Shown here: piece by piece, positions 1-54,733 of the stretch | How the letters are laid out: the number at the start of each line of letters is the position of its first letter | Numbering within the stretch: the first letter of the stretch is position 1 | Source: Candidatus Woesearchaeota archaeon | Lineage (GTDB): Archaea > Nanobdellota > Nanobdellia > Pacearchaeales > GW2011-AR1 | DNA length: 54,733 nucleotides | Reading direction: 5' to 3' | Assembly (NCBI GenBank): GCA_964437555.1 | Contig: CAYTHI010000005.1 | Coordinates: forward strand, 1-54,733 | Notes under the pieces: generated by a model | Databases searched by the model: none | The model's input: only the letters and a program-made list of their open reading frames with translations | What the model was told of the DNA's origin: nothing | Program-made: the position numbers and the translations under genes

Positions 1-76
1 TTGTCCAAACGCCTAGTTCCCTCCTTTCAACTTCCTTTACAATCCATTTTATTTTCTTCTTATTCAGTTTCTTCAT
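1..76 (-). CDS. IS481-family transposase, N-terminal fragment (runs off the window)
   Basis: MKKLNKKKIKWIVKEVERRELGVWT resembles the KLNxKKIRWII start of archaeal IS481 transposases; not in the ORF track. Confidence 0.6.
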   Translation of the reverse strand, partial: MKKLNKKKIKWIVKEVERRELGVWT

Positions 77-140
77 AAGACTCTGCTTTACAGCAGAGCT
101 TATCTTATTTGGCGAGGTAACCTTATTTCGGGATAAGACA
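1..140 (-). mobile_element. Left end of a probable IS481-family insertion sequence
   Basis: Minus strand begins 5'-TGTCTTATCCCGAAATAA at 140 (TGT terminus typical of IS481) and leads into a transposase-like N-terminus at 76; small inverted repeat CTCTGC/GCAGAG at 81-98. Confidence 0.6.
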
Positions 141-183
141 GTTTCTACATATATATATATACTAATAACTAAGATTAAAAAGA

Positions 184-1269
184 ATGAAAATCTGTTTTTT
201 TTCAGTAGGATTCGCTTTTAACAGGCTTGTCAGGTTAAGATATTATGAGAAGATCTTTCCAAAAAGTGTAGAGATGTTCCTTATAACTACAGATAAATAT
301 GCCGGAACAAAAGAAGAAAAATACCAGGATCAATGGGCATTAAAAAGGACCAAGGTGATTGTGATGAAGTATCATCCTTTGACAATTCCATTCAAATGCA
401 GAGATTTTTGCCGCAGGAATAAAATAGACATAGTGACTAATATGGGGCATCCTTACGGCGGAATACCTTTAATTATAGGAAGTATGTTTGATAAAAGAAG
501 ATTTATCCTTTACTTCTTCGGCGATACTCTTGAAACAACAAAACAGGACATATTCAGTAAATTTGGAATTAAGCTGTTTTTAAGACTCTTTCCGTATTTA
601 GTCATCGCAAGATTTGCGGACAAGATAGCATTCAATGGTCCGAAGAGCAAGGAAAAAGCGCCCGTTTTCTTTGCTCTGCCAAAAAGAAAGTTTTATTGCC
701 TGCATGCCCCGGTTAACATAAAAATTTTTCATCCAATGAACAGAAAAAAAGTTAGAAAAGAAATAGGCCTAAAAAAAGATGACAAAGTGATAATTTATGT
801 GGGAAGAGTATCCAAGAGAAAGCACGGAAAGCTGTTAAGTTATTTGGTAAAGTCAAATCCAGATATTAAATTTATTATAGCTGGCAAGTGGATAGAAAAG
901 GAGATTCCAAAAATCAAGGTGAAAAACTTAATTACTTTTGATAAAATTCCAAATGTTGAATTGACCAAATATTATTCTGCTGCAGATTTAAGTTTTGCCT
1001 GCCACATTCAGGGCTATCCTATGGGAATTGTTGCGGAAGAGTCTCTTGCATGCGGAACCCCCGTCCTGCATATAAAGGAATTAACCGCGGAGCCATCCAG
1101 AACCATAATCAAAATTGATGAAACGGACGCCAACAAAAAAATAAAAGAATTTTTTGAGTTGCCCGAGAAGACAAGAAGAGAGCTTGGAAAAGAAGCAAGA
1201 AAATACGCTGAAAAATACTTATCAGACGAAGTTTGGAAGGATAGATATGTTGATTTCTATCTTAAATAG
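184..1269 (+). CDS. GT4 family glycosyltransferase
   Basis: C-terminal GT-B motifs YVGRVSKRK and YSAAD...GIVAEESLACGTPV. Confidence 0.85.
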   Translation: MKICFFSVGFAFNRLVRLRYYEKIFPKSVEMFLITTDKYAGTKEEKYQDQWALKRTKVIVMKYHPLTIPFKCRDFCRRNKIDIVTNMGHPYGGIPLIIGSMFDKRRFILYFFGDTLETTKQDIFSKFGIKLFLRLFPYLVIARFADKIAFNGPKSKEKAPVFFALPKRKFYCLHAPVNIKIFHPMNRKKVRKEIGLKKDDKVIIYVGRVSKRKHGKLLSYLVKSNPDIKFIIAGKWIEKEIPKIKVKNLITFDKIPNVELTKYYSAADLSFACHIQGYPMGIVAEESLACGTPVLHIKELTAEPSRTIIKIDETDANKKIKEFFELPEKTRRELGKEARKYAEKYLSDEVWKDRYVDFYLK

Positions 1270-1311
1270 CATGCGGAAGATTTATATAATTTCAGACATG
1301 TTTTTTCAGCA

Positions 1312-1638
1312 ATGGAAAAGATAGTTTTAAAGGATATTTCTGAGAAGGAGTTTTCAAAAATCAAAGGAGTTTTGTCAGATTATATCTCTGAGAGCAAGGA
1401 GAGGTATTTTGAGAAAGTTAAATCTGTTTTGTTTTCAGCTCCCACGGGCAGGCTTATAGTTCTCGATGGTCTAAATAAAGAGGATTTTAGAGATTTGATT
1501 GTCCTAATAGACTTTTATAATGTTTGGAAAACCGACAATGCAAAAAACTTCTGGGACGAAGAGCTTGAAGAAATCTATAATAAGCTAACTAAAAAGTTTA
1601 TAAGAATTTATAAAGAACAGCCATATAGTGATAGCTGA
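1312..1638 (+). CDS. Hypothetical protein, 108 aa
   Basis: Clean ORF with TTTATATA at 1281-1288; no recognised motif; ends 1 nt before the tRNA-like RNA. Confidence 0.65.
   Translation: MEKIVLKDISEKEFSKIKGVLSDYISESKERYFEKVKSVLFSAPTGRLIVLDGLNKEDFRDLIVLIDFYNVWKTDNAKNFWDEELEEIYNKLTKKFIRIYKEQPYSDS
1607..1614 (+). promoter_or_regulatory. Candidate TATA box for the tRNA-like RNA
   Basis: AAGAA-TTTATAAA (purine-rich BRE plus TATA) ending 26 nt before 1640; similar to the tRNA-Ser promoter spacing (24 nt). Confidence 0.55.
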
Positions 1639-1639
1639 T

Positions 1640-1720
1640 GGCAGGGACGCCATTTGGTCTGGCAAGCGCTTCGGCGCTCTTCGGTTTACCGAGAAGTTGG
1701 TTCAATTCCATCCCCTGCCG
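1640..1720 (+). ncRNA. tRNA-like RNA (type II, Ser-like) with a UUCG tetraloop in place of the anticodon loop
   Basis: Acceptor GGCAGGG/CCCTGCC plus discriminator G; D arm GCCA-TTTGGTC-TGGC; AGCGC-TTCG-GCGCT; variable arm TTCGG-TTTA-CCGAG; T arm GTTGG-TTCAATT-CCATC. Confidence 0.85.
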
Positions 1721-1722
1721 CC

Positions 1723-2337
1723 TTATATTCTCCCTTTAAACTTATCCCAAATATATTTGGCAAAGGAGAGATTTCTTATTATTTTTCTCCCTAGCGCCTC
1801 CAGAATCGGATACTCTTTTTTATAAATTAAAACATCACCCCACTTTTCCTTGAATTTATTTACTCCCAAAAGATGCCCTCGGGCTTTAATCTGCCATCCA
1901 CCGAGATCAAATTTTTTATAGCCCTTGCTTTTTGCCCAAATCAATCCAGTCCAATAAATAAGACTATTTGGCTGAAGGTTCCAATAATCTTTATCTGCTG
2001 CGATTATGTAAAGCCTTGGAATTGCTGAATCATACCTTTCACTAAATAAGATTATAGCTCCCCCAACTACTTTTTTCCCTTTTTTACACACTAAAAAGGC
2101 TTTTGATTTTGATTTTATGTCCTCCAGAGGGAAGATGCTTGTTCCTCCATCTTTCATTATCACTTTGTAAATTTCATAAAAATCTTTCCAATCTTCCTCC
2201 GAATTAGACTCTTTTACGGATAAACCAGATTTCTTTGATTTCTTTATTCCAAGCCTTGCGTCCTTTTTTAGATTTTTAAATATCCTGTATACTGACTGGC
2301 CCACATCCACTAAAATTGTAGCATTAATATCTTTCAT
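1723..2337 (-). CDS. FemABX-like (GNAT fold) putative aminoacyl-tRNA-dependent transferase
   Basis: Basic helix KKDARLGIKKSKKSGL and motifs PNSLIYW, GYKKFDLGG and GVNKFKEKWG characteristic of the Fem C-terminal domain. Confidence 0.8.
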   Translation of the reverse strand: MKDINATILVDVGQSVYRIFKNLKKDARLGIKKSKKSGLSVKESNSEEDWKDFYEIYKVIMKDGGTSIFPLEDIKSKSKAFLVCKKGKKVVGGAIILFSERYDSAIPRLYIIAADKDYWNLQPNSLIYWTGLIWAKSKGYKKFDLGGWQIKARGHLLGVNKFKEKWGDVLIYKKEYPILEALGRKIIRNLSFAKYIWDKFKGRI

Positions 2338-2338
2338 T

Positions 2339-3073
2339 TTAAAGATTATGATTAATCAGCTGAAAGTAATAATCAAAATGAAGATTTCTTTTTAAAATAT
2401 AGTACACTTTAGGGTTATTCTTCATAATTTTTTTGGAAAAATTAATTAATTTTCTTATAAAAGGATACTTGCTTTTTCTTACTATTTTCTTTTCCTGGTC
2501 TGTATATATGGTATTGAATCTCTCATTTATGCTCGGAGGAGTAAAATTTCTAACACTTAAAAATTTAAACAGCTTATTGAGCTCCTGCTGTTTATTTTTA
2601 TTCTCCATATTAAATATAAAAACTTTCTTTTTTCCAAATTCTTTGATAAATGGCCTGATGAAATCTTTTTGATTAATTTCTTTTACAGGATTATCGCTGA
2701 CATCTGTTCCTTCAACTAGATCATAGTGTTTTGCAACATTATATGAAGATTCCGCCCTCTTTTTCTCATTCCTGACATAAATGATTATCTTTGTATTTGG
2801 AAACAGCTTTTTTAGAAGGTTAGCAGATCTTTTCTTGAATATTATTAAAGTGCTTAATTCTCCAACAACCTTATCGAAATCACACTTCTTGAATTTTTTT
2901 TCATAATTCTCAAGGCCCATTATTTCATACTCTTCAGGAAAATAGTTAATTTCTGTATGAAGATTGAATTTGGGCGTGCTTATTTCAGGATGCTCATAAA
3001 GGCAGTTAACTAGCCATTTTGAGCCGCTTCTTCCGAAACCTACTCCTATAAAGTCTAATCTGAATTTGTCCAT
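2339..3073 (-). CDS. Sulfotransferase family protein
   Basis: DFIGVGFGRSGSKWL...HPEI (PAPS-binding loop), EINYF, GELS, KIIIYVRN..RAES. Confidence 0.75.
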   Translation of the reverse strand: MDKFRLDFIGVGFGRSGSKWLVNCLYEHPEISTPKFNLHTEINYFPEEYEIMGLENYEKKFKKCDFDKVVGELSTLIIFKKRSANLLKKLFPNTKIIIYVRNEKKRAESSYNVAKHYDLVEGTDVSDNPVKEINQKDFIRPFIKEFGKKKVFIFNMENKNKQQELNKLFKFLSVRNFTPPSINERFNTIYTDQEKKIVRKSKYPFIRKLINFSKKIMKNNPKVYYILKRNLHFDYYFQLINHNL

Positions 3074-3110
3074 ATAGTTTCTAAATAAATCTGTTTAAAA
3101 ACTATCCGAT

Positions 3111-3803
3111 TCATTTTCCAAAGAAGATTATATACCTTGCCAGCCACTGAATGCTTGAAAGGGCTCCGAAGGATATAAATAAGAAATAAGGCGCATTGAA
3201 GAATACGCCAATAGCTACTAATGACCATTGAATGTCTAAAGCGAAAGAAAATACGCCAGGACTAATACCAAAGAAAGTCCTGCTAAGGCCTTTTCTAACA
3301 TTATCCAAAGGGTTGTTTAAATTAAACTTTTTTCTTAGAACTTCTGAAAGAAGCGCCGCATAATTAATCATCATATAACTAAAGATGTTATAAGTTCCGA
3401 GAAAAATTAGGTTTATGTCTCCGGTTTCAGCAAAATTTTTCATCATCAATGCAAAAAAGACTGCACAGACCCCAATAAATCCAGAACTTTCATCCAGCCA
3501 TTTGCCCATTGCATTTTTCTTGTTGTAATATCTTGCAACTGTTCCGTCAGACAAATCTGCGACTAATCCAAACATAACTAAAATTCCCGCTAAAATCATC
3601 CAGTTTCCGCCTAAAAAGTAAATTATGAAGGAGGCAGATAATGTTGCAGCTAATCCAATAAGATTAACAAGATGGGCATGCATTCCTAATGAAATAGCAA
3701 TCCAGGAATAAAAGACGGAAAAAGGGTAATAAATGTATTTGATTAAAGGCCTTGCCAAATGGTCTTCTTTGAAATATTTTGACACTTCATTTATGCTAGG
3801 CAT
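3111..3803 (-). CDS. CDP-alcohol phosphotransferase family membrane protein
   Basis: DLSDGTVARYYNKKNAMGKWLD motif; start moved to the ATG at 3803 (TATA 22 nt upstream). Confidence 0.8.
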   Translation of the reverse strand: MPSINEVSKYFKEDHLARPLIKYIYYPFSVFYSWIAISLGMHAHLVNLIGLAATLSASFIIYFLGGNWMILAGILVMFGLVADLSDGTVARYYNKKNAMGKWLDESSGFIGVCAVFFALMMKNFAETGDINLIFLGTYNIFSYMMINYAALLSEVLRKKFNLNNPLDNVRKGLSRTFFGISPGVFSFALDIQWSLVAIGVFFNAPYFLFISFGALSSIQWLARYIIFFGK

Positions 3804-3885
3804 GATTAACAAACAGATTTGCTGTTTTTAAACATAATGAAGAAGTCATGGATAAATTTTTAAAGGGCTTACAATCTTAGATTCC

Positions 3886-4872
3886 ATGGAGAAAAGATTT
3901 AAAATAATATGCACAATCGGGCCAGAATCTAATAAGCCTGAGATTCTTGAAAAGTTAAAAAGTAGAGGTATAGATTTTTTCAGGATAAATCTCTCGCATA
4001 CAGATGAAGAAGATATAGAAGAAAGGATATTAGACTTAATTGATTTAGGAGTACCTATTATATTGGATACAGAAGGTTCTCAAGTTAGATCCGGCAATAA
4101 TGAAGAAGTTGAGCTTGCCGAAGGATCCGAGCTAAGAATATATAATAAAAAAATAGATTGTAATTCAACCAAAATATTTTTAAAGCCTATTTCAACAATA
4201 GAAAATTTAAAAAAAGGAGATAAATTACATTTGGATTTTGAATTAACTTCCATAGAAGTAACCGATTCTTCTAGTTTGAAGGAAAAAGGATATATTACCT
4301 GCAAAGTAATCAAAGGAGGCCCCATAGGGGCTAAAAAAGGAGTTCATGTTGAAGGAAGCATAGCTTTGCCATCTTTCAGTCAAAAAGATAAAAGAGCAAT
4401 AGAATTGGCTAAAAAATACGGAATAAAAACATTCACTCTATCTTTTATTAAAAACGTAAATGATGTTAAAGAATTCAAAAAGTATTATCCAGAAGCTACT
4501 GTTTACTCAAAAATAGAACGTGCAGAAGGCCTTAAAAATTTTGAAGAAATTGCAAACATCTCTAATGGTATTTTAATTGACCGAGGAGACTTAAGCAGAG
4601 AAGTAGAATCGGAAGAAATACCATTCATAAAGAAGAAGATTATCAGGTATTGCAAATCAATTGGAAAAGAAGTCTTTGTTGCAACTAACACTTTAGAAGG
4701 AATGGCAAATTCTCTTAAGCATAATCAAGCAGAAATAAACGATGTGGCCAATATTTTACTTGATGGAGCTGCAGGCATTGCGCTTACAAAAGAAACTGCT
4801 GTAGGTAAGTATCCTATCGAAACAGTAGACCGTCTTATCAAAATAATGGAAAAGACTAGTTTATTTACTTAA
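3886..4872 (+). CDS. pyk: Pyruvate kinase-like protein (barrel and lid only, no C-terminal domain)
   Basis: IICTIGP, FRINLSH, SKIE, IDRGDL, VATN, DGA..L..ETAVGKYP; 328 aa. Confidence 0.8.
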   Translation: MEKRFKIICTIGPESNKPEILEKLKSRGIDFFRINLSHTDEEDIEERILDLIDLGVPIILDTEGSQVRSGNNEEVELAEGSELRIYNKKIDCNSTKIFLKPISTIENLKKGDKLHLDFELTSIEVTDSSSLKEKGYITCKVIKGGPIGAKKGVHVEGSIALPSFSQKDKRAIELAKKYGIKTFTLSFIKNVNDVKEFKKYYPEATVYSKIERAEGLKNFEEIANISNGILIDRGDLSREVESEEIPFIKKKIIRYCKSIGKEVFVATNTLEGMANSLKHNQAEINDVANILLDGAAGIALTKETAVGKYPIETVDRLIKIMEKTSLFT

Positions 4873-4917
4873 TGCTGTTTCCTAAATGCTTAAAAACCTT
4901 GTTCTTAATCAAATTTT

Positions 4918-6058
4918 ATGAAAATAGCTCATGTAAGCCCGGAGTTTTATCCTGCAATTGGAGGAGTAGGGCAGGTTGTAAGAGAACTGGCAAAAAGACA
5001 GATTCTTGAAGGCCACGATGTTCATGTATATGCTCCTGATTGGGATAAAAAGAAACGGATAGAAAAAAAAGAAGAGATAATTGATGGAATTAAAATTCAT
5101 AGATGCAGATATATTGCGCAAATGGGCAATTTCTCAACTCTGTGGCCTTCCTTGTTTCCCAGATTATTAAAAGGGAATTTTGACATAATACACAGCCATT
5201 TATTTGGGCATCCGCACTTTGTTATTTCTGCTTTAGCAGCAAAAATTAAAGGAGTTCCGCATATACATACAACTCATTGTCCTTGGTCTGACGCTCCTCG
5301 CTCATCTATAGGAAAATTGGGAATATTGGCAAGCTACAACATAGTCTCCAGATTGGTCTTTCCGGCAACTGACAAGATAATTGCGATAACCCCGTGGGAA
5401 AATGACTTCATAAAAAGATTCGGAGGAAATGAAAAAATAATAATTAATGTGCCTAACGGCATAGATTCAAAGTTTTTTGTAAAAATAAAAAATAATGATT
5501 TTAAGAAAAAGCATAGAATACAAGGAAAACTTGTGCTTTTCTTTGGAAGACTGAATTTTACTAAGAGCCCGGATAAATTTATCGAAATTGCCAAACTAAT
5601 GCTTAAAAAAAGAAGATATCACTTTTGTGATTCGCGGTCCGGATGAAGGCATGAAAGAGAAAGTTAAAAGATTAATAGGCAATGAAAAAAAAATATTGCT
5701 CTTACCAGAAACAAGAGACAGGGAAGAAATAATAAAAATGTATCAAGCAGCAGATGTTTTTGTAATGCCCAGCTACAGGGAAGGCCTTCCGTTGACTCTT
5801 TTTGAAGCAATGGCTTCCGGTCTGCCCGTGGTTGCAACTCCAGTGAATGGCGTGCCTTATGAAATCATAGATGGAAAAAATGGTTTTTTAATTAAACATG
5901 GAGACAACGAAGGGTTTGCAGAAAAAATAAATCAGATTTTGGATAATAAAAAGCTTAGAACAAAAATAGCGAAAAATAATTTTGAAAAGGCAAAGAATTA
6001 TAATTGGGACATAATAAGCAGGAGAATTATCAATTTATATGAAAAAAAAACTGATTAG
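4918..6058 (+). pseudogene. GT4 glycosyltransferase split by a +1 frameshift
   Basis: N-half (PAIGGV...FFGRL) at 4918-5646 and C-half (SYREGLPLTLFEAMASGLPVV) at 5627-6058 join if one A is removed from the A7 run at 5605-5611. Confidence 0.8.
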
Positions 6059-6923
6059 TGTTTTAATTGCAAGCTATAAAGAACCTAAGACAATAGGAAG
6101 AGCAATTCAGTCTTTTTTAGACGAAGGCATGGAAGATATAGAGATAATAGTTGTTGCTCCTGATGAAGAAACTCTCAGGGCTGCAGGCCAATACAGAAAA
6201 GTAAAGTTAGTTAAAGAAAAATTTAAGGCAGGCAAGCCATCAGCTCTAAACTTGGGGTTTAAGCATATAAACAGAAAGTCAGATATTGTCATTTTTTCTG
6301 ATGGTGATGTGTTTATTGCCCCAGGTTCTCTAATCAAACTCATAAAGCACTTTAGAAATGAAGGTGTGGGGGCTGTTTCAGGCAGACCGGTTTCTCTAAA
6401 CTCAAGAAGCACAAAGCTGGGTTATTGGGCTTATATGCTCACAAATATAGCAGATGCTAGAAGAAAAAGAGCAGTTATTAAAAGAAAAAGATTTTTCTGT
6501 TCTGGTTATCTTTTTGCAATAAGAAAATCTCTCTTCCCTAACTTACCAACAGAACTACTTTCAGAGGACGGATATGTATCTCATTATATCTATAAAAAAG
6601 GATATTCAATCGCATATTCCCCAGAATCAGTAGTATTCGTAAACTACCCTTCTACTTTTAGCGATTGGATTAAGCAGAAAAAAAGAAGTGCAGGAGGATA
6701 TAACCAAATAAAAAAACTTATTAATGTAGAAATAAGGTCCTTTAGATCCGAGTCGTTCGGAATACTGGACTTTTTTAGATATATTTCCAACGCCAAAGAA
6801 TTTTTCTGGTTTATAGCCCTTGCAGCAGCAAGAATATATTTGTGGCTCTTGATTTATCGGGATATTAACATCAGAAACAAGAAAAGAGAAGAATTATGGC
6901 AAAGAGTTGAGAGCACTAAATAA
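6039..6923 (+). CDS. GT2 family glycosyltransferase
   Basis: SVLIASYKE, GKPSALN, SDGD, ED and QKKRS motifs. Confidence 0.85.
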   Translation: MKKKLISVLIASYKEPKTIGRAIQSFLDEGMEDIEIIVVAPDEETLRAAGQYRKVKLVKEKFKAGKPSALNLGFKHINRKSDIVIFSDGDVFIAPGSLIKLIKHFRNEGVGAVSGRPVSLNSRSTKLGYWAYMLTNIADARRKRAVIKRKRFFCSGYLFAIRKSLFPNLPTELLSEDGYVSHYIYKKGYSIAYSPESVVFVNYPSTFSDWIKQKKRSAGGYNQIKKLINVEIRSFRSESFGILDFFRYISNAKEFFWFIALAAARIYLWLLIYRDINIRNKKREELWQRVESTK

Positions 6924-6957
6924 ATACAAATAAAAAGTCAAAAAGTATAGGTTTTTA

Positions 6958-8613
6958 ATGGTAGCCGAATCCAAAAATAAAGAGGAGAAATTAAAAACGG
7001 TTAAGAGTTGGCTTAAAGACAAAGAAAATCTTTACTTTGTTTTAATCCTTATTTTCGCTTTCATAATTAGATTATACTATTTTTTCTTGACGAAAAATCA
7101 AGCTTTATGGTGGGATGAAGCAGATTATCTGGCATATGCAAAAAATTTAGCAGGTTTCGGAGTTGAATGGATTGTCACGACAAAACATAATTCCATAGTT
7201 TCATATATTGCAGCAGTAATATTCAAATTAGGTCTTGGAGAGGCATCAGCGAAATTTTTCTTGCAATTTATACCTTCTGTATTAACTGTAGTCTTGGTCT
7301 ACTTTATTTGCAAAGAGATGTACAAAGATAAAAGAATAGGAATAATTGCTGCACTATTGATTGCAGTAATATGGGATTACTCTTTTAATTCAACAAGATT
7401 TCATGTTGATGTCCCAGCTTTGTTTACGGGTCTGCTTGCAATATATGTTTTCTGGAAAGGATACGAGAACAAGGAAAAAATATTTAATAAACTAGATTCA
7501 AAATGGGCGATTCCTATCACGGCATTTCTTGTTGCTTTAACTTACATGATTAGGCGGGGTCATTTCTTATTTGGCGTGTTCATCATTGCATACATGCTTC
7601 TGATGTATAACTGGAAAGATTTGATTAAAGACAGGTATAATTGGATAGGTCTATTCATAGGCTTAACTATGCTATTCATAGCGGAGAGTGTAATATTCAA
7701 CTCTAAAATAGGGGGCGTTGCAGGGGATTATTTTCAGGAGCAATTTAAAATTAATTTTCTGCCCTTAAAGATTTTTTCCTCCTTTTTCTCCCTTGGAACA
7801 TTTATGTCAAGTGCATTCTATTATTTATTTTTAGTTGGAATTGTAGTAGCTGTCGGCAAACTTGGCTTATCCTTCGGACAATGGAGAAAGAACAGGGCTG
7901 ATAGAGCAGACGTGTTCAATTTGATAATGATAATTACAACTCTTGCTTTTTTCATCTTTGTCTTAAGAATGCAAGGAACATTTGGGGAAGCAAGATGGTA
8001 CTATCCTCTTCTCTTCCCTTCAATTATTTTTGTTGCACGTGGAGAGCTCGCAATTTTTGAACTTGTCAAACTTTATAGTAAAAAGGCAGCGATTATATTA
8101 GTCCTTATCTTGATGGTTACTGGGGGATATTATCAAATGAGTGCGGGGGACCAGGCTATAAGGGGAAGATTGCATAGCTTTGAAGGAATAAGAGATGCTA
8201 GTTTGCTTATAAAGGATATTTCAGATAAAGAGGATAAAATTTTAACTCTTGGTCAGCCTCAGGTTGAATTCTATTCGGAAAGAAGCACTCTTCACGCAAG
8301 GGACTGGGTAGGAGGGGATGCTACTCAATTAGAACATTTCGGTAGAACTTTAGAGGCTCTTAAAAATAATACAAACGTGAAATATATTCTAATCTCCTTT
8401 TCTGAGCCAAACTATCCTGCTTGGATGCAAAAGGTTACTGCCAATCCATCAACCGGACAGGTGATAAGCTGGGAAATCCCTTTCACTTTAAGCAAAATAT
8501 ACTTTACAACAGGAGAACAAAAAATCTTGCCCGAAGTGAATTATGGGGATATAAAATTCAAGCTTGTGACAATAAAAAAAGAAGTATTTGTCTATGAGAT
8601 AATAAAAAATTAA
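6958..8613 (+). CDS. GT-C fold (GT39/PMT/ArnT-like) membrane glycosyltransferase
   Basis: LWWDEADY luminal-loop motif after the first TM helix, many TM helices, C-terminal soluble domain. Confidence 0.8.
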   Translation: MVAESKNKEEKLKTVKSWLKDKENLYFVLILIFAFIIRLYYFFLTKNQALWWDEADYLAYAKNLAGFGVEWIVTTKHNSIVSYIAAVIFKLGLGEASAKFFLQFIPSVLTVVLVYFICKEMYKDKRIGIIAALLIAVIWDYSFNSTRFHVDVPALFTGLLAIYVFWKGYENKEKIFNKLDSKWAIPITAFLVALTYMIRRGHFLFGVFIIAYMLLMYNWKDLIKDRYNWIGLFIGLTMLFIAESVIFNSKIGGVAGDYFQEQFKINFLPLKIFSSFFSLGTFMSSAFYYLFLVGIVVAVGKLGLSFGQWRKNRADRADVFNLIMIITTLAFFIFVLRMQGTFGEARWYYPLLFPSIIFVARGELAIFELVKLYSKKAAIILVLILMVTGGYYQMSAGDQAIRGRLHSFEGIRDASLLIKDISDKEDKILTLGQPQVEFYSERSTLHARDWVGGDATQLEHFGRTLEALKNNTNVKYILISFSEPNYPAWMQKVTANPSTGQVISWEIPFTLSKIYFTTGEQKILPEVNYGDIKFKLVTIKKEVFVYEIIKN

Positions 8614-8622
8614 GAATTCACT

Positions 8623-9546
8623 TTATTTCTTTATAAATTTTGTATATGCAAAACCAGTAATTTTTGCAATTCTTTTTATAATCGAGTTCAGATTAATATC
8701 GGGAAATTTGTAATCTTTCCAGGGAGTTTTGCGTAAACAGCGAATATATTCCCTTTTGTAAGGAACAGGATCAAGGAAAAACCAGGGCTTTAAAAAACCA
8801 GTGTAATGTATTATCTTTGGTTTTTCCATAATGCTATACATCTCTCTTCCTCCTCCGCTTGCATTATGTATGAAAGGGATATATTTATAATAAAAAATCT
8901 TTGTCAAAACATTCCAGGACAAATCTATTTTTCTCCATTTGCCAGCTAACGCCATATTAAGTCCATCCTGGTCTGCAAATTCAGTTTTATCCGGATTTTC
9001 TCTTATAAAACTTATTGCTTTTTGTGTTATTCTGTTTTTTTTCCACTTTTTAATATCCACTAAAAGTATTCCGCTGTTAAAATAAGGAGTGCCAGCGCCT
9101 AAGCCAATTTTTATCCTGTTTTTTATAGGAAGGTCTAAATCCTCAACGGCAAAGATGATGTTGCCTTTGAACTTAAGGTCAAATAATTCTTTAACATCCC
9201 CTTTAATGATCATGTCAGAATCAATAGAAAGCAATTTCTTGGTTTTTACACTTTCTATGAGCGAAAACCTGTAATAAGTTTCCTTGCCAAATCGCTCTGA
9301 TATCTTTACTCCCTTTAATAATTCAATCTTAGGTTTTAAGTAATTTATGCTTGATTTGAATTTTTTTACTACTGAATCTAATTTTTTCTTGTTTTTATCA
9401 GAAATATCGCTGTCCACTACATGTATTCTTATTCTTTCAGGGCACGAACAATTTTCCAGAAGCGAATATAAAGTTACTCCCAGATGCTGTGCGTATGCAT
9501 CGTTAGCCAGGCACCCAACATCCAGATATTCAAATTTAGAAGTCAT
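8623..9546 (-). CDS. GT8 family glycosyltransferase
   Basis: TYYRF, IDSDM, YFNSGILL, DQDGLN, IIHYTG..KPW. Confidence 0.9.
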   Translation of the reverse strand: MTSKFEYLDVGCLANDAYAQHLGVTLYSLLENCSCPERIRIHVVDSDISDKNKKKLDSVVKKFKSSINYLKPKIELLKGVKISERFGKETYYRFSLIESVKTKKLLSIDSDMIIKGDVKELFDLKFKGNIIFAVEDLDLPIKNRIKIGLGAGTPYFNSGILLVDIKKWKKNRITQKAISFIRENPDKTEFADQDGLNMALAGKWRKIDLSWNVLTKIFYYKYIPFIHNASGGGREMYSIMEKPKIIHYTGFLKPWFFLDPVPYKREYIRCLRKTPWKDYKFPDINLNSIIKRIAKITGFAYTKFIKK

Positions 9547-10559
9547 TTATCCTGCTTCCATTGGGCCTCATCAACAATTTTTTTCTGTTTTAGCGGCCCC
9601 CACCAAGAAGCATTGTTCTTATACCATAAGATGGTTTCATGCATCCCTTTATCAAAGTCCACTTCTGGTTTCCATCCAAGCTCAGATGATATCTTTGAGG
9701 AGTCCAGCAAATATCTTCTGTCATGGCTCGGCCTGTCAGGAACATACTCTTTCATTGATTCCGGCTGATTCAGTAATTTCAGAATTATTTCAGTTATTTC
9801 TTCTATGCTTTTCTCAACTCCTGTTCCAACATTATATGTCTCTCCTGCTTTTCCTTTCTGGAGTATCATCTCTATTGCCCTGCAATGGTCTAAAACATGA
9901 ATCCATTCTCTTTTATTTTGGCTGCTTTTATAAAGAGGAATCTTCTTCCCGTCAATTAAATTTGATATAAAGAGAGGAATGAGTTTTTCAGGAAACTGAT
10001 ATGGCCCGTAATTATTTGCGCAATTTGAGATTGTTACAGGCAGATTAAAAGTTTTAAAATATGCCCTTACAGCAAGGTCTGCAGCAGCTTTGGAGGCGTT
10101 ATATGGAGTGTTTGGGTTGTAAGGGGTTTTTTCAGTAAATTTATCCTGGCTGTTTAAATCCATGTCTCCGTAAACCTCGCATGTTGAAATATGATGGAAT
10201 CTTTTTACATTGTTTATTCTTGCCACTTCCAAAAGATTCTGGGTTCCTAAAAGATTCGTTTTGAAAAAACTTGTTGGATTCAGTATGGCAAGGCTGTTAT
10301 GTGATTCTGCCGCAAAATTGACAATAAAGTCCGGCTGAAAATCTTTCACTAAATGATTAACAAGCTCAAAATTGCAGATATCGCCCTTCACAAATTTATA
10401 ATTAAGATTGTCCTTTAGATCATTAAGATTGTCAGGGTTTCCTGCATACGTCAGCAAATCAAGGTTTAATATTTTATCATCAGGATATTTTCCAAGCCAG
10501 TATCTTATGAAATTGCTGCCGATAAATCCTGCTCCTCCGGTAACCAATAGTTTTTTCAT
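9543..10559 (-). CDS. rfbB: dTDP-glucose 4,6-dehydratase
   Basis: GGAGFIGSNF, DLLTYAGN, AAESH, YNASK, NNYGPYQFPEKLIP, DRPSHDRRY. Confidence 0.92.
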   Translation of the reverse strand: MKKLLVTGGAGFIGSNFIRYWLGKYPDDKILNLDLLTYAGNPDNLNDLKDNLNYKFVKGDICNFELVNHLVKDFQPDFIVNFAAESHNSLAILNPTSFFKTNLLGTQNLLEVARINNVKRFHHISTCEVYGDMDLNSQDKFTEKTPYNPNTPYNASKAAADLAVRAYFKTFNLPVTISNCANNYGPYQFPEKLIPLFISNLIDGKKIPLYKSSQNKREWIHVLDHCRAIEMILQKGKAGETYNVGTGVEKSIEEITEIILKLLNQPESMKEYVPDRPSHDRRYLLDSSKISSELGWKPEVDFDKGMHETILWYKNNASWWGPLKQKKIVDEAQWKQDK

Positions 10560-10564
10560 GTTTT

Positions 10565-11569
10565 TTACAGCTCAATCCTTTTCTTATTGCTTGCTGAATC
10601 TCTCAAAGCCTGCATGGTTCTTGCCTGTATAGCAATTTCTTCATACTTTTCGTTTTTAAATTCTTTATTATTCTCTAAAACAGCTGTGCAGAATGCATTA
10701 AATCCTTCTTTGAACTGGTTTGCAGGTTGCGATTCAATTTTGCTGGTTATCTCCTGCATATTCTCATTTTTCATTAATATTATCTCTGGTTTAATATTCT
10801 TCGGGATTGAGTATGCCCTGTTTGTTTTAATTACACCTTCGCTTCCCCAAACAGAGTAGTTATTCTGATAAACTCTGTTGAATCCAAAAGAAACAAGCGC
10901 ACTCTTTCCGTTTGGAAATTCCATGAGTGCAGAGCCATTCATGTCTGCATTTATGCCTGGAGTAAAGTTAAGGGAGCATGTAACTGCCTGTGGAGCTTCT
11001 TCTAAAATCAGATTAGACATAAAAACAAGGTATGCTCCCATATCATTAAGGCTGCCTCCCCCGAGCTCATCTTTGTATCTGAAGTTATCTTTATTTAGGT
11101 GGGGCATGCCAAAATATCCTGTAAATGCAAAAACCTCTCCTAATTCTTTCTTTATTATTTCTTTTATTATTTGGTGCTGTGGATGATATGCACACATAAA
11201 GTTTTCAAAAAGCACAACATTATTCTTTTTGCATGCCTCAATTATTCTTAGAACTGAATCATAATTGTCCGAAATGGATTTTTCACAAATAACGTGCTTT
11301 TTCGCATTTGCAGCCTTAGTTGCCCATTCTTCATTAAGCTTTGTAGGCAGGGCGATATACAAAGCATCTAGGTCCTTGTTATTAATAATCTCCCCATAAT
11401 CTCCTGAAAAAGGAATTGAAAATTCTTCAGCCCATGCTTTGGCTTTATTTTTATCTCTGCTTCCTATACCCGCCAGTTCTGCGCTTTCTAGTTCTTTAAA
11501 TGCGGAAATTGCATGTTTTCTTGCTACATTTCCACAGCCCAAAATGCCGATTCTTACTTTTTCACTCAT
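10565..11569 (-). CDS. Gfo/Idh/MocA oxidoreductase, probable NDP-hexose 3-ketoreductase
   Basis: GILGCGNVA, KHVICEK, ENFM..YHPQH, GGGSLND.G.Y; next to a 2,3-dehydratase. Confidence 0.8.
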   Translation of the reverse strand: MSEKVRIGILGCGNVARKHAISAFKELESAELAGIGSRDKNKAKAWAEEFSIPFSGDYGEIINNKDLDALYIALPTKLNEEWATKAANAKKHVICEKSISDNYDSVLRIIEACKKNNVVLFENFMCAYHPQHQIIKEIIKKELGEVFAFTGYFGMPHLNKDNFRYKDELGGGSLNDMGAYLVFMSNLILEEAPQAVTCSLNFTPGINADMNGSALMEFPNGKSALVSFGFNRVYQNNYSVWGSEGVIKTNRAYSIPKNIKPEIILMKNENMQEITSKIESQPANQFKEGFNAFCTAVLENNKEFKNEKYEEIAIQARTMQALRDSASNKKRIEL

Positions 11570-11628
11570 TGAAAAACGAATAGGAGTGGTTTTTTATATC
11601 TTCCTATATTTGTTTAGAGAATAACTGC

Positions 11629-11652
11629 TGCCCAAAGAGCAAGTTCGGGGCA
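11629..11652 (-). terminator. GC-rich hairpin after the 2,3-dehydratase stop (terminator or processing signal)
   Basis: TGCCC...GGGCA inverted repeat in the 11570-11657 spacer. Confidence 0.3.
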
Positions 11653-11657
11653 AATAA

Positions 11658-12413
11658 TTACAAACTTCCGACTATGCTTCTTACAAGAGAATTTACCACG
11701 TTATCTATTTTCAGGAGTTCTTTAAGCTGAGCTAATGTAACCCAAACATATTCTTCAGGAACTTCCACATTTTCATCCTCAGGAACTTCCACAATCATAT
11801 TTCTATTAGTCTTCAAATAGAATCTCCCCCCGTCTTCCACAGATACAACTGAGGTCAGAACTTTGCCTCTTTCGCTATTCTCAAAATACTCCGCAAATCT
11901 CGGTTTCCTGCCTCCATGAGCCAGCTTCAAATTGCTTTCAGTTGCCTGTAATGTAGGAGACAATTGAAGCTTATACATATTTCCAGGTTCATATTTGGCA
12001 TAAAGAAGGTAATGTCGCACTCCGTTAATTTTTTTCGCCAGTATCCCGAGAATTCCGCACTCCTGCTGTTTTATTATGGGTTGTGTCCAGGACGGCACTT
12101 CTCTGTCTGCTGCTCCCCTTACTCTAACACCAATTACAGAAAAAAATCTTCCGGAGTCATGCGTAATTATTCCGGTTTCGGGATGAACTTTCCATTTGTC
12201 CAATTCATTTATTCCTATTTCTTCTGTTTTTATACTGCAGGCTGCCCTTCTCTTTTCCAGCCAATTTAATATCTCTGAAATATCTTCCCCCCCTTCCGAT
12301 GTTTCTAATAAAGAATCAACTGCCATCAGTGTCTCTTCCGACAGATTTCTTCCATTCTTTTCCAGAAGCCTTGTTATTTCCGCTTTTAAAATTTTTTTAT
12401 TTTCGTTTATCAT
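11658..12413 (-). CDS. NDP-hexose 2,3-dehydratase (single-domain)
   Basis: HDSGRFFSVIG, WTQPII.Q.E.GILG, EPGN...LQLSPTLQATESN, EDGGRFY.K.NRNMIV. Confidence 0.88.
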   Translation of the reverse strand: MINENKKILKAEITRLLEKNGRNLSEETLMAVDSLLETSEGGEDISEILNWLEKRRAACSIKTEEIGINELDKWKVHPETGIITHDSGRFFSVIGVRVRGAADREVPSWTQPIIKQQECGILGILAKKINGVRHYLLYAKYEPGNMYKLQLSPTLQATESNLKLAHGGRKPRFAEYFENSERGKVLTSVVSVEDGGRFYLKTNRNMIVEVPEDENVEVPEEYVWVTLAQLKELLKIDNVVNSLVRSIVGSL

Positions 12414-13234
12414 ATTCTTTGATGCTTTCTTAATTCAATAAGCTTGCTTTCAACTTCTTCTATCATTTTTCTTATTTGTTCTTGTGAGATAGGAGGAGCT
12501 TCTGGCCCGGTCTCCTGCTTTTCTATAGTTTCCATTATCATCTTGTTCGCATACAATAAAGATTCAAAAGTTCCTGCATCAGTCCATTCCCCGCTAAGTA
12601 CTTCATAATTCAGCTCTCCAAGTCTTATATACTCATTAATGACATCTGTAATCTCATACTCTCCTCTGGCGGAAGGTCTCATTTTTGAGATAATATCAAA
12701 AACTTTTTCGTCATACAGATAATAACCGATAACTGCAAGGTCTGTTTTTGGCTGTTTAGGCTTCTCTTCTATTTCAACAATCTTCTCTCCTTCCAGTGTG
12801 GCTACACCATATCTTGATGGGTCGCTTACCTTCTTCAGTAAAATTCTGGCCCCTTTTCCCTGTTTAAGAAAATTTTCAACAGCAGAGTTCAATGAGCCAG
12901 TCGTAATCTGATCCCCGAGGATTACAAGTATTTTTTCGCCTTTGGCAAAATCTCTGGCTAAATTGAGCGCATGCGCTATTCCAGCCGCAGTTTCTTGCAC
13001 TCTATAAGTGAGGTTTACCCCAAGTTCCTTGCCACTTCCTAAAAGGCCAACAATATCCCCCATGTGCTCCGTGCTTGTAATAATCATTATATCTATTATC
13101 CCAACCTCTCTCAATTTTTTTATGGGGTTAAAAATCATAGGTTCATTTCCAACAGGAAGAAGGTGCTTATTTGTCACTTTTGTCAATGGATAAAGTCTCA
13201 AACCTTTCCCTCCAGCCAGAATAATCCCTTTCAT
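12410..13234 (-). CDS. rfbA: Glucose-1-phosphate thymidylyltransferase
   Basis: MKGIILAGGKGLRLYPLT..NKHLLP, EEKP, SARGEYEITD, WTDAGT; true start at 13234. Confidence 0.9.
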   Translation of the reverse strand: MKGIILAGGKGLRLYPLTKVTNKHLLPVGNEPMIFNPIKKLREVGIIDIMIITSTEHMGDIVGLLGSGKELGVNLTYRVQETAAGIAHALNLARDFAKGEKILVILGDQITTGSLNSAVENFLKQGKGARILLKKVSDPSRYGVATLEGEKIVEIEEKPKQPKTDLAVIGYYLYDEKVFDIISKMRPSARGEYEITDVINEYIRLGELNYEVLSGEWTDAGTFESLLYANKMIMETIEKQETGPEAPPISQEQIRKMIEEVESKLIELRKHQRI

Positions 13235-13299
13235 CTTACGCTTAGGGCATTCCATGCCTTTAAATACTTTATTCTGGTATAATCTATACTCCTTCTTTG

Positions 13300-14487
13300 T
13301 TAGAATTTTGCCAGCAAATCTGAGAATTTTCCGAGCATATAATTCATCTCTTCTTCCGTGAGCCCATGATGGCATCCTATAAGAAATGAGCCTTTCATTA
13401 TTTGGTCAGTAACAGGGAATTCTTCAGGAGACTGATTATTGCATTTCTTAAATGCAGGGTGCCTTAAAATGTTTCCGCTGAATACCGGCCTGGTCTGAAT
13501 ATCATTCTTCTCAAGGTAAATTGTCACTTGATCCCTTGTGAATGGAGCATCGGGTTTTATTGTTAGTGGAAATGCCAGCCATGCCGTCTTAACCTCTTGA
13601 AGCTGTTTAGGCAGAATGAAAAATCTTTCATATCTGGAAAAAAAATCAACAAGTTTGTTATAATTGTCAATTCTTATTCCAATGAATCCATCCAGTTTTT
13701 TAAGCTGCTCAAGACCAAAAGCCGCATTCAAGTCTCCAGCAAGAAAATTATATCCAATATCAGAATATATGAATTTGGAATCATATTTTATTCCGTCTAT
13801 TTCAAAGCCGAATCGTTTATCTAAGTCCTCGGATTCGTCTGCAGCAGATGATCTGCCCCAACCCCTTAGAATTTTACATTTGATTTTCCAGTTATCGTCA
13901 TTCATGCACACCATTCCTCCTGTTCCTCCGGCAGTTATTACATGGGAAGCATAAAAACTTGTAGTTGTTATATCAGAGTATTTTCCTGTTGGAAGTCCAT
14001 CAAAACTTGCTCCAAGAGTATCGCAGGAATCTTCTATGAAAATCAAAGAATTTTCATCACAGATTTTTCTTAGTTCTTTCATATCAGGGACATTCCCAAT
14101 AAGAGAAGGAATCATCAGAACTTTTGTTTTGTTGGTTATTTTTTCCCTTATCTTGCTGATGTCAATTTGATAAGATCCTACTTCGCTGTCAATAAAAACC
14201 GGTTTTAATCCGCATTGAATAATCGGAGCAGCGGTTGTGGAATAAGTAAGAATAGGGGTTATAACTTCAGAACCCTCAGGCAAACCAAGAATTCTTAGCG
14301 CAAGCAAATTAGCAGATGACCCAGAATTAACCATAACTCCATATTTCTTTCCGAATATTTTTGCAATACTCTCTTCAAAATCGCTTGTTTTCCTGCCTCC
14401 AACCAATATCTTTTGATTTCTTAAAACATCAAGAACGGCATTTTCTTCTTCAAGTCCATAAACTGCCTTTGCATAATTTACTCTCAT
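13300..14487 (-). CDS. PMP/PLP-dependent NDP-4-keto-6-deoxyhexose 3-dehydratase (RfbH/ColD/SpnQ-like, DegT family)
   Basis: VNSGSSANL, EDSCD, SFYASHVIT.G.GG (His where aminotransferases have Lys), WGR, YDSKFIY..IGYN, TRPVFSGN. Confidence 0.82.
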   Translation of the reverse strand: MRVNYAKAVYGLEEENAVLDVLRNQKILVGGRKTSDFEESIAKIFGKKYGVMVNSGSSANLLALRILGLPEGSEVITPILTYSTTAAPIIQCGLKPVFIDSEVGSYQIDISKIREKITNKTKVLMIPSLIGNVPDMKELRKICDENSLIFIEDSCDTLGASFDGLPTGKYSDITTTSFYASHVITAGGTGGMVCMNDDNWKIKCKILRGWGRSSAADESEDLDKRFGFEIDGIKYDSKFIYSDIGYNFLAGDLNAAFGLEQLKKLDGFIGIRIDNYNKLVDFFSRYERFFILPKQLQEVKTAWLAFPLTIKPDAPFTRDQVTIYLEKNDIQTRPVFSGNILRHPAFKKCNNQSPEEFPVTDQIMKGSFLIGCHHGLTEEEMNYMLGKFSDLLAKF

Positions 14488-14592
14488 TGTTTTTAACCTA
14501 AAAACCTAACAAGAGGCTCGTTTTTAAATATTTCTCCGCCCATAGGCAACCCAAATAGATACTTATTTAAATAAAATTCTCTGCGGATATTT

Positions 14593-15534
14593 ATGCTGAA
14601 TAAGAAGATACTTGTTACAGGAGGAGCAGGATTTATAGGGAGCAATTTAGTTGAAAAGCTAATATTATTAGGCGCAAAAGTGTTTGTTCTGGTTAGAGAA
14701 AACACTGATTTATGGCGCTTAAATCCAGTGATGAATAAAATTTCTTTATACGAGGCTGACTTTTTGAACTACAATAATCTAAAAGAAACTATGGATAAAA
14801 TAAATCCTGAGATTATCTTTAATTGTATGGCAGATATTAGGGTAAAGAGGGATTCCGAATTATTAAACCATATGATTAATAACAATTTTAATTCTACTTT
14901 AAACTTGATTAAAGCAACAAAAAAAGATAGTTTGAAATTATTTATCAATTTTGGAACTTGTGAAGAATATGGAGACGGAAAGGTTCCTTTTCGCGAAAGT
15001 CAAAAAGAAATTCCTGTTTCTCCATATTCCCTATCCAAGACAATGTCTACTTACCTTTCATCTTATCTTGCAAAAATAGAAAATTTTCCTATAATAACAG
15101 TTCGTCCCTTCTTGACTTATGGACCAAGGCAGATAAATGATCAGTTAATACCTTTTATGATAAGATCCATGCTAAGAGGGGAAAAGGTTAATGCGGGAAA
15201 AATGGAGCAAACAAGGGACTTTATTCACATTGATGATGTTGTTTCTGCTCTTGTGAAAATTCCAGTTTCAGAGATAAAGAATGGAGAAATAATTAATATC
15301 TGCTCAGGAAAGGAAATCCAGATTAAGGAAGTCGTGATGAAAATTTGTGAATTAACAGGAAGGTCTTTTAAAGAATACGTAGAAACCAGCGCCCCCTATA
15401 GAATTGGGGAGATGATGAACTTTTATGGGTCCAATGAAAAAGCAAAAAAACTTCTGAGTTGGGAGCCGAAAATACCCTTAGATGAAGGATTAAAAGAAAC
15501 AGTTGAATGGTATAGAAAACATTTGGCAGGCTGA
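14593..15534 (+). CDS. NAD-dependent epimerase/reductase (extended SDR), possible NDP-sugar 4-ketoreductase
   Basis: GGAGFIG, GTCEEYG, PYSLSK, TYGP, RDFIHIDD. Confidence 0.82.
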   Translation: MLNKKILVTGGAGFIGSNLVEKLILLGAKVFVLVRENTDLWRLNPVMNKISLYEADFLNYNNLKETMDKINPEIIFNCMADIRVKRDSELLNHMINNNFNSTLNLIKATKKDSLKLFINFGTCEEYGDGKVPFRESQKEIPVSPYSLSKTMSTYLSSYLAKIENFPIITVRPFLTYGPRQINDQLIPFMIRSMLRGEKVNAGKMEQTRDFIHIDDVVSALVKIPVSEIKNGEIINICSGKEIQIKEVVMKICELTGRSFKEYVETSAPYRIGEMMNFYGSNEKAKKLLSWEPKIPLDEGLKETVEWYRKHLAG

Positions 15535-15551
15535 TTTTTCCCTGCATTATA

Positions 15552-16376
15552 TCATCTAATTTTACCAAACATCAATCCCAAAAATGCTCCTAAAAACTCG
15601 CTAAATTTTAGTATTATGAATCCTACTGTAAGGATAGGATGCCTGACGAATAGCTTCCAATTTTTTGCGTAAGCCGGTCTGAATGGAGTTAATTGTTTTT
15701 TTGAAAGCTCGTTATTCTTTTTTATATAAGCAGCAAATGTTCGGCCATAATTAAACATTTTTTCAAAATTCTTGATTAAATCTTTTTTGCCTGTATGATG
15801 TGCGATCATATAATCTGCATAGCCAACGGTTCCGACTTTTCTAACCCTATTTGTTATATCCCAATCTTCCCCAGATTCAATTTTTGGATCAAAACCTCCT
15901 ATTTTATCGAATGTTTTTTTACTGATAAATCTGGTTACCTCCATATAAGGGTCATTTATCATGGCCTCTTTTTCAAGAGCCCTGCACTTTGACCAGAAAT
16001 TTAAAGCGATGTCTTTTTCATGTATAATAAGTGCGGAATGGCCTCCCTTTTTTACAATCTCTATGCAATTTTCTATCAGCTTAGGGTGAAGCTCCTGATC
16101 AGAGTCTAAATTTAACAAAAATTCCCCCCTGCTTTTTTTAGTCCCAATATTTCTTGATATTGAAGGAGGAGAATAAAATTTTGGTTTTTCTCTAACTATT
16201 ATTTTTTTAGTAAATTTTTTTGCTATCTCCACAGTTTTATCCAGGCTTGATTGGTCAACAACAATAGTCTCTATGTTCTTGTAAGTTTGTTTTTTGATGG
16301 ATTTCAGACATCTTTCTATGTTTTTCTCCGCACAATATGTGGGGATTATTATCGTAACAAGGGGGTTCTTTCTCAT
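15552..16376 (-). CDS. GT2 family glycosyltransferase
   Basis: IIIPTY, VVDQSS.D, SRNIG, LDSD, GGFD...GEDWD. Confidence 0.88.
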   Translation of the reverse strand: MRKNPLVTIIIPTYCAEKNIERCLKSIKKQTYKNIETIVVDQSSLDKTVEIAKKFTKKIIVREKPKFYSPPSISRNIGTKKSRGEFLLNLDSDQELHPKLIENCIEIVKKGGHSALIIHEKDIALNFWSKCRALEKEAMINDPYMEVTRFISKKTFDKIGGFDPKIESGEDWDITNRVRKVGTVGYADYMIAHHTGKKDLIKNFEKMFNYGRTFAAYIKKNNELSKKQLTPFRPAYAKNWKLFVRHPILTVGFIILKFSEFLGAFLGLMFGKIR

Positions 16377-17149
16377 TTTGGTACAAATCCTATAAGCTTA
16401 TCGTAAATCCTAATAAATTTTTGGAAAGGAGAGTTTATAATTCTTAGACGGATGACTGCTATTGCCATCCAAGGTCCAGCTTTCCAAAAATTTATTGTTG
16501 AATATTTCTCATCGCTCCATATAGTGGGGCAGGATATTACTTTTAATCCAAGCTTTCTAATGTTATAAAGCAAGTCCACATCAAAGGCCCATTGTGACAT
16601 ACCAAGTTTCGGAAGAACTTTTTCAATTGCCCTTCTGGTAAATAGTTTGGCGCCACATTGAGTATCTTCAAAAGGCACAAGAAGCACAAGCCTTATAAGA
16701 AGGTTAAAAATTTTTCTGGCCATCAATCTCTGAATTGTTGGGAGGGGAATTATTCTTGAGCCTTTTATATACCTATTGGCAATAACCCCATCGTTCATTC
16801 TGATTACATGGTACAGCCTAAAGAATTGATCAGGAGAGGTTGCAAGATCAGCATCAGCAAATCCGATAAAGTCATGCCCTTCTTTTAACAGTTGCTTGAA
16901 ACTTTCTATTACTGCATAGCCCTTGCCTCCTCTTTTCAAGTTGATATATTCTATAAAATTATACTTTTCTGAATAACTCTTAACGATGTCTTCAGTTTTA
17001 TCAGAGGTATTATTTATTGCAACAAGAATTTTTGTGTCTATATCAAATTGCACTTTAATTTTACTGAAGAAACTTCCATAAGCCTCCAAAGTTCTTCCGA
17101 TTCTCAGTTCTTCATTATACGCCGGCATTACAATAGCCAATTTTTGCAT
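16373..17149 (-). CDS. Dolichyl-phosphate hexose synthase-like GT2
   Basis: PAYNEE, GKGYAV, DADL, DTQCGAKLF, WAFDVDLL. Confidence 0.85.
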   Translation of the reverse strand: MQKLAIVMPAYNEELRIGRTLEAYGSFFSKIKVQFDIDTKILVAINNTSDKTEDIVKSYSEKYNFIEYINLKRGGKGYAVIESFKQLLKEGHDFIGFADADLATSPDQFFRLYHVIRMNDGVIANRYIKGSRIIPLPTIQRLMARKIFNLLIRLVLLVPFEDTQCGAKLFTRRAIEKVLPKLGMSQWAFDVDLLYNIRKLGLKVISCPTIWSDEKYSTINFWKAGPWMAIAVIRLRIINSPFQKFIRIYDKLIGFVPK

Positions 17150-17222
17150 AATTTTTCCTATTTTATGAGAATTTAAAGATATCTGTTCTCACTATATTTT
17201 TATACTCTTTTGGAGATAAATA

Positions 17223-19094
17223 ATGATGGATTCAGATAAGATTATCGGAGAATATATAGACAAAATATTTAGTATTAGCAGGGACAAAGTTCTTCTTATT
17301 GGGATACTTTTATTAGGGCTAATATTAAGGATTATAGCGGCAATCAATTTGACAGTCAGCGCAGATGATATGCATTTTGTAACACATGCAATAAATTTCT
17401 TTTCTTCCGGAAGATTAATAACTTATGATCAATCCTCCGGACTTTGGTTTGCGCTTACCAGTTTAATTTATCAATTTTTTGGTGTTGGTCAGATAAGTTC
17501 CAGACTTCTTGCCTTAATTTTTGGAACTTTAAGCATATTGGCTGTTTATTTATTATCAAAAGAGTTTTTTGGGGAGAAGATAGGAATTATTTCGGCTTTC
17601 ATGCTTGCCATTGCTCCTTTCCATATAAAATATACCGTTGCAGAAATGGATGTTATGACAATGTTTTTTGTCATGTTTTCTATGCTAATTTTTTTAAGGG
17701 CTATTAAAACTAATAAAAGCATTTTTTATGGAATAAGCGGGATACTAATGGGTTTAGCAGTTTATACAAAGGTCTATCCTCTCTTATTTATTCCATCCAT
17801 TTGGCTGTATTTTATTTACGTAAGAAAGAAAGAAAAAAAGATTATATTGTCCAAAGACAATCTTAAGAAATTATTAATATTCGCAGCACTTGTTTTTATA
17901 TTTACTATCCCTGCTTTAACTCATAATTACTTGTTATATAAAGATAAAGGGGTACTTGATCTTCAGTTCACTAGAACATTAGGTCTTGGAAAAGATAGTT
18001 CTGCGCAATATTATTCTTGGGATGTTCAGTTTGACAGAAAAAATTCCTGGAAGGGCCTGATTTTCGGCGATGCGAACTACGGAGGAGGTGGAAAGCCATT
18101 AATATGGGTAGCGATAAACTATATCCGGGTCGGGGATCAGATTAATTTTTATCTTGGTTTGATAGGAATATTTTTAATACTTCTGCTTTACAAAAAAGAC
18201 AAGAGCTATCCTATCTTTTTTATTCTTAATATTCTGTTTACTTTGCCTTTTTTAGCTTCAATTATCCTTCTCCCAAAACATTTTATTTTTCTGGAATTAT
18301 TCCTGGTGCCTCCCTCTGCTTTAGCGCTGAATGAATTAATATCCAGGATTAATGCTAAATTCAATAAGGATATTAAAAAATATATCTTTATATTACTTTT
18401 AATAATATCATCAATTCTCTTAGGATTATATAATACGGGTACTGCAAATCATTTTTACGGAAAAAGTGATATTGCGCAGATGATTGAGTTTAAGGAGAAT
18501 AATATTCCGGAGGATTCTTTAATTGTCGGAGACAGCAGAATTTATCGCGGCAGAATAAACTGGGCTTTCCAAGGCAGGCCTTATTTAGAAGGAACAGATT
18601 TCATAAACACTGTTAATAATCAGGGAAATTTGCCAGGTGAAGTCTTGCCAATTAAAGTTTTCTTTTTCGAGTGCATCAAAGATGATTGCGGGTGGGGAAC
18701 AATAAAAAATCAACCAGAGTTTAATCAGACTATGGAAGATCTTGTTTCATTTTTTGAGCAGCAAGGAAGAGTGGTAAGCACGATAAGCGAGCCAGATAAG
18801 GAGAGAAACTATTATCCCTTCTCTTTAAGCGGAGAGAAAGCCGAAACAATAAGAATAATAGAGCTTACGATACCGCTAAAATACTCCACATTATTTTTAG
18901 CCAATCAGCCCAAGAATTGGTTTCTGTATGATATTGGTTATGAGCCTGTGGAAAAACAATTTGATTATTACGTTGCTCATAGTGTTTTTGATAGATTACT
19001 GGATAAAATAGCGCACGGCATAGTAACTTTGTCTATTTTACTATCATTAGCGAGTATAATTTATGTTTTATTTTTATTTTTCAAGGCTGATTAA
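17223..19094 (+). CDS. GT-C fold (GT39/PMT-like) membrane glycosyltransferase
   Basis: SADDMH acidic loop after TM1, AEMD, many TM helices, C-terminal extracellular domain. Confidence 0.78.
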   Translation: MMDSDKIIGEYIDKIFSISRDKVLLIGILLLGLILRIIAAINLTVSADDMHFVTHAINFFSSGRLITYDQSSGLWFALTSLIYQFFGVGQISSRLLALIFGTLSILAVYLLSKEFFGEKIGIISAFMLAIAPFHIKYTVAEMDVMTMFFVMFSMLIFLRAIKTNKSIFYGISGILMGLAVYTKVYPLLFIPSIWLYFIYVRKKEKKIILSKDNLKKLLIFAALVFIFTIPALTHNYLLYKDKGVLDLQFTRTLGLGKDSSAQYYSWDVQFDRKNSWKGLIFGDANYGGGGKPLIWVAINYIRVGDQINFYLGLIGIFLILLLYKKDKSYPIFFILNILFTLPFLASIILLPKHFIFLELFLVPPSALALNELISRINAKFNKDIKKYIFILLLIISSILLGLYNTGTANHFYGKSDIAQMIEFKENNIPEDSLIVGDSRIYRGRINWAFQGRPYLEGTDFINTVNNQGNLPGEVLPIKVFFFECIKDDCGWGTIKNQPEFNQTMEDLVSFFEQQGRVVSTISEPDKERNYYPFSLSGEKAETIRIIELTIPLKYSTLFLANQPKNWFLYDIGYEPVEKQFDYYVAHSVFDRLLDKIAHGIVTLSILLSLASIIYVLFLFFKAD

Positions 19095-19785
19095 TTTTCT
19101 TAAATCTCCAATAAACAAGCGCCCATAATGCAATGATTCCGTCTTTCCACTTTATTTTTTTTCCTTCTTCCTTTGATCTTGGATTATATGAAATAGAGGT
19201 TTCCTTTATTGAGTAGCCCTTTCTCAATATTTTAGCTGTTATTTCTGGCTCCATATCAAACCCATTTGATTTTAAGTCAAGAGATTTTATGATGTTTCTG
19301 GGAATCAACTTATAACACGTTTCCATATCTGTAATTTTAGAACCGTAAAGTAAATTAGTAAGGATATTAAGAAAAACATTTCCAAGATAATAAGACAGAT
19401 ACGAATGCTTATTTTTTTTGTTTAATGCTCTTGATCCGTAGACTACACTGGCCCCGCTTTTTTCTTTAAATCTAATAAGGTCTTTTATTTCTCTTGGATT
19501 ATATTCAAGATCAGAATCCTGTATAATCACAAGGTCTCCCGTGATTTCTTTTATCGCTGTTCTAACTGATCCTCCTTTTCCTTTATTAATTTCATGCCTG
19601 AACAATTTTATTTCTTTATATTTATTTTTTAATTTGTCAAGTATCTTAAAAGTATTGTCTTTGCTATTGTCATCAACAATTATTATCTCTTTTTTGATGC
19701 CATTTAGGCTGGAATATATGCTTTTTACGACTGTTTCAACAGTTTTCTCCTCATTATAAACAGGCATTAAAATCGATAGCTTCAT
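19081..19785 (-). CDS. DPM1-like GT2 (polyprenol-phosphate sugar synthase)
   Basis: PVYNEE, VDDNSKD, NKGKG, QDSDLEY, GSR, DMETCYK, EPEIT, GKKIKWKDG. Confidence 0.88.
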   Translation of the reverse strand: MKLSILMPVYNEEKTVETVVKSIYSSLNGIKKEIIIVDDNSKDNTFKILDKLKNKYKEIKLFRHEINKGKGGSVRTAIKEITGDLVIIQDSDLEYNPREIKDLIRFKEKSGASVVYGSRALNKKNKHSYLSYYLGNVFLNILTNLLYGSKITDMETCYKLIPRNIIKSLDLKSNGFDMEPEITAKILRKGYSIKETSISYNPRSKEEGKKIKWKDGIIALWALVYWRFKKINQP

Positions 19786-19819
19786 TTTTAACTAGAATAA
19801 CTGATGCTTTTAAAACTTA

Positions 19820-21031
19820 TTACTCTCTAAGAAGAAAAATTATTCCCCAAAGAAATGCAGCAGATGAAGTTATAAACGCTATAGTAAACTGCAGGATGTT
19901 AGCTGAAAAATAGTACAAGAGACAAATTTCAAGAATCACAAATAAGAAAAGCAGTCCGTAATTCCGGGTTTTATCTATAGATAACTTATATAGGGCGATA
20001 AGATTGCCGATAGATATAATTCCAAAAGCAAGGCCCGTGTAAAACAAAATAGATATTGCAGCAGGAATAGTTTTTCCTGAAAAGATTGAGATTATCAAGT
20101 CAGGAAATAAGTAAAAGAGGATTAATGCTGCAATTATTCCGATTAGAAGAACAGCAAAGGCGTTCGCAAAAATGTTTTTTCTGTAGCCCCTATTTTTTTC
20201 TTTTTTAGCAGATAAGGGAAACATTGCCTTGCTTACAGGAAGAGTCCCCCAAAAGATTATTTTTCCAAGAATAGAAGAAATAGCATATGCGCCGGCAATT
20301 TCAGGAGAGAAGAGCATCCTTGCCATTAAAACATCCATGCTGTAAAATATTATTATTATAGCAGTTATAAAGAAGGTTGGCTTTGCATAATTATATATGC
20401 CTAAAGAAGTTGATTTTTTTTCGCGCGATTTTAATATATCTCTTAATTGAAAAATGGAGAACAGTATTGCTATGACAACACCAAGGATAATTCCCGCCAT
20501 TGCACCATAAACCTTCCATCCTAGATAGACAAAAAGAACTCCTAAAATTACTTTCCCAAGCGATTCAGACATCAAATTCAGGCAAAGAGAGAAAAATCTT
20601 TTTTTCCCCTGCATTATCCCTCTGACAATGGGAATGAAAAAAGCAAAAAAGATCACAAAACTATTAGTTGAAAGAAGCAGGTAATCTATTTTTAGGATAG
20701 CAGATAAAGGAACCGCCAGAATAAGATAAAAAACAACGATAGCGACAGATGGATAAAATGCTCTCTTTACAGATTTCTTCAAGATATTCTTGAGTTTTCC
20801 TTTATTTTCCTCATTAGCCGAATATTTTGTTAGTACAGTTTGTATTGATTCTACAGCTATTGAAGTTATATAAGCTATTGCAAGCATTGAGGCAAGCAAT
20901 CCGTAACTGCTTAAGTCCAGCATTCTTGCCATGAAAAACTGAAAGAGAAAATGTAAAAAATTAAACATGCCAAAGCCGATTACAAGAGCAATGCTTCCTC
21001 CAATAAGCTCTTTGCTAATCCTGTTTTTCAT
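19820..21031 (-). CDS. Oligosaccharide flippase (MOP/Wzx family)
   Basis: About 12 TM helices, ARML...YG, D.LMAR.....AGAY, MFP; lies in the aglB operon. Confidence 0.8.
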   Translation of the reverse strand: MKNRISKELIGGSIALVIGFGMFNFLHFLFQFFMARMLDLSSYGLLASMLAIAYITSIAVESIQTVLTKYSANEENKGKLKNILKKSVKRAFYPSVAIVVFYLILAVPLSAILKIDYLLLSTNSFVIFFAFFIPIVRGIMQGKKRFFSLCLNLMSESLGKVILGVLFVYLGWKVYGAMAGIILGVVIAILFSIFQLRDILKSREKKSTSLGIYNYAKPTFFITAIIIIFYSMDVLMARMLFSPEIAGAYAISSILGKIIFWGTLPVSKAMFPLSAKKEKNRGYRKNIFANAFAVLLIGIIAALILFYLFPDLIISIFSGKTIPAAISILFYTGLAFGIISIGNLIALYKLSIDKTRNYGLLFLFVILEICLLYYFSANILQFTIAFITSSAAFLWGIIFLLRE

Positions 21032-21032
21032 C

Positions 21033-22043
21033 TTATATGAAAATACCTTCTCTGAATATTAGCACTCCTAAGGCGCATATTGCCAGCTGAAAAACCCAGA
21101 TAGAATAAACAACTTTTTTTTCGGTTGGCATTATCCCTACTTTTTTCATGATGTATACCGATAAGTGAGCAAGGCTGTAAATTTTGCCGTACTTTAGTTC
21201 AAGGCTGCCGTCCTTATTCACCTTTGAAAAAGATTCTTTAACAAGCCCGCCCCTGCTTTTTAAGGCAGTTTCAATTATGTAAGGGATAAAAAAGAAAACA
21301 GCTATTCTCTCAAAATTTCCTATGATTGAGCTTATCGCTATAAGACCTCCAATAGGGTAGGTTAAGCTGTCGCCCGGAAATACTTTTGCAGGGTAAAAAT
21401 TAAAAAATAGAAAAGCCAAAAGAGATGCTACCATGCACAATACAATCAATGACAGCCAGGTGTTTCCTGCAAGATAAGAAAAGATGGCCACAAACGATAA
21501 TATTATTATTCCCTGCCCGGCTTCTAGCCCATTATAACCGGCAAGGAAATTATATGTTGTTGTTGCCCCGACGATTCCTAGAGGAATAAGTAAAATAGGA
21601 TAAACTAAGCCAAGCTCTGTAGAGCCTATAAATGGAATACTTATGGTGCTTTTTCCCGCATTTATCGCTATCAGAGGTATTGAAGCAAAAGCAACCAGAA
21701 CAAGCCTTGTTCTTCTTCTCAATCCTATCTTCCATCCTAATATGTCGTCTGTAAAAGAAATAAATCCAATTAAAAGTACGCTGCTGAGCAAAGCAAATAT
21801 TTCTATAAGGTTGCTACTTTTTTCAAATATGAAAGTATTTATCGCTATGTAAACCATGACTCCCAAAGCAAATCCGGCAATAACTGTAACTCCTCCTGCT
21901 TCAGCGACTTTTTCGCTCTTTAATTTATGAATATCTTTTCCTGTCAATTCTGCTTTTTTCGCCCTTCTTATCCAGGAAGGCAGGACTAAAAGAGTAATCA
22001 GGAAGCTTATAACAATAGGTAGAATCAGGATATATTCCATCAT
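21033..22043 (-). CDS. aglH: UDP-GlcNAc:dolichol-phosphate GlcNAc-1-P transferase (Alg7/AglH, MraY family)
   Basis: GKDIHK, EAGG, DD, N.LAGYNGLEAG, NFYPAKVFPGDS. Confidence 0.85.
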   Translation of the reverse strand: MMEYILILPIVISFLITLLVLPSWIRRAKKAELTGKDIHKLKSEKVAEAGGVTVIAGFALGVMVYIAINTFIFEKSSNLIEIFALLSSVLLIGFISFTDDILGWKIGLRRRTRLVLVAFASIPLIAINAGKSTISIPFIGSTELGLVYPILLIPLGIVGATTTYNFLAGYNGLEAGQGIIILSFVAIFSYLAGNTWLSLIVLCMVASLLAFLFFNFYPAKVFPGDSLTYPIGGLIAISSIIGNFERIAVFFFIPYIIETALKSRGGLVKESFSKVNKDGSLELKYGKIYSLAHLSVYIMKKVGIMPTEKKVVYSIWVFQLAICALGVLIFREGIFI

Positions 22044-24730
22044 GCCCTCCTAAGCTCTTCTGGATAATCAGTTTCTAAATATTTTTCATCTATCTCTATG
22101 TCTTCAGGGTAATCAATCTCCCATATTTTAATAGGTCCTTTCAATCCATAGAAATAAATAAAATCTTTGTCAAATGAAGGATTTTGGCTTTTCAATTGCG
22201 AGATAACAAAATCGTCTTCCTTATGGGCAAGCTTGATGCTTTCTGATTCTTCTCCGTATAAATAATACTTAGCTAAATTTGTCTTTACTGTTCTTGGGCT
22301 AAGATAAAGTAAAGCCCCATACATGTCAAGATTAGCGTTGCCTGCACTGCTTTGTGTGCCATAAGGAACAATTATAAAACCGCTTTCTATGCCTGAGCCA
22401 AAATCTCTAAAACTGCCATCAAATCCATATCTCATAGGCAAAAGATATTGATTTTCCCCATAAACCGCTATTGCTTCTGGTTGTTTTGCTATCTTATTGG
22501 TTGAGTCAAATTCAACAATAATTGCCCCTATGGCGGCTTTTTGTGCCGGCAGGAATATTCTTGTCCCGTTAATTTCATAAATTAAGTCTTCATCAAGCCA
22601 AAATCCTCCTTGGTAAACAAATCTCGTGTTATTCTTTGTCTGCTGTGTTGCTTCATTATTTTTGAGAAATGTAGGAATATAGCTGCTTCTGTCAAGAGTA
22701 GCATCCGAGCCAATGAAAGAGTATGCGGAATATTTTCCTATATCTGTTGAGTCAATAAGGAGATGGCTTACCCTATGCGCATATAAAAATCCAAGGGTTT
22801 CTTTCTCTTCCTCTCCTGTCAGGACATATCTTCCCATCATGTGGTTCCAATAAGCAATATTATTTCCTCCATCTAATACAGTTGCTCTTTCCCCTATAGA
22901 CTGAATCCAATAGCCATAGTCCCACCAATGCGCAAATACAGCATTTTCCAAAGTATTCCCCCTGACCCACGACATAGCGAGCTGCCATTGCTGATGATAT
23001 TCTGAAGGAACAGAGTTTCTTGCATCACTTTTTGCCCGCTCGTATAAGCTAAATGCCGAATAAATTACTAAAATAAGCAAAATAATTGATAAGACAAACT
23101 TGATGCTTTTTTTATCTTTAAGGCCGTAATCCCGCGAGGCAACAAGATAGCCAGTCATTACTGCAAGGGGGGGAGCCAAAACCATTACAAGTCTTATTGC
23201 GCTCCTTGCAGCTATAAGACTAAAAAATAGAAAAACCAATAAGAAAATTGCTCCTAAATTAATTTCTTTTAGAATAGCAAGATTATCTTTTTTATATTGC
23301 TTCGTATAAACATAACCTGCTATGGCAATAAATAAAATAAAACCGCCGAAATAAAAAGATTTGCTTATGATGCTTTCTCCGTTTAGATTTCCATTTCCAG
23401 AATACCTGCTGAGAAGTATAGCCAGAATTAAAAATACATATCCAAAAGTTAAAGCTCCTTTTTCTTTTTTATTTAAATTATTAAAGAGACTAAATACCAT
23501 TATTGCCGAACTGATTATTGCCAGCCAGATTAGCAAATCTACATTTCCCAGTCTTGGGCCGAAACTTGAGCTCCACTCAGTAAAAAATGGCTGCTTGTTT
23601 TCAGCAACTGTCTGTATTAATCTTGTATTTGCAGGTTTTATTAAATTATCAGTTATATTATTAACTTGAGCAGAGATATAAGAAGGCCCAAATAAAATAA
23701 CAGCCAGTAATAGAACAACTATAGAAGATGTGACAAATGAGACGATTTGAGGAGAAAATCTAGAGAGTATTTTATTATTTGATAGATAATCTCTTGCTTT
23801 ATTAGTGCGATACATAATAAGATAGAAGCAGCAAGTAATCAAAACAAATATTGCAGTAGCAGTATATAATGATTTAGCTAAGCTCAAATAAGTAAACCTA
23901 TCAGATGCTAAATTCATGATTATAAAAGAAACGGCAAGCCATATAGCATAGATAGATATTTCTTTTTTTTCTACTTTTCCTATTAGGAAGGCAATCAGGA
24001 AAGAGGAAGGTATTGTAAGAAAGATAAATAAATACCCTCCCCAAACGTTAGCCATTGCCGCAGTAGTCAATCCTGCAATTGCCGCAAAACTATATCTTTT
24101 CATGCTTTTATCTGCATTCCATGATTTAAGGAAAAAATAGAATGAAAGGAACATGAACAAGAACGCTACTGATTCTTTTTCAGGAATGCCGGCAATTGTC
24201 CTCGGAATGAATATGGGCATAATGGCGAGGAATAACGACGCTGTTAGGGCTGCAAGATTTGCTCTTTTTGTTCCGATAAATTTCACTAAAGCTTCCCTTG
24301 AAAAAAGAAAGAAGGCTATCAGAGTAAGCGCAAACATAAAAACAGGATAAATTATTGCAGAATAGGTAACAGACTCACTTCCAAAAATAGCTGCTACTTT
24401 ATGAAACCACGCCATTAAGTAAGGATGAAGTAAATATTCCTCATTTGTACCCAATCCGAGAGGAGATGATCTCATTATGTCTGTAACAAACAGTCTTCCG
24501 TGCTCAACTATGTATTTAGACCATCTCAAAAATAAGAAAGGATCTAAATCCGGGCCAAGAGTCCATGTGCCTGTTGTAACATCTTTTAATCCATAAAGGT
24601 TCAAAGTTCTGATCTTAACTGATATGTAAACAATTAATGCAAGCAAGATATAAACAATCCATTCATATCTTCTTCTTAAAAATTCACTTATTTTTCTCTT
24701 TCTTTCTTCAGCTATTACTGACTCGTCCAT
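22040..24730 (-). CDS. aglB: Oligosaccharyltransferase AglB (STT3)
   Basis: DP in loop 1, TVAE, WWDYG, DGG and DIGK motifs; 896 aa polytopic protein. Confidence 0.93.
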   Translation of the reverse strand: MDESVIAEERKRKISEFLRRRYEWIVYILLALIVYISVKIRTLNLYGLKDVTTGTWTLGPDLDPFLFLRWSKYIVEHGRLFVTDIMRSSPLGLGTNEEYLLHPYLMAWFHKVAAIFGSESVTYSAIIYPVFMFALTLIAFFLFSREALVKFIGTKRANLAALTASLFLAIMPIFIPRTIAGIPEKESVAFLFMFLSFYFFLKSWNADKSMKRYSFAAIAGLTTAAMANVWGGYLFIFLTIPSSFLIAFLIGKVEKKEISIYAIWLAVSFIIMNLASDRFTYLSLAKSLYTATAIFVLITCCFYLIMYRTNKARDYLSNNKILSRFSPQIVSFVTSSIVVLLLAVILFGPSYISAQVNNITDNLIKPANTRLIQTVAENKQPFFTEWSSSFGPRLGNVDLLIWLAIISSAIMVFSLFNNLNKKEKGALTFGYVFLILAILLSRYSGNGNLNGESIISKSFYFGGFILFIAIAGYVYTKQYKKDNLAILKEINLGAIFLLVFLFFSLIAARSAIRLVMVLAPPLAVMTGYLVASRDYGLKDKKSIKFVLSIILLILVIYSAFSLYERAKSDARNSVPSEYHQQWQLAMSWVRGNTLENAVFAHWWDYGYWIQSIGERATVLDGGNNIAYWNHMMGRYVLTGEEEKETLGFLYAHRVSHLLIDSTDIGKYSAYSFIGSDATLDRSSYIPTFLKNNEATQQTKNNTRFVYQGGFWLDEDLIYEINGTRIFLPAQKAAIGAIIVEFDSTNKIAKQPEAIAVYGENQYLLPMRYGFDGSFRDFGSGIESGFIIVPYGTQSSAGNANLDMYGALLYLSPRTVKTNLAKYYLYGEESESIKLAHKEDDFVISQLKSQNPSFDKDFIYFYGLKGPIKIWEIDYPEDIEIDEKYLETDYPEELRRA

Positions 24731-24851
24731 GCATTTAAAGACGAATCTGCTTATATAAACTTTTCATAAAGCAATGTATATCTAAAAAATTATTAATTAA
24801 AAGAGAGAATATTATCTAACAATGCCTAATGATTAGGTATAAGGTTTACAG

Positions 24852-24896
24852 GCTGAACAGATAATTAATAAATCATTATGTCCGCTGAACAGATAA
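24852..24896. repeat. 13-bp direct repeat GCTGAACAGATAA x2
   Basis: Copies at 24852-24864 and 24884-24896 in the intergenic region upstream of aglB. Confidence 0.75.
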
Positions 24897-24941
24897 ATTT
24901 AGCATTTCTATAATAATTATTTATCAAAAAATATTAAAAAA

Positions 24942-25805
24942 TTAACTAAAGAAAATAGGGGTAACAAATACCTCTACAACAGCCGCAAAAAACAAGATAA
25001 CTACTGCGATTATTATCAGGTTTAAGGAATCCTGAAGAATTTCCCAGAATTTTTCAGTTTCTATATCTTTTCTTATGACTGCAATAGAAATTATTCCTCC
25101 TGCAAGGGCTGCAACAAAATAAGCAGCTATTTCAGGAATCCCGTGAATAAAGTATCTCATAAGCGCGAGAGGCAGAGCCCCCAAATCTGATTTGGCAAAT
25201 ATCCCGACAGCCGCGGCTATAACGCTTGCATTCCATGCCAGAATAAATATTACTCCCGCACCAAATATTAAAGAGAATACAAGTGTAAAAATCAGCACAT
25301 ATAAATTATTAGTGATTATCATAAGTGCTCTTTCTCCGGGATTCGTTGCAAACTGGGTGGTTTTTACAGAACCTTCCTTTATTCCCAATTGTGCAACGCA
25401 GCCCTCAACATTATCCGGCCGGTTTATTGCGCAATAAGTTCCTATTTGTGGCTCGAGAAGATTCGTGCTGGACAATAAAATAGCCCAGAAAGAATATGCT
25501 ACGACAAATCCGATAAATAGCCACATAAATGCCCATATGGCTTTTCTGTGGCTCTTGAGCCTATTGAGTGCGCCTGTTATTTCAGATACTTTTCTCTCCT
25601 CAAACCTTATAACATAATACATGAAGGGAATTGAAAACATCACGGTGAAAGTCACGACTAAAATTCCGGAATATTCCGCAAGTAAGTCGTCTCCAAATAC
25701 CCACTTTGTCAATAGTATTGACAAGCTGGCATAAAACAGTCCAACAAAGAACAATTCCCATGGTTCTCTTTCAGCTCTTTTTGGGCTAATCAATAGTTCA
25801 AGCAT
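24942..25805 (-). CDS. SpoIIM/DUF95 family membrane protein
   Basis: IITNNL, ILAWNASV, HGIPEI, AAVVEVFVTP. Confidence 0.8.
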   Translation of the reverse strand: MLELLISPKRAEREPWELFFVGLFYASLSILLTKWVFGDDLLAEYSGILVVTFTVMFSIPFMYYVIRFEERKVSEITGALNRLKSHRKAIWAFMWLFIGFVVAYSFWAILLSSTNLLEPQIGTYCAINRPDNVEGCVAQLGIKEGSVKTTQFATNPGERALMIITNNLYVLIFTLVFSLIFGAGVIFILAWNASVIAAAVGIFAKSDLGALPLALMRYFIHGIPEIAAYFVAALAGGIISIAVIRKDIETEKFWEILQDSLNLIIIAVVILFFAAVVEVFVTPIFFS

Positions 25806-25868
25806 TATTTACAACCTTACCTTAATCCACTTAAATAGCTTTTTATATTTATCTCTGTTTAATATCCT

Positions 25869-26660
25869 ATGAAGAGTCTGAACAAAATTTTCTCAGATAT
25901 AACATCTGTGAAAATACAGGGAGCCACAAGTGTCGCAAGAGCAGGAGTGATTGCTTATTCAATGAAGCCCTCCCAAGAAGTGAAAGAAAGATTAATTTCT
26001 CTAAGACCAACAGAGCCCCTGCTTTTCAATTCTTTGAAATTGCTTGAAAAGGGCCATAAAAAAGATTTTATTTTTAGGCATTTTGATAAAACTCAGGAAA
26101 AAATCAATCAGCTCACGCTTAAGTTAATAAAAAATAAATCCGGGATTTTCACATATTGCCACTCTTCAACTGTATCCCGCGCTTTGATTTATGCAAAATC
26201 TAAAGGAAGAGAATTTCAGGTATTCAATACAGAAACAAGGCCGTTATTTCAGGGGAGAATTACTGCAAAAGAGCTCTCTTCTCATAAAATTGATGTAACA
26301 ACTTTTGCAGATTCGGGAATGCATGAAGCAATACGAGGCAGCAGTATTGCATTGCTCGGCGCAGATGCGATTTTAAAATCAGGAGTTATAAACAAGATAG
26401 GAAGCGGAATTATTGGAGACATTTTATTTGTTCATAGAAAGCCATTATACATTATTTCAGATTCATGGAAAGTTTTTCCTTTAAATGTAAAGATAGAAGA
26501 GAGGGATTTTCACGAAGTATGGAAAAACGCACCCAAAAACGTGAAAGTCAGGAATCCTGCATTTGAGAAGATTCCCAAAAAATTCATAACAGGAATAATT
26601 TCTGAACTAGGAATACTTAAGTACAATAAATTCATGAAGAAAGCATCAGCCCTCATCTAA
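25869..26660 (+). CDS. Ribose-1,5-bisphosphate isomerase / eIF2B-like protein
   Basis: KIQGA, RPTEP, TYCHSS, ETRPLFQG, GADA, NKIGS, NPAFE. Confidence 0.82.
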   Translation: MKSLNKIFSDITSVKIQGATSVARAGVIAYSMKPSQEVKERLISLRPTEPLLFNSLKLLEKGHKKDFIFRHFDKTQEKINQLTLKLIKNKSGIFTYCHSSTVSRALIYAKSKGREFQVFNTETRPLFQGRITAKELSSHKIDVTTFADSGMHEAIRGSSIALLGADAILKSGVINKIGSGIIGDILFVHRKPLYIISDSWKVFPLNVKIEERDFHEVWKNAPKNVKVRNPAFEKIPKKFITGIISELGILKYNKFMKKASALI

Positions 26661-27026
26661 ATCTCTTACTATTTTTTCCATCTCGTTCTGTAATTCGGAT
26701 AATCTCATGGCCAGTTGATTTTTCATTCTGCTAAAATTCTCTATTTGTTCTTCCACTGATTTGTTGGTATCAGCCAGCCTTCTCTTAAGAAATATTCCTC
26801 CGCCAATGCCAACAAAAAATTCTCTTTCCCTTATTTCTGCAGGAATGAAAACGCCCTTTCCCAACGGAGCAAGTATCCTGTTTTCTTTTGAATTTCCTAT
26901 TCCCATTATTCCTTCCTGAAAAACTCTTAGCTCCATCATCTGCTCATCAATTGCTTCAAGCCTTTTTTGTATTTCTTGAGACTCAGAATACTTAAGCTCA
27001 AGTTCCATAACAAGATTTTTATCCAT
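26646..27026 (-). CDS. pfdA: Prefoldin alpha subunit
   Basis: Coiled coils flanking ILAPLGKGVF..A....FVGIGGG hairpins. Confidence 0.85.
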   Translation of the reverse strand: MDKNLVMELELKYSESQEIQKRLEAIDEQMMELRVFQEGIMGIGNSKENRILAPLGKGVFIPAEIREREFFVGIGGGIFLKRRLADTNKSVEEQIENFSRMKNQLAMRLSELQNEMEKIVRDLDEG

Positions 27027-27038
27027 ATTTCGGAAATT

Positions 27039-27440
27039 TTAAGGAAGTTTAAAAATCTTCCTAAATATCATGCTTGAAGCAATTGCTGCTCCTAAATACC
27101 ACCAAAACCAGCTTCCGGCTATGCTTGTAGCAGAAAAAACATCTTTTATCCAGTTTAGGATGAGAATCATGGGGACGAGGGTTATAATAACCGGAGTCAT
27201 GCTGTGCTTCATATTTTCAAGTGTATGGCTCATCATATCCTTGGAATATTCCATTTTCTTTACAGGGTCATTTCCAGCAAGCTTAATTTTTTCCTGCAAT
27301 TCCTTTTGTTTCGCTTTTAGCTCTCTCATCTTATCTTTATCAAGAATAAAAAAATTAACAATAGTGACAAAAAGAGAAACTGCTACGGCAATGCCGATAA
27401 TGCTCGTTTTCGGATTGCTTTGTATAAATTCTATTATCAT
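27039..27440 (-). CDS. DUF106 / EMC3-TMCO1 (Oxa1 superfamily) membrane protein
   Basis: TM-coiled coil-TM, WFWWY..; downstream of secY; ATG at 27440 has a TATA 22 nt upstream. Confidence 0.8.
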   Translation of the reverse strand: MIIEFIQSNPKTSIIGIAVAVSLFVTIVNFFILDKDKMRELKAKQKELQEKIKLAGNDPVKKMEYSKDMMSHTLENMKHSMTPVIITLVPMILILNWIKDVFSATSIAGSWFWWYLGAAIASSMIFRKIFKLP

Positions 27441-27471
27441 TATACTAAACAATAAAGATTCTATTTAAACC

Positions 27472-28857
27472 TTAAGACATTATCTTTCTTAAGGCAGGGT
27501 GCATATCCAATGCATGCTGCTGTGCTATGTTCTGATAAAGCTGATATATTATCATTACTCCTAATAATATTGCTGTTCCGGATGTTAAGGCTCCAAATAG
27601 GTCGGCAAAAGCAGCAAGCGCCCCGATAGCAAGCCCGCCCATAATTGTTAATGGTAGGATATATCTGGCAAGAATAATCTCCAAGACGCGCTGGTCTCTC
27701 CTGAAGCCGGGTAATTGCAGGCCTGAAGAGATTATATTTTTTGCTTGGCTTGAAGCGTCCATTCCAGATGTCTTGACCCAAAAGACAGCAAACAATGTTG
27801 AGAAGAACATATACACCAATAGATGTCCCAATCCTCTAAACACCTGAGATATTTCAAGGCTGTTTCTTATGGCAAGCTCGATTACATTTGGCGCAAAAAT
27901 CCAGTAAGCCAACCCAGAGAGAGGTATACCCTGCGAGAAGCTTCCAAGGAATGTAGCATGCCCAAGCCAGTTTTCCAAAAGTCCCGCAAATAACTGGAAG
28001 TTTGCCAATAATGCTGCAGTTAAAATTACAGGAATTGTGGAAGCATAGAAAAATGCAAGAGGCCATTTGACTCCATAGCCTCTTAGCCTGTCATATGTAA
28101 GCGGAATTTCAACTTTCAAACTCTGGGCCCAGACCACTAATAAAAATATTAAAGCAGTCACAAATATGGTTGCAGCCGCAGAGAGCGCTTCTGTTGGAGC
28201 CCCATTTATAATTGACTGTATGAAAATCAAAACTTTTCCAGTGCATGGAGTCCCTGCAAAATCCGCCAGGCAGTTCTGCCCCTCGGTTCCTACAAATTGG
28301 AATAATCCGGTAAACAATCTCCAAGCCACTCCGGCAACAATGAATAAGGAAACTCCAGAGCCAAATCCCCATTTTTGCACAACTTCATCCATATAAAATA
28401 TTGCCAATCCTCCGAGAATAAGCTGAAAGATTACAATTTTTTCATATCCTGCAGAAGCTTCAAGTCCTCTCATAACAACATATACTATTGCTTCAAAAAC
28501 TATAAAGAAAAGAACTCCTATTTTTTGTATTCCGTGAAAATATTTTCTGCCTTCCTCAGTTTTTGTATCTATCTTTAATATTCCTGATCCGGCTAAAAGC
28601 TGCAAAATTATGGAAGATGTGACGATTGGCCCGATTCCAAGGCTGATTACGCTTCCGAAATCAGTTCCTAAAATAATCGCAAGATGCTCAAACCTGCCAA
28701 GCGCATTTACGGACAAGCCGTATAATTTTATATTGGCAAGTATAAAAAACGAAGCAATTATCATTAAGGTCCATTTTAGCTTAGTATTAAAGTCAACTTT
28801 TTTTTCACTCGGTTTTGAAACCTCTGGAATATACTGGATTATTGTCTTCAGCACCAT
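27472..28857 (-). CDS. secY: Preprotein translocase SecY
   Basis: LGIGPIVTSSIILQLL, KWGFGSGVSLFI, FFYAS.IP, PGFRRD, SGT.ILL. Confidence 0.96.
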   Translation of the reverse strand: MVLKTIIQYIPEVSKPSEKKVDFNTKLKWTLMIIASFFILANIKLYGLSVNALGRFEHLAIILGTDFGSVISLGIGPIVTSSIILQLLAGSGILKIDTKTEEGRKYFHGIQKIGVLFFIVFEAIVYVVMRGLEASAGYEKIVIFQLILGGLAIFYMDEVVQKWGFGSGVSLFIVAGVAWRLFTGLFQFVGTEGQNCLADFAGTPCTGKVLIFIQSIINGAPTEALSAAATIFVTALIFLLVVWAQSLKVEIPLTYDRLRGYGVKWPLAFFYASTIPVILTAALLANFQLFAGLLENWLGHATFLGSFSQGIPLSGLAYWIFAPNVIELAIRNSLEISQVFRGLGHLLVYMFFSTLFAVFWVKTSGMDASSQAKNIISSGLQLPGFRRDQRVLEIILARYILPLTIMGGLAIGALAAFADLFGALTSGTAILLGVMIIYQLYQNIAQQHALDMHPALRKIMS

Positions 28858-28896
28858 GATTATATTAATTAAACGGGTTTTTTAAAGTTTGATGAG

Positions 28897-29367
28897 TTAA
28901 TTTGCTTTCTTTCCTTTATCAGCCAGGATTATCTCTCCGCCCGCTTTTCTTACTTTCTCAATAGCGCTTTGCGAAGCTGCCTTGGCTTTTATTACAATTT
29001 TTGCCTTAACATTTCCTGTTGAAAGAATCTTATATTCGCTCAAATCAATTTCATAACCTTCCTGATTCTTTTTCGCCTTGCCATTCCTGATAAAACTATC
29101 TAATCTGTCCAATACCTTTCTCAAATCTAAAGCAGGAATCTTATTTGGATTTCTTCCTGCAAGGGGAATTTCTTTTCCAAAATAGTCATTGCCATACTCA
29201 TTAATCACCAAGCTTTTCTTTTGGCCTGCCTTCTTCCCGGTTCCCGCCATTCCTACTCCTCCTCGGTGACCCTTTCCTCTTGCTTTTTTTTTGAATCCCC
29301 GGCCATGAGTGTGAGTTCCCCTGAATCTTGTTGCTTTTTTTCTTCTCTTAATTTTCATCATACTCAT
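28897..29367 (-). CDS. rpl15: 50S ribosomal protein uL15
   Basis: RGTHTHGRG...RGKGHRGG.GMAG, SA.EKV..AGG; GGAGG SD 7 nt before 29367. Confidence 0.92.
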   Translation of the reverse strand: MSMMKIKRRKKATRFRGTHTHGRGFKKKARGKGHRGGVGMAGTGKKAGQKKSLVINEYGNDYFGKEIPLAGRNPNKIPALDLRKVLDRLDSFIRNGKAKKNQEGYEIDLSEYKILSTGNVKAKIVIKAKAASQSAIEKVRKAGGEIILADKGKKAN

Positions 29368-29551
29368 CTTCAAACCCTCCTGTCATTATTTTTTCTTTTT
29401 CCTCCTTAAGGTATCCTGGGACCTTTGTGAAAGAATTCATTTTCCAGCACTTATCGCACTCGTCAGGCGCAGCATTGTTATAAAGCAGATTACCGCATTG
29501 GCATTCCCACATCATCTTGCTGCTCTTGCTCATTTTTTTCTTTGCCATCAT
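29348..29551 (-). CDS. Small rubredoxin-like/zinc-ribbon protein
   Basis: WECQCG...APDECDKC; overlaps the uL30 stop and uL15 start. Confidence 0.65.
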   Translation of the reverse strand: MMAKKKMSKSSKMMWECQCGNLLYNNAAPDECDKCWKMNSFTKVPGYLKEEKEKIMTGGFEDEYDEN

Positions 29552-29961
29552 AGCATCCTCTCCACAAGCTCACTTATTTTAATATTTTCCCCAAGAACTC
29601 CTTTGCCTTTCCCGGCATGTTTTTTGGACTCAATTCCTTTTCTGGGAGGATGAAGCCTGAAAAACGGCTTTATTCCAATATCCTCAAAACTCTTTTTCCC
29701 TAAATCCTGGACTATTTTCTTGCTGTCAGCTTCTTTCTTATTTATTGAAATGCTCCTGTGCTTTACAAGTTTTTCAAGAGCTTCCTCACTTATTCTTCCG
29801 TATGAAATATAATCTTTAACGTTTCTTAACAGCTTTAAGCTTTCTGCGCTGTCTTCAAGCAGAACAGCAGTATATTTTCTTCTCAATCTCATTCTGTGAA
29901 GAGTTTCTTCAATTTTTTCAGGAACATCAACCATTCCTTTTATTCTTATTGCTATTATCAT
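29548..29961 (-). CDS. rpl30: 50S ribosomal protein uL30
   Basis: IAIRIKG, TL..MRL, FRLHPPRKG. Confidence 0.93.
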   Translation of the reverse strand: MIIAIRIKGMVDVPEKIEETLHRMRLRRKYTAVLLEDSAESLKLLRNVKDYISYGRISEEALEKLVKHRSISINKKEADSKKIVQDLGKKSFEDIGIKPFFRLHPPRKGIESKKHAGKGKGVLGENIKISELVERML

Positions 29962-29962
29962 T

Positions 29963-30754
29963 TTATTTATTCACCTCGCTGGTTTTTCTCAATGCATCTA
30001 AGCATGCTTTAGCCAGATTTATTGTGGTTCTTACATTTCCGTCCGTTTCAGTATAGATATCCTTGATTCCCGCCAGTCTTAATATTTTCTTTACTTCATC
30101 TCCCGCAACCAATCCTGTTCCCTGAGGAGCAGGTCTTAATCTAATTCTGACGCTTCCCGCCTTGCCTTCAATAACAAAAGGAATTGTATGGGGTTCAGAG
30201 CATAAGCAGTCAAAGTGAGCGCATCCTCTTTCAACTTTAATAATATTTAGCTTCGCATTTCTCACTGCCTTCTCTCTTGCAGGCAGAGTTTCCTTAGAGC
30301 GTCCGTATCCGATTCCAACATGCCCGTTTTTATCGCCGACAACAGCCATAGCAGAGAAAGTCAGGACGTTTCCTTCTTTTGTTTTTTTCTGAGTCTGTCT
30401 CCAGGCTCTTCTTTTTCCTCCTCCAAACTTGCCTTTTGCCTGCCCTACAAGAAGCATGTCCTGCTCAAGCTTGATTAATAGGTCAACTATTTCAGATTCA
30501 AGTATTTTCTTTCTATTGCTAAGAATATTGTCTATGCTTTTTTCCTTGCCCGATTTAACATCTTTTCCTAATTGTGTTTTCGGAACCCACGAGCCAAGCT
30601 TCTGCTGCAGCATTTCCTTCTCTTTCTCTTTCTTAACTTCTTCATAGCTTAGCTTACCTTCAATTTCCTCAATCGCAGTCTTTTCCTTTTCCACTTCTTC
30701 AGGAACAGGTTCTATTAAATCTTTCAAATTGTTTTTTGTTTCTTTTTCCGCCAT
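29963..30754 (-). CDS. rps5: 30S ribosomal protein uS5
   Basis: WVPKTQLG, VVGDKNGHVG, PAPQGTGLV, LAGIKD. Confidence 0.95.
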   Translation of the reverse strand: MAEKETKNNLKDLIEPVPEEVEKEKTAIEEIEGKLSYEEVKKEKEKEMLQQKLGSWVPKTQLGKDVKSGKEKSIDNILSNRKKILESEIVDLLIKLEQDMLLVGQAKGKFGGGKRRAWRQTQKKTKEGNVLTFSAMAVVGDKNGHVGIGYGRSKETLPAREKAVRNAKLNIIKVERGCAHFDCLCSEPHTIPFVIEGKAGSVRIRLRPAPQGTGLVAGDEVKKILRLAGIKDIYTETDGNVRTTINLAKACLDALRKTSEVNK

Positions 30755-31240
30755 TTATTTTTTTATTTCTCCTTTCACTTTATCAAATATTTTTGATAAT
30801 TTTTCATTTTTTGTGATGAATTCTTCCTTTGGCAGGGATTCTTCATCACAAGGAATTTTAATTCCGGCATCTATTGTTCCCTTCATCACAGCATAAATTC
30901 TTCCTTTATGAACATTTCTCTGGAGGCCAATGTCAAGAATAGCGCTATTTACTTTAGCTTTTTTAGCCAAAAGCATTCCGGTTAGATAAGCTGCCATTCT
31001 GCTCTTTAAGCTGCCTTCAAATTCTTTTGGCCATCCGAAAGCCAATAAATCTTTGGATGTAACTCCCGCAACAATTTTGTCCTGGGCAACTTCACTTTCT
31101 ACGATTTGCGCAATTATATATCTGTTAGTTTTTCTTACAACTAATCTAAGCTTTCCGCTCTTCAAAAGGCCAAGTCTTGCCTTATAATCAGTAAGAAAAT
31201 GCTTTCTTCTCCTTCTTATTGTTCTTCCTATTTTTCTCAT
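30755..31240 (-). CDS. rpl18: 50S ribosomal protein uL18
   Basis: TDYKARL.LL, RLVVRKTN, AAYLTG, LDIGL. Confidence 0.95.
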   Translation of the reverse strand: MRKIGRTIRRRRKHFLTDYKARLGLLKSGKLRLVVRKTNRYIIAQIVESEVAQDKIVAGVTSKDLLAFGWPKEFEGSLKSRMAAYLTGMLLAKKAKVNSAILDIGLQRNVHKGRIYAVMKGTIDAGIKIPCDEESLPKEEFITKNEKLSKIFDKVKGEIKK

Positions 31241-31647
31241 TTGCTTTCTCCCTTAATTTGCGAAATTCTGTCCTTTAAATATGTTTTATTCCTGAATGTT
31301 TTTGCTTTTATTTCCTTTCTCAGCATCCTGTATTTCTCTTTAGTCAAACTTTCTCTGATTTCTCCAAGGTATCTTCTTAATTTTCTTGTAAGAATAACAT
31401 ACTCTCTCTTGCTGTTCTTTTGTTTTTTCTTTATGCTTCCGGCTCTTCTTCTCGTCTTCCTGCTATACTTTTGCTTTCTTCCTTTTACTTCTTTTACAAC
31501 TATTGCTCCATCTTTGGCTAAATCTCTTATATCCTGCTTTGTTATCGCTTCTTTTATCTCATCTAATCTTGCTGAGTTGAAAAATATTCTTCCCCTTCCC
31601 ACATTTAGAGTTCTTGCCGCAAGATTTTTCTTTTTTTCAAGATTCAT
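31237..31647 (-). CDS. rpl19e: 50S ribosomal protein eL19
   Basis: LAA..L.VG..RI, AITKQDIR.L. Confidence 0.92.
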   Translation of the reverse strand: MNLEKKKNLAARTLNVGRGRIFFNSARLDEIKEAITKQDIRDLAKDGAIVVKEVKGRKQKYSRKTRRRAGSIKKKQKNSKREYVILTRKLRRYLGEIRESLTKEKYRMLRKEIKAKTFRNKTYLKDRISQIKGESK

Positions 31648-31991
31648 TTTCTGTCTCCTGTTCTGATATTTAATATATGTATCTTCATCTCTTCCGCTTT
31701 CCTCAAAAGCTCAATTTTCTTTCTTGCTCCTATCTTTGCAATCACAGCTCCCTCTCCTTTCTTTATAGAGTTTAGTTGCTTTATGTTGTGAACAAGTACC
31801 GGGTTTAGATTTTTTACCTTTCCTTTCGAGCCTGACTTGGTTCTGTAGCCAACAGAAGGCTTTGCAGAGTATCCTCTTCTCTTATCCCTTATCTTGTTGT
31901 GCATTCCTCTTGCTTTTCTCCACTTCTGTAATTTTTTTCTTTTCTTTCCGAGCCTTGAATGCCTCCAATAGTCTGTTCTTAAAAATTTCAT
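31644..31991 (-). CDS. rpl32e: 50S ribosomal protein eL32
   Basis: F.R.D, KWRKARG.HNKIR, P.VGY. Confidence 0.92.
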   Translation of the reverse strand: MKFLRTDYWRHSRLGKKRKKLQKWRKARGMHNKIRDKRRGYSAKPSVGYRTKSGSKGKVKNLNPVLVHNIKQLNSIKKGEGAVIAKIGARKKIELLRKAEEMKIHILNIRTGDRK

Positions 31992-32533
31992 TTGCCTTCT
32001 CCTGAATGTTTTTCAATAATGAATATACCGTCCTGAAATATCCTTCTGTCTCTTCCTGTAATGCTTGTTGCTCTCTCAATATTTGCAGCGGTCTGCCCTG
32101 CTGCCTCCAAATCATGTCCTGAAACAAATATTTCCTTGCCCTTGACTTCAACTTTTATGCCTTCACAGATTTTTGCTTCTCTCGTCTTTTTTTCACCGAG
32201 AAAGTTGCCTACCACAATTTTGTTTCCTTCAACTTTTGCAGTTATTGGAAAATGAACAAAGCATATCTCCATCTTATAGACAAAATCCTTCTCAATGCCT
32301 TTAAACATATTCCTTATATGCGCAATGTTGCTCTTGATTTTCTTTATATCTGTTTTATTTGATTTTTCTTTGGTAAAAAGTATTTTCTTGTCTTCCACTT
32401 TTATTTTAACATCAGGAAGAAATATTCTTCTTTTTATTTCCCTGCTGCCCTTTCTGCATACAAGCTCATCATCTGAATAAGTAAATTCAATTCCGTGCGG
32501 AATTTCAACAGATTCTTCATATTTTTTTTTCAT
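31988..32533 (-). CDS. rpl6: 50S ribosomal protein uL6
   Basis: HIRNMFKG, HFPI, NFLGEK, GQTAANIE, DRRIFQDGI. Confidence 0.95.
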   Translation of the reverse strand: MKKKYEESVEIPHGIEFTYSDDELVCRKGSREIKRRIFLPDVKIKVEDKKILFTKEKSNKTDIKKIKSNIAHIRNMFKGIEKDFVYKMEICFVHFPITAKVEGNKIVVGNFLGEKKTREAKICEGIKVEVKGKEIFVSGHDLEAAGQTAANIERATSITGRDRRIFQDGIFIIEKHSGEGK

Positions 32534-32534
32534 T

Positions 32535-32909
32535 TTAATAGAAGTATGCTATAATGCTTCCCCCGATATTTTTTTCAATTGCAGTATGATGAGTTATAAG
32601 GCCATGGCTGGTTGAAATTATTAAAATTCCAAGGCCTCTTCCGGGAAGGTATCTTCTCATATATTTTTCAACATCTTTCGCCTTTACAAGGTATCTTGGC
32701 TTCACAGCAAGGCAATAGTTCAGCTTTCCTATTTCTATAACCAGTTCTTCTTTTTCCATCCTGTAATCCTTTATGTATCCCTTTAGTTTGCCTATCGCAA
32801 GAATAGAAATTAGGAACTTTGAATGCTTTTTCAGATTGACAGAGTTCTTGCCTGATTTTTTGGCATTCATTACCTGATTTAGCGCATCTGCAATTATATC
32901 TTCTGACAT
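32535..32909 (-). CDS. rps8: 30S ribosomal protein uS8
   Basis: DIIADAL..MNA, KPRY, YLP, ISTSHG, GG.IIAY.Y. Confidence 0.95.
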   Translation of the reverse strand: MSEDIIADALNQVMNAKKSGKNSVNLKKHSKFLISILAIGKLKGYIKDYRMEKEELVIEIGKLNYCLAVKPRYLVKAKDVEKYMRRYLPGRGLGILIISTSHGLITHHTAIEKNIGGSIIAYFY

Positions 32910-32910
32910 T

Positions 32911-33189
32911 TTAGTTTAATCTTACCTCTAATAATGATTTATATTCTTCAAAGTCTGGATGAGCATTTTTAAGTCCTATACACAACTCTCTTTGGTAAAC
33001 CCCTTGGATATCATCAATTTGGTATACATTTACTTCAATTACTTGTTCTCCATCAACGCTTGTTTGCCTTATCAAAATAGGTCTTGTTTTATCATTATCT
33101 GCTATCATATAGGACATGTCTGTATTCCATGCTTCTACAACTTCTCCAATCTCAAAATCTTCTCCTACCATCATAAATTTTCTTGTCAT
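32911..33189 (-). CDS. Hypothetical protein inserted between rps14 and rps8
   Basis: 92-aa ORF filling the gap exactly with TAAAATG junctions on both sides. Confidence 0.7.
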   Translation of the reverse strand: MTRKFMMVGEDFEIGEVVEAWNTDMSYMIADNDKTRPILIRQTSVDGEQVIEVNVYQIDDIQGVYQRELCIGLKNAHPDFEEYKSLLEVRLN

Positions 33190-33190
33190 T

Positions 33191-33421
33191 TTAGCTGTAT
33201 TTAATAAAGCCCATTTCCTCCGCGATTTCTCTGAAGCATTGCCTGCATAAGTTTATGTTATACTGGCCAAGATGCGCGCCAAATCTTCCGCATCTCTCAC
33301 ATTTTTTTCTGGCTGTTCCTGTAGACCTGTCTTTTGGCTTATTATGCTTTAAAAACTTCTTAAATTTTACAGGCTTGCTTTTCAGCTGTCTTGCTATTTT
33401 ATTCCAGTCGCTTGCTCCCAT
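33191..33421 (-). CDS. rps14: 30S ribosomal protein uS14
   Basis: CERCG...[18 protein letters not shown]. Confidence 0.95.
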
Positions 33422-33422
33422 A

Positions 33423-33935
33423 TTAAATGAATTTCGTTCCGAAATTTTCCTCCATATAATTAATTATTTCTTTTCTTGTTATATCCTGCCTTTTCGGAAC
33501 TTTGCCCTGCTTTATTTTCTTCCTTCTTACTCTTAATCCTGCTCTTTCAATAACAATAGTAACATTAAAGCCCCTTATTCCAATATCTCTGCTGTATTCC
33601 AATCCCGGAACATCAATGTATTCTTTTATTCCGAATGAAATTTGATTTTCTGACGCCTGCCTCTTCTTTAGCGTATTGTCTGCTCCTGCAAGCATCTGCT
33701 TTAATATTTCTATAGCTTTTTTGCCTCTTAATGTTATTCTTGCTCCGAGAGGCATCATTGGCTTGACATTAAAAGCAGGAATTCTTGCATTTGGTCCTGA
33801 CTTTGTTATCTCTGCTTTTCTTTTAGTAATCTTTTCAAGCAACTTTGCAGATTTATCTAATTCGGTTCCGCTTGCTCCGGCGCTCAAAACAACTTTAACT
33901 ATTTTGAAATTTCTCATAATGTTTTCCTTTTCCAT
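33423..33935 (-). CDS. rpl5: 50S ribosomal protein uL5
   Basis: [30 protein letters not shown]. Confidence 0.95.
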
Positions 33936-34552
33936 TATCTGGCAATCAGATTGCTCTGCGCAATCTGAACCTCCTTTCCCTCTATCAGTAATGTAACCTT
34001 CTTGCCTTCAACTTCTTTGATTTTTCCTTCTTTTCCCTTGCTCTTTCCCGAGAAGATTAATGCATTTCTGCCTTTTTCTAAAGGAATAACTTCTTTTATT
34101 TTATTGTCAAATCCAAGCTTTATGCTGTCTCCCACATCAGCTTTGTTAGATGATATTATGTTTGTGCCGTCATGCAGATTTATCTGTATCTTTTTGCCTT
34201 TAACATTTCTTTTCCCTATAATCTTAGCTATTCTATAATCGTTTTTTGTTTCTTCCAGCGCAAATCTTCCTGTTTGTTTTACGGTTAAAATATATTTATT
34301 TCCAGCTTCAATAATATTGAAAAGCTTTACGCTTTCCCTGAAATCGTTAACAGGTCTTGCATTTATTTTTATTAATTTATTTTGAATCATTAGTTTAACT
34401 TCTCTCAAATCAATCGCCAGATTAAGCATGTCTCTGACAGCTATAACTACAGGAATTCCTTTATCAGTATGGCTTAATGCTCTGGCTACATATTTAGTTC
34501 CCTTTCTCGATATTGGAACCATTCTTGTTATTTTATTTCTCTTTAGGTGCAT
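33935..34552 (-). CDS. rps4e: 30S ribosomal protein eS4
   Basis: MHLKR, P...VRD.L, QINLHDG.N, G...GKEG. Confidence 0.92.
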   Translation of the reverse strand: MHLKRNKITRMVPISRKGTKYVARALSHTDKGIPVVIAVRDMLNLAIDLREVKLMIQNKLIKINARPVNDFRESVKLFNIIEAGNKYILTVKQTGRFALEETKNDYRIAKIIGKRNVKGKKIQINLHDGTNIISSNKADVGDSIKLGFDNKIKEVIPLEKGRNALIFSGKSKGKEGKIKEVEGKKVTLLIEGKEVQIAQSNLIAR

Positions 34553-34949
34553 TTTTTTTCTCCCCGCTCTTTTCTTCCTTCCTGTTTTTCAATCTTTTTC
34601 TGTCATCTAAATTTAATGAGATTATCTGCAGATTGCTTGGCTCAAAATAAATCTTTATTTTTGTTCCGTCTCTTTTCTTCTTGTTTATTCCTTCAATTGC
34701 AATCTTTGCTCTCTTTACATCAACAGATTCTACTTTTCCTTTCTTGTCTCTTGAATTTCCTCTCATGACAAGCACTTCATCGCCTTTTCTTACAGCAATG
34801 CTTCTCTTGCCATGCTTCTTTCTTAATTCCTTGGACAAATGAGCGCTTAAAAAGCTGCGTCTTATATGAAATGGTGCATTGAGCCTGTATTTCCTCTGCT
34901 TCCTTACCTGCCTGCTTGCTGTCCATGAAGTGGAAAATCGGTTTTTCAT
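34533..34949 (-). CDS. rpl24: 50S ribosomal protein uL24
   Basis: RKQRKYR.NAP, LSKELR, VRKGDEV.VMRG, PSNL.I. Confidence 0.95.
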   Translation of the reverse strand: MKNRFSTSWTASRQVRKQRKYRLNAPFHIRRSFLSAHLSKELRKKHGKRSIAVRKGDEVLVMRGNSRDKKGKVESVDVKRAKIAIEGINKKKRDGTKIKIYFEPSNLQIISLNLDDRKRLKNRKEEKSGEKKNAPKEK

Positions 34950-35347
34950 AGTACGAATTGCGCTATCTTAGCGACTGTTGTCCACCTTTCAGCTACCTCT
35001 CTTGCAATAGGGCCTTTTATTTGAGTCCCTTTCGGATTTGCTTTTTCATCTTTCATTAAAGCAACCGCATTGTCTTCAAACATTACTCTCTCCCCTGTTT
35101 TTCTCTTGTATGCCATTTTCTGGCGTATAACTATTGCATCAAAAACTTCTCCTTTCATTTTCGGGTCTCCTTTTCTCACAGAAACTTTTATTCTGTCTCC
35201 GACTTTTGCATACTGCTGTCTTCCTTTTGTTGTTTTTCCGCCTTTAACTCCGGTTATTCTTACTATTCTTGCGCCGCTATTATCGCTGGCTAAAACAAGG
35301 CTTCCCACATTCAATCCTCTTGTTATCGTCGCAGATACTGCTTTCAT
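34946..35347 (-). CDS. rpl14: 50S ribosomal protein uL14
   Basis: DNSGAR, VGD, IRQK, FEDNA, PKGT.IKGP.AREV. Confidence 0.96.
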   Translation of the reverse strand: MKAVSATITRGLNVGSLVLASDNSGARIVRITGVKGGKTTKGRQQYAKVGDRIKVSVRKGDPKMKGEVFDAIVIRQKMAYKRKTGERVMFEDNAVALMKDEKANPKGTQIKGPIAREVAERWTTVAKIAQFVL

Positions 35348-35652
35348 TGTTCTTTTCTCCTGATTACTTCTGTCACTATGAACTTGATTATCTTGCTAAG
35401 AGGCCTGCATTCCTGGATTTTTACATAATCTCCTTCTTCAACTTTCATGTTATCAGGGATTCTTGCATGGAACTTTGTCTTCTTCAATGCAAATCTTTCA
35501 TACTTAGGAACTCTTACTGTTCTTTCTGATTCAATAACAGCTCTTCCTGGGAATTTCTTTATTACATATCCCTGGAAAGTTCTGCCTCTGGTTCCGACTA
35601 TCTTTTTCTTCTTTCCTTCTCTTACTTCCATTTTTGTCTCTATTGCTTTCAT
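35344..35652 (-). CDS. rps17: 30S ribosomal protein uS17
   Basis: RGR.FQG.V, PKYERF, HA, GD.V.I.ECRPLSK. Confidence 0.95.
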   Translation of the reverse strand: MKAIETKMEVREGKKKKIVGTRGRTFQGYVIKKFPGRAVIESERTVRVPKYERFALKKTKFHARIPDNMKVEEGDYVKIQECRPLSKIIKFIVTEVIRRKEQ

Positions 35653-35681
35653 TGTTCTCTTCTCTTTTTTCCTGTGAGCTA

Positions 35682-35981
35682 TCAGTCGCTTATGGACTCT
35701 TCCGGGAAGCCCAGTTTTATCAAAGCCGCTTTTACTTTCTTCAGGTGATTCCCTTGCAGTTCAATGACGCCGTCTTTAACAGTGCCTCCGCACGCAAGTT
35801 CTTCCTTAAGTGCCTTTGCTGTTGCCTTGATATCGATGCTTTTGTCAAAACCAGATACAAGCGTAATTGTCTTGCCGTATCTTCGGTTTTCACTTGACAC
35901 CCTTATCTTCTGCTCGCTTTTTGCGAGGTCTTCCCATGCGATAGCATCGACAGGCATCCCTGTCTTTGGATCTATCTCCAT
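35682..35981 (-). CDS. sui1: Translation initiation factor aIF1 (SUI1)
   Basis: RRYGK.IT, LK..LACGGT, IELQGNH. Confidence 0.93.
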   Translation of the reverse strand: MEIDPKTGMPVDAIAWEDLAKSEQKIRVSSENRRYGKTITLVSGFDKSIDIKATAKALKEELACGGTVKDGVIELQGNHLKKVKAALIKLGFPEESISD

Positions 35982-35983
35982 GA

Positions 35984-36184
35984 CTATTCATTCACCCCCT
36001 GCTTTTTTGCAGAGTTGGTGAATGTCAATAGTCGCGCAATTGCCTTTTTAACCTCTTTGGTCTTGGAATTTGCTTTGTTTGCAGTCACATTTGCCCTCGT
36101 CAATGCAAGTTTGAGCTCCTTCATCTTGCCTTCAATATCTTTCTTGCTCATTTTTTCTATATCCTTATACTTTAAGAGGCTCAT
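35984..36184 (-). CDS. rpl29: 50S ribosomal protein uL29
   Basis: I.KMS...L..EL, KK.IARLLT; position after rps3. Confidence 0.9.
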   Translation of the reverse strand: MSLLKYKDIEKMSKKDIEGKMKELKLALTRANVTANKANSKTKEVKKAIARLLTFTNSAKKQGVNE

Positions 36185-36864
36185 TTTCTCACCTTTCTGG
36201 ATTTTTTCTTCTTTGGCTCTTCAGCAATCTTTTCAGGAGCAATAGCAGCACTTCTTAGCATGCTTCTTAGCTGGTCATCAATAACTATTCTGTCATGAAT
36301 CTTAGCATCAGGAGGCAATATGCTGACTTTTATTCCTATAACTCCCTGCATTGTCTCTGCCTGTGCTTGAGCTCTCTTTACTACTTTTGAAGGCTCGCCT
36401 GTTTTCTTCAGATAACCCTGCGCAAATCTCCAGCTTCTTGCCCTGTCGCTTGGAAGCTTGCCGGATAAAACTACTTCCGCTCCTAACGCGCCAGCGCCCA
36501 TAATTCCTTGCAGTGTTTTATAAGCAACTATTTTAAATTTCAAAGAGCCTTTTCTTTCCAAATCCAATGCTATCATATCTGCAACTAACTGCGCGTCCAA
36601 GTATGCAACAAGAATATCTTTTATTTCTAAATGAGGATTATCAAGCTTAAATCTTTTTTTCAGGACAGTTGTCATCTCCTTTATTTTTTCCCCTCTTCTT
36701 CCAATTAAAATCCCTGGCTTATTTGTTGATACAATTATCTTTTCTCCGACAGGTGTATATTCTATTGAAACCCCGCTTATTCTTCCTTTTCCAAGCGCGT
36801 TTTTTATATACTCCTTGACTCCTAATTCTTCTTTCTTAAATGAAACAAATTTTTTCTCTTCCAT
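36181..36864 (-). CDS. rps3: 30S ribosomal protein uS3
   Basis: TPVG, KPG.LIGRRG, GA.G.E..LSGKL...RA, GYLKK.G, GVIGIKV.I. Confidence 0.95.
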   Translation of the reverse strand: MEEKKFVSFKKEELGVKEYIKNALGKGRISGVSIEYTPVGEKIIVSTNKPGILIGRRGEKIKEMTTVLKKRFKLDNPHLEIKDILVAYLDAQLVADMIALDLERKGSLKFKIVAYKTLQGIMGAGALGAEVVLSGKLPSDRARSWRFAQGYLKKTGEPSKVVKRAQAQAETMQGVIGIKVSILPPDAKIHDRIVIDDQLRSMLRSAAIAPEKIAEEPKKKKSRKVRK

Positions 36865-37958
36865 TATTTATTGTTTCCTGCTTCTATGGCTTTCATTGTT
36901 ATATGGCTTCTTTTGGCTCTTCCGCCGCCTCTTTTTGATGGCCTGCTTGCCCAATTTGCAATTCCGAAAGATATTTTTGTTTTATCCAAATCCATTCCGT
37001 TAACAATGCAATTTCCTTTTAGGCCTTTCAGCATTCTGATAAATTCTTTTGAGGCAATTATAGGGTATCTTCCTGACATCATTCCTTTTCTATGTGGTAT
37101 TTCTCCTTTGAAAGGAACAGCTTTCTTGAATTTTATAACATGCTCAAGGTCTGCAACAGCCTCGTCAATTTTCTTATTTTTTATGAATTTCAATATATAC
37201 ATGGCATGCCTCTTAGACACAGGAACGCTAAAGCTGCTTGCAACAGCCTCATGCTTCTTCTTTACTTCTTTCTTCTCTTCCGCCTTTGGCTTATGCTCTT
37301 CTGTTTTTTCTTCTTTCTTGTCTGCAATGCTTTTTTTCTTATCCTTCGCTTTGTCTTCCTGCACATCCAGGTTGTCAAATAGCTTTTCAACTTCAGGAAG
37401 TTTTTTGATACCCTCACTATCACTCATATGCCCATAATTATCAAATATTTCTATTTTGGCAATATCTTTAAAGTTTTTGTTGTAAAACTCTCTTATCTCT
37501 TCATTAACCCATCTATCTTTCTTTCCAAACAGGAAGACTATTTCATTAGAATTGCTTTTTATCTTAGATACATCAAGTCCTCTATCTTGATATTTTCTAA
37601 ATATTTCCAAATCCTTTTTATTAAGCTCTTTACCAACATTTTCGAAATATTCTTTGGAAGGATTGGAACCGACAGGAGCCACAAGAACTAACTTATTTAT
37701 TTTATATTTTTCAGCAAGTTTTAGTGCAAGCAATCCACCCATGCTATGTCCCACTATGCTTAAGTTTTCTTCTCCAATTCTCTTAATTTCTTTTTCAGCT
37801 TCTTCGAGCCACTTCTCAAATTCTGGTTCATTCGTATTTGGAAAGTCGATAGCATACGGATAATATTTTTTCCCTTTCAGAGTTTTGACTAATTCAGGAA
37901 TAAATCCTTTCTTTGAACTGTCTTCCCATCCATGTAATATCAATACTTTATTTTCCAT
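36864..37958 (-). CDS. rpl22: Fusion: RBBP9/YdeN-type alpha/beta hydrolase (aa ~1-195) + K/E linker + ribosomal protein uL22 (aa ~235-364)
   Basis: ILHGW, GHSMG, D148 and GH177; then PVSKRHA...KKAVPF..EIPHRKG...GRYP; occupies the rpl22 slot between rps19 and rps3. Confidence 0.9.
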   Translation of the reverse strand: MENKVLILHGWEDSSKKGFIPELVKTLKGKKYYPYAIDFPNTNEPEFEKWLEEAEKEIKRIGEENLSIVGHSMGGLLALKLAEKYKINKLVLVAPVGSNPSKEYFENVGKELNKKDLEIFRKYQDRGLDVSKIKSNSNEIVFLFGKKDRWVNEEIREFYNKNFKDIAKIEIFDNYGHMSDSEGIKKLPEVEKLFDNLDVQEDKAKDKKKSIADKKEEKTEEHKPKAEEKKEVKKKHEAVASSFSVPVSKRHAMYILKFIKNKKIDEAVADLEHVIKFKKAVPFKGEIPHRKGMMSGRYPIIASKEFIRMLKGLKGNCIVNGMDLDKTKISFGIANWASRPSKRGGGRAKRSHITMKAIEAGNNK

Positions 37959-37960
37959 TT

Positions 37961-38371
37961 TTATTTCTTAGCCGCCTTTGAGCCTTTGGTTGCTCCTATA
38001 CCTGCAGCAGAGTGTATAACTTTAGATCTTGTCATTGAGAATTCCCCTAATCTGTGTCCTATCATTTCGCTTGTTATTATTATGTCTTCAAATTTCCTTC
38101 CATTATGTATGCTTATAGTAAGCCCTACTAATTGAGGCACTATAACTAAATCTCTCATCTGCGTCTTGATTCTCTTTCCTCTTTGAACTCTCTTCTGGCA
38201 TGTTTTTATGAATTCTTCTATTACATTAAAATTTCTTAATATGCTTCTTCTGCTTCTTGATGTAAGATATTTTGCTGATTCCCTAACATCTAAAGTTTTA
38301 AGAAACTCCAGAGTCTTGCCGCGATACAATTTTTCTCTGCTCTGAACAGCAATTACTTCTTTCTTTTCCAT
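37961..38371 (-). CDS. rps19: 30S ribosomal protein uS19
   Basis: YRGK, R.RRS, KT..RD, HNG, EMIGHRLGEF..TR..V.H. Confidence 0.95.
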   Translation of the reverse strand: MEKKEVIAVQSREKLYRGKTLEFLKTLDVRESAKYLTSRSRRSILRNFNVIEEFIKTCQKRVQRGKRIKTQMRDLVIVPQLVGLTISIHNGRKFEDIIITSEMIGHRLGEFSMTRSKVIHSAAGIGATKGSKAAKK

Positions 38372-39066
38372 TATCTCTTGCCTGTCCTCCTAGGCCTTAC
38401 ATGCCCTGCTTTCTTTCCAGGAGGTGCGTTTCTCTTTGAAATCTTAGACTTGATTCTCTTTCCTCTTCCCGAGCCAAATGGATGGTCTATTGCGTTGACT
38501 TTAACTGCAGATGTTCTTGGCCAAAGCTTGTTTCTTGTCTTCATCTTATAATGCTTTCTTCCAGCTTTGAAAAATGGCTTTTGTTTCCTTCCCTCTCCGG
38601 AAATAACACCTATTGTAGCCCTGCAATCGCCGTCAAGAATAAGTTCTTTTTTATTAGGCATTAAAACTCCTATTTTATTGAAATCATATTTTTTGTTTAC
38701 TGCCGCGCTTGCGCCCGAAACTCTTGTCATCTTTCCCCCGTCTCCCGGATTTCTTTCTATATTAAAAATTCTTGTTCCAACTGGAATATTCTTCAATGAT
38801 ATTATATTTCCCTCTTTAATTTCGCTGCCCCCAACATTTATCCTATCTTTCTCAACCGCCCCGTTAAAAGCAGCATTAAAGAAAACTTCGTTTCCAACTT
38901 TTACCTTCATAAGAGGAGAGCTATGAGCTGCCGAATGCAGTATTTTTTCTATTATTGCCTGCCCTTCATTATGAGGATATCCTATTCTGTAAATGAAAGC
39001 TTTCTTCCTGACTTGGTAAGTTAAGCTTCCTCTTCCTCTTGCCTGCTGAATTATACTTTTTCCCAT
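38371..39066 (-). CDS. rpl2: 50S ribosomal protein uL2
   Basis: MGK.I..QARGRG, NIE..PGDGG, KAG, WPR, N..DHPFGSG. Confidence 0.96.
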   Translation of the reverse strand: MGKSIIQQARGRGSLTYQVRKKAFIYRIGYPHNEGQAIIEKILHSAAHSSPLMKVKVGNEVFFNAAFNGAVEKDRINVGGSEIKEGNIISLKNIPVGTRIFNIERNPGDGGKMTRVSGASAAVNKKYDFNKIGVLMPNKKELILDGDCRATIGVISGEGRKQKPFFKAGRKHYKMKTRNKLWPRTSAVKVNAIDHPFGSGRGKRIKSKISKRNAPPGKKAGHVRPRRTGKR

Positions 39067-39067
39067 C

Positions 39068-39442
39068 TTAAGTTATTAAACCGGTACTCCTTACAAATAA
39101 TTCTCTCTTATCAGCATACCTTTTATCTGATAAATCGTAAAAATGACCATAAGGTTCTTTGAAGGTTATACTTCCATCTGGATTCCAAGTTATATCTTCT
39201 TTCTTTGCTCTTTGACTCACTACATTGCGTTGTTCTCCTGAAAAACATCCAGAGAATGCAATCATGAAGGTCATAGCTCTGCCATTTTGATCTTCAAAAT
39301 ATGGAGCAGAGTCTTCAACAATTCCTTCGTAAACTGTAATATTCTGAGTACCTCTTTCATTAGATATAACCACATCTACCACGACTAATTTGTCAATACC
39401 TTCAACATCTAGGATTCTTTTAGGTTCTATTTTTGCAGCCAT
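39068..39442 (-). CDS. Hypothetical protein inserted between rpl23 and rpl2
   Basis: 124-aa ORF with 1-nt gaps to both neighbours; no ribosomal-protein features. Confidence 0.7.
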   Translation of the reverse strand: MAAKIEPKRILDVEGIDKLVVVDVVISNERGTQNITVYEGIVEDSAPYFEDQNGRAMTFMIAFSGCFSGEQRNVVSQRAKKEDITWNPDGSITFKEPYGHFYDLSDKRYADKRELFVRSTGLIT

Positions 39443-39443
39443 T

Positions 39444-39686
39444 TTATATCATTCCAAGTTTTGTAGCCACGTCAATTGCGGGATTTTTCTTATCCAGTCT
39501 CGCGTATACAAACTTTTTATTCCTCCTTATCATTGTTCTTATCTTCTCAACTTTAACATCAAAAAGTTTCTCAATTTCACTTTTAATTTTATCCTTTCTT
39601 GCAGATCTTTCTGTTTCAAAAACAAGAGTATTGTCTAAATCAATCATTCTTACTACTTTTTCAGATGTTATCGGCTTCAGTATCAT
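39444..39686 (-). CDS. rpl23: 50S ribosomal protein uL23
   Basis: P.TSEK, NTLVF, K..IK..IEKLF.VKV, A.DVATKLG. Confidence 0.94.
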   Translation of the reverse strand: MILKPITSEKVVRMIDLDNTLVFETERSARKDKIKSEIEKLFDVKVEKIRTMIRRNKKFVYARLDKKNPAIDVATKLGMI

Positions 39687-40453
39687 TTTGAAATTTCCTC
39701 AAGAGCTTTCTCTGTATAAACTGCAAGCCTTCCAAGAGGATATAAATCAGCCAGCTTTACTTCATCAGTATTTTTAATATCTATTCCTTTCATTTTTATT
39801 TTTTCATCTTTAGATTTAATGAATAATAATCCGGCATTTGACTTGTATCTTCTATTCCTTAATTTTCCCTTTCCAGCCCTCACTTTTTTTCTTTTCATTA
39901 ATAGCTCAAACATATTTCCGAAAATACTCTCAAGCATTCTGATAAATTCTTTTGTTTTTATATTATCCATCTTTGACTCTATTACAGCAGGCATTTTAAA
40001 GTCAATCTTATTTAATCTTTCATATCTCTTTACTATAAGATTTTCATCTGCGGTGGAAGCGAAAGCAGATGCGTATGCGAGCTTTAATTCTTTTGAATTT
40101 ATTACTTTTTTAATCCTATTTAATCTTGGAGGATGAGCTCTTCTTCCGCCTCTTGCTCCTGACACTTCAGCGCCAATCCAGTAAAATTGAGTTCCTCTTC
40201 TCCACATTGTTTTTCTTGGGATTCTTGAAATTCCTTTTCCATAATGCCCCGCCCACTTATGCCTCTGATGGCTTATCGTTCCTGAAGCCGAATGCCTCTT
40301 TCCTGCTTCCGCATAAGAAGCATACGGCTGCCTTGTCTTTTCAGCTTCAAAGCATTTAGCTACAATATCTTCTCTTACTTTTGTTTCAAATATTTTTGGT
40401 AGCTCTATTTCTTTCTTTTTCTTCCCGTTTAGGTCATATAATATTGTTTTCAT
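39683..40453 (-). CDS. rpl4: 50S ribosomal protein uL4
   Basis: LP.IF...VR.D, AG.RHSA, G.GISRIPR, GGRRAHPP, RAGKGK.R.RRY, GRL.VYT. Confidence 0.95.
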   Translation of the reverse strand: MKTILYDLNGKKKKEIELPKIFETKVREDIVAKCFEAEKTRQPYASYAEAGKRHSASGTISHQRHKWAGHYGKGISRIPRKTMWRRGTQFYWIGAEVSGARGGRRAHPPRLNRIKKVINSKELKLAYASAFASTADENLIVKRYERLNKIDFKMPAVIESKMDNIKTKEFIRMLESIFGNMFELLMKRKKVRAGKGKLRNRRYKSNAGLLFIKSKDEKIKMKGIDIKNTDEVKLADLYPLGRLAVYTEKALEEISK

Positions 40454-41391
40454 TGCATCAACTCCAGGAATTCATATTTTTTCTTCATTGATTTTTTATT
40501 GGGCCTCATAGCACTGGTTATGATTACCTGCCTTTTAGCAGGGCCCTGAACACTCCCTGCAAGAACTATATAATTAGTTTTTATCTTTCCGTAATTTTTG
40601 AATCCTTCCGGTTTGTTAATGTCTTTATCAGATATCTTTCCTGAATTAATTACTTTAAAATTATAATGCACACGTGTGAACATTCCTAATTGTCCTGCGT
40701 GAGGTGTTCTGAAAGTAACTCTCGCCGGATGCCAAGGGCCTAGGCTTCCCGGATTTCTTCTTCCTTTTTCAGATTTATGCCCCTTAAGCCCGATTCCATG
40801 TCTTGCAACAGGACCCTGCAATCCCTTTCCTTTTGTTAATCCGCGTATATCAATAATTTGCCATGGGTAATCCAATGGAGAAACTTCTTTTCCTATTAAT
40901 CCTTTAACAAAGCTCAATTTATCTTTTGAATTTACAGCAACTTCTGTCAAATCAGGAGTTTTCTTGAAAATATCTTTCATCGCAGGATAAATAATTACTC
41001 TTATATCCTCCCATCCCTGAATTTTGTCCAGCTCTTCTGCTTTTCCTGCTTCCTTGGCAACCTTAACTTTCCTCTTCAGATTTTTATCATTTGAAACAAC
41101 AACTTCTTTCATGACAATTCCATTCTTATAGAATCTTACAGAATATACTTTGAAATTAGGAACTTCCAATATTGTTACAGGAACATGAATTTTCTTTCCT
41201 TTTGTCAGAGAATTAGAAGTATCATCTTTCACAACAGCAGTTGACATGCCTGCCTTGTATGCGATAAAACCCAAAATACTTTCAGAATTGCTCTTTATTA
41301 TACTCCAGTTTACACTAGGTAAGAACTTCTCAGCCCGTTTTCTGGGCCAGAACTGCAAGCTTCCAAATCTTGGTCTTGATATTTTCGCCAT
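40450..41391 (-). CDS. rpl3: 50S ribosomal protein uL3
   Basis: PR.GSLQFWPRKRA, YKAGM, TKGKG.QGPV.R, GSLGPWHP, AGQ.G..R, GSV.GP. Confidence 0.96.
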   Translation of the reverse strand: MAKISRPRFGSLQFWPRKRAEKFLPSVNWSIIKSNSESILGFIAYKAGMSTAVVKDDTSNSLTKGKKIHVPVTILEVPNFKVYSVRFYKNGIVMKEVVVSNDKNLKRKVKVAKEAGKAEELDKIQGWEDIRVIIYPAMKDIFKKTPDLTEVAVNSKDKLSFVKGLIGKEVSPLDYPWQIIDIRGLTKGKGLQGPVARHGIGLKGHKSEKGRRNPGSLGPWHPARVTFRTPHAGQLGMFTRVHYNFKVINSGKISDKDINKPEGFKNYGKIKTNYIVLAGSVQGPAKRQVIITSAMRPNKKSMKKKYEFLELMQ

Positions 41392-41489
41392 TTCTTATGC
41401 TTTTCATTTTGTATGGCAACTCCATCACTTTACTTGTCAATCAGATTCATTAGCAGCACCGCGCCGCTTGGCTTTCGCCCACCGCATCC
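41392..41489 (-). promoter_or_regulatory. Structured ~97-nt 5' leader of the rpl3 (S10) operon
   Basis: TTTAAATA at 41517-41510; GC-rich leader with GGC-GAAA-GCC and AGCGGC-GCGGT-GCTGCT hairpins. Confidence 0.6.
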
Positions 41490-41543
41490 TATGTTGTCTT
41501 TTTTCGGCTATTTAAACTTTACTGCATGTATTTTCCGTAAAGT

Positions 41544-42335
41544 TTAAGCTCTCTCCAGAACTTTGATAATTCCTTTCTCAGCATCAACTTCTACCTCATC
41601 TTCATCCTTTAAGACCTTTGTAGCAATTTTGGTGCCAATTATACATGGCTTTTTTAATTCGCGGGCAACTATTACTGCATGACACAATAAACCGCCTTCA
41701 TCTGTAATAATTGCTCCCGCTTTTTTTATTGCAGGCACAAAATCTGGTCTTGTCATCGGAGTTACCAAAATATCGCTTTTGTTTAGGATTTTATCAAGAT
41801 CAGAGTGTGTAAATACTATTCTGGCAATACCTCTTATCTTCCCACCATAAGCAGCTTTTCCAGAAAGACTACGATTTTTTTCATCATAACTATTAGCCTT
41901 TTCTAGCTGAATATTATTAACTTCTAAAAATTGTTCAATTTTGGGTTGTAAGATAATCTCTTTATTTAGATAAATAAAATCATTGGAACGTGAGTTAGCA
42001 ATTTCTAATAGTTCTTCCTCAGATTTTTCAGAGAAGGATTCATCTTTTCTTATAAATTTAGTCTTATCCTTGAGTAAGGGATATTTTGATTCTAAAATTC
42101 TTATAAACAGATTATCCCTTTTACTTGCATATTGCTCTGTTTTTTTTCGCATTTCCAATGATTTTTCTTTTCTATCTTTAGAAACATCTTCCATGTCAGG
42201 AATTACCCAAGTATAACAGACACCTTTAAAATAATCTACAAAAAGGTCATAAATTTCTTCAAATTCTTTTTTAGTTTTTATTTCTTTATCCTCAAAATAA
42301 GGAAGAATTTTATTAAAATGCGGGCTCTTTGGCAA
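41544..42335 (-). CDS. PEP-utilising enzyme mobile (phosphohistidine swivel) domain protein; 5' end uncertain
   Basis: LVTPMTRP...AIITDEGG.LCHA.IVARE..KPCIIG; TTG start only, with an in-frame stop just upstream. Confidence 0.75.
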   Translation of the reverse strand: MPKSPHFNKILPYFEDKEIKTKKEFEEIYDLFVDYFKGVCYTWVIPDMEDVSKDRKEKSLEMRKKTEQYASKRDNLFIRILESKYPLLKDKTKFIRKDESFSEKSEEELLEIANSRSNDFIYLNKEIILQPKIEQFLEVNNIQLEKANSYDEKNRSLSGKAAYGGKIRGIARIVFTHSDLDKILNKSDILVTPMTRPDFVPAIKKAGAIITDEGGLLCHAVIVARELKKPCIIGTKIATKVLKDEDEVEVDAEKGIIKVLERA

Positions 42336-42401
42336 TAGTATTTGCAGCCATTGCCATTACAAGCGCATTGTTCTTTTTAAAATTAAAGAGAAAATAAATT
42401 T

Positions 42402-43103
42402 TTAAGCAATAAAATCCATCTCTTCTTTCATTGCTCTTCCATCTATAGTTATATCTCTTATTATCTTCCCCTTTCTTTTAGCCATTTCTCTAAGCTTTAA
42501 TGGGTCATCAACTCCTTCTGGAAGTATTATTTCATTTATAACAAATGTATGCACAATCTGGATAGACTTAAAATCACCAACTCCAAAAACAAGGCTTTCT
42601 GCAAGTTTTCTGTCTGAAGTCTTTAGTCTGCAAAAGTCAGCCTTTATCTTTTCAGCTGTGCTTGTGCTTGGCTTGGCTGACTTGGGCGCTTTCGGCTTTA
42701 TTTTTAATTCGCTATCAGCTGTCTCAAAAGATAAGCCGAAAAATGCTCTTGAAAGCTTATCACACAATCCTATTATTTGAGTTCCCGACATTTCAGAATT
42801 AATTACATACTGCTTGACTCCCATAAACTGCTTTTTATCCTCAAATTCAATCTCTCCGCTTAAATCTCTTGTTGAGATAATAACTCCTGTGACATTAGTC
42901 TTGCTGTTTCCAAGCTTTTCAGCCATAGACCTGACTAAATCCCCTCCAAATTCTGAAGTTGTGGAAATGCTATATCCTTCCTTCTTCTTTTTAGCAATTA
43001 TAACTGCCTTGTTCCTGTATTCTCCTCTGCCGTATTTCTCAAACTGCAGATGAACAAGCTCATCTATATTATTGTCAAATATTTTCTTAATAAAACTCTC
43101 CAT
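42402..43103 (-). CDS. Conserved hypothetical protein
   Basis: 233-aa ORF; TTTATAAA 22 nt upstream. Confidence 0.75.
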   Translation of the reverse strand: MESFIKKIFDNNIDELVHLQFEKYGRGEYRNKAVIIAKKKKEGYSISTTSEFGGDLVRSMAEKLGNSKTNVTGVIISTRDLSGEIEFEDKKQFMGVKQYVINSEMSGTQIIGLCDKLSRAFFGLSFETADSELKIKPKAPKSAKPSTSTAEKIKADFCRLKTSDRKLAESLVFGVGDFKSIQIVHTFVINEIILPEGVDDPLKLREMAKRKGKIIRDITIDGRAMKEEMDFIA

Positions 43104-43179
43104 GGCATGAAAAGAGAAAATCCATTTATAAACTTATTTTCCTGCTAACCTTTATATATTTACAATTCCTATTTTACAA

Positions 43180-44211
43180 ATGCCCTTCAGCGATAAATCA
43201 GTTACGAAAATATCATCAATAATACTTCTTTCTGCCTTAGTTATAGCTGCGTTTTTTATATTAAAATCAATCCTGCTATCAATTATAGCTGGCTTGCTAT
43301 TGGCATACATAATAAATCCAATCTACAAGAAATTTCTTCCGAGAGTGAAAAATCCGACAGTCGCCGCATTGCTTGTCTGCCTGCTCATTGTTGTTGTAAT
43401 CTTCATTCCTCTATGGTTTTTAATTCCTATAATTATAAGGCAGGTCTTTGACATGTTTGGCTTTCTAAGAGCATTAGATGTGGGACAAGTTTTATCTTTC
43501 CTTTTTCCAAATGCTCCTGCTCAATTCTTAGCGGAGGCAAATGCAATTTCCTCCGGCTTCATAGCTGATGTGACTACTTCCACTATAAACTTTCTGCTAA
43601 ATTTCCTGCTTGGCACTCCCAATACACTTCTTCAGCTGTCAGTTGTTGTATTTGTCTTTTTCTTCGCTTTAAGAGACCAGGATAAACTAAAAGCGTATGT
43701 TTCAGACTTATCGCCCTTAAAAAAAGTGCAGGAAGAAATTCTGGTTAATGAATTCAAGGAAATAACTTCATCTATCATTTATGGCTTTATAATAATTGGA
43801 ATTGTTCAGGGTATAATTACAGGCATAGGATTATTTGTCTTCGGTGTCCCAAGGGCTTTATTGCTTACTTTCTTCGCAATGTTCTTCTCTGTTTTCCCAT
43901 TGATAGGCCCCTGGCTAATCTGGGTGCCTGCGTCCGTTTATCTTTTTGCCCAGGGCAATACTGTCTTAGCCCTCGGCTTTGTAATATATAATGTCCTGAT
44001 AGTTTCTTCAGTAGATAATATTCTCCGCCCATACATAGTCTCCAGAAGGTCAAGCATTTCTCCTGTTGTTGCATTAGTCGGGATGATAGGAGGATTAATA
44101 GTGTTCGGTCTGCTAGGCCTGATATTAGGCCCTCTCATACTTGCTTATCTGATAATATTCCTGACAGCTTACAAGAACAAGCAATTATCAAGCATGTTCC
44201 ATGATCGATAG
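43180..44211 (+). CDS. AI-2E family transporter
   Basis: LAYI.NP.Y, FFF.LRD, QG, P.IG..L.W.P, DNILRP, G.IGG...FG..G.ILGP. Confidence 0.9.
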   Translation: MPFSDKSVTKISSIILLSALVIAAFFILKSILLSIIAGLLLAYIINPIYKKFLPRVKNPTVAALLVCLLIVVVIFIPLWFLIPIIIRQVFDMFGFLRALDVGQVLSFLFPNAPAQFLAEANAISSGFIADVTTSTINFLLNFLLGTPNTLLQLSVVVFVFFFALRDQDKLKAYVSDLSPLKKVQEEILVNEFKEITSSIIYGFIIIGIVQGIITGIGLFVFGVPRALLLTFFAMFFSVFPLIGPWLIWVPASVYLFAQGNTVLALGFVIYNVLIVSSVDNILRPYIVSRRSSISPVVALVGMIGGLIVFGLLGLILGPLILAYLIIFLTAYKNKQLSSMFHDR

Positions 44212-44219
44212 GGGGATTT

Positions 44220-45689
44220 ATGAAGTTTAGAGTAAAATCTTTTAAAATAGGCGCTGGAAAGCCAATAATTTTCCTGCATAGGAAAGATGCTGAGAAATTA
44301 AACATCCATGTTAGTGACAGGATAGGAGTCTCAAGCGGCAGGAAGAAAATAATCGGTGTTGTTGATATTGTTGAGAATTATTTCAAGACGGGAGAGATAG
44401 GAGTTTCACATGAAATAATGAAAAAACTTGGAATAAATTCCGGAGATTCTGTTGAACTGGTTTTTCTTCCTCTTTCAAACAGCACAAAGTATATTCAGAA
44501 AAAGCTGGCATGCAATTCTTACAAAAGAGATGAATTGTATCAGATAATCTCCGATATAACAACTAATGCCCTGTCTGAGGCGGAGATAGCTTATTTTATT
44601 TCAGGAGTTTATCATTGCGGGATGTCTGTGAAAGAGACAATTTATCTTACAGAAGCTATTTACAAAACAGGAAACAGGATTGCATGGGGCTCAAGTAAAA
44701 TAGTAGATAAGCATTCCATTGGAGGAATTCCCGGAAATAGGACAACGCCTATTGTTGTATCAATCTGTGCTGCAGCAGGATTGATAATGCCTAAAACTTC
44801 TTCCAGGGCAATTACTTCTGCAGCCGGAACAGCAGATGTAATAGAATCTGTTGCCAAAGTAGATTTGTCTATAGAAGAAATAAAATCAATTGTCAAAAAA
44901 GCCGGAGCATGCCTTGCATGGGGCGGCTCTCTCGGACTGGCTCCTGCAGACGACAAGCTGATTCAGGTTGAGAAAGTTCTGCATTTAGACCCCAAGCCGC
45001 AATTAATAGCATCAATTCTCGCAAAAAAACTTGCAGTTGGCAGCAAATATGTTCTGATAGACATTCCATATGGTGCAGGAGCAAAAGTTTCAAGAGAGCA
45101 GGCAGAAAATCTCGGCAAAGAATTCCTGAAAATAAGCAGATATTTCAATTTGAAACTAAAATTTATTTTAACAAATGGAAGTCAGCCGATAGGTAATGGT
45201 GTGGGCCCCATTCTTGAGATAAAAGATGTCCTCAGAGTTTTGCAAAGAGACAATCCTCCTTTGGATTTAGAATCCAAATCAATAACTTTGGCAGGAGCAA
45301 TATTGGAAATGACAGGAAAAGCGAAGAAAGGTGAAGGCAAATCTCTGGCTTCACAAATTCTAAATACAGGAAGAGCATATAAAAAATTTCAGGAAATAAT
45401 AATTCTTCAGAAAGGAAAGTTAAGCAATCTGAAAAAAGCAAGGTTTATTCATGTTATCAAATCAAAAGTAACTGGAAGGGTTCATTCAATTGATAACAAA
45501 GATATAAACAGATTAGCGAGGCTCACCGGCTCTCCCATGGATAAAGCTTCAGGATTATATTTGTATAAGCATAGGGGAGATAAAATAAAGAAAGGAGAGT
45601 CGCTGATGGAAATTCATTCTGAATCAAGGCAAAAACTCAATCAGGCAGTATCTTTCTATAATACAATAAAGCCTATTGCAGTAATGTAA
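44220..45689 (+). CDS. AMP phosphorylase (thymidine phosphorylase family)
   Basis: DKHSIGGIPGNRTT, PKTSSRAITSAAGTAD, WGG...LAPADD, ASI..KK; N-terminal beta-barrel extension. Confidence 0.9.
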   Translation: MKFRVKSFKIGAGKPIIFLHRKDAEKLNIHVSDRIGVSSGRKKIIGVVDIVENYFKTGEIGVSHEIMKKLGINSGDSVELVFLPLSNSTKYIQKKLACNSYKRDELYQIISDITTNALSEAEIAYFISGVYHCGMSVKETIYLTEAIYKTGNRIAWGSSKIVDKHSIGGIPGNRTTPIVVSICAAAGLIMPKTSSRAITSAAGTADVIESVAKVDLSIEEIKSIVKKAGACLAWGGSLGLAPADDKLIQVEKVLHLDPKPQLIASILAKKLAVGSKYVLIDIPYGAGAKVSREQAENLGKEFLKISRYFNLKLKFILTNGSQPIGNGVGPILEIKDVLRVLQRDNPPLDLESKSITLAGAILEMTGKAKKGEGKSLASQILNTGRAYKKFQEIIILQKGKLSNLKKARFIHVIKSKVTGRVHSIDNKDINRLARLTGSPMDKASGLYLYKHRGDKIKKGESLMEIHSESRQKLNQAVSFYNTIKPIAVM

Positions 45690-45720
45690 AATTTAAATAT
45701 ACATACTTCCTTGAAAAATA

Positions 45721-45978
45721 ATGAAAGATACGAACTATCTCTATAATCTTACCTCTTATATTAAAAAGAATCTCGGAAAAGGTTATACCAAGGATTCCTT
45801 AAAAATAGCATTAACAAATCAGGGTTACACGAGAATTTCTATTGATGCCGCATTTAAATTAGTTGAAGAAGATATGGCTTCAAGAGCTCCGAAGCTTGAA
45901 ATGATGCCCGCAATAGTTCATGAAATCACTCCAGAAGAGCCAAAGAAATCTTTCTGGCAAAAATTGTTTGGGTTTTAA
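45721..45978 (+). CDS. Hypothetical protein
   Basis: YIKKNL.KGY...L..AL..QGY helical motif, C-terminal KKSFWQKLF; TATA 22 nt upstream. Confidence 0.7.
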   Translation: MKDTNYLYNLTSYIKKNLGKGYTKDSLKIALTNQGYTRISIDAAFKLVEEDMASRAPKLEMMPAIVHEITPEEPKKSFWQKLFGF

Positions 45979-45980
45979 TT

Positions 45981-46496
45981 TTATTCCTTCTTAGCTATCT
46001 CCCATAAAACTTGGTCTTTTGCCTTCCTGTTAATTATCTTGTCTTTTCTTAAAATTCCTACTTTCCTGAAACCAGTTCTTTCGAGCAAGATATTGGAAGA
46101 ATTGTTATCAACCAAAGCTTTCGCAGAAATCTTGTTTAATCCTAGCTTATCAAAACCAAACTCTAACGCCGCCTTAACAGCCTCAAGCATATATTACCTC
46201 CCAAGCCAATATCCTATTAATGCTTTCTTATCTTTTCTGTCAATATCATACAAATCCAGATATCCTATTATCTTACTGCTTTCTTTTAATAAAATGCAAA
46301 ACAAGATAGCTGTTTTCTTTTCCTTTCGTTCTTTCTCTATCTCCTTAATCATCCTTTTAGCTTTCTTTTTTGTAAAAGGATAGGGAATGAAATAAGTAAA
46401 ATAGCTAATCTCTTTATCATTGCCTATCTTAGCTAATTCCTCAGCATCTTCAGTCTCGGGCAACCTTAAAGTCAGCCTCTTAGTTTCTATTTTCAT
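45981..46496 (-). pseudogene. RimJ/RimL-type GNAT acetyltransferase, disrupted
   Basis: IETKRL.LR...IGYWLGR*YMLEA...N.SS..LLE..GF..VG: in-frame TAA at 46194-46196 and the WGKG motif is missing. Confidence 0.8.
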
Positions 46497-46507
46497 CTTT
46501 CAAAATA

Positions 46508-46613
46508 CGCCCACGCCCGGAATCGAACCGGGATATCCCGAAGGAAAACGGTTTGCTCGCATCATCTGACTTATTGGCTCAAGACCGTCCGAGTACCATT
46601 GTCGCACGTGGGC
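46508..46613 (-). tRNA. tRNA-Ser(UGA) with a 24-nt intron at 37/38 (46554-46577)
   Basis: GCCCACG/CGTGGGC+G, ACGGT-CT-TGA-G[intron]A-ACCGT, long variable arm TCC-TTCG-GGA, CCCGG-TTCGATT-CCGGG; bulge-helix-bulge CUUG/CGAG. Confidence 0.92.
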
Positions 46614-46647
46614 ATAAAATCTTTCGGTAAAATTAGATTATAAAGCT

Positions 46648-47031
46648 TTACTCTTCTTCGGTTTCTGCAGGAGTGTATCTGCAGAACATAACGTTTGTTG
46701 TATGGCTTGTTCTTGACACCCAATCTCCGTTTGGTCCTAAACCATCCATGACTTTAACTAATCTCGTTCCAAGGCAACAAAATCCATTGAAACCACTTAG
46801 GTGGTTTCCACTTTCTCCAACAATCTTTCTAATGCTGGCAGAAACAACATCGTAAGGTTTTGGTAATTCCTCAGCATCTTCAGTATATATTCTATCTGAA
46901 AGTGAATATACTTGAGACATTCTATCTATGCTCACTCTTTTCCCATCCACATATAATGCTCCATCACTTTCTCTAACCACTTCATCTACGTAAACCCCTT
47001 TAGAAATCGTAACCTTTAAACCTCTAGTCAT
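46648..47031 (-). CDS. Hypothetical protein
   Basis: 127-aa ORF between rpl12 and tRNA-Ser with an AT-rich promoter; no motif recognised. Confidence 0.6.
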   Translation of the reverse strand: MTRGLKVTISKGVYVDEVVRESDGALYVDGKRVSIDRMSQVYSLSDRIYTEDAEELPKPYDVVSASIRKIVGESGNHLSGFNGFCCLGTRLVKVMDGLGPNGDWVSRTSHTTNVMFCRYTPAETEEE

Positions 47032-47113
47032 CAGAAATCCAGTTTCTAGGCATTAAAATATTTATGTGTCTTACTAAATAACATGCTTGGCTATAAAAAA
47101 ATAAAATAAAAAT

Positions 47114-47401
47114 TTAACCAAACAAGCTTGCTAATCCTGCAGCAGACTCTTCTTCTTTCTTTTCTTCCTTCTTCTCTGCTTTTACTTCATGTCCTGCAGC
47201 AGCCCCGGCAGCCGGAGAAACCGCAATCTGTACATTTGCTAATTCAGAAGCAATATCTACTCCCTGAAGGCTTGCAATTAAAGTTTTGACTTTAGCTTCA
47301 TCAACATGAGCTCCTGTGGCATGAATAACTTTCTTTAAGTTTTCTTCATTAACAGGCTGTCCTAATTTATGCAGCAATAGTGCAGCGTATATATATTCCA
47401 T
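47114..47401 (-). CDS. rpl12: Ribosomal stalk protein aP1 (L12)
   Basis: MEYIYAALLLH, Ala-rich hinge, EEKKEEE..AGL.SLFG. Confidence 0.96.
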   Translation of the reverse strand: MEYIYAALLLHKLGQPVNEENLKKVIHATGAHVDEAKVKTLIASLQGVDIASELANVQIAVSPAAGAAAGHEVKAEKKEEKKEEESAAGLASLFG

Positions 47402-48214
47402 TTATTGAACCTCCTTTGTAGCTGTATTTTGAGAATTGATAATATTTGATAATGCCTTCTCTTCCCTAGCCGCCTTAACAATAAAATATTTCGCAGTTTC
47501 TTCAGTTGTATAATTCATTTTAACTGCAAATCCAAAAGCTTTTCTTACCAATTCTTTAAGTTCTTCTACTGTCGCCTTCTTATCAATTCTTATCCCAGAA
47601 TAAACTTTGTCAGATTTAGAATCATATGCTGCTAACGGAATAAATCCTACTCTCATTGGGAATATTCCTAATTTTCCTAATACTGCTGCAACTTTCTCAT
47701 TTATTATTTCCCCTGCCTTCACAACTTTAGTTCCTTTAACTATCTCTAATTTTCCTTCCTTAACTGCAATTTTCAATCCAACTGCAGATAATTCAGATAT
47801 TGCAGGCCCTGGAACTAAGTCTGTTAATCCTGGCTCTATATCAATATCTTCAGGAGCAATATCTCCTGTTTTTGCTTTTGTAGGGCCTTGGCTTTCAGAA
47901 AGCACTCCGGAAAGCTCAAAAGCATCATCATCTGAAAAGAACAAGGCAAAATCAGCCGCTAGCTGCTTTTTTAATTCCTGAATTGCCCCCTTTTCAGTTT
48001 TATCTATTGCTCTCAGGATAATATTTTTTTTAGCAACTCTGATTTCTGCCTTGCCTCTCATCTGCTTTTTAATCTCATTGAACTGCAAGCCAGGAAGGCC
48101 TTTTATAGAAGCGACTAATACAGTTCTTTTTGTTTTCATCAGATGCGCTATTTCATCAACAAGTTTCTTCTTTGCCGTCGGAACAGGCTTGTCTCTTACA
48201 TATTTTGCTTTCAT
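47402..48214 (-). CDS. rpl10: 50S ribosomal protein uL10 (P0)
   Basis: K...V, V.K..I, AK.G.IAP.DI....G.T...PGP.ISEL, L.KLGI.P. Confidence 0.93.
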   Translation of the reverse strand: MKAKYVRDKPVPTAKKKLVDEIAHLMKTKRTVLVASIKGLPGLQFNEIKKQMRGKAEIRVAKKNIILRAIDKTEKGAIQELKKQLAADFALFFSDDDAFELSGVLSESQGPTKAKTGDIAPEDIDIEPGLTDLVPGPAISELSAVGLKIAVKEGKLEIVKGTKVVKAGEIINEKVAAVLGKLGIFPMRVGFIPLAAYDSKSDKVYSGIRIDKKATVEELKELVRKAFGFAVKMNYTTEETAKYFIVKAAREEKALSNIINSQNTATKEVQ

Positions 48215-48825
48215 AATTCTACTCCTATTGGCTTGCTCATTGTAAATTTAACAAGCACTTTTCTCACATTTTCCTTCTTTGTAGGCAGAGCATTTACTAT
48301 TCCTTCATATACTGCCTTGATATTATCTGAAATTTCATTGTCTTTCATATTTGTCTTTCCCACGGGAACTTTTATGCTTGCTTCTTTTGCTCTTATTTTG
48401 ATAGACTTAGAAATTTTTTCAACAAGAGGCTTGATAACATCTGGAGTTTCCTGTGTTACTATTCCAAGCTGTGGAGAAGGCATTTTTCCTGACGGACCCA
48501 GCACCTTGCCGAATATTGTTGCGACAGCCGGCATTAAAGATACATGAGCAATAAAAAAATCAAAATCTTTCACCAAAAACTTGAGAGATTTCTTATCATT
48601 ATACTTTGCAAATTCCGGCTTCGTAATAGTTTTAATAAGGCTGTTATTCGCAGTCAAGAATCCGCAGACTTTTTTATCTTTAACTTTGTGAGGCAGGCTG
48701 ATCACAAGCGAAATATTGTCTCTTTTTACATCTATATTTTTCAGATTAACAATTAAGTCAACTGTCTGGTCAAACTTTCTGGTTTTCTCTTTCCTGAGCT
48801 CTTCTAATGCTTTTTCTACATTCAT
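48211..48825 (-). CDS. rpl1: 50S ribosomal protein uL1
   Basis: RKFDQTVDLIVNLK, LPH, DFFIA...LM...G.VLGP.GKMP, VG...M...N, K.TM; start at 48825 after GGAG. Confidence 0.93.
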   Translation of the reverse strand: MNVEKALEELRKEKTRKFDQTVDLIVNLKNIDVKRDNISLVISLPHKVKDKKVCGFLTANNSLIKTITKPEFAKYNDKKSLKFLVKDFDFFIAHVSLMPAVATIFGKVLGPSGKMPSPQLGIVTQETPDVIKPLVEKISKSIKIRAKEASIKVPVGKTNMKDNEISDNIKAVYEGIVNALPTKKENVRKVLVKFTMSKPIGVEL

Positions 48826-48888
48826 TTTATCTCCTACATTATGCCCTGAACGCATAGAACCTATCGTTCATGGATGTAGTTTAACGAT
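48826..48888 (-). promoter_or_regulatory. Pseudoknotted 5' leader of the rpl1-rpl10-rpl12 operon
   Basis: ATCGTT/AACGAT stem; loop CTACAT complementary to ATGTAG abutting the SD; internal TATGC/GCATA hairpin; TATA at 48917-48910. Confidence 0.65.
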
Positions 48889-48983
48889 TCCCATGCATAA
48901 AAAGAGGGATATTTAAATCTTGTCTTTCGCATATTATTTTCAAAAAAAATAAACTTTAAATACCCAAAACAACCAAAATACTT

Positions 48984-49202
48984 ATGGGACACAGAGTTAG
49001 AGTCATAGAGATTGATGGTGGAGAAAGAACACAGGTTTTAATTGACGATCCGGTTCCCGACAGGGCAGGAGACGAAACTGTTCCAGTTCGCGGATCTCAT
49101 TATACCATAACAGTATCAGATATGGAATATCTTTCTCCTGAAGGAAGATATGACGCTCAAGCAAGACACGAAGACTGCAGAGGCAAATCACAATTTCCCT
49201 AA
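48984..49202 (+). CDS. Hypothetical protein
   Basis: 72-aa ORF; TTTAAATA ends 22 nt before the ATG. Confidence 0.55.
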   Translation: MGHRVRVIEIDGGERTQVLIDDPVPDRAGDETVPVRGSHYTITVSDMEYLSPEGRYDAQARHEDCRGKSQFP

Positions 49203-49628
49203 ATATTCTTTTATCCTTTCAATTGTCTGGGGAATTAGAAAGCCCTCAATCTTTTTCTCAAAGATTTCAGAAATTGGCTCAAATTCTGACAGCCTGTAAA
49301 GATTATTCTTCTTGTCAACAATCATAACATCTCTTAATCTTTTAAGCTGCCTTCTAACATTGCTCTCTGCAAGTCCTTTTTCACCAAGTGAATGCTGTTT
49401 TCTTATTTCTTTTACCTTATTGATTACATCAAAACTGCTGACTTCTTTTTTTTCTAATCTTGCCTCTTCCAATGCCATTAATATATCAACAATAATATCT
49501 CTTGAATCTCCGGGCTGCAGCAATCCGAGGGACAAGCAGACTTTTTTCACAATCTCTCTTCTTCCAGCATCATAGGGCTTTTCATATTTTCTCAAAGTTA
49601 TCTCATTCAACGGGAGGTCTTTTACCAT
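49188..49628 (-). CDS. Conserved archaeal winged-helix protein
   Basis: PL.EITLRKYEKP, CLSLGLLQPGDSRD, SNVRRQLKRL, Y.L. Confidence 0.75.
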   Translation of the reverse strand: MVKDLPLNEITLRKYEKPYDAGRREIVKKVCLSLGLLQPGDSRDIIVDILMALEEARLEKKEVSSFDVINKVKEIRKQHSLGEKGLAESNVRRQLKRLRDVMIVDKKNNLYRLSEFEPISEIFEKKIEGFLIPQTIERIKEYLGKL

Positions 49629-49737
49629 GATTAATGATAAACAGGGCTTATTATAAACTTTCTCTGCCTATACTTTTGATTTATACCCAATTGCTAAGGA
49701 TAATAATTATTATAAACTCTTATATTTTTCAGATAAA

Positions 49738-50088
49738 ATGGAATTAGTTGCTTTGCTTGGCTCTGACAGGGAAACGTGGGGGCAGATTACAGGCTTAATT
49801 AACAAAGAGGAATGGGAAAAAATAATTTTAATAAAAACAGATGAAACTTCTTTTCCTGTTCCTGAAAATGGAGAAGAAATAGAAATTGATTCCTCAAAGC
49901 CCCTGCTTGAGATAAAAAAGGATTTGATGTCCAAAATTAAGCCTAAAATTTCAGGCTTTGAAGTTGCTTTGTCAATTGCATCAGGAAATGGAAAAGAGCA
50001 CATGGCGCTCATTTCCGCACTGCTTAGCCTGCCTGTAGGAATACGCTTTGCAGTATTCACAAAAAACGGCGTTGAATTTATTAACTAA
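49738..50088 (+). CDS. Conserved hypothetical protein
   Basis: TWGQ..LI...W, EVALSIASG.GKEHMAL; TATA 22 nt upstream. Confidence 0.7.
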   Translation: MELVALLGSDRETWGQITGLINKEEWEKIILIKTDETSFPVPENGEEIEIDSSKPLLEIKKDLMSKIKPKISGFEVALSIASGNGKEHMALISALLSLPVGIRFAVFTKNGVEFIN

Positions 50089-51506
50089 AAGAAAGCAAAA
50101 GCCCATCTGACCATTAACAGTAGGGCAATAAGCAATATAAGCCAAGTTGTGAATGCAAAGGTTTTCTTAGCTATTTTATCGCTTCCTGTTATGCCTAAAA
50201 CCGTTAAGTAGAAAAATCTTCCTCCGTCAAATATTCCGACAGGAAGCATGTTAACCAAAGCTACGCTTATATTTATGACAACTATCCACCACAACAAATT
50301 ATAAATGAACCATGCAAAGTCTCCGTCCCACACAGGTTCATAATAAACAAACGGGTCTTTTATTGAATACAAAAATTTAGTGAATAATCCGGAAATTCCT
50401 TTCTGAGGAACTTGATAAACGCCAACACCAAGATAAGCCTGCCCATTTTTTTCTCCCAGCATTACATCATGATTGGCCTCTTCTTTATCTTCAAGTGTAG
50501 TAATCATTATTTTATCGCCAGAGGCATATGATTTTATTATTCTTCCGAGCTCATCAAAGTTTTTGATTGTTACTCCATCAACTTTTGTTATTGGAGCACC
50601 TATTTTTAATCCTGACTTTATTGCAGGAGCATCTTCATAAGCTATTATCTGAGTTAAATTAAGATTAATGCTGTTTATCAGATTTTCAGGAGGTATGAGA
50701 TAGGTTGTTTCTGCGGCTTTAATTGTAGTAAACTCAGTTTTATTATTCACAATGATTTCTTCATCAATATCAAGGATATTCTGGACAGGGATACCATTAA
50801 CCTCTGTTATTTCTCCCAAATTAACAACACCTGTTCCATATGAATTAAACATTATTCCGGCAGGAGAAAAGCTATATATAAAAAACACCCACATTATTGT
50901 TCCAAACAGGATTGTCATGATGACATTCGCAAACGTTCCTGCCGCAAGTATTGACAATTGCGGAAATTTCTTTGCTTTCTGCATCTTTTTTTCATCCGGC
51001 TCAACAAAAGCAGCGAGGAACGGCCCTAAGAAGCCAAAGCCAGTTGATTTTACAGGTATTTTGTTAAGCTTGGCAAAAATTCCATGGGCGAATTCGTGAG
51101 TTATAGCTATTATTGCAATTACAATTATCCAATAAGTAAAATAGAATGGAGGAAGAAAATCAACTTTGAACAAGTCAGTTGCATAAGGAAAAAGAGGCAG
51201 CAGCGGCGGAACTTTTATCTGGCTTGCTATATCAAATTTAAAATAAATATATGTAAACCTTGCAAGCATCCATATCATCACAGCCATTAATATATATCCG
51301 CATACGATGATAAAATATTGCATAGGTCTGAGTATCTTTTCAAATCTTTTTGCAGTAGAATCTATAACTTTCAGTCCGAATCTTGTTTTGTATAAATAAA
51401 GAATTCCCTGCCTCTTAAGATTGTGCCTTCTCGTATATAAAAAAAGAACAATGAGCAGAGTAAAGACTGCAAGAAATATCAAATCATATATAATAAAGTT
51501 AGTCAT
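50085..51506 (-). CDS. Site-2 protease (M50) with PDZ domain
   Basis: HEFAH, AFVEPDE, AG...N, PA..SGL..G..I..VDG, NMLP...FDGG. Confidence 0.93.
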   Translation of the reverse strand: MTNFIIYDLIFLAVFTLLIVLFLYTRRHNLKRQGILYLYKTRFGLKVIDSTAKRFEKILRPMQYFIIVCGYILMAVMIWMLARFTYIYFKFDIASQIKVPPLLPLFPYATDLFKVDFLPPFYFTYWIIVIAIIAITHEFAHGIFAKLNKIPVKSTGFGFLGPFLAAFVEPDEKKMQKAKKFPQLSILAAGTFANVIMTILFGTIMWVFFIYSFSPAGIMFNSYGTGVVNLGEITEVNGIPVQNILDIDEEIIVNNKTEFTTIKAAETTYLIPPENLINSINLNLTQIIAYEDAPAIKSGLKIGAPITKVDGVTIKNFDELGRIIKSYASGDKIMITTLEDKEEANHDVMLGEKNGQAYLGVGVYQVPQKGISGLFTKFLYSIKDPFVYYEPVWDGDFAWFIYNLLWWIVVINISVALVNMLPVGIFDGGRFFYLTVLGITGSDKIAKKTFAFTTWLILLIALLLMVRWAFAFF

Positions 51507-51515
51507 ACTCTTTTT

Positions 51516-51686
51516 TTATTTCTTCTTTGATTTAATTGGTCTGAATGTTTTTTTGCCGCATCTTCTGCAGATTATTTTTTTCGCGATAACTCTGACAGAT
51601 TCAGACCGCATCTTCTGCCCGCATGCTTTGCAGACAAACATATTCTTAAAAATTCTATTATGTGCCGCAGCTATTTTAGTTGCCAT
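51516..51686 (-). CDS. rpl40e: 50S ribosomal protein eL40
   Basis: 56 aa, not in the ORF track: MATKIAAAHNRIFKNMFVCKACGQKMRS...CRRCGKKTFRPIKSKKK. Confidence 0.85.
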   Translation of the reverse strand: MATKIAAAHNRIFKNMFVCKACGQKMRSESVRVIAKKIICRRCGKKTFRPIKSKKK

Positions 51687-51687
51687 T

Positions 51688-52077
51688 TTATAAGACTCTC
51701 TTTACAATTTTTTTGCCTTCAGCATCCCAATATTCTACTTGTTTGTCGGGCAAAACTTCATTTTTTACTTCCTCGGCAACCGCGACATCAATTGTCTCAA
51801 AATTCTCAAGGTCCATCAGGCTCACAACATCGCCATTCACGCTTAAAATCTGACCTTTTCTTTTGTCTATCAGAGGAACATCAAACCTTTCATGTCCAGG
51901 AACAGCAACAACTCTTTTTTTTCCGGTTATGACGCTTATTGCCTCTATTCTGCATTTGCTTGCCCCATGTTTTCCTGTCTTGCTTATATCATTGCTTCTT
52001 ACAGTGCAAGGATCTCCTTCAATAAGTATATTAGTCCCTGATTTTGCCTGTGTAGCATCAATTAATTTTAAAACCAT
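51688..52077 (-). CDS. eif5a: Translation factor aIF5A
   Basis: SKTGKHGASK hypusine motif; start at 52077. Confidence 0.95.
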   Translation of the reverse strand: MVLKLIDATQAKSGTNILIEGDPCTVRSNDISKTGKHGASKCRIEAISVITGKKRVVAVPGHERFDVPLIDKRKGQILSVNGDVVSLMDLENFETIDVAVAEEVKNEVLPDKQVEYWDAEGKKIVKRVL

Positions 52078-52098
52078 AAGCACTCTTCACAAGAAACG

Positions 52099-52106
52099 TT
52101 TATAAA
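52099..52106. promoter_or_regulatory. Palindromic TATA box shared by two divergent genes
   Basis: TTTATAAA lies 22 nt from the ATG at 52077 (-) and 22 nt from the ATG at 52128 (+). Confidence 0.6.
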
Positions 52107-52127
52107 ACTTGCTAAACAAACAAAAAT

Positions 52128-52475
52128 ATGATACCTGTTTATTTTAAGTCAGAGAAAGATATTTCTCGTTTGGTAGAAATATTAAGAAAAGGATTAAATG
52201 AAAAAGGATTTCGTTTTACGTTTTAGTGTGATGATGTATCTCAAACTTGAGGAAAAATGCACATTGCCGGTTTTGAAAACAACATAGGAACAGCATGTGC
52301 AGTTATTTATGGAAAATCAATACCTGTGGCAGGAAACACACCCGATGGGCCCTTAACAGTTCATGATGAATATCGTGGAGCTATCTTCTTTTCCCATGTC
52401 GATTCATTGAAAGTTGAATCCGTGAATAGATATTTAAATAGTCAATCGGTCAAGACTAAGATTGGAGAACCGTAA
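52128..52475 (+). pseudogene. Hypothetical gene with two in-frame stops
   Basis: MIPVYFKSEKDISRLVEILRKGLNEKGFRFTF*CDDVSQT*GK continues in frame into ORF 52257-52475; TAG at 52224, TGA at 52248. Confidence 0.6.
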
Positions 52476-52478
52476 AAA

Positions 52479-53135
52479 ATGGTAATAGCAAAGAAAGGAG
52501 ATTTTGTGGAAATACAATTTACAGGAAGATCTAACGGAATAATCTTTGACTCAAATATAGAAGAGGATCTTAAAAAGCTGGATTCCAAGGCCAAGCCAAG
52601 AAAAGTTATTGTTGTAGTGGGAGAAAGAATGATAGTTCCTGGATTAGACAAATCTCTTGCAGGAAAGGAGATAAAAAAGAAATTCTCAGTCCATTTAAAT
52701 TATAAAGAGGGATTTGGAGAAAGAAAAAGAGATTTAGTGAAAACAATACCTTTGTCAGTTTTCACAAGCCAAGAAATAATGCCGGAGCCGGGAAAAACTT
52801 TGCTGATGGACAATATGCTGGCCAAGATCATTACAATTTCCGGGGCAAGGGTAATAACTGATTTCAATAATCCTCTTGCAGGCAAGGATTTGGATTATGA
52901 ATTTACTATAACAAGGATTGTAGAGGATTTGAAGGAAAAAGCAGAAGCATTTTTTGAATTTAACCTTCGTTTTGTGCCTGAAACAGAAGTAAAAGATAAC
53001 AAAGTTATTGTGAAGGCGCCAGAGTTTATGGAAAGTTTCATTAAATCTTTAGGCGAGAAATTCAGGCAGCTTTCAAATGCAGAAATTGAATTTGTAGAGA
53101 AAGACTTAAGTCCTTCTGTCAGTGCTTCTGATTAG
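52479..53135 (+). CDS. FKBP-type peptidyl-prolyl isomerase (long archaeal SlyD-like)
   Basis: GDFV.I.FTG....IFD, G....VPGLD, FGER, V..DFNNPLAGK.L.Y. Confidence 0.92.
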   Translation: MVIAKKGDFVEIQFTGRSNGIIFDSNIEEDLKKLDSKAKPRKVIVVVGERMIVPGLDKSLAGKEIKKKFSVHLNYKEGFGERKRDLVKTIPLSVFTSQEIMPEPGKTLLMDNMLAKIITISGARVITDFNNPLAGKDLDYEFTITRIVEDLKEKAEAFFEFNLRFVPETEVKDNKVIVKAPEFMESFIKSLGEKFRQLSNAEIEFVEKDLSPSVSASD

Positions 53136-53184
53136 CTTGGATAATTGTTACAACAATCCTTATAAATCTCCCTGCGCTTATCCG

Positions 53185-54258
53185 ATGATGGCAGAAATTT
53201 TTTTTGATAAAGAGGACAAAGACTTGTCTCAAATCGACAGGGAATTGGAAGAGATTATTAAGAAACATTCTGCAAGAATAAAGGTAGTTGGCTGCGGAGG
53301 AGGCGGAGGAAATTCTGTTTCAAGAATGAAAGAAACAGGAATACAAGGCTGTGAAGTTATAGCTATGAATACCGATGCCCAAGACCTTTTATACACGAGC
53401 GCGGATTATAAGATTTTAATAGGCAGGGAATTGACTCAGGGGCTTGGTGCGGGAAGCAATCCAAAAATAGGCGAGGAAGCTGCAAGGGAATCGGAACAGG
53501 AAATAAAAAAGAAATTATCCAACGCAGACATGGTTTTTATAACATGCGGCTTAGGCGGAGGTACAGGAACAGGAGCAGCTCCTGTTGTTGCCGAGCTGGC
53601 AAAAAAGAATAATCTGCTCACAATCGGCGTGGTAACTCTTCCTTTTACAGTTGAAGGGCAAAAAAGAATTGAAAATGCCCAATACGGTCTTGAAAAAATG
53701 GCTTCTATTGTTGACACTCTAATAGTTATTCCAAATGATAAATTATTGGAATTAGCTCCCGAGCTTCCTCTTCATACTGCTTTTAAAGTTGCGGATGAAA
53801 TATTGACTAATTCAGTTAAGGGAATAGCGGAATTAATTACAACTTCTGGTCTTGTCAATCTCGATTTTGCGGATGTTAAAGCAGTAATGGCAAACGGAGG
53901 AGTCTCCCTTATTGGCATAGGAGAATCAGATTCTTCCAGCGACAGAGCTCTTCAGGCGGTTGAAAGAGCAATAAATAATCCTCTTCTTGATGTTGACATA
54001 AAGAATGCTATAGGCGGTCCCGATATGTCCCTTGAAGAATACAAGACAGTAATGGAAGCTATAGGAAAAAAGATTTCATCGGATGCAAAGATAATTTCAG
54101 GAGCGCAAATATCAGCAGACATGGAAAAGTCAATGAAAGTCATGCTTATCGTAACAGGAGTCAGAAGCTCTCAAATTATGGGCTCTGACATTCCGGATAA
54201 TTTTTCTGCAGGAAATCAATTAGAGGACGAATTAGGCATAGATTTTCTAGATAATTAA
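53185..54258 (+). CDS. ftsZ: Cell division protein FtsZ (apparent ~7-aa internal deletion)
   Basis: VVGCGGGGGN, NTDAQ, GLGAG, GGGTGTG, PF..EG..R, NLDFAD; start 53185 or 53188. Confidence 0.95.
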   Translation: MMAEIFFDKEDKDLSQIDRELEEIIKKHSARIKVVGCGGGGGNSVSRMKETGIQGCEVIAMNTDAQDLLYTSADYKILIGRELTQGLGAGSNPKIGEEAARESEQEIKKKLSNADMVFITCGLGGGTGTGAAPVVAELAKKNNLLTIGVVTLPFTVEGQKRIENAQYGLEKMASIVDTLIVIPNDKLLELAPELPLHTAFKVADEILTNSVKGIAELITTSGLVNLDFADVKAVMANGGVSLIGIGESDSSSDRALQAVERAINNPLLDVDIKNAIGGPDMSLEEYKTVMEAIGKKISSDAKIISGAQISADMEKSMKVMLIVTGVRSSQIMGSDIPDNFSAGNQLEDELGIDFLDN

Positions 54259-54288
54259 TTTTAAAAACCTCTTATCTCTTTAATCATC

Positions 54289-54459
54289 ATGAAGGAAGAA
54301 CTGAAATCATTCATAATACAATCTTTAAGAGTCTGGAAAATACTGAAAAAACCGACAAGGGAAGAATTCAAGATTATCGCAAAAGTCTCTGTCATCGGAG
54401 TTCTTGTCCTCGGCGCAGCCGGATTTCTAATATCCGACCTAATAGGGCTTTTCTTTTAA
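54289..54459 (+). CDS. secE: Protein translocase SecE / Sec61-gamma
   Basis: 56 aa, not in the ORF track: RVWKILKKPTREEF..IAKVS.IG...LG..GFLI. Confidence 0.92.
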   Translation: MKEELKSFIIQSLRVWKILKKPTREEFKIIAKVSVIGVLVLGAAGFLISDLIGLFF

Positions 54460-54465
54460 TAATTT

Positions 54466-54732
54466 TTAGGGCAGAGTAAGTAGCTGATTTAATACTGGCA
54501 ATTTATTTCTTGGATTTTCTCTAAAGTATTCCCGGGCGTAAGAGTGCACTCTGCCATTTCTTAAGATATCATCTCTTGTCAGCCATCCCATATCAGCACT
54601 ATCATCTATTGAGATGCTTTCTCGTGCACCATTTCTTAATTTATGATAAAGAGCAACAGCCCAATAATGCGTTTCAAAACAGTTATCTCTTAATTGATAT
54701 TCTTCTGCAAGAAATCCTTGGCTTTCAAGCCA
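54466..54732 (-). CDS. NUDIX hydrolase C-terminal part (GDP-mannose mannosyl hydrolase-like), partial
   Basis: ...DNCFETHYWAVAL...MGWLTRDDIL...VHSYAREYF resembles the THY...RW...VH..AYF tail of NudD/Gmm. Confidence 0.5.
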   Translation of the reverse strand, partial: WLESQGFLAEEYQLRDNCFETHYWAVALYHKLRNGARESISIDDSADMGWLTRDDILRNGRVHSYAREYFRENPRNKLPVLNQLLTLP

Positions 54733-54733
54733 A

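What the first reader, a model, noticed from the sequence alone, without database searches (positions are those of the whole stretch)
1640..1720. tRNA cloverleaf with a C(UUCG)G tetraloop instead of an anticodon loop and swapped tertiary pairs
Seen: perfect 7-bp acceptor stem, G discriminator followed by CC, a 4-bp D stem with GG in the loop, a perfect 5-bp anticodon stem capped by UUCG, a 5-bp variable arm and a TTCAATT T loop. The normally invariant U8:A14 is A8/U14 (1647/1653) and the Levitt pair is U15/A48 (1654/1695); both are inverted but still complementary. Pair 50-64 of the T stem, a known EF-Tu/EF1A affinity determinant, is a U-U mismatch (1697/1711). Inference: intact stems, an extra-stable tetraloop and compensated tertiary pairs point to selection for an L-shaped non-translating RNA rather than decay.
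Basis: partly seen in the sequence, partly recalled or inferred. Interest (0 to 1): 0.88.

Follow-up and report, generated by a model that had tools for sequence, protein, structure and literature searches.

The report
Anticodon-less tRNA beside Fem-type transferase
A small archaeon carries a well-formed tRNA gene whose anticodon loop is replaced by a four-base cap, sitting against a gene for an enzyme that takes amino acids from charged tRNAs, so it is probably a private amino-acid carrier that cannot take part in protein synthesis.

Summary
Window 1640-1720(+) is a cloverleaf with 25 of 26 pairs standard. It has an intact D/T elbow, a 17-nt variable region, G73, and cUUCGg where the anticodon loop should be. 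Four separate assemblies show no indel in the arm, so the short loop is not an assembly error.

Context explains it. The 3' end abuts the stop codon of the genome's only FemAB-family aminoacyl-tRNA transferase gene (1723-2337, minus strand). In a sister clade of this short Fem-like gene the same cassette holds an extra, divergent tRNA-Val or Thr-like tRNA in the same slot and orientation. The window's flanking genes are 70-81% identical to those loci, but its Fem-like gene is only 34-38% identical. Enzyme and tRNA were therefore exchanged together.

Best reading (about 0.55): a dedicated, non-decoding donor tRNA, probably charged with serine because SerRS ignores the anticodon.

Limits: no homologue was found beyond strains about 95% identical, so there is no covariation. 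There are no RNA data. The amino acid and the acceptor are inferred.

No paper found in six literature searches describes this. It looks like a new variant of the staphylococcal 'non-proteogenic tRNA' idea, here in DPANN archaea.

The parts
1607..1613 (+). TATA-like box (TTTAWAW) 33 nt upstream of the tRNA-like 5' end. A second copy lies at 1597-1603.
   Evidence: 24 of the 39 tRNAs ARAGORN calls in the genome carry this motif starting at -36 to -28 (mode -31/-30). Its genome-wide frequency is 0.0015 per position.
1640..1720 (+). Anticodon-less tRNA-like gene: acceptor 1640-1646/1713-1719, D arm 1649-1663, stem 1665-1669/1674-1678 capped by UUCG 1670-1673, variable region 1679-1695, T arm 1696-1712, discriminator G1720.
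   Evidence: No indel in the three non-source assemblies laid.
1721..1722 (+). CC after the discriminator. It is not a full CCA, and the next base starts the Fem stop codon on the other strand.
   Evidence: The trailing base ARAGORN prints after 21 of this genome's 39 tRNAs is t (19) or c (2), so none shows an encoded CCA. X4 lacks 2 nt here.
1723..2337 (-). Short (204 aa) FemAB-family aminoacyl-tRNA-dependent transferase with a single GNAT-like domain. It is convergent with the tRNA-like gene and abuts it.
   Evidence: PF02388 E 4.4e-7, above its cut-off. TIGR03019 E 8.9e-13, partial match. Profile against PDB sequences: 9wqw E 1.8e-12, residues 146-304 of 311. AF2 model pLDDT 94.6. Foldseek top hits are Sba18/Sbb17, FemX, MprF synthase domains and FemA. 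It is the only FemAB match in the genome.
2339..3073 (-). Sulfotransferase-like gene; its stop lies directly next to the Fem-like start codon.
   Evidence: PF00685 E 1.1e-6. It is 70-81% identical to its counterparts in the tRNA-Val loci L103, L117 and L128.
3111..3812 (-). CDP-alcohol phosphatidyltransferase family gene of the cassette.
   Evidence: PF01066 E 3e-10. It is 75-80% identical to L103, L110, L117 and L128.
3886..4872 (+). Pyruvate-kinase barrel-domain protein of the cassette.
   Evidence: PF00224 E 6e-65. Counterparts are present in L099 and L103.
184..1269 (+). Group-1 glycosyltransferase, same strand as the tRNA-like gene and upstream of it, as in the tRNA-Val loci.
   Evidence: PF00534 E 1.6e-15. 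It is 51-63% identical to the GT1 of the tRNA-Val-clade loci (28% for L116).
1312..1638 (+). Small ORF (108 aa) of unknown function, inserted between GT1 and the tRNA-like gene. Its stop codon ends 1 nt before the tRNA-like 5' end.
   Evidence: No Pfam family. Apart from the window's own protein, only 2 homologues, 64% and 53% identical. Not present in the tRNA-Val loci.

Best explanation
The element is a dedicated, non-decoding tRNA.

Proposed steps:
1. It is transcribed from its own archaeal tRNA-type promoter.
2. It is matured like a tRNA, because the acceptor stem, T arm and D/T elbow are intact.
3. It is aminoacylated. Serine is the likely amino acid, because SerRS reads the long variable arm and G73 and not the anticodon.
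4. It hands the amino acid to the adjacent single-domain FemAB-family transferase.
5. That enzyme decorates a surface glycan or lipid made by the surrounding cassette (glycosyltransferases, CDP-alcohol phosphatidyltransferase, sulfotransferase-like protein).

Replacing the anticodon loop with a cUUCGg tetraloop makes ribosomal decoding impossible. The weak T stem (U50.U64, U51-A63) may also lower aEF1A binding. The charged pool would then be reserved for the transferase.

Shown: the structure, the neighbourhood, the family and fold of the enzyme, the conserved tRNA slot in sister loci, the joint swap of enzyme and tRNA, and the promoter box.

Inferred: expression, processing, serylation, use by the enzyme, the acceptor molecule and exclusion from aEF1A.
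For: (1) Structure. 25 of 26 modelled pairs are standard. G18/G19 and the TTCAATT T loop are intact. The element is a 59-60% GC island in sequence of 34% GC.

(2) Neighbour. The gene it abuts is an aminoacyl-tRNA transferase by sequence and by fold. It is the only FemAB match in the genome.

(3) A tRNA beside sister Fem-like genes.
- ARAGORN finds a tRNA in 16 of the 69 Fem loci examined: 15 Val (UAC or CAC) and 1 with a Thr anticodon.
- All but one (L113, about 550 nt downstream) lie within about 130 nt of the Fem-like ORF. Eleven overlap its 3' end, and the L112 tRNA overlaps the 5' end of the ORF as called.
- L074, L102, L126 and L127 carry an atypical tRNA just upstream of the Fem-like gene, RF00005 37.3 bits.
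- On the protein tree, the 14 rows next to a tRNA-Val form one side of a branch with 100/100 support, together with the truncated L117.

(4) These neighbours are extra copies.
- G225 and G226 each hold a housekeeping tRNA-Val(UAC) as well as the divergent Fem-adjacent tRNA-Val(UAC).
- In G088 the Fem-adjacent tRNA is the only CAC isoacceptor, and its acceptor stem differs from the two housekeeping Val tRNAs.

(5) Same slot. The gene order and strands are the same in L103, L109 and L114 (a tRNA-Val there) and in the flipped window: PK(-), CDP-OH-PT(+), sulfoT(+), Fem(+), tRNA(-), GT1(-).

(6) Joint swap. The window's CDP-OH-PT and sulfoT are 80/70% identical to L103 and 77/81% to L117 and L128. 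Its Fem-like protein is only 34-38% identical to the Fem of those loci. Its nearest Fem relatives (47-54%) belong to a different clade.

(7) Serine logic.
- It has G73, a 17-nt variable region (the genome's Ser tRNAs have 15-17) and G30-C40.
- By the passages read in PMC9976931, these are the Ser determinants and the anticodon plays no part.
- The same review says Val identity needs A35. That fits the sister tRNAs keeping their anticodon.
- The genome has one full-length SerRS and four ordinary Ser isoacceptors.

(8) Fem enzymes need only the acceptor arm. FemX_Wv accepts aminoacylated helices, and G2-C71 is its main determinant (abstract of PMC2655667). The tRNA-like has G2-C71, while the genome's four Ser tRNAs have C2-G71.

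(9) Promoter. TTTAWAW starts at -33, inside the range seen for 24 of the 39 tRNAs of this genome.

(10) Not an artefact. No indel in the arm in four assemblies from four studies, one of which is the probable source.

(11) Fusions. Short Fem-like genes are fused to a SAM methyltransferase (L067) or a GNAT acetyltransferase (L070). This is as expected if the product carries a free amino group.
Against: - No diverged homologue of the anticodon-less form was found. BLAST in 60 relatives gave only short matches of 14-25 nt at E 0.05 or more. The R1 covariance model in 149 genomes of the family gave only ordinary Trp, Met and His tRNAs at 29 bits or less. R1 found nothing in 10 genomes that hold the closest Fem-like genes. 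There is therefore no covariation and no proof of selection on this sequence.
- None of the other 18 rows of its own Fem clade has a tRNA or tRNA-like element nearby. That enzyme clade evidently works without a private tRNA.
- The tRNA-like shares neither the conserved acceptor stem nor other sequence with the sister-clade tRNAs. Only the T loop is shared, so common descent is not shown.
- A8/U14 and C21 depart from near-universal core nucleotides. In this genome position 8 is T and position 14 is A in 38 of 39 tRNAs. These changes might impair folding or SerRS recognition.
- CCA is not encoded.
- The transferase has only one of the two GNAT lobes of FemX, and its acceptor is unknown.
- The positions of the 5-9 strain differences across the element were not displayed.
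Confidence: 0.55

Rival explanations
1. It is a relic: a formerly dedicated, Fem-associated tRNA that is no longer used and is on its way to loss, and the tetraloop is a 3-nt deletion that happened to leave a stable cap.
For: - Every other row of the same Fem clade lacks an adjacent tRNA, so loss is the rule in that clade.
- The sister locus L122 has, just after its Fem stop codon, only a 47-nt hairpin. Its stem strands nearly equal this acceptor stem (5' strand 8 of 8 identical), which could be a decayed copy.
- Core positions 8, 14 and 21 are non-canonical.
- No diverged homologue was found.
Against: - 25 of 26 pairs are intact, and the GC content is 59-60% against a 34% background.
- The elbow nucleotides and the T loop are intact.
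- The promoter box is kept.
- A random 3-nt deletion giving exactly C(UUCG)G on a perfect 5-bp stem is unlikely.
- The element keeps its length in three non-source studies' assemblies at about 95% identity.
- If L122 is a relic, it shows how fast an unused copy decays, in contrast to this one.
Confidence: 0.17
2. It is a tRNA-shaped processing or termination element between two convergent operons. RNase P and tRNase Z would cut the GT1/small-ORF transcript there, or the structure would stop read-through. It would be neither charged nor used by the transferase.
For: - It lies exactly between convergent genes, 1 nt after the stop codon of ORF 1312-1638 and directly against the stop codon of the Fem-like gene.
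- The sister-clade tRNAs occupy the same convergent junction.
- tRNA-like 3'-end processing signals are known elsewhere (mascRNA; the name is recalled, and Rfam RF01684 appeared as a weak hit on L078).
Against: - A processing signal would not need G73, a Ser-type variable arm or an intact elbow.
- It does not explain why the sister loci keep an extra Val or Thr isoacceptor with matching discriminator and anticodon.
- It does not explain why enzyme and tRNA were replaced together.
- The element has its own promoter box.
Confidence: 0.12
3. It is a charged or uncharged decoy or regulator: an RNA that titrates SerRS, the transferase or a tRNA-binding protein without donating an amino acid. Alternatively it is a scaffold for a tRNA-dependent change of the attached serine before transfer.
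For: - Ser-type identity features are present.
- A P-loop sulfotransferase-like protein is tightly coupled to the Fem-like gene.
- Regulatory tRNA-like molecules are discussed in reviews listed. I saw the listings and abstracts only.
Against: - No direct evidence.
- The sulfotransferase-like gene is also kept next to Val-type tRNAs, and valine has no hydroxyl group to modify.
- The simplest use of a tRNA beside an aminoacyl-tRNA transferase is as the donor.
Confidence: 0.1
4. The 4-nt loop is an assembly or sequencing artefact, and the real gene has a 7-nt anticodon loop.
For: The genome is a metagenome-assembled draft of 20 contigs.
Against: - Logan contigs of the probable source run are identical.
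- Contigs of three other studies cover 1640-1722 with 0 gaps in the arm: X2 record 10, X3 record 15, X4 record 20.
Confidence: 0.01

Closest known systems
Non-proteogenic tRNA-Gly isoacceptors of Staphylococcus aureus and S. epidermidis (donors for FmhB/FemA/FemB)
   Same: They are extra tRNA copies reserved for a Fem-family transferase. They are charged by the normal synthetase, have unusual D and T arms, and bind EF-Tu poorly (PMC7826273, passages read; PMC9976931). Here too there is an extra tRNA-shaped gene with a weak T stem beside a Fem-family gene.
   Different: The staphylococcal tRNAs keep a 7-nt loop with a UCC anticodon; this element has no anticodon at all. They are bacterial and serve peptidoglycan; this is a DPANN archaeon with an unknown glycan or lipid acceptor. 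The transferase here has one GNAT lobe instead of two. The paper states that such tRNAs had so far been detected only in those two species.
Fem-adjacent extra tRNA-Val / Thr-like genes of sister Woesearchaeota/Pacearchaeota loci
   Same: Same cassette, same slot and same strand relative to the Fem-like and GT1 genes. Pair 50-64 is non-Watson-Crick in 15 of 16 of them (read by eye). They are extra to the housekeeping isoacceptors.
   Different: They keep a 7-nt anticodon loop with a UAC, CAC, UGU or AGU anticodon. They have a short variable loop, A73 or U73, and a conserved acceptor stem (5' strand GCUGCYG) unlike the one here. Rfam RF00005 scored two of them, L078 (56.9 bits) and L074 (37.3 bits), above its 29-bit gathering score; ARAGORN calls the others. 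This element stays below threshold.
Canonical tRNA-Ser (class II tRNA)
   Same: It has G73, a long variable arm of the same length as the genome's own Ser tRNAs (15-17 nt), G30-C40, a 7-bp acceptor stem and a 5-bp T stem. Charging is independent of the anticodon (PMC9976931).
   Different: No anticodon loop. G2-C71 in place of the C2-G71 seen in all four Ser tRNAs of this genome. A8/U14 in place of U8/A14. A U.U mismatch at 50-64. No BLAST similarity to any other tRNA of the genome.
tRNA-Sec (Rfam RF01852), the only Rfam family that matches
   Same: A long variable arm and G73; tRNA-Sec is serylated by SerRS and kept away from the standard elongation factor (PMC9976931).
   Different: The score of 25.3 bits is well below the gathering score of 47. 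The acceptor/T arrangement is 7/5, not 9/4 or 8/5. The D stem has 4 bp with a 7-nt loop. There is no UCA anticodon.
tRNA-like domain of bacterial tmRNA, and aminoacylatable minihelices or viral tRNA-like structures
   Same: These RNAs have no anticodon, or none that decodes, and are still charged by a synthetase that reads the acceptor end (PMC3985003, abstract seen; PMC9976931).
   Different: Those are parts of larger RNAs or lack a full cloverleaf, and they act in ribosome rescue or viral replication. This is a free-standing, full four-arm cloverleaf linked to a transferase gene.

Membership tests
Canonical tRNA (Rfam RF00005 / ARAGORN definition) | Cloverleaf with 7-bp acceptor stem, D arm, 5-bp anticodon stem, 5-bp T stem and 7-nt T loop | tested here: met
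   The custom scan scores it 56, within the range of the genome's real tRNAs (50-59).
Canonical tRNA (Rfam RF00005 / ARAGORN definition) | 7-nt anticodon loop holding an anticodon | tested here: not met
   The loop is 4 nt (UUCG, 1670-1673). There is no indel there in the non-source assemblies.
Canonical tRNA (Rfam RF00005 / ARAGORN definition) | Reaches the family's detection threshold | tested here: not met
   ARAGORN genes in the window and none at this place in intron mode. Rfam at gathering threshold gives 0 matches.
Canonical tRNA (Rfam RF00005 / ARAGORN definition) | Conserved core nucleotides U8, A14, G18, G19, T54-loop | tested here: inconclusive
   G18, G19 and the T loop are present. 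Positions 8 and 14 are A and U, swapped; 38 of the 39 tRNAs of this genome have T8 and A14.
tRNA-Sec (RF01852) | Score at or above the gathering score; 9/4 or 8/5 acceptor/T helices; UCA anticodon | tested here: not met
   25.3 bits against 47. The arrangement is 7/5 and there is no anticodon.
tRNA-Ser identity set (substrate of SerRS) | G73 discriminator, long variable arm, G30-C40; anticodon not needed (PMC9976931) | tested here: met
   G1720 is the discriminator; the variable region is 17 nt; G30-C40 is G1668-C1675. The determinants are as stated in the passages read. This tests the sequence features only.
tRNA-Ser identity set (substrate of SerRS) | Actually serylated by the organism's SerRS | not testable with these tools
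   A SerRS gene is present at C1:10831-12081.
Non-proteogenic (transferase-dedicated) tRNA | An extra tRNA beyond the decoding set, genetically tied to an aminoacyl-tRNA transferase | tested here: met
   Four ordinary Ser isoacceptors exist elsewhere. The element abuts the only FemAB gene of the genome. The slot is conserved in sister loci and enzyme and tRNA were swapped together.
Non-proteogenic (transferase-dedicated) tRNA | Poor binding to the elongation factor and ribosome; preferred by the transferase | not testable with these tools
   There are hints only. It has no anticodon. U50.U64 is a mismatch, whereas the 39 tRNAs of this genome have 0 mismatches at 50-64.
FemAB family (the neighbouring protein) | Sequence and fold of the aminoacyl-tRNA-binding GNAT domain, with the conserved F-K motif region | tested here: met
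   PF02388 scores above its cut-off. PDB profile hits are 9wqw, 6snr and 1ne9. Foldseek gives E 2e-12 and TMq 0.73 to 9wqy. N160, F162 and K163 are invariant in 39 sequences. That these correspond to the FemX catalytic Phe-Lys is recalled, not tested.
FemAB family (the neighbouring protein) | Two tandem GNAT-like lobes (about 290-430 aa) | tested here: not met
   The protein is 204 aa. Matches cover only residues 146-304 of 311 (9wqw) or 168-294 of 335 (FemX).

The most novel reading that the evidence does not exclude
DPANN archaea run a modular system in which a single-lobe Fem-type transferase and a private tRNA travel and are exchanged as a pair. The tRNA's identity sets which amino acid decorates the cell surface. 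Where the synthetase reads the anticodon (Val, Thr), the private tRNA keeps it. Where it does not (Ser), evolution has removed the anticodon loop altogether. That would make the first natural full-cloverleaf tRNA that is charged yet cannot decode, an 'amino-acid carrier RNA' wholly separated from translation.
Probability: 0.4. Interest if true: 0.9.

Novelty: new variant of a known kind. Interest (0 to 1): 0.8.

Why it matters
Dedicated 'non-proteogenic' tRNAs are a textbook curiosity. According to PMC7826273 (passages read) they had so far been detected only in two staphylococci.

If this reading holds, three things follow:
- The same division of labour exists in archaea with very small genomes.
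- It is widespread in one lineage as a gene pair of transferase and tRNA.
- It can go as far as deleting the anticodon, a step that only anticodon-blind synthetases would permit.

That gives a clean natural test of which parts of a tRNA are needed for maturation, charging and non-ribosomal use, and which are needed for decoding.

It also flags a blind spot in annotation. ARAGORN and Rfam both miss the gene, so similar carrier RNAs may be common and unseen.

Finally, it points to amino-acid decoration of DPANN surface glycans or lipids, which may matter for how they attach to host cells.

Tried and rejected
Searches for homologues of the element
- BLAST of the 83 nt in 60 relatives gave only short matches of 14-25 nt at E 0.05 or more. 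In the own genome it matched only itself.
- Covariance model R1 was built from the single sequence.
- In 149 genomes of the family, the best 11 R1 matches (29 bits or less) included 9 ordinary Trp, Met and His tRNAs by ARAGORN. Two loci (L174, L176) gave no ARAGORN call, and I did not look at them further.
- In 10 genomes with the closest Fem-like genes R1 found nothing.
- On the Fem loci, R1 was run with filters off on 26 and then 9 loci and with default filters on 43 loci. It gave only the ordinary or atypical tRNAs described and a weak hit in L122.
- Rfam in E-value mode on 19 and then 15 Fem loci added nothing for the closest clade.
- A homologue search with the small ORF in 401 genomes gave one weak relative (G352, 35% identity), beside a tRNA-Gly(UCC) with no Fem gene in the 3.3 kb held.

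Expression
- No RNA holder was listed for this stretch.
- All four runs laid were contigs, which cannot show transcript ends.

Strain variation
- One search lists only the 40 best-supported differences, all upstream of 1293.

Considered and dropped
- tRNA-Sec: see the membership test.
- Split or permuted tRNA, or a tRNA with an intron: both halves are contiguous and nothing is inserted.
- Integration-site remnant: both acceptor strands are complete, and I saw no integrase among the ORFs I annotated next to the element.

Not run
- Complex prediction: the report does not rest on a protein-protein contact.
- Supplementary files of the papers were not opened. The supplement of PMC7826273 (tRNA phylogeny) might bear on how widespread dedicated tRNAs are.

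Literature
- Six searches returned no paper describing an anticodon-less cellular tRNA or a Fem-linked tRNA in archaea. That is a statement about those searches only.
Full report
WHAT IS THERE

The window is the whole of contig C5 of a 690-kb, 20-contig draft genome, 95.7% complete. Its relatives in public records are named Woesearchaeota, Pacearchaeota or 'Nanoarchaeota', which are DPANN archaea. Many of its tRNA genes carry introns.

- a 7-bp acceptor stem;
- a 4-bp D stem, with a 7-nt loop holding GG;
- a perfect 5-bp stem capped by UUCG and closed by C-G, where the anticodon loop should be;
- a 17-nt variable region, with a 5-bp stem (one U.G pair) and a 4-nt loop;
- a 5-bp T stem with U opposite U at 50-64, and the T loop TTCAATT;
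- discriminator G, followed by CC.

RNAfold returns this cloverleaf as the minimum-energy fold: -34.3 kcal/mol, z -2.8. A cloverleaf scanner that I wrote, which lets the 'anticodon' loop be 3-9 nt, ranks it third in the whole genome. Every other hit of 50 or more is a tRNA that ARAGORN also calls, and no second element with a short loop turns up. The same scanner gave 2 hits of 42 or more in 102,741 shuffled bases.

The standard tools miss it:
- ARAGORN finds nothing.
- Rfam at gathering threshold finds nothing.
- Rfam in E-value mode matches only tRNA-Sec, at 25.3 bits against a gathering score of 47.

IS THE SHORT LOOP REAL?

Logan contigs of the probable source run are identical. Contigs from three other studies (groundwater and freshwater), about 95% identical, cover the element with no gap in its body. 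The only indel is a 2-nt loss at 1722 in one of them. An assembly deletion is therefore excluded for practical purposes. No RNA run holds the stretch, so expression is untested.

THE NEIGHBOUR EXPLAINS IT

The element's 3' end (G1720, CC 1721-1722) touches the stop codon of a 204-aa ORF on the other strand (1723-2337). This ORF is a FemAB-family protein:
- PF02388 scores above its cut-off, and TIGR03019 gives E 8.9e-13 over part of the model.
- A profile of 39 homologues matches the C-terminal lobe of solved aminoacyl-tRNA-dependent peptide synthases (9wqw, E 1.8e-12) and of FemX.
- An AlphaFold model with pLDDT 94.6 has as its best structural matches Sba18/Sbb17, FemX of Weissella and Staphylococcus, the synthase domains of MprF, and FemA.

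All of these enzymes take an amino acid from a charged tRNA. This is the only FemAB match in the genome. It has one GNAT-like lobe, not the usual two.

COMPARATIVE EVIDENCE

Short Fem-like genes occur in 36 of 201 sampled genomes of the order, counting G000. They also occur in 28 metagenome loci and 11 genome loci.

A tRNA sits beside many of them.
- ARAGORN on all 69 Fem loci held finds a tRNA in 16. Fifteen have a Val anticodon (UAC or CAC). Most of these are convergent with the Fem-like gene and overlap or lie within about 130 nt of its 3' end. One locus (L112) has a UGU anticodon tRNA at the 5' end of the gene.
- Four further loci, which are two sequences each held twice, carry an atypical tRNA with anticodon AGU just upstream.
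- On a protein tree of 59 distinct sequences, the 14 rows next to a tRNA-Val form one side of a branch with 100/100 support, together with one row from a truncated contig. The two Thr-like cases sit in the two neighbouring pairs.

These tRNAs are extra copies.
- G225 and G226 each have a normal tRNA-Val(UAC) elsewhere, as well as the divergent Fem-adjacent tRNA-Val(UAC).
- In G088, whose 40 tRNA matches I fetched and typed, the Fem-adjacent tRNA is the sole CAC isoacceptor. It is unlike the two housekeeping Val tRNAs.

The Fem-adjacent tRNAs share features whatever their anticodon.
- All share one acceptor stem (5' strand GCUGCYG).
- Several lack G19 or C56.
- Read by eye, pair 50-64 is G.U in 9, U.U in 3, C.C in 3, and Watson-Crick only in L112.
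- In the window's own genome that pair is Watson-Crick in 35 and G.U in 4 of 39 tRNAs, and never a mismatch.

SAME SLOT, JOINT SWAP

The Val loci L103, L109 and L114 have this order:
- pyruvate-kinase-barrel gene (-), shown for L103;
- CDP-alcohol phosphatidyltransferase (+), in L103 and L114;
- sulfotransferase-like gene (+);
- Fem-like gene (+);
- tRNA (- in L103 and L109, + in L114);
- group-1 glycosyltransferase (-).

The window, turned round, has the same order and strands as L103. The tRNA-like element stands in the tRNA's place, and one small extra ORF (1312-1638) lies before it.

The flanking genes of the window are closest to those Val loci:
- The CDP-alcohol transferase and sulfotransferase-like proteins are 80% and 70% identical to L103, and 77% and 81% to L117 and L128.
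- The Fem-like protein is only 34-38% identical to theirs.
- The window's nearest Fem relatives (47-54%) are another clade, in which cassette-bearing loci have flanks only 55-60% identical.

The simplest account is that the piece holding the transferase and the tRNA was replaced as a unit inside a conserved cassette. That is what one expects of a functional pair.

WHICH AMINO ACID, AND WHY NO ANTICODON?

The review by Giegé and Eriani (PMC9976931; passages read) states the following:
- Valine identity needs A35 and A73.
- U73 is a threonine determinant in Haloferax.

The sister tRNAs fit this: A73 goes with NAC anticodons, and U73 goes with UGU or AGU. The element here has G73, a variable region as long as those of the genome's Ser tRNAs (15-17 nt), and G30-C40.

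Among this genome's tRNAs, G73 occurs in the four Ser tRNAs and in tRNAs that ARAGORN labels Asp, Asn and Arg. That the synthetases of those last three need the anticodon is recalled knowledge. Serine is therefore the only obvious way to charge this RNA. The genome encodes one full-length SerRS.

Fem enzymes need only the acceptor arm. FemX of Weissella uses aminoacylated helices and reads pair 2-71 (abstract of PMC2655667). Here pair 2-71 is G-C, while all four Ser tRNAs of the genome have C-G. The Fem-adjacent Val tRNAs likewise differ from their housekeeping partners at that pair.

This suggests a rule that can be tested. A private donor tRNA must keep its anticodon when its synthetase reads it. 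It is free to lose it when the synthetase does not.

EXPRESSION SIGNALS

Of the genome's 39 tRNA genes, 24 have TTTAWAW starting 36 to 28 nt upstream, most often at -31 or -30. The element has it at -33, and again at -43. The motif's frequency in the genome is 0.0015 per position. Where ARAGORN prints the base that follows a tRNA of this genome (21 of 39), it is t or c, so none shows an encoded CCA. Addition of CCA after transcription would therefore be the normal route here.

WHAT SPEAKS AGAINST

- The anticodon-less form is a singleton beyond strain level. There is no covariation, and the 'swapped but complementary' A8/U14 and U15/A48 remain a single observation.
- The other 18 members of its own Fem clade have no private tRNA nearby. 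Most sit in tightly packed operons.
- The sister locus L122 has, directly after its Fem stop codon, only a 47-nt hairpin. Its stem strands nearly repeat this acceptor stem. If that hairpin is a relic, loss is common. It would also show how quickly an unused copy decays, which this one has not.
- The element shows no sequence kinship with the Val or Thr-like tRNAs apart from the T loop.
- Charging, use by the enzyme, the acceptor, and any effect on aEF1A are all inferred.

VERDICT

It can now be given a mechanism: a private donor tRNA, probably seryl, for the adjacent Fem-type transferase. My odds are:
- about 0.55 for that full mechanism;
- about 0.7 for the weaker claim that it is a functional RNA tied to the transferase;
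- 0.17 for a relic;
- 0.12 for a processing element;
- 0.1 for a decoy or scaffold;
- about 0.01 for an artefact.

By kind it is a new variant of the dedicated, non-proteogenic tRNA. It is new in domain (archaea), in the enzyme's architecture (one lobe), in being part of an exchangeable enzyme-tRNA module, and above all in lacking an anticodon. Six literature searches found no description of such a thing.

Noticed in passing
window 46508-46613 (- strand): This is an intron-bearing tRNA-Ser(UGA). It has G73, a long variable arm and the loop CUUGA-G, with a 24-nt intron at 37/38, and it is very like the genome's tRNA-Ser(CGA). ARAGORN in intron mode mislabels it Ala(tgc). ARAGORN without introns and Rfam at gathering threshold both miss it.
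   Followed up: partly
L103 3189-3262(-), L128 2246-2318(-), L078 1359-1429(+) and 12 further loci; L112 2422-2497(+); L074 1409-1477(+): A family of extra, divergent tRNAs (Val UAC/CAC with A73; UGU or AGU with U73) lies next to short Fem-like genes in Woesearchaeota/Pacearchaeota. They share one acceptor stem, often lack G19 or C56, and have a non-Watson-Crick 50-64 pair. I found no paper describing them in six searches.
   Followed up: yes
L122 3133-3179 (+), directly after the Fem-like stop codon: A 47-nt hairpin (-19.1 kcal/mol, z -3.3) whose outer stem nearly repeats the acceptor stem of the window's element. The 5' strand is 8 of 8 identical, and the 3' strand differs by two C-to-U changes that keep pairing. 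It is either a relic of the same tRNA-like gene or an unrelated terminator-like hairpin.
   Followed up: partly
window about 1631-1633, in run X2 record 10: A strain about 95% identical carries about 90 bases, which do not align at 80% likeness, between the end of ORF 1312-1638 and the start of the tRNA-like element. The size would fit a second tRNA-like gene. The letters were not shown.
   Followed up: no
L187 (G352:C1) 1407-1478(+) and 1495-1845(+): The only distant relative of the small ORF 1312-1638 found in 401 genomes (35% identity, E 3.5e-6) also sits next to a tRNA gene, Gly(UCC), which has a G.A mismatch in its acceptor stem. A glycosyltransferase gene follows.
   Followed up: partly
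L067 820-2118(-), L070 1495-2709(+): Here the short Fem-like domain is fused to a SAM-dependent methyltransferase (L067) or to a GNAT acetyltransferase (L070). This hints that the transferred amino acid's amino group is modified further.
   Followed up: partly
L099 3113-3781 and L125 3044-3618: The 575-669-nt gap after the Fem-like gene holds three to four repeated units. Each has a short GC hairpin with a UUCG-type loop and shared AT-rich flanks. It is not tRNA-like, and its nature is unknown.
   Followed up: no
L103 3189-3229 and equivalents in L104, L107-L111: In the tRNA-Val loci the Fem-like ORF runs about 20-40 nt into the antisense of the tRNA gene. This gives a conserved C-terminal tail that ends in the same few residues. 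It may be a real overlap or an over-extended ORF.
   Followed up: no
window about 997-1100 (+), inside the GT1 ORF 184-1269: A second local GC peak (57% in 70 nt, against 34% overall) lies within the glycosyltransferase coding sequence. It was not examined for structure.
   Followed up: no

What the first reader, a model, noticed from the sequence alone, without database searches (positions are those of the whole stretch)
36864..37958. Serine hydrolase fused in frame to ribosomal protein uL22
Seen: one uninterrupted 364-aa ORF in the rpl22 position, coupled to rps19 and rps3. It has an RBBP9/YdeN-like hydrolase with an intact predicted triad (S72 in GHSMG, D148, H177), a ~40-aa Lys/Glu linker with no ATG, then uL22. 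Known: the globular domain of uL22 lies at the rim of the peptide exit tunnel. Inference: the ribosome may carry a tethered esterase/peptidase at the exit site (nascent-chain processing, peptidyl-tRNA or antibiotic hydrolysis), or the fusion is cleaved after synthesis.
Basis: partly seen in the sequence, partly recalled or inferred. Interest (0 to 1): 0.75.

Follow-up and report, generated by a model that had tools for sequence, protein, structure and literature searches.

The report
Enzyme cassette built into ribosomal protein uL22
A tiny uncultured archaeon makes its only copy of the core ribosomal protein uL22 as one chain with an apparently active small esterase/peptidase, so each large ribosomal subunit probably carries an enzyme on a flexible arm.

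Summary
Window 36864..37958 (-) is one 364-aa ORF made of a YdeN/RBBP9-type serine hydrolase (aa 5-195, triad S72/D148/H177), a disordered Lys/Glu arm (aa ~196-232) and a complete archaeal uL22. It sits between rps19 and rps3 and is translationally coupled to both. It is the only uL22 gene in a 96%-complete 0.69-Mb DPANN genome.

It is not a one-off. Ten other protein clusters (51-65% identical) have the same architecture, with junctions of 69-94 residues, all in frame. An independent assembly of a (possibly source) run spans the gene without a difference.

The "linker" is the lineage's own uL22 N-terminal arm, which unfused relatives also have.

The hydrolase belongs to a tight clade of portable cassettes. 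Among 54 clusters, 52 have an identifiable partner, always a translation or targeting protein: LeuRS 28, FtsY 11, uL22 11, eS19 2. Each of the 7 genomes checked has one close copy. The scan had already met this cassette in LeuRS and FtsY on other DNA.

Best reading: a ribosome-tethered hydrolase acting on translation-derived aminoacyl or peptidyl substrates. The substrate is unknown. Replacement of Pth2 is not supported. Pure hitch-hiking remains a serious rival.

The parts
36864..37958 (-). Whole fused gene, 364 aa plus stop: hydrolase cassette, Lys/Glu arm, uL22
   Evidence: ORF listing, Pfam and NCBIfam, AF2 model with pLDDT 90.1
37947..37958 (-). First four codons (MENK), resembling the N-termini of unfused uL22 in relatives (for example MENKEIK.. 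in L016). This suggests the cassette was inserted just behind the uL22 start.
   Evidence: The match is short, so this is only suggestive.
37374..37946 (-). YdeN/RBBP9-type serine hydrolase cassette, aa 5-195
   Evidence: PF06821 E 4.6e-12. Fold matches 1UXO with TM 0.85 and rmsd 2.2, and RBBP9 with TM 0.83-0.85. A family profile hits YdeN at E 2e-44 and RBBP9 at 1e-29.
37743..37745 (-). Codon of the nucleophile Ser72 (GHSMG)
   Evidence: Read. Invariant in 143 of 143 domains.
37515..37517 (-). Codon of Asp148 of the triad
   Evidence: Read. Invariant in 143 of 143 domains.
37428..37430 (-). Codon of His177 of the triad
   Evidence: Read. Invariant in 143 of 143 domains.
37263..37373 (-). Disordered Lys/Glu-rich arm, aa 196-232. 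It is the lineage's pre-existing N-terminal extension of uL22.
   Evidence: pLDDT is below 50 at residues 207-222. In 10 of 10 relatives examined, the unfused uL22 core begins only at residue 43-123, behind a K/E-rich arm.
36867..37262 (-). uL22 core, aa 233-364
   Evidence: PRK04223 E 7e-19. Fold matches archaeal and eukaryotic uL22 with TM 0.57-0.69. PDB sequence hits to archaeal uL22.
37961..38371 (-). rps19 (uS19), upstream gene. Its stop lies 2 nt before the fused gene's ATG.
   Evidence: PF00203 E 5.5e-24; coordinates
36181..36864 (-). rps3 (uS3), downstream gene. Its ATG overlaps the fused gene's TAA by 1 nt.
   Evidence: PF00189 and PF07650; coordinates

Best explanation
Shown:
- The gene encodes one polypeptide: a complete YdeN/RBBP9-family serine hydrolase with an intact triad, joined through the disordered Lys/Glu-rich N-terminal arm typical of uL22 in this order, to a complete archaeal uL22.
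- It is the genome's only uL22 gene and occupies the normal operon slot.
- The hydrolase belongs to a tight clade (47-71% identical) of portable cassettes with fixed boundaries.
- In other ultra-small archaea (DPANN) and bacteria (CPR) this cassette is nested in LeuRS loops, in the N-terminal arm of FtsY or at the end of eS19. Each genome checked carries one close copy.

Inferred:
- The protein is incorporated into the 50S subunit as made. Each large subunit would then carry one hydrolase on a roughly 40-residue flexible tether that starts at the uL22 globular domain beside the tunnel exit.
- Every identifiable host of the cassette is a translation or targeting protein, and the nearest characterised relative (RBBP9) cleaves aminoacyl groups that have a free alpha-amine. 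The enzyme therefore most likely works on substrates produced by translation, such as N-terminal residues of nascent chains or aminoacyl/peptidyl esters. Its anchor point is interchangeable.

The substrate is not known.
For: Real gene and sole copy:
- One ORF, coupled to rps19 and rps3.
- One uL22 match in the own genome, which is 95.7% complete.
- A 3654-b contig from another assembler covers 36600-38066 with 0 differences.

Recurrent and kept in frame:
- 10 further clusters have full coverage at 51-65% identity, from jgi, lgn and ena sources.
- The distance from the catalytic His to the uL22 'FIKNK' motif is 69-94 residues in the 11 proteins, always in frame.

Apparently active enzyme:
- The triad is invariant in 143 of 143 domains, and 22 positions are invariant in the 29 close-clade rows.
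- The fold equals YdeN and RBBP9, and the profile hits both.

The arm pre-exists:
- Unfused uL22 in 10 of 10 relatives examined carries a K/E-rich arm, with the core starting at residue 43-123.

Portable cassette:
- The close clade has 29 rows with SH-aLRT 96, nested in a 65-row clade (98) dominated by LeuRS inserts.
- At E <= 1e-30 there are 20 clusters of 200-637 aa (11 uL22, 4 FtsY, 2 eS19, 1 LeuRS piece, 2 unassigned) and 34 of more than 637 aa (27 LeuRS, 7 FtsY).
- The own LeuRS lacks exactly the insert, and the own FtsY and eS19 are unfused.
- There is one close copy in each of G061-G063 and in G065, G128 and G270.

RBBP9 is an aminopeptidase that needs a free alpha-amine (PMC8866121, passages read). 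[quoted passage not shown]
Against: - No expression, proteomic or structural data exist. No RNA run was listed for this DNA.
- eS19 lies on the small subunit and LeuRS is not ribosomal, so the exit site cannot be the cassette's general place of action.
- More distant members of the family are fused to NUDIX, Ham1, adenylate kinase and a tRNA-binding domain. LeuRS and FtsY also host NUDIX, Ham1, GNAT and His-phosphatase inserts. This fits general nesting of small housekeeping enzymes in these tiny genomes.
- At the profile-aligned positions, RBBP9's Ser76 and Tyr99 are Met73 and Val96 here. The position aligned to Glu108 is variable in the close clade. RBBP9's specificity therefore cannot be transferred.
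- The cassette is rare. It was found in 4 of 401 high-quality genomes of the phylum and in 0 of 60 close relatives. Whatever it does is dispensable for most relatives.
Confidence: 0.5

Rival explanations
1. Hitch-hiking cassette. The hydrolase is a general housekeeping esterase with no ribosome-specific task. In ultra-small genomes small enzymes get nested in frame into tolerant disordered arms or loops of essential, constitutively expressed proteins. The uL22 arm is just one such landing place, and tethering to the ribosome is a by-product.
For: - LeuRS and FtsY of these organisms also carry NUDIX, Ham1, GNAT and His-phosphatase inserts.
- Distant family members are fused to NUDIX, Ham1 and adenylate kinase.
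- The hosts differ in cellular location: large subunit, small subunit, a cytosolic synthetase and a membrane receptor.
- The cassette always lands in K/E-rich arms or surface loops.
- Its distribution is sporadic: 4 of 401 genomes.
Against: - All 52 close-clade clusters with an identifiable partner are translation or targeting proteins. These represent at least five separate landing sites: two in LeuRS, plus FtsY, uL22 and eS19.
- No polymerase, chaperone or metabolic host was seen.
- This bias could partly reflect where K/E-rich arms exist.
Confidence: 0.3
2. Two proteins from one ORF. uL22 is released by proteolysis in the arm, or is made separately from an internal start (ATG178, GTG199). 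The mature ribosome then carries ordinary uL22, as with the eukaryotic ubiquitin-ribosomal-protein fusions (that comparison is recalled, not from a call).
For: - ATG178 would give a 187-aa uL22 with an arm, the size of unfused relatives at 172-257 aa.
- The arm is disordered and so accessible to proteases.
Against: - The Met after the catalytic His is part of the family motif GHM. It is also present where the cassette lies inside LeuRS.
- There is no GGAG/GGTGA-like motif within 20 nt upstream of codons 178 or 199, whereas several operon genes have one.
- Arm sequence and length vary freely among the 11 fusions, with no conserved cleavage motif, yet the frame is always kept.
- Nested copies in LeuRS and FtsY cannot be removed without cutting the host.
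Confidence: 0.12
3. Replacement of the missing peptidyl-tRNA hydrolase. The tethered esterase recycles peptidyl-tRNA in a lineage that has lost Pth2. The analogy is ICT1/mL62 in mitoribosomes (recalled, not from a call).
For: - No Pth2 or bacterial Pth was found in the own genome with PF01981, TIGR00283 or PF01195.
- Pth2 was found in 0 of 61 genomes of the order sample and in 1 of 27 genomes of the own family. Across the phylum sample it was found in 354 of 401 genomes. Six matching genomes there are flagged unpublished; without them the figure is 348 of 395.
Against: - The three other carriers of the close cassette in the phylum sample (G065, G128, G270) all have Pth2.
- The 60 Pth2-less relatives lack the close cassette. 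Only 30 of 60 have any YdeN-like match, several with stop codons inside.
- RBBP9-type enzymes need a free alpha-amine, which peptidyl-tRNA lacks.
Confidence: 0.05
4. Assembly or annotation artefact, such as a chimeric contig or a lost stop codon.
For: The genome is a metagenome-assembled genome of about 8x depth. The only run that holds the stretch may be its own source.
Against: - A second assembler's contig is identical across the whole gene.
- Ten other clusters from other sources share the architecture.
- There is no second uL22 in the genome.
Confidence: 0.02

Closest known systems
YdeN (B. subtilis, PDB 1UXO) and RBBP9 (human, PDB 2QS9/7OEX/9FCR); Pfam PF06821 Ser_hydrolase
   Same: Same minimal alpha/beta-hydrolase fold of about 190 aa (TM 0.83-0.85). 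Same Ser-Asp-His triad and GxSxG motif. A profile of the family hits both (E 2e-44 and 1e-29).
   Different: Sequence identity is only about 20%. RBBP9's Ser76 and Tyr99 align to Met73 and Val96 here, and the Glu108-aligned position varies. YdeN and RBBP9 stand alone, whereas this one is embedded in a ribosomal protein.
Archaeal/eukaryotic ribosomal protein uL22 (L22P/L17e)
   Same: Same fold (TM 0.57-0.69 to P. furiosus, M. acetivorans and eukaryotic chains). Same operon slot between rps19 and rps3. It is the only copy in the genome.
   Different: It carries a K/E-rich N-terminal arm, shared with the unfused uL22 of its order, and in addition a whole enzyme. It scores below the curated NCBIfam cut-offs and at the Pfam cut-off.
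The same hydrolase cassette nested in LeuRS and in FtsY
   Same: Same clade (47-63% identical, SH-aLRT 96). Same domain boundaries (VLILHGW ... E.LF). One close copy per genome.
   Different: Here the host is a core ribosomal protein, so the enzyme would become a stoichiometric part of the ribosome itself.
Ribosome-docked nascent-chain enzymes: bacterial peptide deformylase and methionine aminopeptidase at the uL22/bL32 groove
   Same: A hydrolase is positioned at uL22 next to the tunnel exit (bioRxiv 10.1101/2022.04.20.488877, passages read).
   Different: Those enzymes bind reversibly and are metalloenzymes of unrelated folds. Here the link is covalent and the substrate is unknown.
Ubiquitin-eL40 / ubiquitin-eS31 fusions and ICT1/mL62 (recalled, not from a call)
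   Same: These are a ribosomal protein made as a fusion with another domain, and a hydrolase that is a permanent ribosome component.
   Different: Ubiquitin is not an enzyme and is cleaved off. ICT1 is a separate protein of an RF-like fold.

Membership tests
YdeN/RBBP9 serine hydrolases (PF06821) | Scores above the curated Pfam cut-off | tested here: met
   46.6 bits against 22, aa 5-195 covering profile positions 1-171 of 172
YdeN/RBBP9 serine hydrolases (PF06821) | Minimal alpha/beta-hydrolase fold like 1UXO and 2QS9 | tested here: met
   Foldseek gives 1UXO E 4.9e-14, TM 0.85, rmsd 2.2, and RBBP9 TM 0.83-0.85. The model has pLDDT 95-98 over the domain.
YdeN/RBBP9 serine hydrolases (PF06821) | Ser-Asp-His triad with the nucleophile in GxSxG | tested here: met
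   S72, D148 and H177 are invariant in 143 of 143 domains and in alignments A2 and A3
RBBP9-type aromatic aminopeptidase (function) | Residues that hold the substrate's alpha-amine (RBBP9 Ser76, Tyr99, Glu108; PMC8866121) | tested here: not met
   The profile alignment puts Met73 and Val96 at the first two positions. The Glu108-aligned position is variable in the close clade. The alignment in the lid region is uncertain.
RBBP9-type aromatic aminopeptidase (function) | Hydrolysis of aminoacyl-AMC or N-terminal residues | not testable with these tools
   Needs an enzyme assay
Archaeal ribosomal protein uL22 | Scores above curated model cut-offs | tested here: inconclusive
   PF00237 scores 26.8 bits (cut-off 28) on the protein and 28.8 bits in the six-frame search. 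PRK04223 scores 68 against 137 and TIGR01038 scores 52 against 80. Many unfused relatives also lack a precomputed Pfam hit.
Archaeal ribosomal protein uL22 | uL22 fold | tested here: met
   Matches to uL22 chains of archaeal and eukaryotic ribosomes, E about 1e-9, TM 0.57-0.69. PDB sequence hits down to E 2.8e-9.
Archaeal ribosomal protein uL22 | Operon slot rps19-rpl22-rps3 and sole copy in the genome | tested here: met
Portable hydrolase cassette of DPANN/CPR translation proteins (this scan's earlier notes) | Member of the tight clade with the same boundaries, nested in a translation or targeting protein, one close copy per genome | tested here: met
   Tree, host inventory, own LeuRS, FtsY and eS19 free of it, and single close copies in six other genomes
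Peptidyl-tRNA hydrolase substitute | Presence complementary to Pth2 across genomes | tested here: not met
   G065, G128 and G270 have both. 60 Pth2-less relatives lack the close cassette.
Cleavable ribosomal-protein fusion (ubiquitin-like model) | Conserved processing site at the junction | tested here: not met
   Junctions of the 11 fusions differ in length (69-94 residues) and sequence. Whether cleavage occurs is not testable here.

The most novel reading that the evidence does not exclude
This archaeon's ribosome has a built-in serine esterase/aminopeptidase. The cassette family would be a translation-linked quality-control or maturation enzyme, trimming nascent N-termini or deacylating aminoacyl/peptidyl esters. 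It must stay at the translation machinery, and evolution has re-anchored it several times, on LeuRS, FtsY, eS19 and uL22. On uL22 it would be a covalent counterpart of the reversible docking of deformylase and Met-aminopeptidase at the same protein in bacteria.
Probability: 0.3. Interest if true: 0.85.

Novelty: new variant of a known kind. Interest (0 to 1): 0.68.

Why it matters
Core ribosomal proteins are among the most conservative genes known. An apparently active enzyme fused to the only uL22 of a genome, and kept in frame across 11 diverged lineages, would be a natural case of a catalytically decorated ribosome.

It also offers a direct experimental handle on an uncharacterised cassette that roams among LeuRS, FtsY, eS19 and uL22 in ultra-small archaea and bacteria. 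The recombinant fusion can be expressed, assayed and imaged.

If the cassette acts on translation products, it is a new kind of co-translational processing or proofreading factor. If it does not, it documents how far genome-reduced cells go in nesting unrelated enzymes into essential proteins.

I found no description of it in the papers searched. Those searches cover open-access text only.

Tried and rejected
- Fetching DNA context of the other uL22 fusions failed. The metagenome scan returned 22 loci, all unfused uL22. P0002 against genome contigs found nothing. A profile of the close clade (A3) was flooded by generic alpha/beta hydrolases, giving 40 loci and none from the close clade. It is therefore not shown that the other fusions sit between rps19 and rps3.
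- The first scan of genome contigs with the window's domain gave only 3 loci.
- The uL22-core tree is unresolved. The fused rows need 7 changes on the best tree, but the AU test does not reject one clade (p 0.165). A single origin is neither shown nor excluded.
- No direct or inverted repeats flank the cassette boundaries at 37373 and 37946. There is no hint of a transposition mechanism.
- GC3 of the cassette (0.26) against the uL22 core (0.34) and neighbours (0.29-0.33) is too small a difference to argue for recent transfer.
- No RNA holder was listed for this stretch. Only contigs of one DNA run, possibly the source sample, could be laid.
- The Pth2-replacement idea was tested and not supported.
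- The ESM Atlas gave no usable hit for the orphan 124-aa ORF.
- Literature searches for LeuRS, hydrolase, CPR, DPANN and ribosomal-protein fusion returned nothing relevant. Supplements were not consulted.
- Proteins shorter than 200 aa were not searched in the 5.8-billion set. Free-standing close-clade members may be under-counted. One 194-aa representative, P0124, appeared.
Full report
**Observation**

Window 36864..37958 on the minus strand is a single 364-aa ORF. It lies in an archaeal ribosomal-protein operon: uL3, uL4, uL23, an orphan ORF, uL2, uS19, this gene, uS3, uL29, SUI1, uS17, uL14, uL24, eS4.

The rps19 stop is 2 nt upstream of its ATG. Its TAA overlaps the rps3 ATG by one base.

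- Pfam places PF06821 Ser_hydrolase on aa 5-195 (E 4.6e-12) and PF00237 uL22 on aa 241-350, at 26.8 bits against a cut-off of 28. The six-frame search scored 28.8 bits.
- NCBIfam archaeal uL22 models match aa 231-352 (E 7e-19) but below their cut-offs.
- The codons of S72 (GHSMG), D148 and H177 were read from the DNA.
The only nuance is that in-frame GTG codons exist at 199 and 247, and that ATG178 directly follows the catalytic His.

**Is it real?**

The genome (0.69 Mb, 20 contigs, 95.7% complete) has one uL22 match, this one.

One public DNA run holds the stretch and may be the source sample. A 3654-b contig from a different assembler covers 36600-38066, the whole gene, with no difference at depth 8.6. 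That is a check on the assembler, not an independent sample.

Independent support comes from the protein databases. Ten further clusters (P0002-P0011, 355-408 aa, 51-65% identical over the full length, from jgi, lgn and ena sources) have the same architecture. In the 11 proteins the distance from the catalytic His to the uL22 motif FIKNK is 69-94 residues, with free variation in sequence, and always in frame. Keeping the frame through many indels argues that the fused reading frame is selected.

**The linker**

In 10 of 10 relatives examined, including three of the same genus, the unfused uL22 begins with a Lys/Glu-rich low-complexity arm. The conserved core starts only at residue 43-123. The window's 'KKHEAVASS..VSK' aligns with their 'KKxEAxAxG..SK'.

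The linker is therefore the lineage's own uL22 arm. Two fusions (P0008, P0009) keep 20-50 residues of arm in front of the hydrolase as well. The window's first residues, MENK, equal the start of an unfused relative. This looks like insertion of a cassette into the arm rather than loss of a stop between two genes, though the four-residue match is weak evidence.

AlphaFold2 (53-row alignment, mean pLDDT 90.1) gives two confident domains and pLDDT below 50 at residues 207-222. The pTM of 0.59 fits two domains without a fixed mutual orientation.

**The domains**

- The N-domain matches YdeN (1UXO, TM 0.85, rmsd 2.2 A) and human RBBP9 (TM 0.83-0.85).
- The C-domain matches archaeal and eukaryotic uL22 (TM 0.57-0.69).
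- A profile of 42 family members hits YdeN at E 2e-44 and RBBP9 at 1e-29.
- The triad is invariant in 143 of 143 aligned domains. These are rows with at least 150 matched positions, and the window's own duplicate P0001 was dropped.

**The wider pattern**

A search of 1.84 billion representatives with aa 1-200 found 658 hits at E <= 1e-3 and 16 at E <= 1e-30. There is a sharp gap between a close clade (47-66% identity) and ordinary free-standing proteins of about 190 aa (25-38%).

In the 5.8-billion set at E <= 1e-30:
- The 200-637 aa band holds 20 clusters: 11 uL22 (including the window's), 4 FtsY, 2 eS19, 1 LeuRS piece and 2 unassigned. P0012 is 200 aa on a 721-b contig. P0013 has a tail resembling the own uS5 N-terminus at E 5e-5.
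- The band above 637 aa holds 34 clusters: 27 LeuRS and 7 FtsY.
- All 52 clusters with an identifiable partner are translation or targeting proteins.
- Source names include Nanoarchaeota, Woesearchaeota and Pacearchaeota archaea, and Parcubacteria, Moraniibacteria and Uhrbacteria bacteria.

In LeuRS the cassette sits in a surface loop between '..PIPIIYCDKC' and 'PVPEKDLPV..' (L026, L027, L058, L060). In a same-genus relative (G001) a more distant copy sits at a second site ahead of the editing domain.

A tree was built from 90 domains: all 58 embedded rows plus 32 of the 85 free-standing rows. It puts the close clade (29 rows, SH-aLRT 96) inside a 65-row clade (98) dominated by LeuRS inserts. 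Nine of the 11 uL22 rows group together (support 91) and the other two are unresolved beside them.

The own LeuRS is 59% identical to that of L026 but lacks exactly the insert. The own FtsY and eS19 are unfused. Six other carriers have one close copy each: G061 in eS19; G062, G063, G065 and G128 in LeuRS; G270 in FtsY. Where the uL22 was seen (G061, G062), it is unfused.

The cassette is rare. It was found in 4 of 401 high-quality genomes sampled from the phylum and in none of 60 close relatives.

Two earlier notes of this scan had described the cassette in LeuRS and in a 909-aa FtsY on other DNA. I re-derived both here.

**What it does**

- RBBP9 is a serine aminopeptidase that needs a free alpha-amine (PMC8866121, passages). 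However, its Ser76 and Tyr99 align to Met73 and Val96 here, and the Glu108-aligned position varies. The specificity cannot be transferred.
- The exclusive association with translation and targeting proteins, over at least five landing sites, favours a task linked to translation.
- On uL22 the enzyme would hang beside the tunnel exit. In bacteria, deformylase docks there in a groove formed by uL22, bL32 and rRNA, and methionine aminopeptidase is reported to share the site (bioRxiv 10.1101/2022.04.20.488877, passages).
- Against a ribosome-specific role: LeuRS and FtsY of these organisms also host NUDIX, Ham1, GNAT and His-phosphatase inserts. Distant hydrolases are fused to NUDIX, Ham1, adenylate kinase and a tRNA-binding domain. 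General nesting of small enzymes into tolerant arms therefore remains a strong rival.

The peptidyl-tRNA hydrolase idea was tested. The own genome has no Pth2 or Pth. The order sample has none in 61 genomes. The phylum sample has Pth2 in 354 of 401 genomes and the own family in 1 of 27. Six of the matching genomes are flagged unpublished; without them the figure is 348 of 395. But G065, G128 and G270 carry both Pth2 and the cassette, and the Pth2-less relatives lack the cassette. There is no complementarity.

**Internal start or cleavage**

No GGAG/GGTGA-like motif lies within 20 nt upstream of codons 178 or 199, whereas several operon genes have one. No conserved junction motif exists. Neither possibility can be excluded without protein data.

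**Verdict**

This is a real, recurrent, selected in-frame union of an apparently active YdeN/RBBP9-type hydrolase cassette with the sole uL22 of a DPANN archaeon. It is one more, and the most ribosome-intimate, anchoring of a portable cassette otherwise found in LeuRS, FtsY and eS19.

The tethered-enzyme model is the best-supported mechanism, and I put it at about 0.5. The substrate is unknown. I found no description in the open-access papers searched.

Noticed in passing
window 39068..39442 (-): An orphan 124-aa ORF is wedged between uL23 and uL2 in the ribosomal-protein operon. It has no Pfam family. It was not found in 30 relatives with this query. The ESM Atlas gave no usable hit. This is a second foreign piece in the same operon.
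   Followed up: partly
G000 contig C15:3576-4149 (L002 1486..2059): A second, free-standing YdeN-like hydrolase in the own genome (31% identical to the cassette, nucleophile in GHSIG) is split into two overlapping frames of 126 and 97 aa. This is either a frameshifted pseudogene or a sequencing error.
   Followed up: partly
own genome and its order (G000-G060); phylum sample: Pth2 was not found in 61 of 61 genomes of the order sample. It was found in only 1 of 27 genomes of the own family, against 354 of 401 in the phylum sample (which includes six unpublished genomes). The own genome also lacks bacterial Pth. How these archaea recycle peptidyl-tRNA is open.
   Followed up: partly
L006-L016 (uL22 loci of relatives): In this order, unfused uL22 carries a low-complexity Lys/Glu-rich (in one case Ser/Thr/Pro/Gln-rich) N-terminal arm, with the core starting at residue 43-123. 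Solved archaeal uL22 chains are 150-184 aa long.
   Followed up: partly
L027 1394..5722; P0127, P0129, P0135, P0138, P0147, P0172, P0122: LeuRS of CPR and DPANN organisms reaches 1150-1440 aa by nesting several enzyme cassettes: Ser_hydrolase once or twice, NUDIX, Ham1 and GNAT. One FtsY carries a hydrolase plus a His-phosphatase.
   Followed up: partly
L026 1448..2635: A 395-aa ORF lies directly upstream of the cassette-bearing LeuRS in a Nanoarchaeota genome. It looked homing-endonuclease-like by eye but was not checked.
   Followed up: no
window 38037..38066 (inside rps19): The contig graph of the run forks here. An 844-b contig of depth 5.7 shares only these 30 bases. It is probably a related strain or organism sharing a conserved rps19 word.
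   Followed up: no
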